24,087 nucleotides of DNA, from positions 1-24,087 of the forward strand of contig JAGLQD010000216.1 of NCBI GenBank assembly GCA_023136985.1, read 5' to 3'. Below the pieces are notes generated by a model. That model did no database searches, was not told the DNA's origin, and worked only from the letters and a program-made list of their open reading frames with translations. Below are positions 1 to 24,087 of the stretch, in pieces. The position numbers and the translations under genes are program-made. The stretch is from Candidatus Sabulitectum sp. (GTDB lineage: Bacteria > Fermentibacterota > Fermentibacteria > Fermentibacterales > JCC-6). How positions within the stretch are numbered: the stretch's first letter is position 1; the number at the start of each line of letters is the position of its first letter.

Positions 1-263
1 TCGTCCATTACTATTGCGTCAACAGGGCACTGACCGATGCATATCTGGCAGCTGATACACCCCTCCGGAACCACATAGTAGGACTCTATTACTTCAGCGC
101 TTTCAGGGAAGATACCGTCCTCTGGATCAATGGTCTTAACCACTGCTCCCTTTGCCTGGATCTCCAACGCGACAAACTCCAGATCAAATGATTCCCAGGT
201 GAAGTTGAAAACACCTGCTGCTGCGGTAAGAGCAAACACCAGGATCATAGTTATGCTTTTCAA
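1..263 (-). CDS. Secreted 4Fe-4S ferredoxin-like protein, 3' end beyond window start (absent from ORF track)
   Basis: Manual translation from TTG at 263, with GGAG SD upstream: MKSITMILVFALTAAAGVFNFTWESFDLEFVALEIQAKGAVVKTIDPEDGIFPESAEVIESYYVVPEGCISCQICIGQCPVDAIVMD. Has a Sec-like signal peptide and a CxxCxxCxxxCP motif, and is open to position 1. Confidence 0.85.
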   Translation of the reverse strand, partial: MKSITMILVFALTAAAGVFNFTWESFDLEFVALEIQAKGAVVKTIDPEDGIFPESAEVIESYYVVPEGCISCQICIGQCPVDAIVMD

Positions 264-294
264 TGAAAGCTCCTTTCTCTATACAAATGACCTG

Positions 295-1248
295 TTAAGG
301 TCTTAACGGCTGGTCTGTTACCCAATCTGCCCGCACAACACGCCTTTTCATGGATCGCATGCCTGTGTAAGCATGTGAATCGGGGTTGATCATTTCGTGG
401 TAGTTCCAGCATTCGAACATACACTGCCCGCAGCTGATACACTCATCGTAGTCTATGTAAATCATATTAGTAACAGGGCCTATAGACATGGTGTCCTGCC
501 ACACAGCATCAACAGGGCAGCCGAAACCGCAGAACACATCGGTGCCATCAGCATAGTCTGTAATAATGTAGCAGGCGGATTCATCCCCGGCTGTACAGAG
601 CCCGCAGTTGTTGATGGTGGTAGGGTTGAAGGTATAGTGGTTGTTGTAGTAGATAAGTCTCCAGGCGTCCGCGGAAACAGCAATATCAGCAGAGGGGTTT
701 CCTTCGCTGAAGAAAGCCCTTATGCCGAAGAAGTAGTTCTTTGCATATCTGGTTCCGGTAATAGCGTCTACAGGGCAGACATCCATACACTGACCACAAG
801 CGGTGCATAGGTCATAATCTATAACTGCAATTCCCCCCTGGACTACAATAGCATCCATTGGGCAGACCTGCTCACAGAGTCCGCAGCCGATACAGGGTTC
901 TTCCTGAACCTCTACACGGACGAACACATAGGCTGTGTCCGCAGGAGCCTGGACTGTTGTCATTACAGTGGCCTGATTCCAGTTCTCTGTTGTTATCGGT
1001 GATTCTGAGGCACGGATCTCGTAGTATTGAGCATTGTCGACTTCTGTCCAGCGTAATGTGAACGAAGAGAATTCACCTGTCATGTATCCCCATATGGGAT
1101 CTACCGCACCAGCAGTATCGCCGGAGTCAACAAGAAGAGCGCCGGCACTCACAGCAGTTGGCATAACAGGGTTTTCACTTTCACTGAGGCAGGCAGCTAT
1201 AGATGCAAGAGCTACAACTGCCATTAGAGAAAGAATATGCTTTTTCAC
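295..1248 (-). CDS. Lipoprotein polyferredoxin: FN3-like domain with inserted 2[4Fe-4S] ferredoxin plus C-terminal Cys-rich ferredoxin-like domain
   Basis: GTG start with GGAGGT SD. Lipobox IAAC (C20). CIGCGLCEQVCP and CTACGQCMDVCP. Nine more Cys in the C-terminal part (CGLC..C..CGFGCP, CISCGQCMFEC). FN3-like strands FTLRW..YYEIRAS and YFFGIRAF. Confidence 0.85.
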   Translation of the reverse strand: MKKHILSLMAVVALASIAACLSESENPVMPTAVSAGALLVDSGDTAGAVDPIWGYMTGEFSSFTLRWTEVDNAQYYEIRASESPITTENWNQATVMTTVQAPADTAYVFVRVEVQEEPCIGCGLCEQVCPMDAIVVQGGIAVIDYDLCTACGQCMDVCPVDAITGTRYAKNYFFGIRAFFSEGNPSADIAVSADAWRLIYYNNHYTFNPTTINNCGLCTAGDESACYIITDYADGTDVFCGFGCPVDAVWQDTMSIGPVTNMIYIDYDECISCGQCMFECWNYHEMINPDSHAYTGMRSMKRRVVRADWVTDQPLRP

Positions 1249-1449
1249 TTATTTGACCTCCATACTATTACGGATACTCCGCGGTTCAATTTATGACTTT
1301 CCATTCAATGTACATCCAACAGTCTACTATTGTTCCTTTTCTGAAAAGAAGCAAGCGTTTCTGGAAACACTAAATCAATCGGGTTTGGAACTGACTACCG
1401 GTTCGCTATGTTCACCGTGTGATGGTATCCTTCAACCAGGGGGCACATT

Positions 1450-2418
1450 ATCAACAGATACATTCGATACATCTTTCTGCTTCTTTCTGTCTCAGCCAGG
1501 ATTTCTGCGGAGGCTCTCATATTGTATACCTCGGATGGAGGTGCTAGTTGGGTCAGAGAAGAAAGCAGTACAGTATCGAACCTCAATGCTGTCGCGATTA
1601 GTCTTACTACAGGTATAGCGATCTCGGTAGGTGATAACGGAACAATTCTACGCAGAGGAGAGAACGGAACCTGGGCTGATGTTTCTCCCGGAGGATTCAC
1701 CGCTGATCTGTACTCGGTTGCTGTGGGGATTTCCGGTATGATGGCTTGTGGCGAAGGCGGAATTCTTCTTTCATCATTCGACGGAGGTAGCAACTGGACA
1801 GCACTGTCAGATTTTGGTCATGAGGACACAGATCTCTACAGTGTAAATTTTGATCCTACTCATTCAAACTCTTTTCTGATCACAGGAGATAACGGCTTCA
1901 TCTATTCTTCCAGGGATAGACTGGTGCAAACCGGTTCTAGCACAGATTTTGTTACTTCCTGTGGAATGCTGTGCAGCGGGTTTCCCGAGGTGGTTCTGGG
2001 AAGAAACGGGTCAGGGTATAACATCAGGAATGAAGTCATGTTTGATATTGGAGATGTTGTTATCAGAGGAGCCACTGAAATAGTCTCCGGTGGAAGCAGC
2101 TACATTGCCGTTGGAGAGAGTGGATCTATTTTTCGATATTCAGACAGTGAGGTCTGGGATAGTATTCCCTCTATTACAGGGGAAAACCTGAACGATGTCT
2201 CTTATCTTGCCTGGGGCATGACTGCCTGTGCAGTAGGGGATAACGGAATTGTACTGATCTCTGAAGACAACGGCCTTACCTGGGAAATATCTAACATGGG
2301 AATCTCTAGAAACTTGAATGCAGTAGCCGGGAATGGTGCATGGATAGCCTGCATTGTGGGCAGCAGTGTCATGTCAGGTATGGTGAACTTCTTTACAACC
2401 AGTGAGGTTTCAGACTGA
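1450..2418 (+). CDS. YCF48/BNR (Asp-box) repeat beta-propeller protein, probably secreted; start uncertain (track gives TTG 1522)
   Basis: Asp-box repeats YTSDGGASW, SSFDGGSNW, SEDNGLTW and repeated 'LxxVa..g...avGdnG.il' blades. The frame stays open upstream of 1522 through a signal-peptide-like stretch back to an SD-preceded ATC at 1450. Confidence 0.8.
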   Translation: MNRYIRYIFLLLSVSARISAEALILYTSDGGASWVREESSTVSNLNAVAISLTTGIAISVGDNGTILRRGENGTWADVSPGGFTADLYSVAVGISGMMACGEGGILLSSFDGGSNWTALSDFGHEDTDLYSVNFDPTHSNSFLITGDNGFIYSSRDRLVQTGSSTDFVTSCGMLCSGFPEVVLGRNGSGYNIRNEVMFDIGDVVIRGATEIVSGGSSYIAVGESGSIFRYSDSEVWDSIPSITGENLNDVSYLAWGMTACAVGDNGIVLISEDNGLTWEISNMGISRNLNAVAGNGAWIACIVGSSVMSGMVNFFTTSEVSD

Positions 2419-3120
2419 ATGGACCTCAACATTATTTACAGCAGACTGTTCGCTTTTTTTGGACCCAGGGGCTGGTGGCCGGGAGAGTCATCCTATGAGC
2501 ATTTCATTGGCTGCATTCTTGCTCAGAACACCAGATGGGATCGGGTTGTTCCTGTTATTGAGAAGATGAAGCAGAGGGATGTTCTTTCTCCTGAAAAATA
2601 TCTTCAACTGGATTCAGATGATCTGGCAGAAATCTTGAAGGGCTCAGGCACCTACAGAATAAAGGCAGAGTATCTTCAAATTGCAGGCAGCTATATGCTT
2701 TCACTGGGCTGGGACGGCACTCCGGAATCGGTAACAATGGAAACAGAATTACTGAGAGGTCAGCTTCTTAGGCTTAAGGGAATAGGCCCGGAAACATGTG
2801 ACTGCATTCTTCTGTATGTGCTTGAAAGACCGGTTTTTGTTGTGGATGCTTACACCAGAAGAATTCTTAGCAGACATGGATTGTGCGGTACGAAAACAAA
2901 ATACATGGAAATACAGGAGTTGTTTCATGGTGTACTCTCTCCGGATGTGGAGATGTTCAAAGAGTATCATGCTCTTCTTGTTGAATGTGCAAAACGATTC
3001 TGTAAATCGAAACCCTTGTGTACTGATTGTCCTCTGTTTGAAGGAAATGGAGAAGTAGAGATAGAGCACCTGTTCACAGCTGAGGGTTTGAGGCTCCAGT
3101 TCGTTTATGTGCCAGAGTAA
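2419..3120 (+). CDS. Endonuclease III-related HhH-GPD DNA glycosylase; C-terminus replaced by cupin-derived sequence
   Basis: GWWPGES, ILAQNTRW, HhH motif LLRLKGIGPETCDCILLY, VVDAYTRR, and a partial Fe-S loop CKSKPLCTDCP. Confidence 0.88.
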   Translation: MDLNIIYSRLFAFFGPRGWWPGESSYEHFIGCILAQNTRWDRVVPVIEKMKQRDVLSPEKYLQLDSDDLAEILKGSGTYRIKAEYLQIAGSYMLSLGWDGTPESVTMETELLRGQLLRLKGIGPETCDCILLYVLERPVFVVDAYTRRILSRHGLCGTKTKYMEIQELFHGVLSPDVEMFKEYHALLVECAKRFCKSKPLCTDCPLFEGNGEVEIEHLFTAEGLRLQFVYVPE

Positions 3121-3506
3121 GACTAGTGCTCTGTATGCCTTAATATTTCGGTATAATGCGCCGCTATCCTGAGTTACAGCAAGGCACTGGTTTATGCGCA
3201 TAGCACCGCTATGAAATTGAACCAGTAACGCTGCTGGGGCTCTGGAGAGCCAGCAGGATTCGAAAGTTTAGGGTATACAGAGTACTTGCCCCCGGTTGTT
3301 CCATCGGATTGCATCAGCACATTGATGAGGATGAGTTGTATTTCATTATTGAGGGCTCAGGAAAAGTATCAGACGGAGAGGAAACTCATGCCGTTATGTC
3401 CGGGCACTCTATTCTTACAAGAAGCGGAGAGTCCCACTCCATAGAGAATACCGGTTCCATGGATCTTATTCTTATTGCAGTCATACCGCAAGCTCACACT
3501 CAGTAG
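3043..3506 (+). pseudogene. Disrupted cupin (RmlC-like) gene: N-terminus lost, 1-nt deletion at 3087-3089, 162-bp insertion at 3125-3286
   Basis: Adding one T and removing 3125-3286 gives GNGEVEIEHLFTAEGFEAPVRLCARVRLAPGCSIGLHQHIDEDELYFIIEGSG...GESHSIENTG, which contains both cupin motifs. Confidence 0.8.
3125..3286. mobile_element. 162-bp MITE-like insertion with 19-bp imperfect terminal inverted repeats
   Basis: AGTGCTCTGTATGCCTTAA (3125-3143) is complementary to TTAGGGTATACAGAGTACT (3268-3286) with 3 G:T positions. Flanked by CTAG/CTTG. Interrupts the cupin frame exactly. No coding capacity. Confidence 0.7.
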
Positions 3507-3535
3507 CAAATTCCGTTTATATTTCGTCTCCCTGC

Positions 3536-3627
3536 GGAGGGGTGCCAGAGCGGTTGAATGGGGCGGTCTCGAAAACCGTTGTCCTCTTTTTGGGGGACCG
3601 TGGGTTCGAATCCCACCTCCTCCGCCA
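3536..3627 (+). tRNA. tRNA-Ser (anticodon CGA), CCA encoded
   Basis: Acceptor stem GGAGGGG/CTCCTCC, anticodon arm GCGGT-CT-CGA-AA-ACCGT, long variable arm GTCCTC/GGGGAC, T-loop GGTTCGAATCC, discriminator G followed by CCA. Confidence 0.97.
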
Positions 3628-3634
3628 TTTCGGG

Positions 3635-3913
3635 TTACGGTTCAGACACTGGTTGACCCATGATGGAATTCATGAACAGGGCATCGGAGATACCAGCTTG
3701 CTTCTCTATGCCCCAGACAGCCACATCCGATCCGGGAGCCGGTTCTGATGCCAATAGTTCAAACTTTTGAAGAATGCTCTTATCACGGAGGGATGCGCAG
3801 ATACCGGCGCATGAGCCAAGGATGTTCCGCTTGAGTATATAGAGAAGCTTCTCGTCAATATCGCTGAAGCTTACGCGTGCTGTTGCCCGGGAGATCACTT
3901 TTTCAAGAAGCAT
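3635..3913 (-). pseudogene. Truncated MmgE/PrpD-family (2-methylcitrate dehydratase-like) N-terminal fragment
   Basis: SFSDIDEKLLYILKRNILGSCAGICASL...ISDALFMNSIMG resembles the PrpD N-terminus (recognised from memory). Only 92 aa versus ~450 aa for the family, and it ends 7 bp from the tRNA 3' end. Confidence 0.55.
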
Positions 3914-4251
3914 GTTCTAAATCTCTCAGTTAAGTTGCTTGCTCTCGATTGACACTGGTTTTTGCGATGAATCAAATCCGGAGCAGCAGAGCCAAACGGA
4001 CAATTCTGTACGAACTTAACGGTTCATATCTCCTCTTGAGACTGTCCATACTACCTGATAAACCACCAGTCAAACACCGATGCAGCAGGATACACATTGG
4101 TTTAACGGTGAAGAATACCTCTATCAATAGATCATACTCCTGTACATGCACAAGAAGATATGTTATCTATTGTTACCGGTGCGTTTCGCAGAAAGCTTTG
4201 TCTGTGAGGCTCTAGTCGAGAAGACCAAACTTATTTATCGGAGGTACAGTT

Positions 4252-5697
4252 TTGAGATCAGCCTCGTATCCATTCTGTCTTGTTCTACTGGGAGCATGCG
4301 CAGCTGTTTTTGCCCAGCCCCCTGATATTCTGTGGACTAATAGCTACGGTGGGAGCACTAACGATTATTGCCGGTCGGTACTTCAGACTGATGACGGTGG
4401 TTTTTATCTAATTGGGATGAGTGGATGGGATCTGTCACTGCTTAAGGTTGATGAGAACGGGCTGCTTGAATGGGAGAAGACATTTGGCGGTTCAGGATAT
4501 GATTTCGGAGAAGATGCACAGAGAACCTTGGATGGAGGGCTGATCATTACCGGCTGGACCCATTCGTTCGGGGCAGCAGATGGCGACCTCTGGCTGCTTA
4601 AGCTGGACTCTTTGGGAGGTCAGGAGTGGAGTTCGATCTTCGGGTGTGATTCAGTGGATAGGGGATTTTCCGTTTGTCAGAGTCCAGACGGAGGATTTGC
4701 AGCAACAGGTGTGACCACCGGTTCGGCTGGAGACCCGGAGCTCTATATCGTTAAAGTTAATGAATACGGTTCACTGGAGTGGGAGCAGAGTTACGGAGGA
4801 ACAGACAGCGATATTGGTTTCTCGATAGAACCCACGACAGATGACGGATTCATCATCACAGGATCCACATACATGGAAGAAACTGACGCTGACCTCTGGT
4901 TGATCAAGACCGACAGTTTTGGAGAGATAGTGTGGGAAGAGACATTCGGTGACTCCCTTGAGGAAGTGGGCTATTCAGTAAGTCAGACCAGCGATGGCGG
5001 TTTCATTGTTACAGGGTATACTCTTTCTTATGCCACGGGGGCTGATATTTTTCTGTTGAAAACAGATAATATGGGCTCAGTTGACTGGACTTCCTCATTC
5101 GGTGATTCTGACTGGGACAGAGGGGACGATGTCATCCAGACCATCGACGGAGGGTTTGTCCTCACCGGATCCACCACATTACCAGGTGCAAGCATTGATA
5201 TCTCGGTGGTAAAAACCTTCTCCGACGGTGGTCTTGACTGGCAGATGACCGTTGGCGATGCCGACCATGACGAATACGGGTATTCGATTTTGCAGCTTCC
5301 CGATGGAGGGTTCATTATAGGAGGAGATTCCAGGTCATTCTCTACAGGTGATCACAACATGTTCCTTGCCAGGCTTGCACCTCCTGAAGGCATAGCAGAT
5401 GATGACGATCCGGAATCCAATGATCTGTTCCTGCACTCCATAGCACCAAACCCCTCTTTTCAAACTGTGGAGATCTCATTCTTTCTCCCTGTCTCCGCGC
5501 ATACTGACATTTCTGTTCTTGATCTATCAGGCAGAGTTATTTCCTGCATTCAGCAGGGTGTGATGCCTGCAGGTGAGAACTGTACAGACTGGAATGGCTG
5601 CAGCCAATCAGGTTTTCCTGTTTCCGGCGGAGTCTACCTGATCCGTATTGAATCCATGGGGCAGATCGTTACTGGAAGGCTGGTTGTTTTCAGGTAG
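4252..5697 (+). CDS. Secreted beta-propeller-like repeat protein with T9SS type A/FlgD-Ig-like C-terminal domain
   Basis: GGAGGT SD then TTG. Signal peptide ..AAVFA. About 7 repeats of ~50 aa (W..t(F/Y)GGs..D.g.sv.QT.DGGfi..G....d..llK.D..G). CTD APNP...ISVLDLSGRVI...GVYLIRI...RLVVFR. Confidence 0.88.
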   Translation: MRSASYPFCLVLLGACAAVFAQPPDILWTNSYGGSTNDYCRSVLQTDDGGFYLIGMSGWDLSLLKVDENGLLEWEKTFGGSGYDFGEDAQRTLDGGLIITGWTHSFGAADGDLWLLKLDSLGGQEWSSIFGCDSVDRGFSVCQSPDGGFAATGVTTGSAGDPELYIVKVNEYGSLEWEQSYGGTDSDIGFSIEPTTDDGFIITGSTYMEETDADLWLIKTDSFGEIVWEETFGDSLEEVGYSVSQTSDGGFIVTGYTLSYATGADIFLLKTDNMGSVDWTSSFGDSDWDRGDDVIQTIDGGFVLTGSTTLPGASIDISVVKTFSDGGLDWQMTVGDADHDEYGYSILQLPDGGFIIGGDSRSFSTGDHNMFLARLAPPEGIADDDDPESNDLFLHSIAPNPSFQTVEISFFLPVSAHTDISVLDLSGRVISCIQQGVMPAGENCTDWNGCSQSGFPVSGGVYLIRIESMGQIVTGRLVVFR

Positions 5698-5746
5698 GAA
5701 AATCGATTCAGGTATACGATGGTGTCAGTTAATCGAGTTACTTGAA

Positions 5747-5766
5747 AGGGAGGCCGCACCATCCCT
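5747..5766. terminator. Weak hairpin between convergent genes
   Basis: AGGGA-GG...CC-A-TCCCT stem with no clear U-tract. Confidence 0.25.
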
Positions 5767-5817
5767 AAGCTTCTTCAGGTTAAGTATCATCCTGTATTGA
5801 AAGTGACCAGGTCAAAA

Positions 5818-6810
5818 TTAGAATTTTGTCAGTTTCAGAATTTTGCCCATGAGAAAATCAATGTCCTTCCGGGAACGCAGTGCAAATCTGTAGAAACCCA
5901 GATATGCGAGAATAAGAGGCAGTGGCCAGCCGATGGCCTTTCTCATCATTCGGATCTCGCAGAGGAAAGGATCCTCAGGAGCTCTGTTTTCTGCCATTGG
6001 AGCCTTGTCCAGCAGTTCAAGCATTTCAAGAAGAAGGTTTTGAATCAGCTCAACTCTATTGAAATTTATCCAATCCACAGTGTCTTCCGGTTTGTGGGAA
6101 TGTTTACCCCAGCCTTTGCTGATGAAAAGGTAGGGCTGACCTGCTTTTCTGAATGCGTGGTAGTCGGATCTGTCTCCAATGTATCTGGTCAGTGTTGGGA
6201 TAACTCGAAGCCCCTTCGCCTCTGATGAAGCATGCTCAACAATGGCTGGCAGTTCCAGGTGACTTTCAGAACCCAGGATGAAAAGCATTTGTCTTATTCC
6301 CGGAATAAAGAAATCGACTGGTGGAATTCCAACCTGGAAGTCATGACCGATCATGTCCAGGATCACCACACAGGCAAAATCAATATCATTGCAGTGATCA
6401 TTGCAGAATCTGGTGGATCCCATGTTCTCTGTTAGGAAACAGGGTTTCTCCTCTGCGTCGAAGAAGGCCACAATAGTGTTTCGTTCAGGGGGCTTTTTCA
6501 TGAGTATCTCTGATATGCTAAGGATCATTGCAACTGAGATAGCATTGTCATCCGCGCATGGAGCATCTATTGCGCTGTCATAGTGAGCTCCAATAAGAAC
6601 AGGCAGGGCAGAGCTGTTTCTGCCGGGGATAACTCCTGCAAGATTAGTGAATTTATCTCTGTAAGGTAAACAGAAGTTGTTGTTCTTGAAAGGGATCAGC
6701 CCGATCTCTTTCATTCTTTTCTTCAAATACTGCAATGCAATTTCATGACCGGGTTGACTCACCCGTCTTCCACCGGGAAGAGAAAGTTTTTCCGTATCTC
6801 TTCTAATCAT
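5818..6810 (-). CDS. M28 family metallopeptidase, no signal peptide
   Basis: IGAHYDS, ADDNA, FFDAEE, ILDMIG, SDYHAF and HSHKPEDT zinc/catalytic motifs. Start overlaps the upstream ATPase stop. Confidence 0.88.
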   Translation of the reverse strand: MIRRDTEKLSLPGGRRVSQPGHEIALQYLKKRMKEIGLIPFKNNNFCLPYRDKFTNLAGVIPGRNSSALPVLIGAHYDSAIDAPCADDNAISVAMILSISEILMKKPPERNTIVAFFDAEEKPCFLTENMGSTRFCNDHCNDIDFACVVILDMIGHDFQVGIPPVDFFIPGIRQMLFILGSESHLELPAIVEHASSEAKGLRVIPTLTRYIGDRSDYHAFRKAGQPYLFISKGWGKHSHKPEDTVDWINFNRVELIQNLLLEMLELLDKAPMAENRAPEDPFLCEIRMMRKAIGWPLPLILAYLGFYRFALRSRKDIDFLMGKILKLTKF

Positions 6811-9307
6811 CTAACCGGAATCTGAATGCAGGAATTCTTGTGGTTAAACCTTTATCTGTGAGCAGATACACAGGAAGCCAGGCAGGAGTAACAAGAGTGA
6901 TCTGAACATCTGCTCTTCTGGGCTTGATCTCAAGAATACCCGTATCCTCAAGAGCAGCCTCCCATTTTTCTACAATGGTTTCCGCAGCTTCTTTTACCTC
7001 TTCCTCAAGATCTATTATGCTTTCTTCCAGCCTCTCGATCTCTTCCTTTGATTCCTCTATATCAGCCTTTGCTGATTTTGTCATTCGTCTTCTCCGGGCG
7101 GCGCTTGAAAGACCTGAGGTTCTTCTTCTGCCAAAAAGACCCAGCAAACCGGCTATTGATTCACCTGCAGATAACATCTCCTCGTTCTTTCGCCCTTTGT
7201 AGTTGTCTTCATCCTCCTCCAGCTCTCTCTCTTCTTTTGCAAGTTTTGTCTGCAGGCGCTGAAGTTTCGTTCTGGTTTTACCCCGGAGCTTGTCCACTTC
7301 AATATCACGAAGCTCCCTGGCTTTTTCCCGGCAGCGAACAATGAAGTCTGCTTTTGATTCTTCAGGGGAGGCATTCAGTTTAAGTGTGGGGTTGAAGGGA
7401 ATCTCCAGAACACTGTTGTGGTACAGATAGTTGGAGAAATCTCTGGTTATGGTTTTCAAGCTTCTTACTGTAGTCCAGTCTGAAGGGAGTGAATCCTTAA
7501 AGAAGCAATCCGGTTCCGGGTTGTGAGTAAGATCATCAACTGTAAGTTTTCGTGTTTCCGCCTTATCCCATTCCATGATGATTCCCAGGTCATCCGGAGA
7601 GACAAGAAAAGCGCGAACATCTGTTTTGGTAATGTTTCGTTTTCTGTTCAGGAAAGAAACCTTTGCCAGGGCGATAAGAGAAGGCTCATAGTGAAGCTCT
7701 ATTTTCTGCTGCCCTGGGACCTTAACAAGAGCCTGCCCCCTGCTGATATCAACAGGCAGGAAAACTTGCTTAATTCCAGGAGGGAGTACAGGTAGTTTTG
7801 AAGCAGATCTGGTATCTTTAGAAGTAGAAACCGGAGTAGCTGCAGTCGTCTCTGGTTGTGGTATCTCACTGGCAGGAGTCCGGGTAATCTCTTTACTCTG
7901 ATCCAGAGAGCGGATCTGATCACGGGTAAGCGGACCTCTCAGATAGCTCATGGCCCATCTTGTCTGGAAAACAATGGTTTTGTCTTCATGCACATTATGA
8001 AGCAGGAACACTCTGGAATCAAGCGAGGATATGATATTATCGATTTCTGATCTGTTGAATCCCGAACCGGATTCTGCTGAAATGGATTCCAGTCCGTCAA
8101 GAAGGCGTTTCTTGTCGCGATCGGTCTGCAGTCTGCCTATGAACCATGTTCCTGCGTTCGACATACCTTTGTAGTCGATATCCATGGGGTTCTGTGTGGT
8201 AAGTATCAGCCCGAGGCCAAAAGCTCTTGCCTGCTTAAGAAGCCTGAGCAGCGGTTTCTTCGAAGGGGGTTCTGCCACAGGGGGAAGGAATCCGAAAACC
8301 TCGTCAAAGTAAAGAAGAGCCCTGAGGCTGGTTGTGCCTGACTGGGTGCGCATCCATGTAACCACACGCTCAAGCAGAAGAGTAACAAAGAACATTTTCT
8401 GACTGTCAGAAAGGTGGGCAAGGTAGATAATGCTGTGGCGTGGTTTTCCGGAAGGCGTATGAAGAAGTGAAGCAATGTTTAGCGGTTCACCCTCTAGCCA
8501 GGATTGGAAATCAGGAGATGCTATGATGCTGTTCATTGCAATGGCGAATTTAAATCTATCTTTTGCGGGGAAGAAGGTATCTACATTGAAAACACCCAGT
8601 TTTTCAACAGGAGGAGTCTGTATTGATGTTATAAGAAGGGGAAGATCAAGGCTTTCCTGCTTTTTCCAGTAGTGTTCTATAATTGAAGAGAGCAGAATGT
8701 ATTCCCTACTGGAAAGGGGATCTGCATCAATCCCGATCAAACCAAGCAGAGCGTGCACAACCCCCTGTATCTGCTCTCTGATCAGTTCAGCATCGGTTTC
8801 CCAGCTTAGAAGCGGCGGGGTGAGAGCAGAGAGTATGGATATGCTGATCCCTGCATCAGATCCTGGTGTAAAAACAGAAAACTCTGTACTGTTCTTCAGA
8901 GCCTTTATTCGTTCAGGAGACTGATCCCAATCAGCAAGCCCTTTTCTCCATGCCTCTGCAACCTGCTGGGAGTATTCTTCTACTGTAAGCTCTTTCCTTC
9001 TGGCGTCGTCGATATTTACCCAGGGCTTGAAATCGCCGGGTAGCAGGTTTGGGAAAGTAAGGAGAAGATTTGTGATGTCTCCTTTGGGATCAATGATTAT
9101 TGCAGGAACACTGTCCAGAGCCGCTTCTTCCAGAAGATCAATGCACAGCCCTGTTTTACCTGAACCTGTCATACCCAGGCAGACAGCGTGGGTGGTCAGA
9201 TCTCTGGCATCGTACATAACTTCTTCTCTGGAACATTCTTTCGCATCAAGATCGTACTTGCGTCCTATATAGAAGGCACCGAGTTTTTCTATTCGATTCA
9301 AGACCAT
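6803..9307 (-). CDS. HerA/FtsK-superfamily (DUF87/DUF853-like) ATPase with C-terminal coiled coil
   Basis: Walker A GMTGSGKT, Walker B LLYFDEVFG, LILTTQNP, and a coiled coil ..LQRLQTKLAKEERELEE... True start may be TTG at 9301, which has better SD spacing. Confidence 0.88.
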   Translation of the reverse strand: MVLNRIEKLGAFYIGRKYDLDAKECSREEVMYDARDLTTHAVCLGMTGSGKTGLCIDLLEEAALDSVPAIIIDPKGDITNLLLTFPNLLPGDFKPWVNIDDARRKELTVEEYSQQVAEAWRKGLADWDQSPERIKALKNSTEFSVFTPGSDAGISISILSALTPPLLSWETDAELIREQIQGVVHALLGLIGIDADPLSSREYILLSSIIEHYWKKQESLDLPLLITSIQTPPVEKLGVFNVDTFFPAKDRFKFAIAMNSIIASPDFQSWLEGEPLNIASLLHTPSGKPRHSIIYLAHLSDSQKMFFVTLLLERVVTWMRTQSGTTSLRALLYFDEVFGFLPPVAEPPSKKPLLRLLKQARAFGLGLILTTQNPMDIDYKGMSNAGTWFIGRLQTDRDKKRLLDGLESISAESGSGFNRSEIDNIISSLDSRVFLLHNVHEDKTIVFQTRWAMSYLRGPLTRDQIRSLDQSKEITRTPASEIPQPETTAATPVSTSKDTRSASKLPVLPPGIKQVFLPVDISRGQALVKVPGQQKIELHYEPSLIALAKVSFLNRKRNITKTDVRAFLVSPDDLGIIMEWDKAETRKLTVDDLTHNPEPDCFFKDSLPSDWTTVRSLKTITRDFSNYLYHNSVLEIPFNPTLKLNASPEESKADFIVRCREKARELRDIEVDKLRGKTRTKLQRLQTKLAKEERELEEDEDNYKGRKNEEMLSAGESIAGLLGLFGRRRTSGLSSAARRRRMTKSAKADIEESKEEIERLEESIIDLEEEVKEAAETIVEKWEAALEDTGILEIKPRRADVQITLVTPAWLPVYLLTDKGLTTRIPAFRFRLDD

Positions 9308-9400
9308 CCCCCTTTTGTGCCGCCGAAGAAAAATCTATCAGGCTATTGTTTTGCTGTTGAATATCAACTGTTTGACCATATTCAGCAAGAGATAATTATC

Positions 9401-9853
9401 CTACCAATTTGGCAGAGCCTTTTTCTTCCAGATATAGACCACACTATCCACTTCAGATCTAAGCTCAGGAGTAGATGCAGAAACAGACTGTCCCTTCTTT
9501 TCCAGCTTTCTCAGAAGCAGACCAAGGGCAATAACTATTGAATTAGGCACGATCACATAGAGAATGTCACCGAATCCGAGGATCTCTTTCTGGATTCCGT
9601 ATGAGAAGATGAGCACAGGAGTTCCCAGCAGAACTATCTGCAGGAGAGCTGCATACATCTGATGTTTAACGATCTTCTTAAAGTGTTCCAGATCCTGCTC
9701 TGTTTCAATTCTCGGTGTTCCGGCCATGAATTTTTTCAGTTCTGTCATTAAAACAATACCGCTTATAAGCGACAGGGATGGAAGACCTGCAAGGAGCGCA
9801 ACTATTAATGAATAACTCAACTGTTTATCCCCTTTGCTGTTCCTGCTGTTCAT
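9401..9853 (-). CDS. Hypothetical membrane protein (about 3 TM segments)
   Basis: Hydrophobic segments; GAGG SD; 9 bp downstream of the APH stop in the same orientation. Confidence 0.7.
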   Translation of the reverse strand: MNSRNSKGDKQLSYSLIVALLAGLPSLSLISGIVLMTELKKFMAGTPRIETEQDLEHFKKIVKHQMYAALLQIVLLGTPVLIFSYGIQKEILGFGDILYVIVPNSIVIALGLLLRKLEKKGQSVSASTPELRSEVDSVVYIWKKKALPNW

Positions 9854-9862
9854 TTGCCTCTA

Positions 9863-10771
9863 TCAGAACCAGTAGTCACTCAACTCTTCAACACTGTTGA
9901 ACCGCACGGTATCAGGAAGAGTAGACATGAACCATTTCATGTTCGAGTACCTGTGCAGAAGAAGCATTCTCATTATTCCCCGGGAGTCTCCTTTGTATCC
10001 GTATGTATCAAGAAAGTGATTGAAGAGACCCTTATCCCCGGCACTTATGAAGAGGCCGATAGAACAGAAATCATATTCCGGAACTGCGATCATCGATGGC
10101 TCGAAATCGATGAGCCCGGTAATATTGAAACCTCTGTTGCTTTCTTCCACGAAGAGGTGTTCCTGCATTATCTCGGTGTGGCAGATAACAGACTCAGAGG
10201 AGTTTTCTACCTCATCTGTATTCTGGATGAATCTTGAAATATTCTCTGTCCACGCATTGCTCAGACCGGATTCTCTGTGATTTTGAAGAAGATCAAGTGT
10301 TTGAGTATTTATGAAGTCTTTCCAGCCGGGCTCTCTTGTTGGGAACAGTTCACAGGGCAGAGAATGCAGCTCCTTTAACATATCAGCAATCTGAGCAATA
10401 ATTCGCCTTTTCTCCCAGATCGAGATATCATTCCATACTGATTTTAGCGGAAATCCTTTCTGCTTCTGCATTATCAGGAATGGAAGGCCATTGTAAATTC
10501 CCTTTACAAAAAGCTCCGGAGTGGTAACACTGAGTTTTCCATGAAGAGTTTCCAGGTATTTAGCTTCATTATTACAGAAGGATAATTCGTTTTGTGAGAA
10601 GACTTTCACAATTTTATCCTCTTCAATTTCATACAAAATCCTGGAGCCTTCATAAATGCGTTCTTCCTTGAAATTGAAAGAGTTGGAGCTGCATATGTTC
10701 TCAACCAGTTCAGAGCATAGCGCGTCATCTTTCATCAAAATGCTGAACCGGGTTTCCGCAAGAGATTTCAC
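9863..10771 (-). CDS. Aminoglycoside phosphotransferase/choline kinase-like protein
   Basis: IVKVF, VTTPEL, LKELHSL, CHTEIMQEHLFV, ITGLIDFE..EYDF. Abuts the murI stop. Confidence 0.82.
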   Translation of the reverse strand: MKSLAETRFSILMKDDALCSELVENICSSNSFNFKEERIYEGSRILYEIEEDKIVKVFSQNELSFCNNEAKYLETLHGKLSVTTPELFVKGIYNGLPFLIMQKQKGFPLKSVWNDISIWEKRRIIAQIADMLKELHSLPCELFPTREPGWKDFINTQTLDLLQNHRESGLSNAWTENISRFIQNTDEVENSSESVICHTEIMQEHLFVEESNRGFNITGLIDFEPSMIAVPEYDFCSIGLFISAGDKGLFNHFLDTYGYKGDSRGIMRMLLLHRYSNMKWFMSTLPDTVRFNSVEELSDYWF

Positions 10772-11572
10772 TTACGAACCATCTTTTACAGCAGAGTGTT
10801 TTAGAAGAGAAAAGAGGTATTCTGAAGTTTTCTGCTCCCATTTCATTGAACTGGTAGACAGGTATGAGAATGAGGAACAGAATTCACCTCCTGAAGGTGA
10901 AACAAGATCGAACACGCGATTTGCCACATATGGTCCTGATGAGACTGTTATTACATCCAGGTCCTTTTCAATGAGATCTGCGATCAAAGGGTAGTGTGTA
11001 CAACCCAGGATGAGGTGGCTCAGATCCAGAACTTTCAGCGGTTCAAGCTCTTTGTGCAGTTCTTCCATGAGAGATTCGTTCAAGCCGGTGTCCAGAATGC
11101 TCTCCACAGTTGAAGCAAGCCCCGGCATGGAAACATGAAGGATACTTCCCGCAGGGTCTGTGCGCTGCTTTAACATCTTGAATTTCTCAGATCTTCCTGT
11201 CAATTCTGTGGTAATTACAGCCGCTTTCCTGATCTCTGAAGAATGCTCCCTGTGGTTGAGAACATTTATGTAAGGCTCAACCCCTACAAATGGTGTATCC
11301 CGGTATTTTTCTCTCAACGGCTTAATGGCCGCTGCGGTGGCTGAATTGCAGGCAACCACAATAAGATAACATCCACGCTGAAGCAGCATTTCCGTAATAA
11401 CCTGGCTTCTATTAACAATCTCGGTATCTGTTTTTTCCCCGTAGGGAGAAAAGGCATCATCAGAGATGTAGTCTATTATCACAGATGGAACCTTCTCTAT
11501 TATTCTGTGAAGAATTGAGAAGCCGCCTATCCCCGAGTCAAAGATCCCGATTCTGGTTCTTGGTTCGTTCAT
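10772..11572 (-). CDS. murI: Glutamate racemase
   Basis: IGIFDSGIGG, FSPYGEK, VVACNSAT and LILGCTHYP, with both catalytic Cys present. Confidence 0.95.
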   Translation of the reverse strand: MNEPRTRIGIFDSGIGGFSILHRIIEKVPSVIIDYISDDAFSPYGEKTDTEIVNRSQVITEMLLQRGCYLIVVACNSATAAAIKPLREKYRDTPFVGVEPYINVLNHREHSSEIRKAAVITTELTGRSEKFKMLKQRTDPAGSILHVSMPGLASTVESILDTGLNESLMEELHKELEPLKVLDLSHLILGCTHYPLIADLIEKDLDVITVSSGPYVANRVFDLVSPSGGEFCSSFSYLSTSSMKWEQKTSEYLFSLLKHSAVKDGS

Positions 11573-11697
11573 TTTTTCCTGTTCAAAGATGAAGTTACCT
11601 TAATATGCCTACAGAAGCACCGTTGCGCACAGCCCACATTCTTAACAGTGTTAGAGTGAGCATGGAATACCGGATTAATTTTCAGGAGGAGGCTGAG

Positions 11698-11925
11698 ATG
11701 CCGGGGCTTATTCCAGGATTTATTGTGCAGCAATTTCGTAACAGTGTTCAGTCCGGAACCTTCACAGAAAGCATTCCCTTTTTGATGTTTCAGGATTTAC
11801 ACCTCTTACAGATAAGCTTTCCAAGGTGGGGCACCAGGGCGCTGGAATTTGCAAAAGATGCGTTTGAGAACAACCCCGGCTATTCCAACAAAGAGATGCT
11901 TGCAGAATTGGAAGGAGGAATCTGA
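11698..11925 (+). CDS. Small hypothetical protein (75 aa; track starts at 11605)
   Basis: Strong AGGAGG SD before ATG 11698; fills the gap between opposing genes; no recognised family. Confidence 0.5.
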   Translation: MPGLIPGFIVQQFRNSVQSGTFTESIPFLMFQDLHLLQISFPRWGTRALEFAKDAFENNPGYSNKEMLAELEGGI

Positions 11926-11985
11926 TAGCGAAAGCCTGCGAGCAACACTCTCTATTTCACTTGACTTACATCTGGTAGTAGCCGA

Positions 11986-12501
11986 TCAGCTTCTCTGCAT
12001 TGTTTCTTCGTACACTGTTATGGAAGTAAGGGTTGAAAGTTCATCAGCCATTCTTCTCATTTGATCCGGGTTTCTGGAGACACTCAGGAGATGGTTGTTC
12101 CCGTCCAGTGAGGTAAGGCTTAGCATTGCCGCACTTCCCTGTATTGTTTTAAGAAGGATTTTTTGAATGGAATCGATATTCATGGTTCTTCTCTGAGTAC
12201 CGGGTCTTTTGAAAGTAATTGTCCTTTCCATCTGGTCCACAGTTATTCCAGAACCTAACCCTGCTTTTCTTATGAAGAAACCGATGAGATTTGCCAGTAC
12301 GAAAATCCCCGCTGCTATAATGATGTGTATGTTGTTTGTTATATCGCCCTTACCCTGATCCTGCGGTGTCAGAAGGAAGATTGCACCAAAGATAATAATA
12401 GGAAGGATCCCCATTGCAATGGCTATTACCGGTTTTCCTCCGATACCCATGTTTCCTGCCTTCGCAAAGTATCTGCCATTTTTTTCATTGAAGAATTCCA
12501 C
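11986..12501 (-). CDS. Hypothetical membrane protein (2 TM plus soluble C-terminal domain)
   Basis: Two hydrophobic helices, purine-rich SD, 23 bp downstream of the GHMP kinase gene. Confidence 0.72.
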   Translation of the reverse strand: MEFFNEKNGRYFAKAGNMGIGGKPVIAIAMGILPIIIFGAIFLLTPQDQGKGDITNNIHIIIAAGIFVLANLIGFFIRKAGLGSGITVDQMERTITFKRPGTQRRTMNIDSIQKILLKTIQGSAAMLSLTSLDGNNHLLSVSRNPDQMRRMADELSTLTSITVYEETMQRS

Positions 12502-12524
12502 GGTTATTCCTTTCCCTTATCAAG

Positions 12525-13550
12525 TTACAGTGCAAGATTGTAACAAAATACACCGAAGTCATTTTGAAGAAGAGATCCCAGCTGATTTCTCTCCTTCTTT
12601 CCTTTACAGATGAACTGTGCGGTGCCGTCACCCTGGGAACCAACACCCTTCCCGCCCCAGGCCAGGTTTTCCACTGCTTCATTCCGGAGTACCTGATGAA
12701 GCTTCGGAGCAGTGAGTTCGGAGGGGCAAAGTGGTGCGATCATCTGGTCAAAGATTGCCTGAGCTTCCTTCATCAACTTTCCCAGCTGTTTCGGGTTTCC
12801 ATTCTTTATCGCTCTGCACGCTTCACCTGTTATCCTGTGGTTTTTTACTCCCAGAGCCTGCCTGATCATTGTGTTCCCGCTTGTGAAAGAGGTATTTAGA
12901 TCTTCCAGAATTCTTCGAGTGTTCTTTTCAGACTTCAGGTCTACAATAAGGAAGTATAGCGGTTCTCCAGTGCTCAGGGGTTCTGCCATCATTTCATCAC
13001 CATCAAATGTAAGAAGCACCGGGTTCTTGCCGTATGCACATGCCTGGTCCATTCTTCCGCACAGAGAACCTGTAAGAAGTTCACCTCTGTAGGCAAATTC
13101 CATCTCTTCCTCTTCTGAGAGGTTCAGGTCATGAATTCTGCTGAATGCTCTTGCTACCAGAACGCAGGTTGCCGCAGAGGAGGAAAGTCCTTTCTTGAGA
13201 GGCAGATCTCTTTTGTTGATATTCAGTCTGAGTCCAAGGTTCGGGTATTTCTTCAGAATAATACTTGCAGTTCCTGCTGCATACGAATCAAAGATTCCTG
13301 ATGCAGCCACTTCATCCAGACGATCGAAATAGGAATGCTCCCGGCTGATGGATCCATCAGGAAGGATCTGTGAAATGTGAAAACCTTCTGATGCGGTTTT
13401 TGCAGTGGCGTAGATTCCCTGATCTGTTCCTGCTATGATGCACTTTCCGGTCATTACGGTCTTATCGAATTTTCTCTGTTCTCCCGCCCAGTCAGAATGT
13501 TCACCGAACAGGCAGAGTCTTCCCGGAATAAAGAGATCAATCTTTTTCAA
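12525..13550 (-). CDS. GHMP-family kinase (galactokinase/mevalonate kinase-like)
   Basis: PGRLCLFGEHSDW, LPLKKGLSSSAA, CGRMDQAC, GKGVGSQGDG. Confidence 0.9.
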   Translation of the reverse strand: MKKIDLFIPGRLCLFGEHSDWAGEQRKFDKTVMTGKCIIAGTDQGIYATAKTASEGFHISQILPDGSISREHSYFDRLDEVAASGIFDSYAAGTASIILKKYPNLGLRLNINKRDLPLKKGLSSSAATCVLVARAFSRIHDLNLSEEEEMEFAYRGELLTGSLCGRMDQACAYGKNPVLLTFDGDEMMAEPLSTGEPLYFLIVDLKSEKNTRRILEDLNTSFTSGNTMIRQALGVKNHRITGEACRAIKNGNPKQLGKLMKEAQAIFDQMIAPLCPSELTAPKLHQVLRNEAVENLAWGGKGVGSQGDGTAQFICKGKKERNQLGSLLQNDFGVFCYNLAL

Positions 13551-15513
13551 CTATTTTATCTCCCAGTTCTTCCGCTTCTTTTTCAAGGGTGAACTTCTTC
13601 AGAGTTTCCAGTGTAGGTCTTCCTGTTTTTCTTTCCCAGCCTCTGAGGGTGTAGTATTCATCCATCACCTTTTTAAACTTTTCAGGGTCAAGTGCGACCT
13701 TCTTGCGGATAAGGGGGTTTGTCTGCTGTTCTGCTTTCTCAAAGTATGGAATAACAGATTCATCATCTGCTCTGGATCTGCCCCAATTTCTGACCAGCAA
13801 AGCTCTCTCCAGCTGAATCACTCTCTCTGAAGCATGCTCCAGATCCTTGTCGTTCCACGGGATACCCGTGAGGGATGTGAACATGTGTCTCTCGAACGAT
13901 GGACCTTCCATGTTGCCAGCTCTGGCAAAATTGTCTTCTGTTCTCAGAGAGTATATCCTGGGAAATACCTGATCACACACTGTAAGCGAATCTTTCATTA
14001 CAGATCTCTGACCGTGCCACCATCCGGGGAAAGCTTTTCCTGTGTACCCGCTCACAGGATCGGCACAGGCCTCTGATCCATACACCCTGGCAGATACTTT
14101 CTTGATCCTCTCCCAGTCAAGACCAAGCTCAGGAGAACATATCCTGCTCCATCCCATTATGTTCTGCCCGTAGCCGTGAGCGCTTGAGATTGGGTCACGG
14201 GTGTCAACCGCCCACTGAAGAGCACTTACTACCCAGTACGGGAAGAACACATAGTTGATCCGGTCTCCGTGGCCGTCCCAGTGGCCAGCGTAGCCCCATG
14301 CGGGGAACAGCTCTTTCACTCTGTCTTCTCCGATTCCCAGGCTCTTGCTGGCTCTTACTGTGCCCTCTGAAAGAGCGGAACGGAATTCACCCTCTCTTCC
14401 GGATATGCCTCTCAGCAGAAATGCCCAGAACTTGGGACTGTCCAGATCTATCTCCATACCGTCAATCCTGGTAAGTACCCCATCGTTCTTCAGAAAACGG
14501 AGCCAGGGGATCATACCCACAAGAATTTCCCAGTGGTTCAGTCCCAGATCGTTTGCCATCTGCCCGATCTCAAATCCTGCCTCAAAGCCCAGCTTCCAGT
14601 TGTAGAAGCTGCTCTGAAGTCCGGGGAAGAGTCCAGCAATGCAGTCAACCTGTCCGGAAAGTTTCTTTCCTCTCTGCAGAACAGCAGGAACAGTAGTGTA
14701 GAATCTTGCATCATAGCATTTTACTGCACATCCCTGTGTGCAGGCCTGGTAGCGCTGCCCGAACTTTTTTACCTTTTCTTTATCAAGCTTTGGTGTATGG
14801 GGCCACCCGTGGGATCCGTGAGCTTCATTTCTTACAAGTCGACAGATCTCTGCAAATCTTTCCGGTTCTGCAACCTCCAGCGGAAGAGTTCCGTGAACTG
14901 CAATGGCCTTCAGATTCTTGGAGCCCATAACAGCCCCGTATCCTCCCTGACCGGAAGCACTCTCTGTTTCGGTAGCTGCTATTGCAATGCGAACCTTGTT
15001 TTCTCCTGCAGGGCCTATGGAGAACACACGCCAATCTTTTCCATACTGTTCCATAATAATTTTCTGTGAGGCGTAGATACCTTTTCCCCAGAGGTCTCCG
15101 GCATCCTCAATTGTACAGGATCTGTTCTCTATCTTCAAAAAGACCGGGCTGGCAGCTCTTCCTGTGATAATTATCCCATCAAAGCCGGCATGTTTCAATT
15201 CCGGTCCCCAGTGACCTCCAAAGGATGATCTTGAATACCATTCCACCGGATATCCCTGAGCGGAGATGCCTGACACCGTTGTTCTTCCGGAGAACGGAGC
15301 AGCGGTTCCAGAAAGAGGGCCTGTTAGGATTATCAGCGGGCTTGAAGGATCAAAGGCGCCAGTTCCCGGAGGGATCTCATCCCAGGCTATTCTTGCAGCC
15401 ATAGCCCTGCCGCCGTACCAGTCCGGCAGATAATCCATTGTGTTCTGCTGGTCTATTGATCTTGTGGAAAGATTTACTCTGAGCAGCTTTCCAGCATAAC
15501 CGCCATATTCCAT
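13537..15513 (-). CDS. Aldehyde:ferredoxin oxidoreductase-family (W/Mo-pterin) protein
   Basis: YAGKLLRVNLS, TGPLSG, GGHWGPELKHAGFDGIII.G, IGPAGEN, GAVMGSKNLKAIAV, and a C-terminal YYTLRGW...G.PT motif. Confidence 0.92.
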   Translation of the reverse strand: MEYGGYAGKLLRVNLSTRSIDQQNTMDYLPDWYGGRAMAARIAWDEIPPGTGAFDPSSPLIILTGPLSGTAAPFSGRTTVSGISAQGYPVEWYSRSSFGGHWGPELKHAGFDGIIITGRAASPVFLKIENRSCTIEDAGDLWGKGIYASQKIIMEQYGKDWRVFSIGPAGENKVRIAIAATETESASGQGGYGAVMGSKNLKAIAVHGTLPLEVAEPERFAEICRLVRNEAHGSHGWPHTPKLDKEKVKKFGQRYQACTQGCAVKCYDARFYTTVPAVLQRGKKLSGQVDCIAGLFPGLQSSFYNWKLGFEAGFEIGQMANDLGLNHWEILVGMIPWLRFLKNDGVLTRIDGMEIDLDSPKFWAFLLRGISGREGEFRSALSEGTVRASKSLGIGEDRVKELFPAWGYAGHWDGHGDRINYVFFPYWVVSALQWAVDTRDPISSAHGYGQNIMGWSRICSPELGLDWERIKKVSARVYGSEACADPVSGYTGKAFPGWWHGQRSVMKDSLTVCDQVFPRIYSLRTEDNFARAGNMEGPSFERHMFTSLTGIPWNDKDLEHASERVIQLERALLVRNWGRSRADDESVIPYFEKAEQQTNPLIRKKVALDPEKFKKVMDEYYTLRGWERKTGRPTLETLKKFTLEKEAEELGDKIVEKD

Positions 15514-15516
15514 TAT

Positions 15517-15918
15517 TTATCTTTCTCCTGCAGTGATTGCATTGAATGCGCAGGCTTCTGCGCAGGCTGGTTTGCCGCCGCAGAGATCGCATTTGAGAGG
15601 CGTTTTTCCCTTCAGAAACATTGCTCCGTACGGGCAAGCTGAAATGCACTTTCCGCACATTACACAGAGATCATAGTTTATTTTCCATGCCCCTGTGTGC
15701 TCGTCTTTGAATATGGCTTCAGCGGGACAGACCGCCCTGCACATGGGATATTCACACTGCCTGCAGTAGGTGACAGAGTTGAGCCCGGAAAAGAATTCCA
15801 GGTTTATTTGTATGGCTGATGCTGATCTGTCATGTATGCCCAGATGAACAAGGGCACAGACAGTCTGACAGTTCAGGCATCCTGTGCACAGGTTGGATTT
15901 TACCCTCAGTTCTACCAT
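15517..15918 (-). CDS. 4Fe-4S dicluster-type electron-transfer subunit of the AOR-family enzyme
   Basis: CTGCLNCQTVC, CRQCEYPMCRAVCP, CVMCGKCISACP, CDLCGGKPACAEAC; 3 bp upstream of the AOR gene. Confidence 0.92.
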   Translation of the reverse strand: MVELRVKSNLCTGCLNCQTVCALVHLGIHDRSASAIQINLEFFSGLNSVTYCRQCEYPMCRAVCPAEAIFKDEHTGAWKINYDLCVMCGKCISACPYGAMFLKGKTPLKCDLCGGKPACAEACAFNAITAGER

Positions 15919-15943
15919 ATATGCCTTTCTCTGTTTTCAGCAC

Positions 15944-15972
15944 AAAATGGGTGCTGTGTACCGCAGTGTCAA
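15944..15972 (-). promoter_or_regulatory. Putative sigma70 promoter of the Fe-S/AOR operon
   Basis: Minus-strand TTGACA, 17 bp spacer, then CATTTT (weak -10); the -10 lies within a CAGCAC-N7-GTGCTG inverted repeat. Confidence 0.5.
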
Positions 15973-15997
15973 GTAACTGGCAGGCTTTTCGGTATTC

Positions 15998-16006
15998 TGC
16001 TATTAT
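15998..16006 (+). promoter_or_regulatory. Putative extended -10 promoter for the M48/YgjP gene
   Basis: TG-c-TATTAT about 50-60 bp upstream of the start. Confidence 0.35.
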
Positions 16007-16053
16007 CACGCCTGCTTCAAATCAGTTTTTCAGACAGATCAAATTTGTAACAG

Positions 16054-16737
16054 GTGGTACGAGAAATGGACATTTGCGATCAAGAGGGATACTCGGTAAG
16101 ACTCAGCAGGAGAGCCTGCAGGGTAAGCATCAGGGTTTCTCCCGGAAGAGTTTTAGTTACTGCTCCTCCAGGGACGGATCGTGAATTCATTAATGCGTTT
16201 GTTGCCAGCAGAGAAAACTGGATAAAAGAGAAGCTTGCATTCTTCAATGACTGCAGCGGACCTCTGCCACTGACTGAGGTCAGGGATGGAACAACTTTGT
16301 GGCTTTTCGGTAAAGAAGTTTCTCTGCAGCAGGTCAGGAACCAGCCTCATCCTGCTCTTCAGGGTGACAGGTTGCTTCTGGGATCGGAATGGTTTTCCGG
16401 TGGCAGACTCTCCCAATGGCTTGATGATCAGCTTCTTCAGGTGGTGACTTCATTTGCACACAGTTATTCAGAGAAAACAGGAATGAGCCCTGAACGGATC
16501 AGGCTCGGTAATGCCAGAACCAGATGGGGAAGTTGTAATGCAGGGGGAGTTGTAATGATGAACAGAAAGCTTGTTCATGCCCCTTTGGATGTGATCGAAT
16601 ACGTACTTATACACGAGCTGGTTCATCTTAGGCACAGAAACCACTCTCGACTTTTCTGGGGCACATTAGAACAATATCTTGGAGAAGTGAAGTCGCAGAG
16701 AAAATGGCTGAGGTTGCAGGGAGCCCTGCTGATCTGA
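16054..16737 (+). CDS. M48/YgjP (DUF45)-family metal-dependent hydrolase; start may be ATG 16066
   Basis: RTRWGSC, YVLIHELVHLRHRNHSRLFW (HExxH). Confidence 0.9.
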   Translation: MVREMDICDQEGYSVRLSRRACRVSIRVSPGRVLVTAPPGTDREFINAFVASRENWIKEKLAFFNDCSGPLPLTEVRDGTTLWLFGKEVSLQQVRNQPHPALQGDRLLLGSEWFSGGRLSQWLDDQLLQVVTSFAHSYSEKTGMSPERIRLGNARTRWGSCNAGGVVMMNRKLVHAPLDVIEYVLIHELVHLRHRNHSRLFWGTLEQYLGEVKSQRKWLRLQGALLI

Positions 16738-16747
16738 CAGGGAAGTC

Positions 16748-16775
16748 AGGGGAAAAGACCGAGATCCTTTCCCCT
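16748..16775. terminator. Putative bidirectional terminator between convergent genes
   Basis: AGGGGAAA (16748-16755) / TTTCCCCT (16768-16775) inverted repeat. Confidence 0.5.
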
Positions 16776-16786
16776 CTGAACAGTCG

Positions 16787-18325
16787 TTATCTTGTAATTA
16801 CCATTCTTGTTGTGGCTGATTCCCCGTTTGCATCCAGTCGAAGAAGATATATTCCAGGAGAAAGTGATTCCACATTCATATTCACAAGGGTTGATCCTGC
16901 AGGAAGTGTCTCTGAGTGACTCTGTACTTCTCTGCCGGAGACATCGAAAAGACTGAGTTTTACCGAACCTGTGAGTGGAACAGTGATAACTGTCGAAGCA
17001 ACAGAAGTAACAGGATTTGAAGATAATCTCATAGAGGTGGTTGCAGTCTCAGTTTGAAATGATTCTTCACTAATACCGGTATTGTCAGGTACTGCAAGGT
17101 ATGCAACTGTAGCGATGGCCGCCTTGGCCATATTGGTACCGAATGGAAAATACTGAAGATAGTTTGCCATCAGGTCTGTGGTCTGGTGGTAGTGAGGGTT
17201 GGACCAGACTGCTTTTTCTATGGTGAGCATTGCAGCATATCCCGCGTTCCAGAAACTGGCATGATCGCTGGCGGATACCGGGGAGGTGGCAACTATTTTT
17301 TCAAGAGCGGGTACATAGGTATCACTCAGCGCATTGAATGCAAGTCCAAGACCGGTTGATGCGGTGTTGTAGTGCAGCCATGCCTGATCCTCAGAGGCAG
17401 GGCCGTAGAAGATCATATCAAGATTAACAACACCAAGAATATCACTTCCTGCAGCAGCAGCAGAGTCGGCAAAGTGTTCGCTTCCGTAGAGACCCTGCTC
17501 TTCTCCTCCCCAGAGAATGTAAAGAACTGTGTATTCGAAGCTGTACTGGCTCATTATTCTTGCAGCTTCCATTACCGCCGCAGAGCCGCTGCCGTTGTCA
17601 TCAGCACCTGGAGCATCTGTCTGGGAATATGGAGAGATGCTGTCCAGGTGGCCGCAGATGATCCAGTATTGAGCCGGATTAACAGTGCCGGTCTGAGTTG
17701 CAACTACATTCTGACAGTCGTATCCCTGCATTGAAAAGTGCCTGATCTCTGAATCCAGACCGTAGGAGTTAAACCTGTCATTGCTCCAGTCGCAAGCGGT
17801 ATCAAAACCATCGGTATTGGAATATCTGGTAAGGTAGCTCTGGTAATTGGTGGTAATAGAAATAAGGCTGTCCTGGCTGACTGCTGCAACAATGTCTGCA
17901 ACAGTGTCATCGTACCCTCTTGTAAGAGGTATTGGAAGAGGAGATGAAGGGGCCAGCGTTTCTCTCAGTGGCTGAACCATAAAGATATCAGATCGAAGAA
18001 AATCACCTCTCAAAGGTCTGAGAAGTCTTACTATCAGGGTGTTTCCGTTCTGGTAAACAACGCTGCCCAGTTCTGTTGCCTGTAGAATCCCATTGTCATT
18101 GCGAACGGTTACAAGGGCATATTCTTCGAGACTTTCTGCACCAGTGTCAAGAAGCTCTCCCTTCTTTTCAAGGGAACCGAAAGCAACCACATGGTTACTC
18201 TGTCGAAGAACTATCACATACGAATCTGCTGGTTCTGCCCGACAGTCGGGAATAGTGAACAGTGCTTCTACTGCCAGGGAGGCTGTAGTCAGCAGAAAGA
18301 GCGCAAGAAGAATGGAGATTTTCAT
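16787..18325 (-). CDS. Secreted M28 family aminopeptidase with T9SS type A-like C-terminal domain
   Basis: GAGGTG SD; signal peptide MKISILLALFLLTTASLA; CGHLDS, PGADDNGSG, GEEQGLYGS, NLDMI, SDHASF, YHQTTD; CTD LSSNPV...LFDVSGREV...PGIYLLRL...MVITR. Confidence 0.92.
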   Translation of the reverse strand: MKISILLALFLLTTASLAVEALFTIPDCRAEPADSYVIVLRQSNHVVAFGSLEKKGELLDTGAESLEEYALVTVRNDNGILQATELGSVVYQNGNTLIVRLLRPLRGDFLRSDIFMVQPLRETLAPSSPLPIPLTRGYDDTVADIVAAVSQDSLISITTNYQSYLTRYSNTDGFDTACDWSNDRFNSYGLDSEIRHFSMQGYDCQNVVATQTGTVNPAQYWIICGHLDSISPYSQTDAPGADDNGSGSAAVMEAARIMSQYSFEYTVLYILWGGEEQGLYGSEHFADSAAAAGSDILGVVNLDMIFYGPASEDQAWLHYNTASTGLGLAFNALSDTYVPALEKIVATSPVSASDHASFWNAGYAAMLTIEKAVWSNPHYHQTTDLMANYLQYFPFGTNMAKAAIATVAYLAVPDNTGISEESFQTETATTSMRLSSNPVTSVASTVITVPLTGSVKLSLFDVSGREVQSHSETLPAGSTLVNMNVESLSPGIYLLRLDANGESATTRMVITR

Positions 18326-18425
18326 TATTCACCTCTTAGGAAAAGGATGTGTGTGCGGACAATGTAACATACTAAAAAGGTACGAAAAGAATCAAAGGTC
18401 ATGACGAACAGCATTACTCGTCTTA

Positions 18426-18434
18426 TGTTATAAG
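18426..18434 (+). promoter_or_regulatory. Putative extended -10 promoter for the candidate selenoprotein gene
   Basis: TG-t-TATAAG 28 bp upstream of ATG 18463; GGAG SD at 18453-18456. Confidence 0.4.
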
Positions 18435-18462
18435 TTAGCAATTTTACAAACTGGAGAAACAA

Positions 18463-19089
18463 ATGAAAAAAATTATCGCAGTATCTATTTTGCTCAGCAG
18501 CTTTGTTGTTGCAGGGGAAATAGAGATAGGGACTCCTGACTTTGAGTCTCTTAATCCATTCTGTCATTGAAACGGTGATGCAAGACGCCATCAGGTGATG
18601 GTAACAGCTGAAGACATGGGCGGAATTCCTTTAGAGATAACCGCATTGGGATTCATGCCTTCAGAGTATTCGGAAAAAACAGGCTCATACCAGGAGTTCA
18701 CTCTATCCCTTGGGTATACCGATCTTGATGAACTCACAATGAAATTTAATGAGAATTGGAGCTTGGCCCCTGCGCAGGTGTTTTATGATCCACAGGTGGA
18801 TCTTACAAATGTAACTGGTGGTCAGTGGATCATGTTCGAATTCAGTGAGATCTTTTCTTACGACGGATCATCCACTCTTCTGTACGAGTTGTCATGGGAC
18901 GGACCTGTTGATCCACCTGACAGCAGAATTTATTCCATGAACTGGGAGGATTCCGGTAACAGTGCTCTTGTTGGGTACTCACCTGATTCCACATCAGGTT
19001 ATCTCACAACAGTTGTTCCCAACCTTCTGTTTGTAACCACCCAGGCTCTGGAAGCACAAACCTTCGGGGCGATCAAGAATTCTTTCTAA
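18463..19089 (+). CDS. Candidate secreted selenoprotein (208 aa, Sec at codon 36 in a C-H-U motif), or a nonsense-mutated pseudogene
   Basis: GGAG SD, then MKKIIAVSILLSSFVVA|GEIEIGTPDFESLNPFCH-TGA(18568-18570)-NGDARRHQVM..., in frame with the track ORF 18595..19089. Ends ALEAQTFGAIKNSF. Confidence 0.7.
18587..18602 (+). promoter_or_regulatory. Putative bacterial SECIS hairpin
   Basis: GCCAUC-AGGU-GAUGGU; the G-containing loop lies 23-26 nt after the UGA. Confidence 0.5.
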
Positions 19090-19858
19090 ACAGGTTAGAT
19101 AGAAGAATTGATGCGCTGACCCCGGCGTTGAGGGATTCCACATCTTTCACCATTGGAATAGAGACTGCGTCAGAGATAAGTGATTCTGATGTTTGTGAAA
19201 TCCCGTGGGCTTCAGAACCAATAATGATGCATACCGGTTTTGCCAGGTCATTGAAAAGTTCTGCCATGGGCCTGCCGTCACTTCTTGCTCCCAGGAAACA
19301 ATAACCGGAGTGCTTTGCCTGTATCTCTTTCAGATCATCAACTTCACAGATAGGTATTGCGGAGTTGATGCCTGCAGCGGATCTGGTCACTTTAGGGCTC
19401 CATGGAAAGACGCTGCCCTTTAGAAAGATCACACCGGAGCAACCAAAAGCGGAAGCAGAACGAATAGCTGTACCGGCGTTTCCAGGGTCTGCTATCCTGT
19501 CAAGAACCAGAACAGTTTTCCCGGTAAACAAATCGTCTGTGGAATATTCCGGAGTTGGACAGATGGCGGTAATTCCCTGAGGTGTTTCTGTATTAGAGAT
19601 CCCGGCGAAGATATCTTCCGGTACCTGAATCACAGAGTGTCCACTGCTGTCGGCTGCTTCTGCAACCATTGCGGCTTCTTTTGATGCCTGCTGGCTAAGC
19701 ACCACAAAATCAATTGATCCGTGGCGGGAAAGGTGGTCTCGTATGAATTTAGGCCCCTCCATGAGAAATCTGTTCCTTTTCCTGCAGGAAGAAGGCTTTT
19801 CAAGTGCCATTGCAAGTTTTATACGAATGTTGGCTCTGCTGGTTATTGGATGGATCAC
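19073..19858 (-). CDS. TrmH/SpoU-family RNA 2'-O-methyltransferase
   Basis: FLMEGPK, LDRIADPGNAGTAIRSA, IIIGSEAHG, IPM...VESLNAGVSASILL. Confidence 0.93.
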   Translation of the reverse strand: MIHPITSRANIRIKLAMALEKPSSCRKRNRFLMEGPKFIRDHLSRHGSIDFVVLSQQASKEAAMVAEAADSSGHSVIQVPEDIFAGISNTETPQGITAICPTPEYSTDDLFTGKTVLVLDRIADPGNAGTAIRSASAFGCSGVIFLKGSVFPWSPKVTRSAAGINSAIPICEVDDLKEIQAKHSGYCFLGARSDGRPMAELFNDLAKPVCIIIGSEAHGISQTSESLISDAVSIPMVKDVESLNAGVSASILLSNLFRKNS

Positions 19859-20838
19859 TGAGTACCTTCAGGAATACCGTACTCAATTATTTTTCTGATG
19901 ATGGAAGTTGTGTCAGATTCAGGGCGGATACCAGTCAGGTCTACAAGTCTGGATACATCAGGTACTCTGCGCTGCATATCCTCAAAACCTGAGGGATAGG
20001 CATCCTCATACGGTACGATGATTATCTCTGATTCAGATACGGAGATCTCCCGTACTCTTCGGGCCAGCTCAAGAATCGTAATTTCTTCTGTAGAACCGAT
20101 ATTGATTACTTTTCCCACAGCTTCAGGAGTATCCATTAGAGCAAGAACGCAGTCTACTACTTCTGACACCAGACTGAAGCACCGTGTCTGCGTACCATTA
20201 CCGAATACGGTTATTGGCTTTCCGGTCAGCGCCTGGTTGATAAAACGCGGGAGAACCATTCCATATCTGCCGGATTGTCTGGGACCAACCGTATTAAAGA
20301 ATCTGCATATAACAACAGGAAGCCCGTAGGAATGGTTGTACGCAAGTGCCAGAAACTCATCCAGAGCCTTGGAACAGGCGTAACTCCATCTGTTTCTGGA
20401 GGTGGGCCCCAGAACGATGTCTCCGTCCTCTTTGAAAGGAACCTTCCAGCTTTTTCCATAAACTTCGCTGGTAGATGCTATGAAAACCTTTGTGTTGTTC
20501 TTCCTGGCGGCTCTAAGAATGTTCTCTGTTCCGCTCACATTAGTCTCAATGGTTTCAACAGGCTTGTTTATTACATTTTCCACACCGACTGCTGCTGCGA
20601 GATGGATTACTTCATCACACATATCCACAGATCTGTTAACCGTTTCAACAGACAGCACGGAACCCTGAATAAATTCGAAGCGACTTGAGGTAAGAAGCGT
20701 TTCAATGTTCCCAATACTTCCGGTTGAAAGATCATCAAGAACACAAACTGATCTGCCTTCTGATATCAGTCGTTCGCACAGGTGGGAGCCGATAAATCCG
20801 GCTCCCCCTGTTACAAGGTAATCAAATCGGCCGGCCAC
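19855..20838 (-). CDS. NAD-dependent NDP-sugar epimerase/dehydratase (extended SDR)
   Basis: LVTGGAGFIGSHL, HLAAAVG, ASTSEVYG, YACSK, RFFNTVGPRQ, QTRCF. Confidence 0.93.
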   Translation of the reverse strand: MAGRFDYLVTGGAGFIGSHLCERLISEGRSVCVLDDLSTGSIGNIETLLTSSRFEFIQGSVLSVETVNRSVDMCDEVIHLAAAVGVENVINKPVETIETNVSGTENILRAARKNNTKVFIASTSEVYGKSWKVPFKEDGDIVLGPTSRNRWSYACSKALDEFLALAYNHSYGLPVVICRFFNTVGPRQSGRYGMVLPRFINQALTGKPITVFGNGTQTRCFSLVSEVVDCVLALMDTPEAVGKVINIGSTEEITILELARRVREISVSESEIIIVPYEDAYPSGFEDMQRRVPDVSRLVDLTGIRPESDTTSIIRKIIEYGIPEGTQ

Positions 20839-22049
20839 TAGTGGGGCACCATGCTCAGAAGTACACCAGCGGCAATAGCACTGCCGATAACACCGGCTAC
20901 ATTGGGAGCCATGGCATGCATCAACAGGTGATTGCTCTTGTCATACTTGCGGCCTTCCACTTCTACAACCCTGGCTGCGTCAGGAACTGCACTTACGCCG
21001 GCTGCCCCAACCAGGGGATTCAGCTTGTTGTCGCCCTTCAGGAAGAGGTTCATGAACTTGGCGAACAGCAAGCCTCCCGCGGTTGCAATTGCAAAACTTA
21101 GAGCACCCAGTACGAAGATCTTTATGGAATCTGTGGTAAGGAAGTATCTGGCCTGGGTGCTGGTACCAACACTGAATCCAAGAAGAATAACAACGATATT
21201 GTTCAAAGAGCCCTGGGCACTGTCAGCAAGCCTTTTTGTAACTCCACTTTCTTTAAGAAGGTTGCCGAAGAAAAGCATTCCAAGAAGGGTGATTGCACCT
21301 GGGGCAATGAAGGCGGTGATGAAGAATGCGATTACGGGGAACAGTATTTTCTCTGTTGTGGAGACATGCCTGGTGGGTTTCATCTTGCGTCTGCGTTCTT
21401 CGTCAGTGGTGAGAAGACGCATTATCGGAGGTTGTATTACAGGTACCAGACCCATGTAGGAGTATGCGGCTATGGCAATGGCACCCAGCAGGTGCGGAGC
21501 CATCTGGCTTGCAACAAAGATCGCAGTGGGGCCATCTGCGCCCCCTATGATCCCAATTGCCGCAGCTTCCTGAATATTGAATCCAAGCAGGAGAGAACCA
21601 AGCAGAGTGATAAAGATGCCGATCTGTGCTGCTGCACCAAGAAGAAGAAGCTTGGGGTTGGAGAGCAGGGCACTGAAGTCGGTCATGGCACCGATTCCCA
21701 GGAAGATCAGGGGAGGAAAAAGACCGCTGGAGACGCCGAAATAGAACATCTTGAAGACCGACTGCTGTCCTCCCAGTGTGTCCAGGTATCCGATCGGGAT
21801 CAGATCCGGATTGTACGGCATGTTACCGGCGATAATTCCAAAGCCGATGGGAATAAGAAGCAGAGGCTCATAATCTTTCTTGATGGCAAGATAGATCATG
21901 ACAATTCCCATAACGATCATGATCAAGTTACCATACTCCAGCTGACCGAAACCTGAATCACCCAGATAGCTGGCAAAGCTGATATCGTTGATATTCAGTT
22001 CTCCCGAGTTTGCTGTGAGTGCAGTTAGAAGCCGGGTAGCTAATGTCAT
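20838..22049 (-). CDS. mmdB: Na+-translocating decarboxylase beta subunit (MmdB/OadB/GcdB family)
   Basis: YEPLLLIPIGFG, FPPLIFLGIGAMTDF, IGIIGGADGPTAIF, IAAYSYM, GVSAVP, HAMAPNVAGVIGSA. Confidence 0.9.
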   Translation of the reverse strand: MTLATRLLTALTANSGELNINDISFASYLGDSGFGQLEYGNLIMIVMGIVMIYLAIKKDYEPLLLIPIGFGIIAGNMPYNPDLIPIGYLDTLGGQQSVFKMFYFGVSSGLFPPLIFLGIGAMTDFSALLSNPKLLLLGAAAQIGIFITLLGSLLLGFNIQEAAAIGIIGGADGPTAIFVASQMAPHLLGAIAIAAYSYMGLVPVIQPPIMRLLTTDEERRRKMKPTRHVSTTEKILFPVIAFFITAFIAPGAITLLGMLFFGNLLKESGVTKRLADSAQGSLNNIVVILLGFSVGTSTQARYFLTTDSIKIFVLGALSFAIATAGGLLFAKFMNLFLKGDNKLNPLVGAAGVSAVPDAARVVEVEGRKYDKSNHLLMHAMAPNVAGVIGSAIAAGVLLSMVPH

Positions 22050-22061
22050 TCAGCTTCCCCC

Positions 22062-22499
22062 CTAACCTATGCTCATGATGAGGGCATTCTCCAGAATGGT
22101 GTCGCCCTCCTTTACTGGAATTGCTGAGACCTTTCCGCTTACAGGGGCCTCAATCTCATTCTCCATTTTCATTGCTTCCATTATAGCCACAGTTTGACCT
22201 TCAGAAACCTGATCGCCAACTGCAACAAGAACTTTAAGGATAGCACCCGGGAGTGGTGCCAGGATCTTACCGATACCCGAGGTTTTGCCTGGAGCGGTAG
22301 TTTTGTCAGGGGCGGCAGACGCGTCAGGCACAGCTCGTCCCCTGGATAACTTCGGAGTCTTCTGTGATTTGCTTCTGGGAAATTCAACACCCACTGTGTA
22401 GGTGCGATCATCCAGAGTAACTTCTACGCTTTCATCTTCTATTCGGCCGATGTTAACCGAGTAAGACTTGTCGTTAACGGTTATCTTGTACTCGGGCAT
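22062..22499 (-). CDS. mmdC: Biotin carboxyl carrier subunit (MmdC-like)
   Basis: APLPGAIL...EAMKMENEI biotinylation motif. Confidence 0.88.
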   Translation of the reverse strand: MPEYKITVNDKSYSVNIGRIEDESVEVTLDDRTYTVGVEFPRSKSQKTPKLSRGRAVPDASAAPDKTTAPGKTSGIGKILAPLPGAILKVLVAVGDQVSEGQTVAIMEAMKMENEIEAPVSGKVSAIPVKEGDTILENALIMSIG

Positions 22500-22924
22500 T
22501 ACCTGCTCCTGTTCCTTTGTCTGAATGCAGCCCGATCAATAAATACTTTTGATCGCCCTGCCTGTCTCCATGGTGAATAGGGTCGTTCGTACATCTCCCA
22601 TGTAAGCTTCATGTCTTCCATCTGGTTTACCTTCAAAAAGTGAGCGTGAATGGCCGTTGTGATTGCAACGATCTCCGGACCTGTAAGCTCTTCTGTTCCT
22701 GTTCCTGTTCCTGTTTCTGTTTCTGTTCCTGATTTTTCTTCTTTAACTGCTGTCTTTTTCCTGCCCTCAGCCATTCTCTTTATCAACGGCAGTGATAATG
22801 AAAGAATAACGAGACCCATAAACACCGTGCCCATTCCAATCAGGGACAGCCTGATACCAATGTTGATCAGCTGCTGATCAGGTGTTGCAGACATCACAGC
22901 TTGAAGTAGTGTTGCAACTGCCAT
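22499..22924 (-). CDS. mmdD: Decarboxylase membrane anchor subunit (OadG/MmdD family)
   Basis: Single TM GMGTVFMGLVILSL, linker, IVAITTAI, C-terminal YSPW; TAATG overlaps at both ends. Confidence 0.8.
   Translation of the reverse strand: MAVATLLQAVMSATPDQQLINIGIRLSLIGMGTVFMGLVILSLSLPLIKRMAEGRKKTAVKEEKSGTETETGTGTGTEELTGPEIVAITTAIHAHFLKVNQMEDMKLTWEMYERPYSPWRQAGRSKVFIDRAAFRQRNRSR
22691..22732. repeat. Hexamer tandem repeat T(T/C)CTGT x ~7 within mmdD
   Basis: ttctgt tcctgt tcctgt tcctgt ttctgt ttctgt tcctga, encoding SGTETETGTGTGTE. Confidence 0.85.
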
Positions 22925-24087
22925 TACAGAGGGATATTTCCGTGTTTTTTAGCTGGAACATCCTGCCGTTTCGATTGAAGCATTTCAAGGCTTTTAATGA
23001 TGCGGAATCGTGTATTGGATGGAAGAATTACATCATCGATATAGCCTCGGTTGGCGGCATTGTAAGGATTAGCGAAGTTTTTACGATACTCATCAACAAG
23101 CTCAGCCTTCTTTGCAACAGGATCGGCTGCGGCTTTCAGCTCTTTGCGGAATATGATGTTAACAGCTCCATCAGGCCCCATTACTGCGATCTCTGCTGTG
23201 GGCCAGGCGAAGTTAATGTCTGCACCAAGGTGTTTGGATGCCATTACATCATAAGCACCACCGTATGCTTTTCGGGTAATTACTGTAACTTTAGGAACCG
23301 TGGCTTCAGCGTAAGCATAGAGCAGCTTTGCGCCGTTCCTTATGATCCCGCCGTATTCCTGCTTGGTTCCCGGCATGAATCCCGGAACATCAACCAGGGT
23401 TACTATGGAGATGTTAAAGGCATCACAGAAGCGAACAAATCTTGCGGCTTTAATGGATGCATCGTTGTCTAGAACACCTGCAAGATATGCAGGCTGGTTG
23501 GCAATGATACCCACAGACTTGCCGTTCATTCTGCCGAAACCAATAATGATGTTCTGTGCGAACATTCTTTGTACTTCAAGGAACTCACCGTGATCAAGGA
23601 TACCTTCGATGACCTTTCTCATGTCGTATGGTTTGTTCGGGTTGTCTGGAATAAAGGTATCAAGCCAGTTCTCTACTCTGTCTACAGGGTCGGTTGGAGG
23701 CATGGAGATAGGATCTTCCATGTTGTTCTGTGGAAGGTAGCTTATCAGTTTTCTGATAAGTTGAAGTGCTTCCTGTTCTGTTTTGCAAACCAGATGAGCA
23801 ACACCACTTCTGCCGCCATGAATTTTAGCCCCGCCAAGTTCTTCCTTGGTGACATCCTCGCCGGTAACGGCTTTTACAACTTCCGGTCCCGTTACAAACA
23901 TATAGCTGGTATCTTCTACCATTACGGTGAAATCAGTTATTGCAGGGCTGTAAACGGCGCCTCCGGCACAGGGTCCCAGAACCGCAGAGATCTGCGGGAT
24001 AACACCGGAATACATTACATTCTTTAGGAAAATATCTCCGTAACCTGCAAGACTTTCTATGCCTTCCTGGATTCTGGCACCACCTGA
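22924..24087 (-). CDS. mmdA: Acyl-CoA carboxyltransferase/decarboxylase alpha subunit (MmdA/PccB-like), 5' end beyond window
   Basis: The frame is open to 24087 ([28 protein letters not shown]...); [36 protein letters not shown]. Confidence 0.88.

Follow-up and report, generated by a model that had tools for sequence, protein, structure and literature searches.

Sec- and lipoprotein-type ferredoxins encoded with a predicted outer-membrane barrel in Fermentibacterota: a possible haem-free iron-sulfur chain outside the cytoplasm

Four ferredoxin families of the phylum Fermentibacterota carry Sec- or lipoprotein-type signals phylum-wide despite the presence of Tat, and their genes form a syntenic six-gene operon together with genes for a predicted outer-membrane barrel and a DsbD/CcdA-type membrane protein. 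At stake is the textbook rule by which an Fe-S protein destined for work beyond the cytoplasm first receives its clusters in the cytoplasm and then leaves in folded form via Tat. We interpret the operon, with a probability of about 0.5 and on the basis of its sequences, as encoding a Sec/Lsp-exported, cytochrome-free Fe-S chain which reaches the outer membrane and whose clusters are inserted outside the cytoplasm. That extracytoplasmic Fe-S assembly and a ten-cluster chain with a 20-strand barrel would constitute the first haem-free outer-membrane electron wire is a more tentative proposal, to which we give odds of roughly one in three. Published genome reconstructions, in which this cluster goes unmentioned, portray the organisms as obligately fermentative and lacking a respiratory chain (PMC5030696, PMC5763382). 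In a literature search that lay mostly outside subscription journals, no description was found of the cluster, nor of ferredoxins that are Sec-exported, secreted or assembled extracytoplasmically.

The window, i.e., the whole stretch of 24,087 nt from Candidatus Sabulitectum sp. that was analysed, is the entire contig C131 and stops within gene B. The sequence-only reading of this DNA had proposed two neighbouring co-oriented genes in an operon running beyond the left edge. Both ORFs were confirmed as placed, on the minus strand (Table 1), and the operon resumes past position 1 on contig C72 of the same assembly. Gene A starts with GTG (1246-1248) behind the Shine-Dalgarno sequence GGAGG (1257-1261) and stops with TAA (295-297), which is overlapped by a weak hairpin at 289-302; its N-terminus reads MKKHILSLMAVVALASIAAC. 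For gene B, 87 N-terminal amino acids of 143 are encoded in the window and the contig end cuts the rest. Its start codon is TTG (261-263), with the Shine-Dalgarno sequence AAGGAG at 270-275, and several orthologues have an ATG at the equivalent position. The operon promoter is presumably located in the divergent intergenic region 5' of gene A, where a sigma-70 consensus site was looked for and none was found.

Table 1. Features of the window around genes A and B.
Feature	Position	Strand	Basis
Gene B, signal-peptide 2[4Fe-4S] ferredoxin, partial	3..263	-	ORF listing
Gene B, first CxxCxxCxxxCP	25-59	-	sole motif on 87-aa fragment
Gene B, signal peptide	about 204-263	-	hydrophobic signal-type N-terminus
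A/B spacer, 31 nt, with gene B Shine-Dalgarno	264..294	-	sequence
Gene A, lipoprotein polyferredoxin, 317 aa, operon gene 1	295..1248	-	ORF listing
Gene A, ferredoxin module 2 (residues 205-296)	361..636	-	8/8 Cys invariant
Gene A, FN3-like sandwich part 2 (residues 169-204)	637..744	-	within FN3 alignments
Gene A, ferredoxin module 1 (residues 111-168), inserted in FN3	745..918	-	two canonical CxxCxxCxxxCP
Gene A, FN3-like beta-sandwich part 1 (residues about 31-110)	919..1158	-	AF2 model
Gene A, type II (lipoprotein) signal peptide (residues 1-20)	1189..1248	-	invariant Cys20
Divergent intergenic region 5' of gene A, with its Shine-Dalgarno	1249..1521	.	

Gene A had been described as a lipoprotein with 17 further Cys residues in up to four [4Fe-4S]-type motifs. 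Its 18 Cys residues are indeed the lipobox Cys20 plus 17 others, 16 of which fall into four sets of four (C119/122/125/129, C148/151/154/158, C215/218/226/244 and C270/273/276/280). These 16 ligands show no variation in either of two homologue sets (47 and 33 sequences); the 17th residue, C240, is not conserved. About 49 full-length homologues are available, and every one of them belongs to Fermentibacterota. Fer4-type Pfam families match gene A with an E-value of 2e-19 and the gene B fragment with 3e-5. According to the AF2 model of gene A (pLDDT 80.6, pTM 0.79), its fold is an FN3 domain interrupted by inserted 2[4Fe-4S] module(s). In this model residues 37-200 without the insert align with many fibronectin type III domains (Z 7.5-8.3, rmsd 2.1-3.0 Å across 81-93 residues), and the second part of the sandwich contributes three strands with pLDDT >90. 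Module 1, with 8/8 Cys invariant, resembles over residues 111-166 the 2[4Fe-4S] ferredoxin structures 7np8_A, 1dur_A and 9bt4_H (Z 9.6-11.3, rmsd 0.9-1.4 Å, 38-43% identity). Module 2 is a variant, composed of Cx2Cx7C...CP and Cx2Cx2Cx3C with a variable insert; it is poorly modelled (pLDDT <50 at 206-236), and Pfam Fer4_8 and Fer4_15 match the protein at 263-303. A shape search of the Atlas with the gene A model returned generic ferredoxin/hydrogenase rows only (TM up to 0.37).

For gene B a Sec-like signal and at least one CxxCxxCxxxCP had been noted. One such motif is present on the fragment and two in the full-length orthologues, which comprise 138-164 aa, eight conserved Cys residues and a Sec-type N-terminus. 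Genes A and B are followed in the operon by C (ferredoxin, 77 aa), D (lipo-ferredoxin, 82 aa), an orphan outer-membrane barrel and, as gene 6, the DsbD/CcdA-type membrane protein. This order is the same at about 30 loci from Sabulitectum, Fermentibacteraceae and Aegiribacteria, with the barrel gene directly 3' of the ferredoxin genes, and the reading frames B/C, C/D and D/barrel overlap by 1-17 nt. Together, A to D have 40 conserved ligand Cys (16+8+8+8), invariant or nearly so in three Fermentibacterota families. Judged by these patterns they would be enough for ten [4Fe-4S] clusters, with four sets in A and two each in B, C and D. The taxonomic distribution and the genes past the left edge had been proposed as checks: the cluster is near-universal in, and restricted to, the phylum, and among the products of the genes past the edge are the barrel predicted for the outer membrane and two membrane proteins rich in Cys. 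All suggested checks of a computational kind favoured the sequence-only reading. No recognisable Fe-S scaffold gene was found in the operon, and a DsbD/CcdA-family protein occupies that position. Neither a cytoplasmic electron-input enzyme nor a catalytic subunit is encoded in the operon. An HpcH/citrate-lyase-like gene 3' of the DsbD-like gene was considered as a part of the system and rejected, its product being cytoplasmic and the gene being absent from Fermentibacter-type loci.

Of the 61 Fermentibacterota genomes, 58 encode the barrel, and all 14 genera are represented among them. Its model of about 380 residues shows a signal helix and 20 strands, plug-less and with short loops (pLDDT 83.9). 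The top structural neighbour in the PDB is MtrB (6r2q_B, rank 1) and the best neighbour in the ESM Atlas is the MtrB/PioB cluster with a TM of 0.74; plugged TonB-receptor barrels are nearly equal, with a TM of 0.73 in the Atlas and similar E-values in the PDB search. As far as the model goes, the likeness to MtrB is fold-level only. By sequence, the barrel matched no Pfam family at E up to 0.05, MtrB_PioB (PF11854) included, and no solved chain. A search of 1.84 billion representatives yielded 22 clusters, all of the same family, and no relatives outside it.

To our knowledge, all known outer-membrane electron conduits are made with multihaem cytochromes. The operon shares its logic with the porin-cytochrome conduits (MtrCAB of Shewanella, PDB 6R2Q; PioAB/MtoAB; Pcc/Ext of Geobacter), namely a redox lipoprotein, periplasmic redox protein(s) and then a large plug-less outer-membrane barrel, and in the role proposed here also the passage of electrons through the outer membrane. 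In contrast to these conduits, the cofactor would be [4Fe-4S] instead of c-type haem, the redox chain is divided among four small proteins, and the barrel has 20 strands compared with 26 in MtrB. The Pfam model Cytochrom_C_asm for cytochrome c maturation was found in none of 61 Fermentibacterota genomes, and no CxxCH proteins are encoded in the operon. An operon of barrel and redox proteins that is kept in a phylum showing no cytochrome c maturation genes puts the haem rule for such conduits at stake. Pfam UbiA, used as a probe for quinone biosynthesis, matched 61/61 genomes but also 14/14 controls and is therefore not discriminating. A lone tetrahaem-like ORF occurs in this assembly on a 1.6-kb contig, which may be contamination.

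The suggestion of an uncharacterised extracytoplasmic Fe-S relay, made from the two window genes, is supported by the conserved non-Tat signals, the neighbouring barrel and the phylum-restricted cluster; the other role it named, metal or redox sensing, may apply instead. In the mechanism we propose, Sec would translocate the apoproteins of A to D across the inner membrane in an unfolded state, lipidation and cleavage by Lsp would follow for A and D, and the clusters would be inserted in an anoxic, probably sulfidic periplasm. The DsbD-like protein may keep the thiols in reduced form, a task that CcdA/DsbD performs on apocytochromes c. The likely entry at the inner membrane is a membrane protein resembling NapH/NosR, whose gene lies nearby. 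From there the small ferredoxins would carry electrons across the periplasm, the barrel may house or dock one of them, and the FN3-ferredoxin lipoprotein A would be the outermost redox module; its operon position matches that of MtrC in mtrCAB. Through such a chain haem-less fermenters could discharge low-potential electrons to an acceptor or partner outside the cell, for which sulfur, Fe(III) or a syntrophic cell are candidates. If A to D hold clusters outside, Fe-S assembly must occur in the periplasm and would represent an undescribed biogenesis route. Were the operon to work as we propose, a supposed obligate-fermenter phylum would gain an extracellular electron outlet, and abundant organisms of anaerobic digesters, seeps and sediments which are now called plain fermenters could dump electrons externally. 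This would bear on models of syntrophy, of sulfur and iron cycling and of bioelectrochemical systems, and small lipo-ferredoxins would offer compact parts for engineered extracellular electron transfer.

Several observations on the barrel are open to another explanation, which we regard as unlikely: the Fe-S chain could end in the periplasm, where the barrel lets in a substrate in soluble or colloidal form (for example polysulfide, sulfur, a chelated metal or an organic oxidant) and the ferredoxins reduce it or sense redox state or iron. Barrels of this size are also transporters, the TonB-receptor barrels score close to MtrB, and the placement of a ferredoxin inside the barrel is a proposal only. 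The lack of a catalytic subunit in the operon is likewise compatible with such an end point, and Fermentibacterota have been suggested to reduce sulfur (PMC5030696). However, a plug-less 20-strand barrel with short loops would leave a very wide open pore unless filled by a partner, and overlapping frames as those of D/barrel and B/C/D are usual for subunits of one complex. No more than suggestive is an acidic stretch of A behind the lipidated Cys, C-x-[K/S]-E-x-E, which is partly like the Bacteroidetes surface-export signal C-x-K-(D/E)2.

The two membrane proteins bear on the state of the cysteines. Operon gene 6 matches Pfam DsbD_2 (E 1.9e-25), and its product has invariant Cys residues at positions 19, 23, 101, 104, 128, 363, 369 and 372, among them C23 (CGP, TM1) and C128 (CPA, TM4), invariant in 23 sequences. 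They are distributed over a cytoplasmic loop, two transmembrane helices and an acidic C-terminal domain, for which the charges of the loops predict a periplasmic location. A sequence comparison of the protein with solved structures found nothing, and for its 175-aa C-terminal Cys4 domain the PDB search gave no match and the Atlas feature search no usable hit. Cytochrome c maturation with CcdA/DsbD offers a close parallel to the proposal, with a Sec-exported apoprotein, a reductant of the DsbD superfamily and a cofactor attached outside. The differences are that the cofactor here would be an Fe-S cluster and that the gene 6 protein has an extra cytoplasmic CxxC loop besides the novel C-terminal domain. 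The NapH/NosR-like gene lies nearby, outside the window. Pfam Fer4_5 matches it, as do the NCBIfam models of NosR and NapH with scores far below the cut-offs; with NapH/NosR/MauN it shares the CX3CP motifs in loops predicted to be cytoplasmic. It differs from them by a signal peptide and five acidic CPL-x-C-x-C-x-C (Cys4) repeats predicted outside the membrane, and it lacks the usual C-terminal cytoplasmic ferredoxin domain as well as an FMN-binding domain.

A thiol-disulfide family protein in the operon and extracytoplasmic Cys4 repeats on the NapH-like neighbour would also fit ferredoxin relics, i.e., Sec-exported domains whose Cys residues form disulfides or bind another metal, with the DsbD-like protein serving disulfide isomerisation. 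We know of no system that would assemble Fe-S clusters outside the cytoplasm, which likewise speaks for relics. This explanation is nevertheless improbable in our view, as divergence across the phylum, in A down to 37% identity, has spared all 40 ligand Cys together with the signature residues CP and DAI. The geometry of the AF2 model of A is that of a cluster-binding ferredoxin, whereas relics normally lose the pattern, and the organisms are strict anaerobes. The Pfam models of DsbA and DsbB found no match in this genome, which is a weak argument given an assembly that is 79% complete.

The export signals were compared across the phylum. In the signal of gene A, an n-region with KK precedes a hydrophobic core of 13 residues and the lipobox I-A-A-C, whose Cys20 is encoded at 1189-1191. 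The lipobox Cys is present in 47/47 and 33/33 orthologues of A, with the strict pattern [LVI][ASTVI][GAS]C in 30 of the 33, and in 33/33 orthologues of D; LspA (Peptidase_A8) is encoded on contig C343 (E 3e-35). Signal peptides of the AxA type are found on B, C and the barrel. Conservation of the signals, which had been named as a check, was thus observed for the lipobox Cys of A and for the Sec type-I signal of B, the latter phylum-wide. The signals of A to D are short (about 20 residues) with strongly hydrophobic Sec-type cores, and the n-region of A has a net charge of +1 to +4. Neither protein of the window contains RR, as the sequence-only reading had it, and the signals of A to D are not of the Tat type. 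Tat itself is available, with TatA and TatC encoded in this genome and TatC in 60/61 Fermentibacterota genomes. Among orthologues RR occurs in 2/33 for A, only at doubtful upstream TTG alternative starts, in 0/34 for B, in 1/33 for C and in 0/33 for D.

Loading in the cytoplasm and folded export via Tat with non-canonical, RR-less signals would require no new biogenesis route. The broad presence of TatC is in line with this idea. So are the C n-regions, in which a basic pair (KK or RK) often takes the place of the RR of Tat signals; one orthologue has RR itself. Moreover, canonical RR signals were few in this genome according to a crude regular-expression scan. The same scan, however, found genuine SRRxΦΦ N-termini on other proteins, e.g., C151:2978, and the local Tat signal therefore looks canonical, as judged from sequence; Pfam annotation of the proteins bearing it was uninformative. 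In the systems studied, a KK pair prevents targeting to Tat, basic pairs are missing from most orthologues of B and D, and signals of about 20 residues with very hydrophobic cores are typical for Sec. We therefore consider the Tat route quite improbable. It also has to be weighed against a second, independent case in this genome, a putatively exported ferredoxin of 158 aa whose N-terminus is of the signal type and whose C-terminus is a T9SS sorting domain. In its family, 19/24 members match Por_Secre_tail (best E 5.5e-9), a SprA homologue is present in the genome, and the gene's neighbourhood contains housekeeping genes only. Since T9SS cargo crosses the inner membrane via Sec, the T9SS-tagged ferredoxins imply a Sec route, as far as their predicted tags indicate. 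Established extracytoplasmic relays with 2[4Fe-4S] modules of the same fold are the Tat-exported NapG, NrfC, HybA and TtrB, together with DmsB, PsrB and PhsB, which are exported by hitch-hiking. Those subunits have a twin-arginine signal or a Tat partner and serve a catalytic subunit, whereas the proteins described here have their own Sec or lipoprotein signals and no catalytic partner.

It is highly improbable that the N-terminal segments are uncleaved anchors holding the ferredoxin domains on the cytoplasmic membrane face as in RnfB, without any export. Models of the RnfB type do rank among the best matches over the full length, by sequence as well as by structure, and ferredoxins are normally cytoplasmic. 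However, positive n-regions and acidic early mature regions indicate an N-in/C-out orientation, whereas that of RnfB is the opposite. Two of the four proteins have an invariant lipobox Cys, the FN3 scaffold of A fits a place outside the cytoplasm, and a signal-peptide-bearing predicted outer-membrane barrel is translationally coupled to D. An assignment of gene A as RnfB was rejected for similar reasons. Pfam PF04060 is unmatched and RnfB matches arise only via the Fer4 modules, far below the cut-offs; the charge distribution is N-in, and no rnf genes are found in the operon. With modules 1 and 2 taken together, the polyferredoxins FwdF (5t5i_F, Z 10.1) and RnfB (9eri_B, Z 9.6) are the best whole-chain matches to A. 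Both have tandem 2[4Fe-4S] modules, and RnfB in addition has an N-terminal hydrophobic segment. They face the cytoplasm, and RnfB carries PF04060 and no lipobox, whereas A combines a lipobox with the FN3 scaffold.

Two adjacent, co-oriented genes, A and B, lie on the minus strand at the left end of the window, as the sequence-only reading had described, and both were recovered as ORFs with a ribosome-binding motif. Their products match Fer4 Pfam families, and the top NCBIfam matches are RnfB, FwdF and PorD-type models, in which the ferredoxin modules alone align and the scores stay far under the cut-offs. The names attached to homologues are Candidatus Sabulitectum and Fermentibacterales. The window is one entire contig of a MAG with 657 contigs and 79% completeness. 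A sequencing run that contains all sampled words is labelled cold seep metagenome and is probably the source of the assembly. We propose, with a probability of about 0.8, that the ferredoxins of this operon are exported by Sec and, where a lipobox is present, processed by Lsp.

The operon had been expected to extend past the left edge of the window, and it resumes in this assembly on contig C72 with gene D, a predicted outer-membrane barrel gene and a DsbD-like gene; related loci supplied the complete set including gene C. Two relatives, L002 at 95% and L004 at 61% identity, have the six genes in one and the same order, as do about 30 other loci; the reading frames of B/C, C/D and D/barrel overlap by 1-17 nt. 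In most loci the DsbD_2 gene is followed by a cytoplasmic HpcH/citrate-lyase-like gene, beyond which come the genes of a secreted protein of T9SS type and, on the opposite strand, of a Fer4_5 membrane protein resembling NapH/NosR. Most loci keep the latter gene close to the operon. With one genome scanned per species, 34 gene A loci were located, all of them in MAGs of Fermentibacterota (Sabulitectum, Fermentibacteraceae, Aegiribacteria and Hyd24-12).

Features of the operon and of related genes (C72, C232 and C530 are further contigs of the MAG; L numbers denote compared loci)
Feature	Position	Strand	Details
A (operon gene 1)	window 295-1248	-	317 aa, lipoprotein; GTG start, GGAGG 8 nt before
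B (operon gene 2)	window 3-263	-	143 aa, signal peptide; TTG start, AAGGAG 6 nt before; contig ends after 87 codons
C (operon gene 3)			77 aa, signal peptide
D (operon gene 4)	starts C72:8		82 aa, lipobox
Predicted barrel (operon gene 5)	C72:256-1455		400 aa, signal peptide; no Pfam family
DsbD_2-family protein (operon gene 6)	C72:1543-2679	+	378 aa; L008
NapH/NosR-like Fer4_5 membrane protein	C72:6588-8339	-	L008
T9SS-tagged ferredoxin	C232:7856-8332	+	158 aa; L050, P0134
BNR/Ycf48-like beta-propeller protein	window 1522-2418	+	divergent from gene A
HhH-GPD DNA glycosylase	window 2419-3120	+	abuts beta-propeller gene, divergent from gene A
Extra gene A copies	L016:10001-12226; L034:8889-10966
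Cytochrome c3-like ORF	C530 (1573 bp), L052:369-773	-	134 aa, signal peptide, four CxxCH motifs

The model of the 400-aa protein (pLDDT 83.9) comprises a signal helix and 20 beta strands joined by short loops; it has no plug. For this model Foldseek ranks MtrB from the Mtr complex (6r2q_B) first among PDB structures, followed by TonB-receptor barrels, and the best ESM Atlas cluster is MtrB/PioB (TM 0.74), with TonB-receptor clusters reaching up to 0.73. The modelled barrel resembles MtrB in size and shape, not by homology: searches against Pfam and against solved sequences gave no match, and among 1.84 billion representatives its relatives form 22 clusters only, all of the same family. It is present in 58/61 Fermentibacterota genomes and in 14/14 sampled genera. 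The gene order of lipoprotein, small redox proteins and barrel mirrors that of mtrCAB. Past its lipidated Cys, protein A continues as C-x-[K/S]-E-x-E, which bears a partial likeness to the surface-export signal C-x-K-(D/E)2 of Bacteroidetes (Lauber et al., PMC5080379) and hints that A may be surface-exposed. Electrons would pass from an entry point in the inner membrane, for which the NapH-like protein is a candidate, to the barrel and lipoprotein A. That the chain extends to or across the outer membrane has an even chance at best, and a relay or sensor confined to the periplasm is a less probable rival.

Gene A has about 49 full-length homologue clusters. In an alignment of 47 sequences with identities down to 42%, Cys20 of the I-A-A-C lipobox and 16 further Cys are invariant. 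The protein has 18 Cys in total, and the 17 beyond the lipobox agree with the earlier description of a lipoprotein with up to four cluster motifs: the invariant sixteen form four sets of four, and Cys240 is not conserved. Full-length B orthologues (138-164 aa) contain eight conserved Cys, and C and D eight invariant ones apiece, so that A to D together could ligate ten [4Fe-4S] clusters. AF2 modelled A with pLDDT 80.6 and pTM 0.79; in this model, residues 111-166 superimpose on 2[4Fe-4S] ferredoxin domains of known structure (rmsd 0.9-1.4 A, Z 10-11, 38-43% identity), residues 37-200 minus this insert match many fibronectin type III (FN3) domains (Z about 8, rmsd 2.1-3.0 A), and the polyferredoxins FwdF and RnfB align to residues 108-307. 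On these alignments A is modelled as an FN3 sandwich whose loops house two inserted ferredoxin modules, the second of them at poor model quality. Bacterial FN3 domains are typically extracytoplasmic.

Cluster binding outside the cytoplasm appears to us more probable than not. The clusters would be assembled in the anoxic periplasm, where the DsbD-like protein would hold thiols reduced. This protein has invariant Cys in TM1 (C19 and C23, CLASCGP), in a K/R-rich loop (C101-x2-C104) and in TM4 (C128, CPAF). Its acidic C-terminal domain of 175 aa, which the alternating charge of the loops places in the periplasm, has the conserved pattern C-x15-C-x5-C-x2-C (C363, C369 and C372 invariant, C347 in about 90% of sequences) and gave no match in PDB sequence and Atlas feature searches. 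The NapH-like protein combines a signal peptide and five acidic, predicted extracytoplasmic repeats CPL-x(8)-C-x(6)-C-x(11)-C (20 Cys) with five predicted transmembrane helices and CX3CP motifs within K/R-rich loops; it is without a C-terminal (cytoplasmic) ferredoxin domain. That the Cys of the exported proteins hold no clusters is the less probable reading beside the conserved, canonical ligands and ferredoxin fold.

Apoproteins A to D would traverse the inner membrane by Sec. The claim of conserved signals other than Tat held across the orthologues: re-derived from the loci, the lipobox Cys of A occurs in 33/33 (n-region charge +1 to +4), as does the lipobox of D, and B orthologues have a Sec-type N-terminus, those examined being without a twin arginine. 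In A a twin arginine occurs in two sequences only, at a doubtful upstream TTG start absent from sister genomes. The TTG start of B is supported by several orthologues with ATG at the same position. LspA is encoded in this genome. Tat export through non-canonical signals would find its machinery here (TatC and TatA; TatC in 60/61 sampled genomes of the phylum), but SRRxΦΦ-type N-termini on other proteins of this genome show that the ferredoxin signals differ from the canonical local Tat signal, and we regard this route as improbable. Least likely are N-terminal segments acting as cytoplasmic anchors, a reading that fits poorly with the lipoboxes of A and D.

An independent sign of Sec-exported ferredoxin domains in the lineage is a protein found by a genome-wide scan for ferredoxin motifs, since Sec carries T9SS cargo into the periplasm. 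It consists of a short signal-type N-terminus, a 2[4Fe-4S] module, whose eight Cys are invariant among 24 homologues, and, at the C-terminus, a domain of about 65 aa to which Por_Secre_tail, the sorting domain of the T9SS, matches in 19/24 family members (best E 5.5e-9), the copy of this genome scoring 20.3 bits, under the cut-off. With a SprA homologue on contig C265, the protein appears to be a ferredoxin sent to the cell surface via Sec and T9SS.

The cytochrome c maturation marker Cytochrom_C_asm was matched in 0/61 sampled genomes of the phylum, 46 of high quality among them. The sole CxxCH-rich ORF of the assembly, a cytochrome c3-like one, is possibly a binning contaminant, as its very short contig suggests. 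Two genome papers describe Fermentibacterota as obligate fermenters without a respiratory chain and do not mention the operon (PMC5030696, PMC5763382). Our literature search on exported, secreted or extracytoplasmic ferredoxins or Fe-S assembly yielded nothing relevant; the closest precedent to emerge came from Desulfotomaculum reducens, in whose surface proteome two 4Fe-4S proteins were detected, one of ambiguous predicted topology (PMC4137172).

At window positions 289-302 (minus strand), overlapping gene A's stop codon, lies a weak 5-bp hairpin with a T-rich run after it; read-through into gene B might be reduced by it, or the match may be due to chance. The beta-propeller/glycosylase pair adjoins the operon in Sabulitectum-type loci, not in those of Fermentibacter or Aegiribacteria. 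One Sabulitectum-type MAG has a tandem duplication of gene A, both copies being full and sharing 58-75% identity with the reference, and Ca. Sabulitectum silens JCC-6 carries fragmentary extra copies ahead of the full gene.

Follow-up and report, generated by a model that had tools for sequence, protein, structure and literature searches.

Stowaway MITEs of plants, which go with the Tc1-mariner transposons, duplicate TA on insertion, are cross-mobilized by mariner-type transposases, and form several subfamilies. In Streptococcus pneumoniae, the RUP element of the RUP/IS630-Spn1 pair is a small non-coding MITE of 107 bp, with ends like those of an IS630-family IS of the same genomes; it inserts at TA, is present in many copies and folds into stem-loops, was reported from intergenic positions or from inside IS elements, and was named as the sole bacterial repeat with ends then matched to an IS (PMC2229807). 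The Correia (NEMIS) elements of Neisseria are 100-160 bp long, possess repeats of about 24-26 nt and a terminal TA, and show length variants, end subtypes, and rod-like transcripts (PMC2229807). IS630 of Shigella sonnei duplicates TA within CTAG (PMC2577343, table 1, citing Tenzen & Ohtsubo 1991). The element described here, which interrupts a Cupin_2 gene in an uncultured genus of the Fermentibacterota, is, like RUP, small and non-coding, with IS630-like ends, insertion at TA, many copies, and a stem-loop fold. It also shares with Correia/NEMIS the size range, the repeat length, the terminal TA, the length variants, the end subtypes, and the rod, which in our case is a predicted fold, and with IS630 the TA duplication within a CTAG preference. 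Unlike RUP, it is 160 bp long, or about 206 bp with an extra module, it falls into three subfamilies that differ in their subterminal repeats and agree in their centre, and it has no sequence similarity to RUP. It is likewise unrelated to Correia/NEMIS in sequence and host and differs from them in that its partner IS was found, while it differs from IS630 in that it possesses no transposase.

The stretch that we analyzed (the window) is 24,087 nt long and corresponds to contig C131 of G000, a Candidatus Sabulitectum MAG of 3.09 Mb in 657 contigs with a completeness of 79%. We conclude, with a probability of about 0.9, that positions 3126-3285 of the window are a MITE that descends from an IS630-family insertion sequence, that a transposase of this family (Tc1/mariner-type DDE) presumably mobilizes in trans, and that was inserted in a Cupin_2 gene. 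The 160-bp element lies on the plus strand, belongs to subfamily A of the repeat family, and is predicted to fold into a long rod. No coding capacity was found in it, as the overlapping ORFs are chance ORFs of only 31-42 aa. The left terminal inverted repeat (GTGCTCTGTATGCCTTAATATTTCG) occupies 3126-3150 on the plus strand and the right one (reverse complement, GTACTCTGTATACCCTAAACTTTCG) 3261-3285 on the minus strand, and terminal repeats are kept in the 41 complete copies of the family. A repeat search delimited the arms as 26-nt imperfect inverted repeats (3125-3150 and 3261-3286, 81% complementary); the preliminary description of this locus, made from the sequence alone, had counted 19-bp inverted repeats with 16 of 19 matches, which is correct in that register. 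Its flanks, CTAG on the left and CTTG on the right, are also those of the sequence. The left copy of the TA target duplication is located at 3124-3125, and the right copy, at 3286-3287, reads TT. A TATAAT at 3151-3156 was not called as a sigma-70 site in a promoter scan.

The insert splits a single reading frame. On its left the cupin frame is GFEAPVRLCARVRL (...CARVRL) and on its right it continues with APGCSIGLHQH. When 162 nt are taken out (3125-3286, or the TA together with the 160-bp element), the sequence becomes AGA CTN GCC CCC GGT and encodes R-L-A-P-G, exactly as had been claimed. The uninterrupted form of the gene is present in the relatives: six same-genus genomes share one gene order, namely a repeat protein, a 213-aa glycosylase, a cupin of about 117 aa, and tRNA-Ser, and in all six the cupin is intact and ungapped at the insertion point (...FEAPVRLCARVKLAPGCSIGLHQH..., ARVKL|APGCS). 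An intact orthologue (from G004) was aligned with PDB 1O4T (TM1287) at E=6.5e-22, again ungapped over the junction, and the alignment reproduced the Thermotoga TM1287 sequence that the preliminary description had given. Thus, none of these orthologues carries the insert in frame, and the cupin match spans the junction. The syntenic downstream neighbour in the six relatives is, in the window, tRNA-Ser(CGA) at 3536-3627 on the plus strand, at which the depth of metagenome contigs is very high because this tRNA is common to other organisms. The neighbourhood of the locus also contains two large repeat-rich ORFs, a BNR/Ycf48-like one upstream (1522-2418) and, downstream, one of 481 aa (4252-5697) that has repeats of the DGGF type and a sorting-like tail at its C terminus.

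The cupin gene carries three lesions, namely the MITE in codon 45, a 65-nt deletion, and a 1-nt loss, which we read from a nucleotide alignment after the element had been removed, MAFFT alignment across the insert having been misleading before. The 5' fragment of the pseudogene (about codons 15-45) occupies 3037-3123 and the 3' fragment (codons 46-117 and the stop; Pfam Cupin_2, 8e-13) 3288-3506, both on the plus strand; the latter possesses the GLHQH...E metal motif and is 67-86% identical to the orthologues. The junction of the 65-nt deletion was placed at 3034-3045 on the plus strand by nucleotide alignment with the six same-genus loci and by protein comparison. Compared with the orthologues, this deletion removed the stop of the glycosylase together with the ribosome site, the start, and codons 1-15 of the cupin, and it ends within a microhomology (CCTCTsTGAAGG / CCTGTTTGAAGG). 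Through it, the glycosylase frame continues into the cupin remnant, so that GNGEVEIEHLF is read as the tail of a 233-aa ORF at 2419-3120 on the plus strand. This ORF encodes an HhH-GPD protein (endonuclease III/3-methyladenine glycosylase-like; Pfam HhH-GPD, 1.5e-17) and resembles NCBIfam PRK13913 at 2.9e-25, which is below the cut-off. From ~3037 onward, its final ~28 codons come from the cupin gene and then run out of frame until a TAA is reached; the glycosylase orthologues are 213 aa long and have their own stop behind an end of the form ...CTDCPL(R/C/K)EG.... The third lesion lies in the GAY-GAR (Asp-Glu) codons at about 3083-3086, where the window reads GCTGA-GGGTTTGAGG and the orthologues read YCTGAYGARTTTSARG. 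One T had previously been suggested to be missing at 3087-3089; a nucleotide is indeed lost, but not at that place, where the orthologues also have TTT.

An insert of 162 nt is divisible by three, and its RNA is predicted to fold very stably (-82 kcal/mol, z -9.6), so one could imagine that it is removed in an intron-like or intein-like manner at the RNA or protein level and that the cupin is still functional. However, the cupin frame meets a TAA eight codons into the element, the same gene has also suffered the N-terminal 65-nt deletion and the frameshift, and most other copies of the element are intergenic. No Rfam family was found within 3123-3288 at E<=10. In addition, the terminal repeats, the TA duplication, and the matching IS jointly explain the element fully, and we give removal of this kind hardly any credence. 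The cupin is a pseudogene, and removal of the element would not restore the gene. With its two further lesions, the locus is an ordinary instance of a well-documented process, in which a gene decays through a MITE.

The boundaries of the element and the length of the duplication were determined from pairs of filled and empty sites. In the cleanest pair, L045 versus contig C644 of G000, the empty site is TTTACC-TA-CTTCTT and the filled site is TTTACC-TA-[GTGC...GTAC]-TA-CTTCTT; a second pair, L057 versus C232, also has the 2-bp TA duplication. The duplication is therefore one of 2 bp (TA), and the element spans GTRC to GYAC. At 122 distinct ends, the flanking base was A at position -1 in 96%, T at -2 in 83%, and C at -3 in 76%, and positions beyond -3 were unbiased; this flank logo defines C-TA-G as the preferred target. 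The preliminary description had left the choice between a duplication of 4-bp CTAG, as in the IS5 and IS701 families, and one of TA, as in IS630. In favor of an IS5/IS701-type element that duplicates CTAG (YTAR), CTAG is found on both sides of most copies. However, TA alone is duplicated between C644 and L045 (ACC-TA-CTT to ACC-TA-[element]-TA-CTT), the G of the apparent CTAG is the first base of the element itself, and the matching autonomous element is a member of the IS630 family, not of IS5. A 4-bp duplication is thus effectively excluded, and the IS630-type TA duplication is the part of that choice that stood.

The duplication of the window copy itself is imperfect, with TA on the left and TT on the right, and a flank of this kind was found at only 3 of the 122 ends. 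The same MITE insertion is found in a strain of run X5, which is about 95% identical and belongs to an independent study; position 3287 is C there rather than T, so that the right copy reads TC. The empty sites of the same-genus orthologues are CTTG in five of six and CTCT in the sixth, never CTAG. The mismatch that had been ascribed to one mutation in the duplication is therefore real, and the relatives offer two accounts of it: either the Leu codon of the ancestor was the synonymous CTA and the A of the right copy was changed later, or a non-canonical site was used and the left copy was changed.

This stretch is present in sequencing runs of cold-seep and marine-sediment metagenomes, whose Logan contigs we used to examine the junctions. 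The left junction is bridged by contigs of X1, possibly the sample of origin, and of X3 and the right one by contigs of X1 and X2, with 0 differences; each bridges one junction or the other, and none spans the whole insert. The X5 contig (another study, about 95% identity) has the same right junction. In a MAG as fragmented as this one (657 contigs), and with an assembly-breaking repeat as the element, a repeat misplaced between two contig halves might be suspected. Against such an assembly artefact, the flanks make up the two parts of a single gene, correctly ordered and oriented and in the proper frame, and the junctions are carried by the independent contigs of X1, X2, and X3 and by X5; the probability of an artefact is in our view negligible. 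None of the Logan contigs, which drop rare variants, joins across the element, and none represents an empty allele. The upstream contig of X5 stops matching exactly at the deletion junction, 3045, and the X5 strain appears to be without the 65-nt deletion. This divergence hints, though weakly, that the insertion preceded the 65-nt deletion; any order of the three lesions is tentative.

As a multi-copy repeat, the insert is far beyond chance. The BLASTn search for copy number that the preliminary description had proposed gave about 15 copies in this MAG, of which 4 are full-length and 90-91% identical and ~11 are variant or partial. Matches were also obtained in 10 of 18 other same-genus genomes, with no more than 22-23 matches per genome, and the element is thus present in 11 of the 19 genomes of the genus, this MAG included. 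In 22 genomes from other genera, no element match was obtained. Among 185,579 species genomes, an exact 32-nt core pattern occurred in 46 stretches, and all of the named matches were MAGs of Ca. Sabulitectum or Fermentibacteraceae. Of the complete copies, 41 are distinct; 25 of these measure 160 bp exactly, and about a dozen measure 194-210 bp through an extra module of ~46 nt. The three subfamilies were designated A, B, and C.

The ~46-nt module (...ACYTGACCCTAACAGAGGGCGTCCCGAGCGGTAGCAC...) is found in about a third of the complete copies, inside which it has two alternative positions and both orientations. It is carried by L007, L010, and L011 (G000 contigs C494, C55, and C452) and further by L080, L085, L097, L100, L105, L114, and L118. 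A similar motif (GTGCGTCCCTGGCGTAAGCACGGAGAGCC) forms tandem repeats just outside an IS on C399 and also occurs in C309. At G011:C18:15252-15577, L076:70-353, and G000 C645:1-80, elements adjoin one another in a head-to-tail or head-to-head arrangement with one common TA, as would be expected of new copies that take the TA beside an older copy as their target.

The preliminary description had correctly stated that no transposase is present in the window; the genus does, however, possess the partner IS, the tips of which are found where contigs of this MAG end. Four contig ends break off 17-23 nt into an IS terminus, three of them (C561, C619, and C645) with TA-GTACACTGTACAGCTTAACC... and one (C391) with the other IS end, TA-GTACACTGTACACTCT. 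A same-genus genome, G009, extended the terminus by 36 nt. We scanned metagenome contigs with a stretch seeded by this contig-end terminus and obtained seven records, six with the terminus and a seventh that is apparently a chance match. Four of the six reach into the IS, and two end within its first 50 nt. L125 and L131 contain the whole IS, and L127 and L128 contain its left end and ORF1. In L131, the IS is 1,221 bp long and TA-flanked in a CTAG context. ORF1 encodes a 153-aa protein with HTH_32, and ORF2 encodes a 246-aa protein with DDE_3 (Pfam, 3e-28) that scores 148 bits against a cut-off of 100 with the NCBIfam IS630 family transposase equivalog NF033545; this DDE_3 transposase is what the partner IS has in common with the IS630/Tc1-mariner superfamily. 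In contrast to IS630, the transposase of the partner is in two frames, which meet at CTAAAAAAAATGAAC with an A8 run between ORF1 and ORF2. To judge from the sequence, a frame shift at the A8 run would give ...TLKK(K)NELKPHL.... Transposase frames joined by such a shift are typical of the IS630 family.

Because L125 and G009:C113 have the same flank (the same site), the partner IS lives in this genus. G004 possesses a truncated copy that is 90% identical, and G018 possesses a relative that is 57% identical and has ends (GTACMCCGTCA...) like those of subfamily B. The interior of the IS was not found in the bin of this MAG, in which only the 17-23-nt tips at contig ends are present; bins built from short reads commonly lack the interior of an IS that is present in many copies. 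When the terminal motif was sought loosely throughout the MAG, 447 matches were obtained, mostly random, and paired termini 0.3-4 kb apart were solo ends or neighbouring MITEs without a transposase. The only assembled IS630-family gene of the MAG is not the partner, as it is 27% identical and has the ends GTGTCTAGTTGTAG. This second IS630-family IS is split over two contigs, C270 (1-~250) and C399 (3566-4665), has TA-flanked ends (GTGTCTAGTTGTAG / GTGCCTACTTGCAT), and is seated in an apparent IS1634/IS4-like transposase gene.

The ends of the MITE and of the partner IS were then compared. Subfamily-C ends match the IS at 18 of 18 and 23 of 25 terminal nt. The right repeat of the window copy matches the left end of the IS at 20 of 25 positions and its left repeat matches the right end of the IS at 17 of 25 over the repeat; the left-end likeness runs on to about nt 45 (TTTCGGTATAATGCGCC... 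versus TTTCGGATATAG[G/A]CGC...). No interior homology between the MITE core and the IS loci was detected by blastn. On the strength of these ends, the most suitable reading of the element is that it arose from this IS lineage by internal deletion or rebuilding, and an IS630-family transposase would mobilize it. Since the repeats of the window copy are only 68-80% identical to the IS, the actual mobilizer may be an unsampled relative. The preliminary description had interpreted the insert as a non-autonomous MITE, possibly of an uncatalogued family. Its first part is borne out by the multi-copy family, the terminal inverted repeats, the TA duplication, and the matching IS; at the family level the second part is not, because the ends match those of an IS630-family IS (NF033545, DDE_3).

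The distribution of variation within the element is the reverse of the usual MITE pattern, in which the centre is variable; the interior of Stowaway, a eukaryotic element, is usually variable as well, whereas that of the present element is conserved. In an alignment (A1) of 28 copies of the 160-bp form (159-162 bp), identity between subfamilies was 54% in the subterminal repeats (columns 10-25 and 138-153), 87% in the core, and 93% in the central 54 columns (54-107). RNAalifold gave a full-length rod of 55 pairs, 16 of which show compensatory changes, some of them outside the terminal repeats. The predicted fold of the plus strand is more stable than that of the other strand (-56.5 kcal/mol, z -4.5), and this asymmetry was found in 42 of 42 copies, with a mean of 18.5 kcal/mol, because most of the arm mismatches are G-U on the plus strand. 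G-U was counted in 212 cells at 30 positions versus A-C in 88 cells at 16 positions, symmetric loop positions being taken in to reduce ascertainment.

These features could mean that selection acts on the element primarily as a structured RNA or a regulatory module, which travels on IS630-type ends and has its functional part in the centre. The high conservation of the centre relative to the subterminal repeats, the compensatory changes outside the terminal repeats, and the consistently better fold of the plus strand with its excess of G-U over A-C all point in that direction. However, the copies are related and the counts are not independent, so that the structural evidence is suggestive only; compensatory changes at the ends are expected because both ends must bind the same transposase; and the copies show no bias of orientation relative to neighbouring genes (13 versus 16) and no Rfam match. 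We therefore regard this alternative as unlikely, although clearly less remote than the others considered above. Equally doubtful, in our estimate, is the more specific proposal that a conserved structured RNA or host-factor site (the centre of ~55 nt) has repeatedly taken on ends from various IS630 relatives, with selection maintaining it in the genus Sabulitectum. If this were true, the 160-bp element would be more than junk.

Under the preferred reading, that of an IS630-type MITE in a decaying gene, the history of the locus is as follows. The MITE was inserted by cut-and-paste at a C-TA-G-like site in codon 45 of the 117-codon Cupin_2 gene, a short way 5' of the metal-binding HxH motif. 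This event duplicated the target dinucleotide and brought a stop into frame after eight codons. A loss of 65 nt fused the cupin remnant to the upstream DNA-glycosylase ORF, and 1 nt was also lost.

The locus is a clean case of a bacterial MITE inside a gene for which we identified the parent IS as well as the empty sites of the orthologues, and its host phylum, the Fermentibacterota, is a candidate phylum known only from metagenomes. It opens no new mechanism, and its wider interest is limited to the inverted pattern of conservation, with the centre kept and the subterminal repeats variable, and to the strand-biased wobble pairs. Its practical value lies mostly in annotation, since the cupin is to be annotated as a pseudogene and the 233-aa "glycosylase" as an ORF with a chimeric tail. 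The MITE and the IS also explain part of the fragmentation of Sabulitectum MAGs.

Follow-up and report, generated by a model that had tools for sequence, protein, structure and literature searches.

Selenocysteine (Sec) is a costly residue that is nearly always catalytic or redox-active. In the E. coli fdhF gene, the SECIS element carries a GGU apical loop with G23/U24. In some uncultured bacteria UGA is reassigned. At the membrane, NapH/NosR/MauN/CcoG-type proteins move electrons across or along the bilayer to extracytoplasmic partners, and one of them, CcoG, is a metal reductase. Proteins that place Cys close to Sec are listed in the 2026 catalogue of prokaryotic selenoprotein families, which includes CxxU families (i.e., SelW-like, AhpD-like, and glycine reductase A), the GCUG motif of thioredoxin reductase, and CxU families (Table 1, PMC13188914), together with several selenoproteins that bind metals and have a CU or CxxU motif (PMC13188914).

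Here, we analyze a gene located at 18463–19089 in a 24,087-nucleotide stretch of DNA from Candidatus Sabulitectum sp. (hereafter the window), which, judging from sequence comparisons, very probably encodes a true exported selenoprotein whose family has not been catalogued. A preliminary description of this DNA had proposed an exported selenoprotein of unrecognized family, and our searches support that proposal. The window's protein and 41 aligned members have no meaningful match in Pfam, NCBIfam (release 20.0), or PDB sequence searches (profile threshold E ≤ 0.1), and the family is absent from Table 1 of the catalogue (PMC13188914). Similarly, we found no paper joining Fermentibacteria, Fermentibacterota, Hyd24-12, or Sabulitectum with selenoproteins or selenocysteine.

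The gene lies on the + strand and spans 208 codons, from ATG (18463) to the true stop TAA (19087–19089), open past a single TGA. Direct reading of the sequence places a Shine–Dalgarno motif (GGAG, 18453–18456) 6 nt before the ATG, which opens a Sec-type signal peptide of 17 residues (18463–18513) made of MKK, a hydrophobic core, and VVA; both elements had been claimed upstream of the predicted ORF, and both are where they were said to be. An equivalent signal peptide opens all the paralogs and orthologs compared, and its dN/dS among seven orthologs, 0.37, is typical for a signal peptide. The mature N-terminus that precedes the UGA (18514–18567) contains the first β-strands (EIEIG) and a PFC loop. 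Cys34 (TGT, 18562–18564) is followed by His35 and then by the in-frame UGA (18568–18570), as also noted earlier; on comparative evidence this codon is the proposed Sec36 of a Cys34–His35–Sec36 motif. The body of the mature protein (18571–19044), assigned from AF2 and fold matches to a putative lectin/CBM-like β-jelly-roll domain, leads into a C-terminal tail, ALEAQTFGAIKNSF (19045–19086), a predicted helix and lineage-wide tag. The ORF called at 18595–19089 (164 aa) is a mis-called part of this gene that starts at an internal GTG, and the database orthologs are all called in the same manner, as proteins of ~163 aa that align with 78% of the query. A consensus scan for promoters and terminators found no more than shuffling would predict, with no hit on the + strand, and a look for RNA-seq runs covering the gene found none listed.

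The family comprises 329 matches in 68 of 70 Fermentibacterota genomes, including all 34 genomes of the order, with eight copies in the Candidatus Sabulitectum MAG and as many as 10–11 in its relatives. Most of these copies carry one in-frame TGA at the Sec column: of the best 150 among the 329 phylum-wide matches, 132 contain a single TGA and the other 18 lack it. In the MAG itself, all eight copies that reach the site have a single in-frame TGA at this column, and the codon is invariant among the seven full-length paralogs (7/7), whose mutual identity is only 23–28%. These include paralogs with the same C-terminal tail, in which the preliminary description had suggested looking for such a codon. 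Likewise, the TGA is kept in 7/7 orthologs with saturated synonymous sites. A column shared by paralogs at 23–28% identity, by saturated orthologs, and by most of 329 homologs is beyond chance. Nor is the codon peculiar to one assembly, a concern raised at the outset: it is retained in orthologs of other MAGs, no variant is listed at 18568–18570 for contigs of four further studies (independent metagenomes), and the strain variants close to the UGA are synonymous and fall outside the stem described below.

Reading codon 36 across homologs, as had been proposed, revealed TGA alternating with TGC (Cys), never with Trp. DNA-level reading of 48 members gave TGA at the Sec column in 42 and TGC in six. 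All 18 TGA-less members examined (these six, plus 12 read as protein) have Cys at the column in the context PFC[AG][DS]C (CxxC), and neither Trp nor Gly was seen at this position among the homologs examined. The natural Cys forms are uninterrupted ORFs. The distance between the two residues varies by clade, being C-U in some, C-x-U in the clade of the window's gene, and C-x-x-U in most of the family; the C-x-U motif originally claimed thus holds for this gene and its clade but does not describe the family as a whole.

These observations bear on one alternative, namely that the UGA terminates translation, leaving either a pseudogene or a 35-residue secreted peptide followed by a separate 164-residue protein from GTG 18595. 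All database records are called in this way, and GTG 18595 is a possible start, yet a nonsense mutation cannot be common to ~300 genes diverged to 23% identity, and the uninterrupted Cys forms span the site. The comparison of dN/dS on the two sides of the TGA, another check suggested beforehand, found selection on both, with values among the seven orthologs of 0.058 for the mature segment before the UGA and 0.111 after it; the upstream segment is under strong purifying selection, stronger than the part downstream. Furthermore, the β-sandwich requires strands encoded before the UGA, since strands 17–22 and 27–29 belong to the sandwich in the AF2 model, where the block 21–30 reaches pLDDT 94. 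The 164-aa product would also have no signal peptide, and the preliminary description saw no Shine–Dalgarno sequence before GTG 18595. We therefore regard termination as scarcely credible.

The SECIS candidate is a hairpin, proposed earlier as GCCAUC-AGGU-GAUGGU and located at 18587–18602 on the + strand, with stem strands at 18587–18592 and 18597–18602, a 6-bp stem, and an AGGU loop (18593–18596) 25 nt from the U of the UGA. Folded alone, the 45 nt after the UGA adopt a different minimum free energy (MFE) structure, i.e., the competing hairpin to which the preliminary description had drawn attention and which is real, with a z-score of −0.9 relative to shuffles, which is not significant. Because the competing fold is the MFE and z is only −0.9, a single sequence cannot prove the hairpin; it is the comparison of members that does so. 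All 42 of 42 TGA members have the 6-bp stem and its AGGU loop, at a distance from the U of UGA of either 22 or 25 nt, and 239 of 240 cells of the hairpin core are paired, with compensatory double changes at four pairs; at one pair, for instance, U-A occurs 23 times and C-G 17 times, with no mismatch. None of 500 shuffles equaled the observed covariation score, and RNAalifold, with no structure imposed, returned precisely the SECIS hairpin and nothing else. The six Cys forms whose DNA was examined lack the hairpin. A conserved R-Y-Q protein motif, shared with Cys-free relatives, accounts for part of the stem's sequence conservation. The selD gene of the Candidatus Sabulitectum MAG, which itself contains an in-frame TGA and is thus Sec-containing, has a comparable 6-bp stem whose AGGUU loop occupies +24 to +28.

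Of the components of the decoding machinery that had been listed for verification, selA (436 bits), the SelB winged-helix domain (44.9 bits), and selD (340 bits) sit together on one contig (C253), while tRNA-Sec was not found among the 25 tRNAs called by ARAGORN in the MAG, which is 79% complete; five of five well-assembled relatives have tRNA-Sec at ~73 bits. The best match to the tRNA-Sec model lies inside the window, at 3536–3623 (44 bits, cut-off 47); ARAGORN identifies it as tRNA-Ser(CGA), and it is not selC. Insertion of another amino acid at the UGA (Trp, Gly, or Cys), through a suppressor tRNA or a near-cognate one, would accommodate the tRNA-Sec result in this 79% complete MAG and would have a precedent in the UGA reassignment of some uncultured bacteria. 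However, no tRNA with a UCA anticodon occurs among the 25 of the whole MAG (ARAGORN), and TGA is its commonest genuine stop, ending 399 of 1032 ORFs of ≥300 aa, in line with the earlier statement that TGA is a normal stop elsewhere; the two genes flanking the selenoprotein gene also end in TGA. The complete selD–selA–selB cluster and the tRNA-Sec of relatives likewise speak against it, as does the appearance of Cys, never Trp or Gly, in homologs. Finally, a position-specific covarying hairpin is required only by SelB-type recoding. Such a non-Sec recoding is, in our view, highly improbable, and on the comparative evidence UGA 18568–18570 is almost certainly decoded as Sec by the canonical SelB/SECIS route, using the SelA, SelB, and SelD encoded in the genome. 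The signal peptide would then be cleaved, and the mature jelly roll exported with a C-H-U loop, or C-x-x-U or C-U in paralogs.

The mature protein is predicted to be a ~190-residue lectin/CBM-like β-jelly roll, with the Cys/Sec pair on a flexible N-terminal loop. The AF2 model is an all-β sandwich (pLDDT 85.7, pTM 0.81) in which the Sec loop is modeled at only ~pLDDT 72 and the tail helix (197–207) has low confidence. No thioredoxin-fold protein is present among the structural matches, and no Pfam match was obtained either; the modeled fold is of the lectin/CBM-like jelly-roll type and not a thioredoxin fold. VIA-align superposes it on CBM/lectin-like jelly rolls with Z-scores of 8.5–11 over 134–178 residues (Foldseek TM ~0.42–0.44), the CBM-like and lectin-like domains scoring ~10–11, and in AFDB a TM of ~0.7 is reached by domains at the N-terminus of T9SS or PEP-CTERM proteins. 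The β-sandwich topology is shared with the N-terminal CBM-like domain of acetyl-xylan esterases (7tog), the lectin-like domain of Cwp84 (4ci7), a phage tail-tip domain (9d93), and PHR domains, although identity to CBM/lectin-like jelly rolls is 5–12%, there is no Pfam CBM match, and none of them has the Cys/Sec pair.

The tail is conserved throughout the family. In the MAG, 30 ORFs have the motif [ST][FWY][GAS]x[IVLM]K among their final 18 residues versus ~4 expected, which bears out the lineage-specific C-terminal tail perceived in the preliminary description. The selenoprotein has no match to the T9SS sorting domain TIGR04183 (~70–100 aa) and ends in the 14-residue tail instead. The neighboring gene encodes an M28 peptidase that does match TIGR04183.

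The family would have originated inside Fermentibacterota. Its source would be a widespread structural domain, free of Cys, that occurs as a repeat of giant surface proteins alongside CBM96, Disaggr_repeat, and PKD domains; the homologous repeats in these giant proteins run unbroken across the region corresponding to that upstream of the UGA. In the scenario we propose, a CxxC pair was gained first and Sec second, and in the next strand Q-x-L-Y was recoded to Q-V-[I/V]-[V/A], which would let the codons of this strand pair with the preceding Arg/His–Tyr/His codons and form the SECIS stem. A maximum-likelihood tree resolved neither whether the Cys forms are a single clade nor the direction of Cys/Sec change, and it is by their retained Q-x-L-Y motif only that the Cys forms look ancestral-like.

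This ancestry invites a structural or adhesive reading of a genuine selenoprotein, in which a surface lectin-like module would hold Sec in a stabilizing or inter-subunit selenylsulfide and the paralogs would represent binding diversity. The resemblance of the fold to CBM, lectin-like, and phage tail-tip domains, the parent repeat of surface proteins, the 10–11 copies reached in some genomes, and the shared sorting-like tail are consistent with it. Yet the Cys/Sec pair is the sole feature added to the structural parent domain, the cost of Sec and its nearly invariable catalytic or redox activity are hard to reconcile with a purely structural use, and an operon with an Fe–S membrane protein, described next, also points elsewhere. 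We consider this reading unlikely.

In the core clade, the selenoprotein gene shares a conserved operon with a NapH/NosR-like membrane Fe–S protein. Among 29 loci from relatives, 18 have a gene for this Fer4_5 protein directly downstream of the family member, an adjacency that spans genera and two families; the window's own clade does not adjoin it, and the neighbors of the other paralogs (e.g., a GH18 chitinase, an M24 peptidase, and an FG-GAP protein) are unrelated and not conserved. The partner shares with NapH/NosR/MauN/CcoG polyferredoxins the Fer4_5 module and CxxCP-type motifs between transmembrane helices, but it is far from NosR itself (68 bits against an equivalog cut-off of 1000) and, unlike NapH/NosR/MauN/CcoG, begins with an outer region made up of about five Cys-rich repeats and their acidic linkers. 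The conserved operon suggests an extracytoplasmic thiol/selenol redox role. It is plausible, if still tentative, that the Cys/Sec pair is an extracytoplasmic redox center cycling between selenol/thiol and selenylsulfide. In the core clade, electrons would come from the co-transcribed NapH/NosR/CcoG-type polyferredoxin with its Cys-rich outer repeats, and the jelly roll would supply substrate or surface binding. Against a redox role stand the gene neighborhoods of the window's own clade and of the other paralogs, the modest confidence of the modeled Sec loop, and a fold that matches no known oxidoreductase fold.

Rather doubtful, but worth considering, is that, in a genuine selenoprotein, the Cys/Sec pair serves in the envelope as a chaperone, scavenger, or carrier for a soft metal, a metalloid, sulfur, or polysulfide and not as an electron relay. 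The variable C-U, C-x-U, and C-x-x-U spacing suits chelation or a persulfide carrier equally well as a redox disulfide, the organism comes from sulfidic sediment of cold-seep and marine sites, most paralogs, including that of the window, are without the Fe–S partner, and metal-binding selenoproteins with CU or CxxU motifs are catalogued (PMC13188914). On the other hand, no further conserved metal-ligand residues are evident in the family alignment, and the operon partner of the core clade is of the electron-transfer type. The metal-binding and redox readings overlap, given that the partner's relative CcoG reduces metals.

Taking the redox reading further, and more speculatively, the family may be part of a phylum-wide and hitherto unseen extracytoplasmic selenium system, in which up to 10–11 jelly-roll paralogs per genome, each with a Cys/Sec center at the surface, would be sorted by their common C-terminal tag, reduced by a NapH/NosR-like polyferredoxin with Cys-rich outer repeats, and act on sulfur species, disulfides, or metal(loid)s of sulfidic sediments. 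The SECIS of such a system would derive from a recoded β-strand of a Cys-free adhesin repeat, and the system would include another Sec family with the tail tag (contig C43).

Several hundred genes across a candidate phylum are deposited as N-terminally truncated ~163-aa ‘hypothetical proteins’, records that lose both the signal peptide and the sole reactive residues. The family would add a new scaffold for Sec, a secreted lectin/CBM-like jelly roll previously unlinked to this residue, and its paralogous expansion (eight copies in the MAG and up to 10–11 elsewhere) is unusual, suggesting that an inconspicuous fermenter lineage of anoxic sediments and digesters is a heavy selenium user. The natural series from a Cys-free parent to CxxC and then to CxxU, CxU, and CU, with a SECIS seen overwriting β-strand codons, is useful for studying the origin of new selenoproteins and for training predictors of Sec genes. 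The NapH/NosR-like partner, in turn, offers a testable lead to the extracellular redox chemistry of an uncultured phylum.

Compared to known systems, the decoding signal is closest to that of E. coli fdhF, with which it shares an in-frame UGA, a hairpin within the coding sequence exposing G-U ~23–29 nt from the U, and the presence of selA, selB, and selD. The element differs in its short 6–7 bp stem and 4-nt AGGU loop, with no conserved lower stem or bulged U evident. Unlike fdhF, the Fermentibacterota stem is made of the conserved codons of a β-strand (R/H-Y/H-Q-V-I/V).

With the extracytoplasmic selenoproteins of the 2026 catalogue, the family has in common an envelope or secreted location, a non-thioredoxin fold, and a Cys/Sec motif, and the local F-C-x-x-U resembles the catalogue's ‘FCYXU’ (PMC13188914). 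It differs from them in fold, size (~200 aa, single domain), and taxon, and 0 of 41 members match their models. The vicinal Cys/Sec redox families are similar in placing Cys 0–2 residues before Sec and in having Cys-for-Sec homologs, and by analogy with them the pair is likely to work as a selenylsulfide redox couple. In contrast to those families, the protein described here is exported, has no thioredoxin, AhpD, or flavoprotein fold, and presents its motif in an N-terminal jelly-roll loop, with a spacing that differs among paralogous clades.

The gene at 18463-19089 on the forward strand almost certainly encodes a genuine exported selenoprotein of an uncatalogued family, as the preliminary description had proposed from sequence. 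Its layout is present as set out there: a Shine-Dalgarno GGAG (18453-18456) lies upstream of an ATG at 18463, a typical signal peptide occupies residues 1-17, an in-frame TGA (18568-18570) directly follows a PFCH motif, and the frame, open from the TGA onward, is closed by a TAA (19087-19089) that completes 208 codons. A hairpin, GCCAUC/AGGU/GAUGGU, spans 18587-18602, and its loop begins 25 nt past the U of UGA. The gene-caller ORF (18595-19089, plus strand, 164 aa, GTG start) is only the downstream part of this frame, which, as claimed, extends upstream through the TGA. In a collection of 5.8 billion proteins, orthologues at 57-99% identity are all recorded as 161-164 aa and span only ~78% of the read-through product; thus, all are truncated at the same point. 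The window is part of a 3.09 Mb, 79% complete MAG (contig C131) from a cold-seep metagenome, and the named MAGs closest to it belong to Candidatus Sabulitectum and Fermentibacteraceae.

Besides one partial copy, the MAG carries seven full-length paralogues that share just 23-28% identity; each of the seven has a signal peptide and the motif P-F/I-x(0-2)-C-x(0-2)-TGA, followed by [R/H]-[Y/H/C]-Q/M-V/L. A profile search found the family in every one of 34 genomes belonging to the same order, and six outgroup genomes gave no match; across the phylum, it is present in 68 of 70 genomes, including 46/46 of high quality, and in 14/14 genera, with 329 matches and a maximum of 10-11 per genome. Among the best 150 of these 329, exactly one in-frame TGA is found in 132 and no TGA in 18. 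The preliminary description had looked to a TGA alternating with Cys codons among homologues, and this is the pattern observed: in all 18 TGA-less members fetched, Cys fills the aligned position within PFC[AG][DS]C, and the codon is TGC in the six Cys forms read as DNA. Such alternation between Sec and Cys is the classical hallmark of selenoprotein families. The concern that the TGA might be peculiar to one assembly is answered by seven orthologues of the window gene (63-91% identity), all of which keep it despite saturation of their synonymous sites (dS ~1.8), and by contigs from four other studies covering the site, which have no listed difference at 18568-18570; nearby differences at 18564, 18582, and 18603 are synonymous, and none falls inside the hairpin stem. 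The suggested comparison of dN/dS across the TGA gave, among the seven orthologues, estimates of 0.058 for the mature part upstream, 0.111 downstream, and 0.37 for the signal peptide. Judged from these alignments, the TGA is conserved rather than accidental.

The SECIS-like hairpin with a GGU-containing loop also proved to be a family feature. A 6-bp hairpin with a 4-nt loop occurs in all 42 sampled TGA members, half of which have a stem of 7 bp. Most members have an AGGU loop, the exceptions being AGUU in one clade and UGGU in one; the loop starts 22 or 25 nt past the U of UGA. In an alignment of 28 nt anchored on the reading frame, bases pair in 239 of the 240 cells that make up the six core pairs, and four of the pairs show compensatory double changes (e.g., pair 11-18 is U-A 23 times, C-G 17 times, and never mismatched). 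The observed covariation score was reached by none of 500 shuffles, and pairing collapses when the registers are slid. RNAalifold, given unanchored stretches from the UGA to +47 and no imposed structure, predicts exactly the family hairpin and nothing else. The covariation reaches the codons: Tyr UAU goes with Ile AUA, Tyr UAC with Val GUA, and His CAC with Val GUG. The early caution about a competing hairpin was justified, as the other fold is the minimum free energy structure of the window's 45-nt stretch and the family hairpin is not thermodynamically distinctive on the window sequence alone; comparison with other members resolves the matter. The six Cys forms read as DNA have Leu CUG or CUU at the stem site, where the stem cannot form, and at the protein level Q-x-L is kept there in 18/18 Cys forms. 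Because Cys forms retain Q-x-L-Y, called ancestral, and Sec forms have Q-V-[I/V]-[V/A], we infer that the SECIS stem arose by recoding of this strand. The tree of the family does not resolve the polarity of the Cys/Sec change.

The expected decoding machinery was recovered in part. Contig C253 carries selA, selB, and selD as a cluster in the order selD(-)/selA(+)/selB(+) (locus L070 / L015), directly adjoined by the partial eighth family copy, which is truncated where the contig ends and terminates …LEPTTFGAIKSTLG. The MAG's selD is itself a selenoprotein gene: it has an in-frame TGA and, beyond it, a 6-bp stem whose AGGUU loop lies at +24..+28. Motif and spacing match those of the family, as expected if one SelB reads both. 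A tRNA-Sec is absent from the assembled MAG, which is 79% complete with just 25 tRNAs found, and present in 5/5 well-assembled relatives at ~73 bits against a cut-off of 47. A near-threshold hit to the Rfam tRNA-Sec model in the window (3536-3627, plus strand, 44 bits) is a tRNA-Ser(CGA), a false lead owing to its long variable arm. General UGA reassignment is excluded, as had been argued, since TGA is the commonest ordinary stop in the MAG (399 of 1032 ORFs of at least 300 aa) and ends two genes beside the window gene. Taken together, the comparative data firmly point to SelB/SECIS-dependent Sec insertion at residue 36 of the exported protein.

An AlphaFold2 model of the window protein, built from a 41-sequence alignment, is a confidently predicted all-beta sandwich (pLDDT 85.7, pTM 0.81), and the codons before the UGA supply its first strands; the Cys/Sec loop (residues ~30-40) has a pLDDT of ~72, and a short C-terminal helix is of low confidence. 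Structural neighbours in the PDB are CBM-like and lectin-like jelly rolls, a phage tail-tip domain, and PHR domains (Z 8.5-11, TM ~0.42-0.44), and those in AFDB are N-terminal domains of T9SS- and PEP-CTERM-sorted surface proteins (TM ~0.7). The modelled fold is not that of thioredoxin. With such neighbours, a structural or adhesive role comes into view; set beside the vicinal Cys/Sec pair, which would be the functional centre of the family proteins, it seems quite improbable. An exhaustive profile search gathered 6,686 related sequences, many of them ~560-aa three-repeat proteins or giants of 1,000-6,500 aa (representatives P0026-P0175), the latter holding 2-14 jelly-roll repeats plus CBM96, Disaggr_repeat, PKD, and Big domains; the jelly-roll domain of this large family has no Pfam model. 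The repeats keep P-F…[R/H]-Y-Q-x-[L/I/V]-Y without the cysteine pair: the region lacks any Cys in 264 of 324 repeats, and CxxC occurs in only five. The single-domain CxxC/CxxU form therefore appears to be a Fermentibacterota innovation upon an older structural domain.

The Cys/Sec pair is C-H-U in the window gene, C-x-x-U in the core clade, and C-U in three clades, where it recalls the GCUG motif of thioredoxin reductase. On contig C72, the 583-aa gene P0176 (~6591-8339, minus strand; L066:3092-4840) lies 26 nt after a tandem family pair and encodes a signal peptide, an unusual outer region in which acidic Pro/Glu linkers lie between ~5 Cys-rich repeats (CPLG…AC…C…DGDxLCDN), and a NapH/NosR/CcoG-type Fer4_5 membrane module. 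A P0176 homologue lies directly beside a core-clade member in 18 of 29 relatives' loci, from several genera and two families, with an NHL-type propeller gene upstream in eight of them. This adjacency supports a redox-relay role for the Cys/Sec pair, a tentative reading; carriage of a soft metal or sulfur by the pair seems rather unlikely. Speaking against a wider application of this reading, the window gene's clade has other conserved neighbours, a convergent SpoU-type methyltransferase and a T9SS-sorted M28 aminopeptidase, and the neighbours of other paralogues are unrelated.

The tail …L-E-x-x-T-F-G-x-I-K-x-x-F is conserved in the family (19045-19086 in the window gene) and had been described as lineage-specific. 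The motif [ST][FWY][GAS]x[IVLM]K falls inside the last 18 residues of 30 MAG ORFs, against ~4 expected, and about half of its occurrences in the MAG proteome are C-terminal. Most of these ORFs are small proteins with ordinary signal peptides and unrelated bodies, so the tail is evidently a lineage-wide C-terminal tag, possibly a sorting signal; it would seem to be a so far undescribed tag, specific to the lineage, for sorting or anchoring. Profile searches found no T9SS type A domain in the window protein. Such a C-terminal sorting domain is carried by the divergently transcribed M28-type aminopeptidase 138 nt upstream (16787-18325, minus strand), which implies that the organism uses T9SS for some cargo, not for the window protein. 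One paralogous clade (MAG contig C570, 2794-3387, minus strand, with counterparts in relatives such as G008:C351, G010:C210, and G003:C62) ends at an earlier TAG or TAA, before any such tail, and keeps the TGA and SECIS; the tail is thus dispensable for at least one clade. The idea that other genes with this tail might carry an in-frame TGA was borne out by a second candidate secreted selenoprotein family on contig C43 (minus strand, locus L071), two tandem ~260-aa genes with TGA codons at plus-strand coordinates 1363-1365 and 2205-2207 in the motif DLDC-TGA-GSDLDREVTG. Both have a signal peptide, an NHL/propeller-like body, a 6-bp hairpin after the TGA (GACCGG/GAGGUAA/CCGGUC), and a family-type C-terminal TWAxIKxTF.

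The view that the family was an unrecognised one has held: none of the 41 members searched has a sequence match in the PDB, Pfam, or NCBIfam, the last of which holds curated selenoprotein models, and a catalogue from May 2026 that covers both known and predicted selenoprotein families of prokaryotes does not include it (PMC13188914). Our literature search found no paper linking Fermentibacterota with selenoproteins. This is a new selenoprotein family decoded by a known, canonical mechanism. Its closest analogues are other envelope selenoproteins, i.e., the TonB-dependent receptor FCYXU type, DUF1573 (UGC), and UshA-like proteins, none of them homologous; it is unusual in its secreted jelly-roll scaffold, its large paralogous expansion, the varying distance between Cys and Sec, the visible way in which the SECIS arose, and its conserved Fe-S membrane partner.
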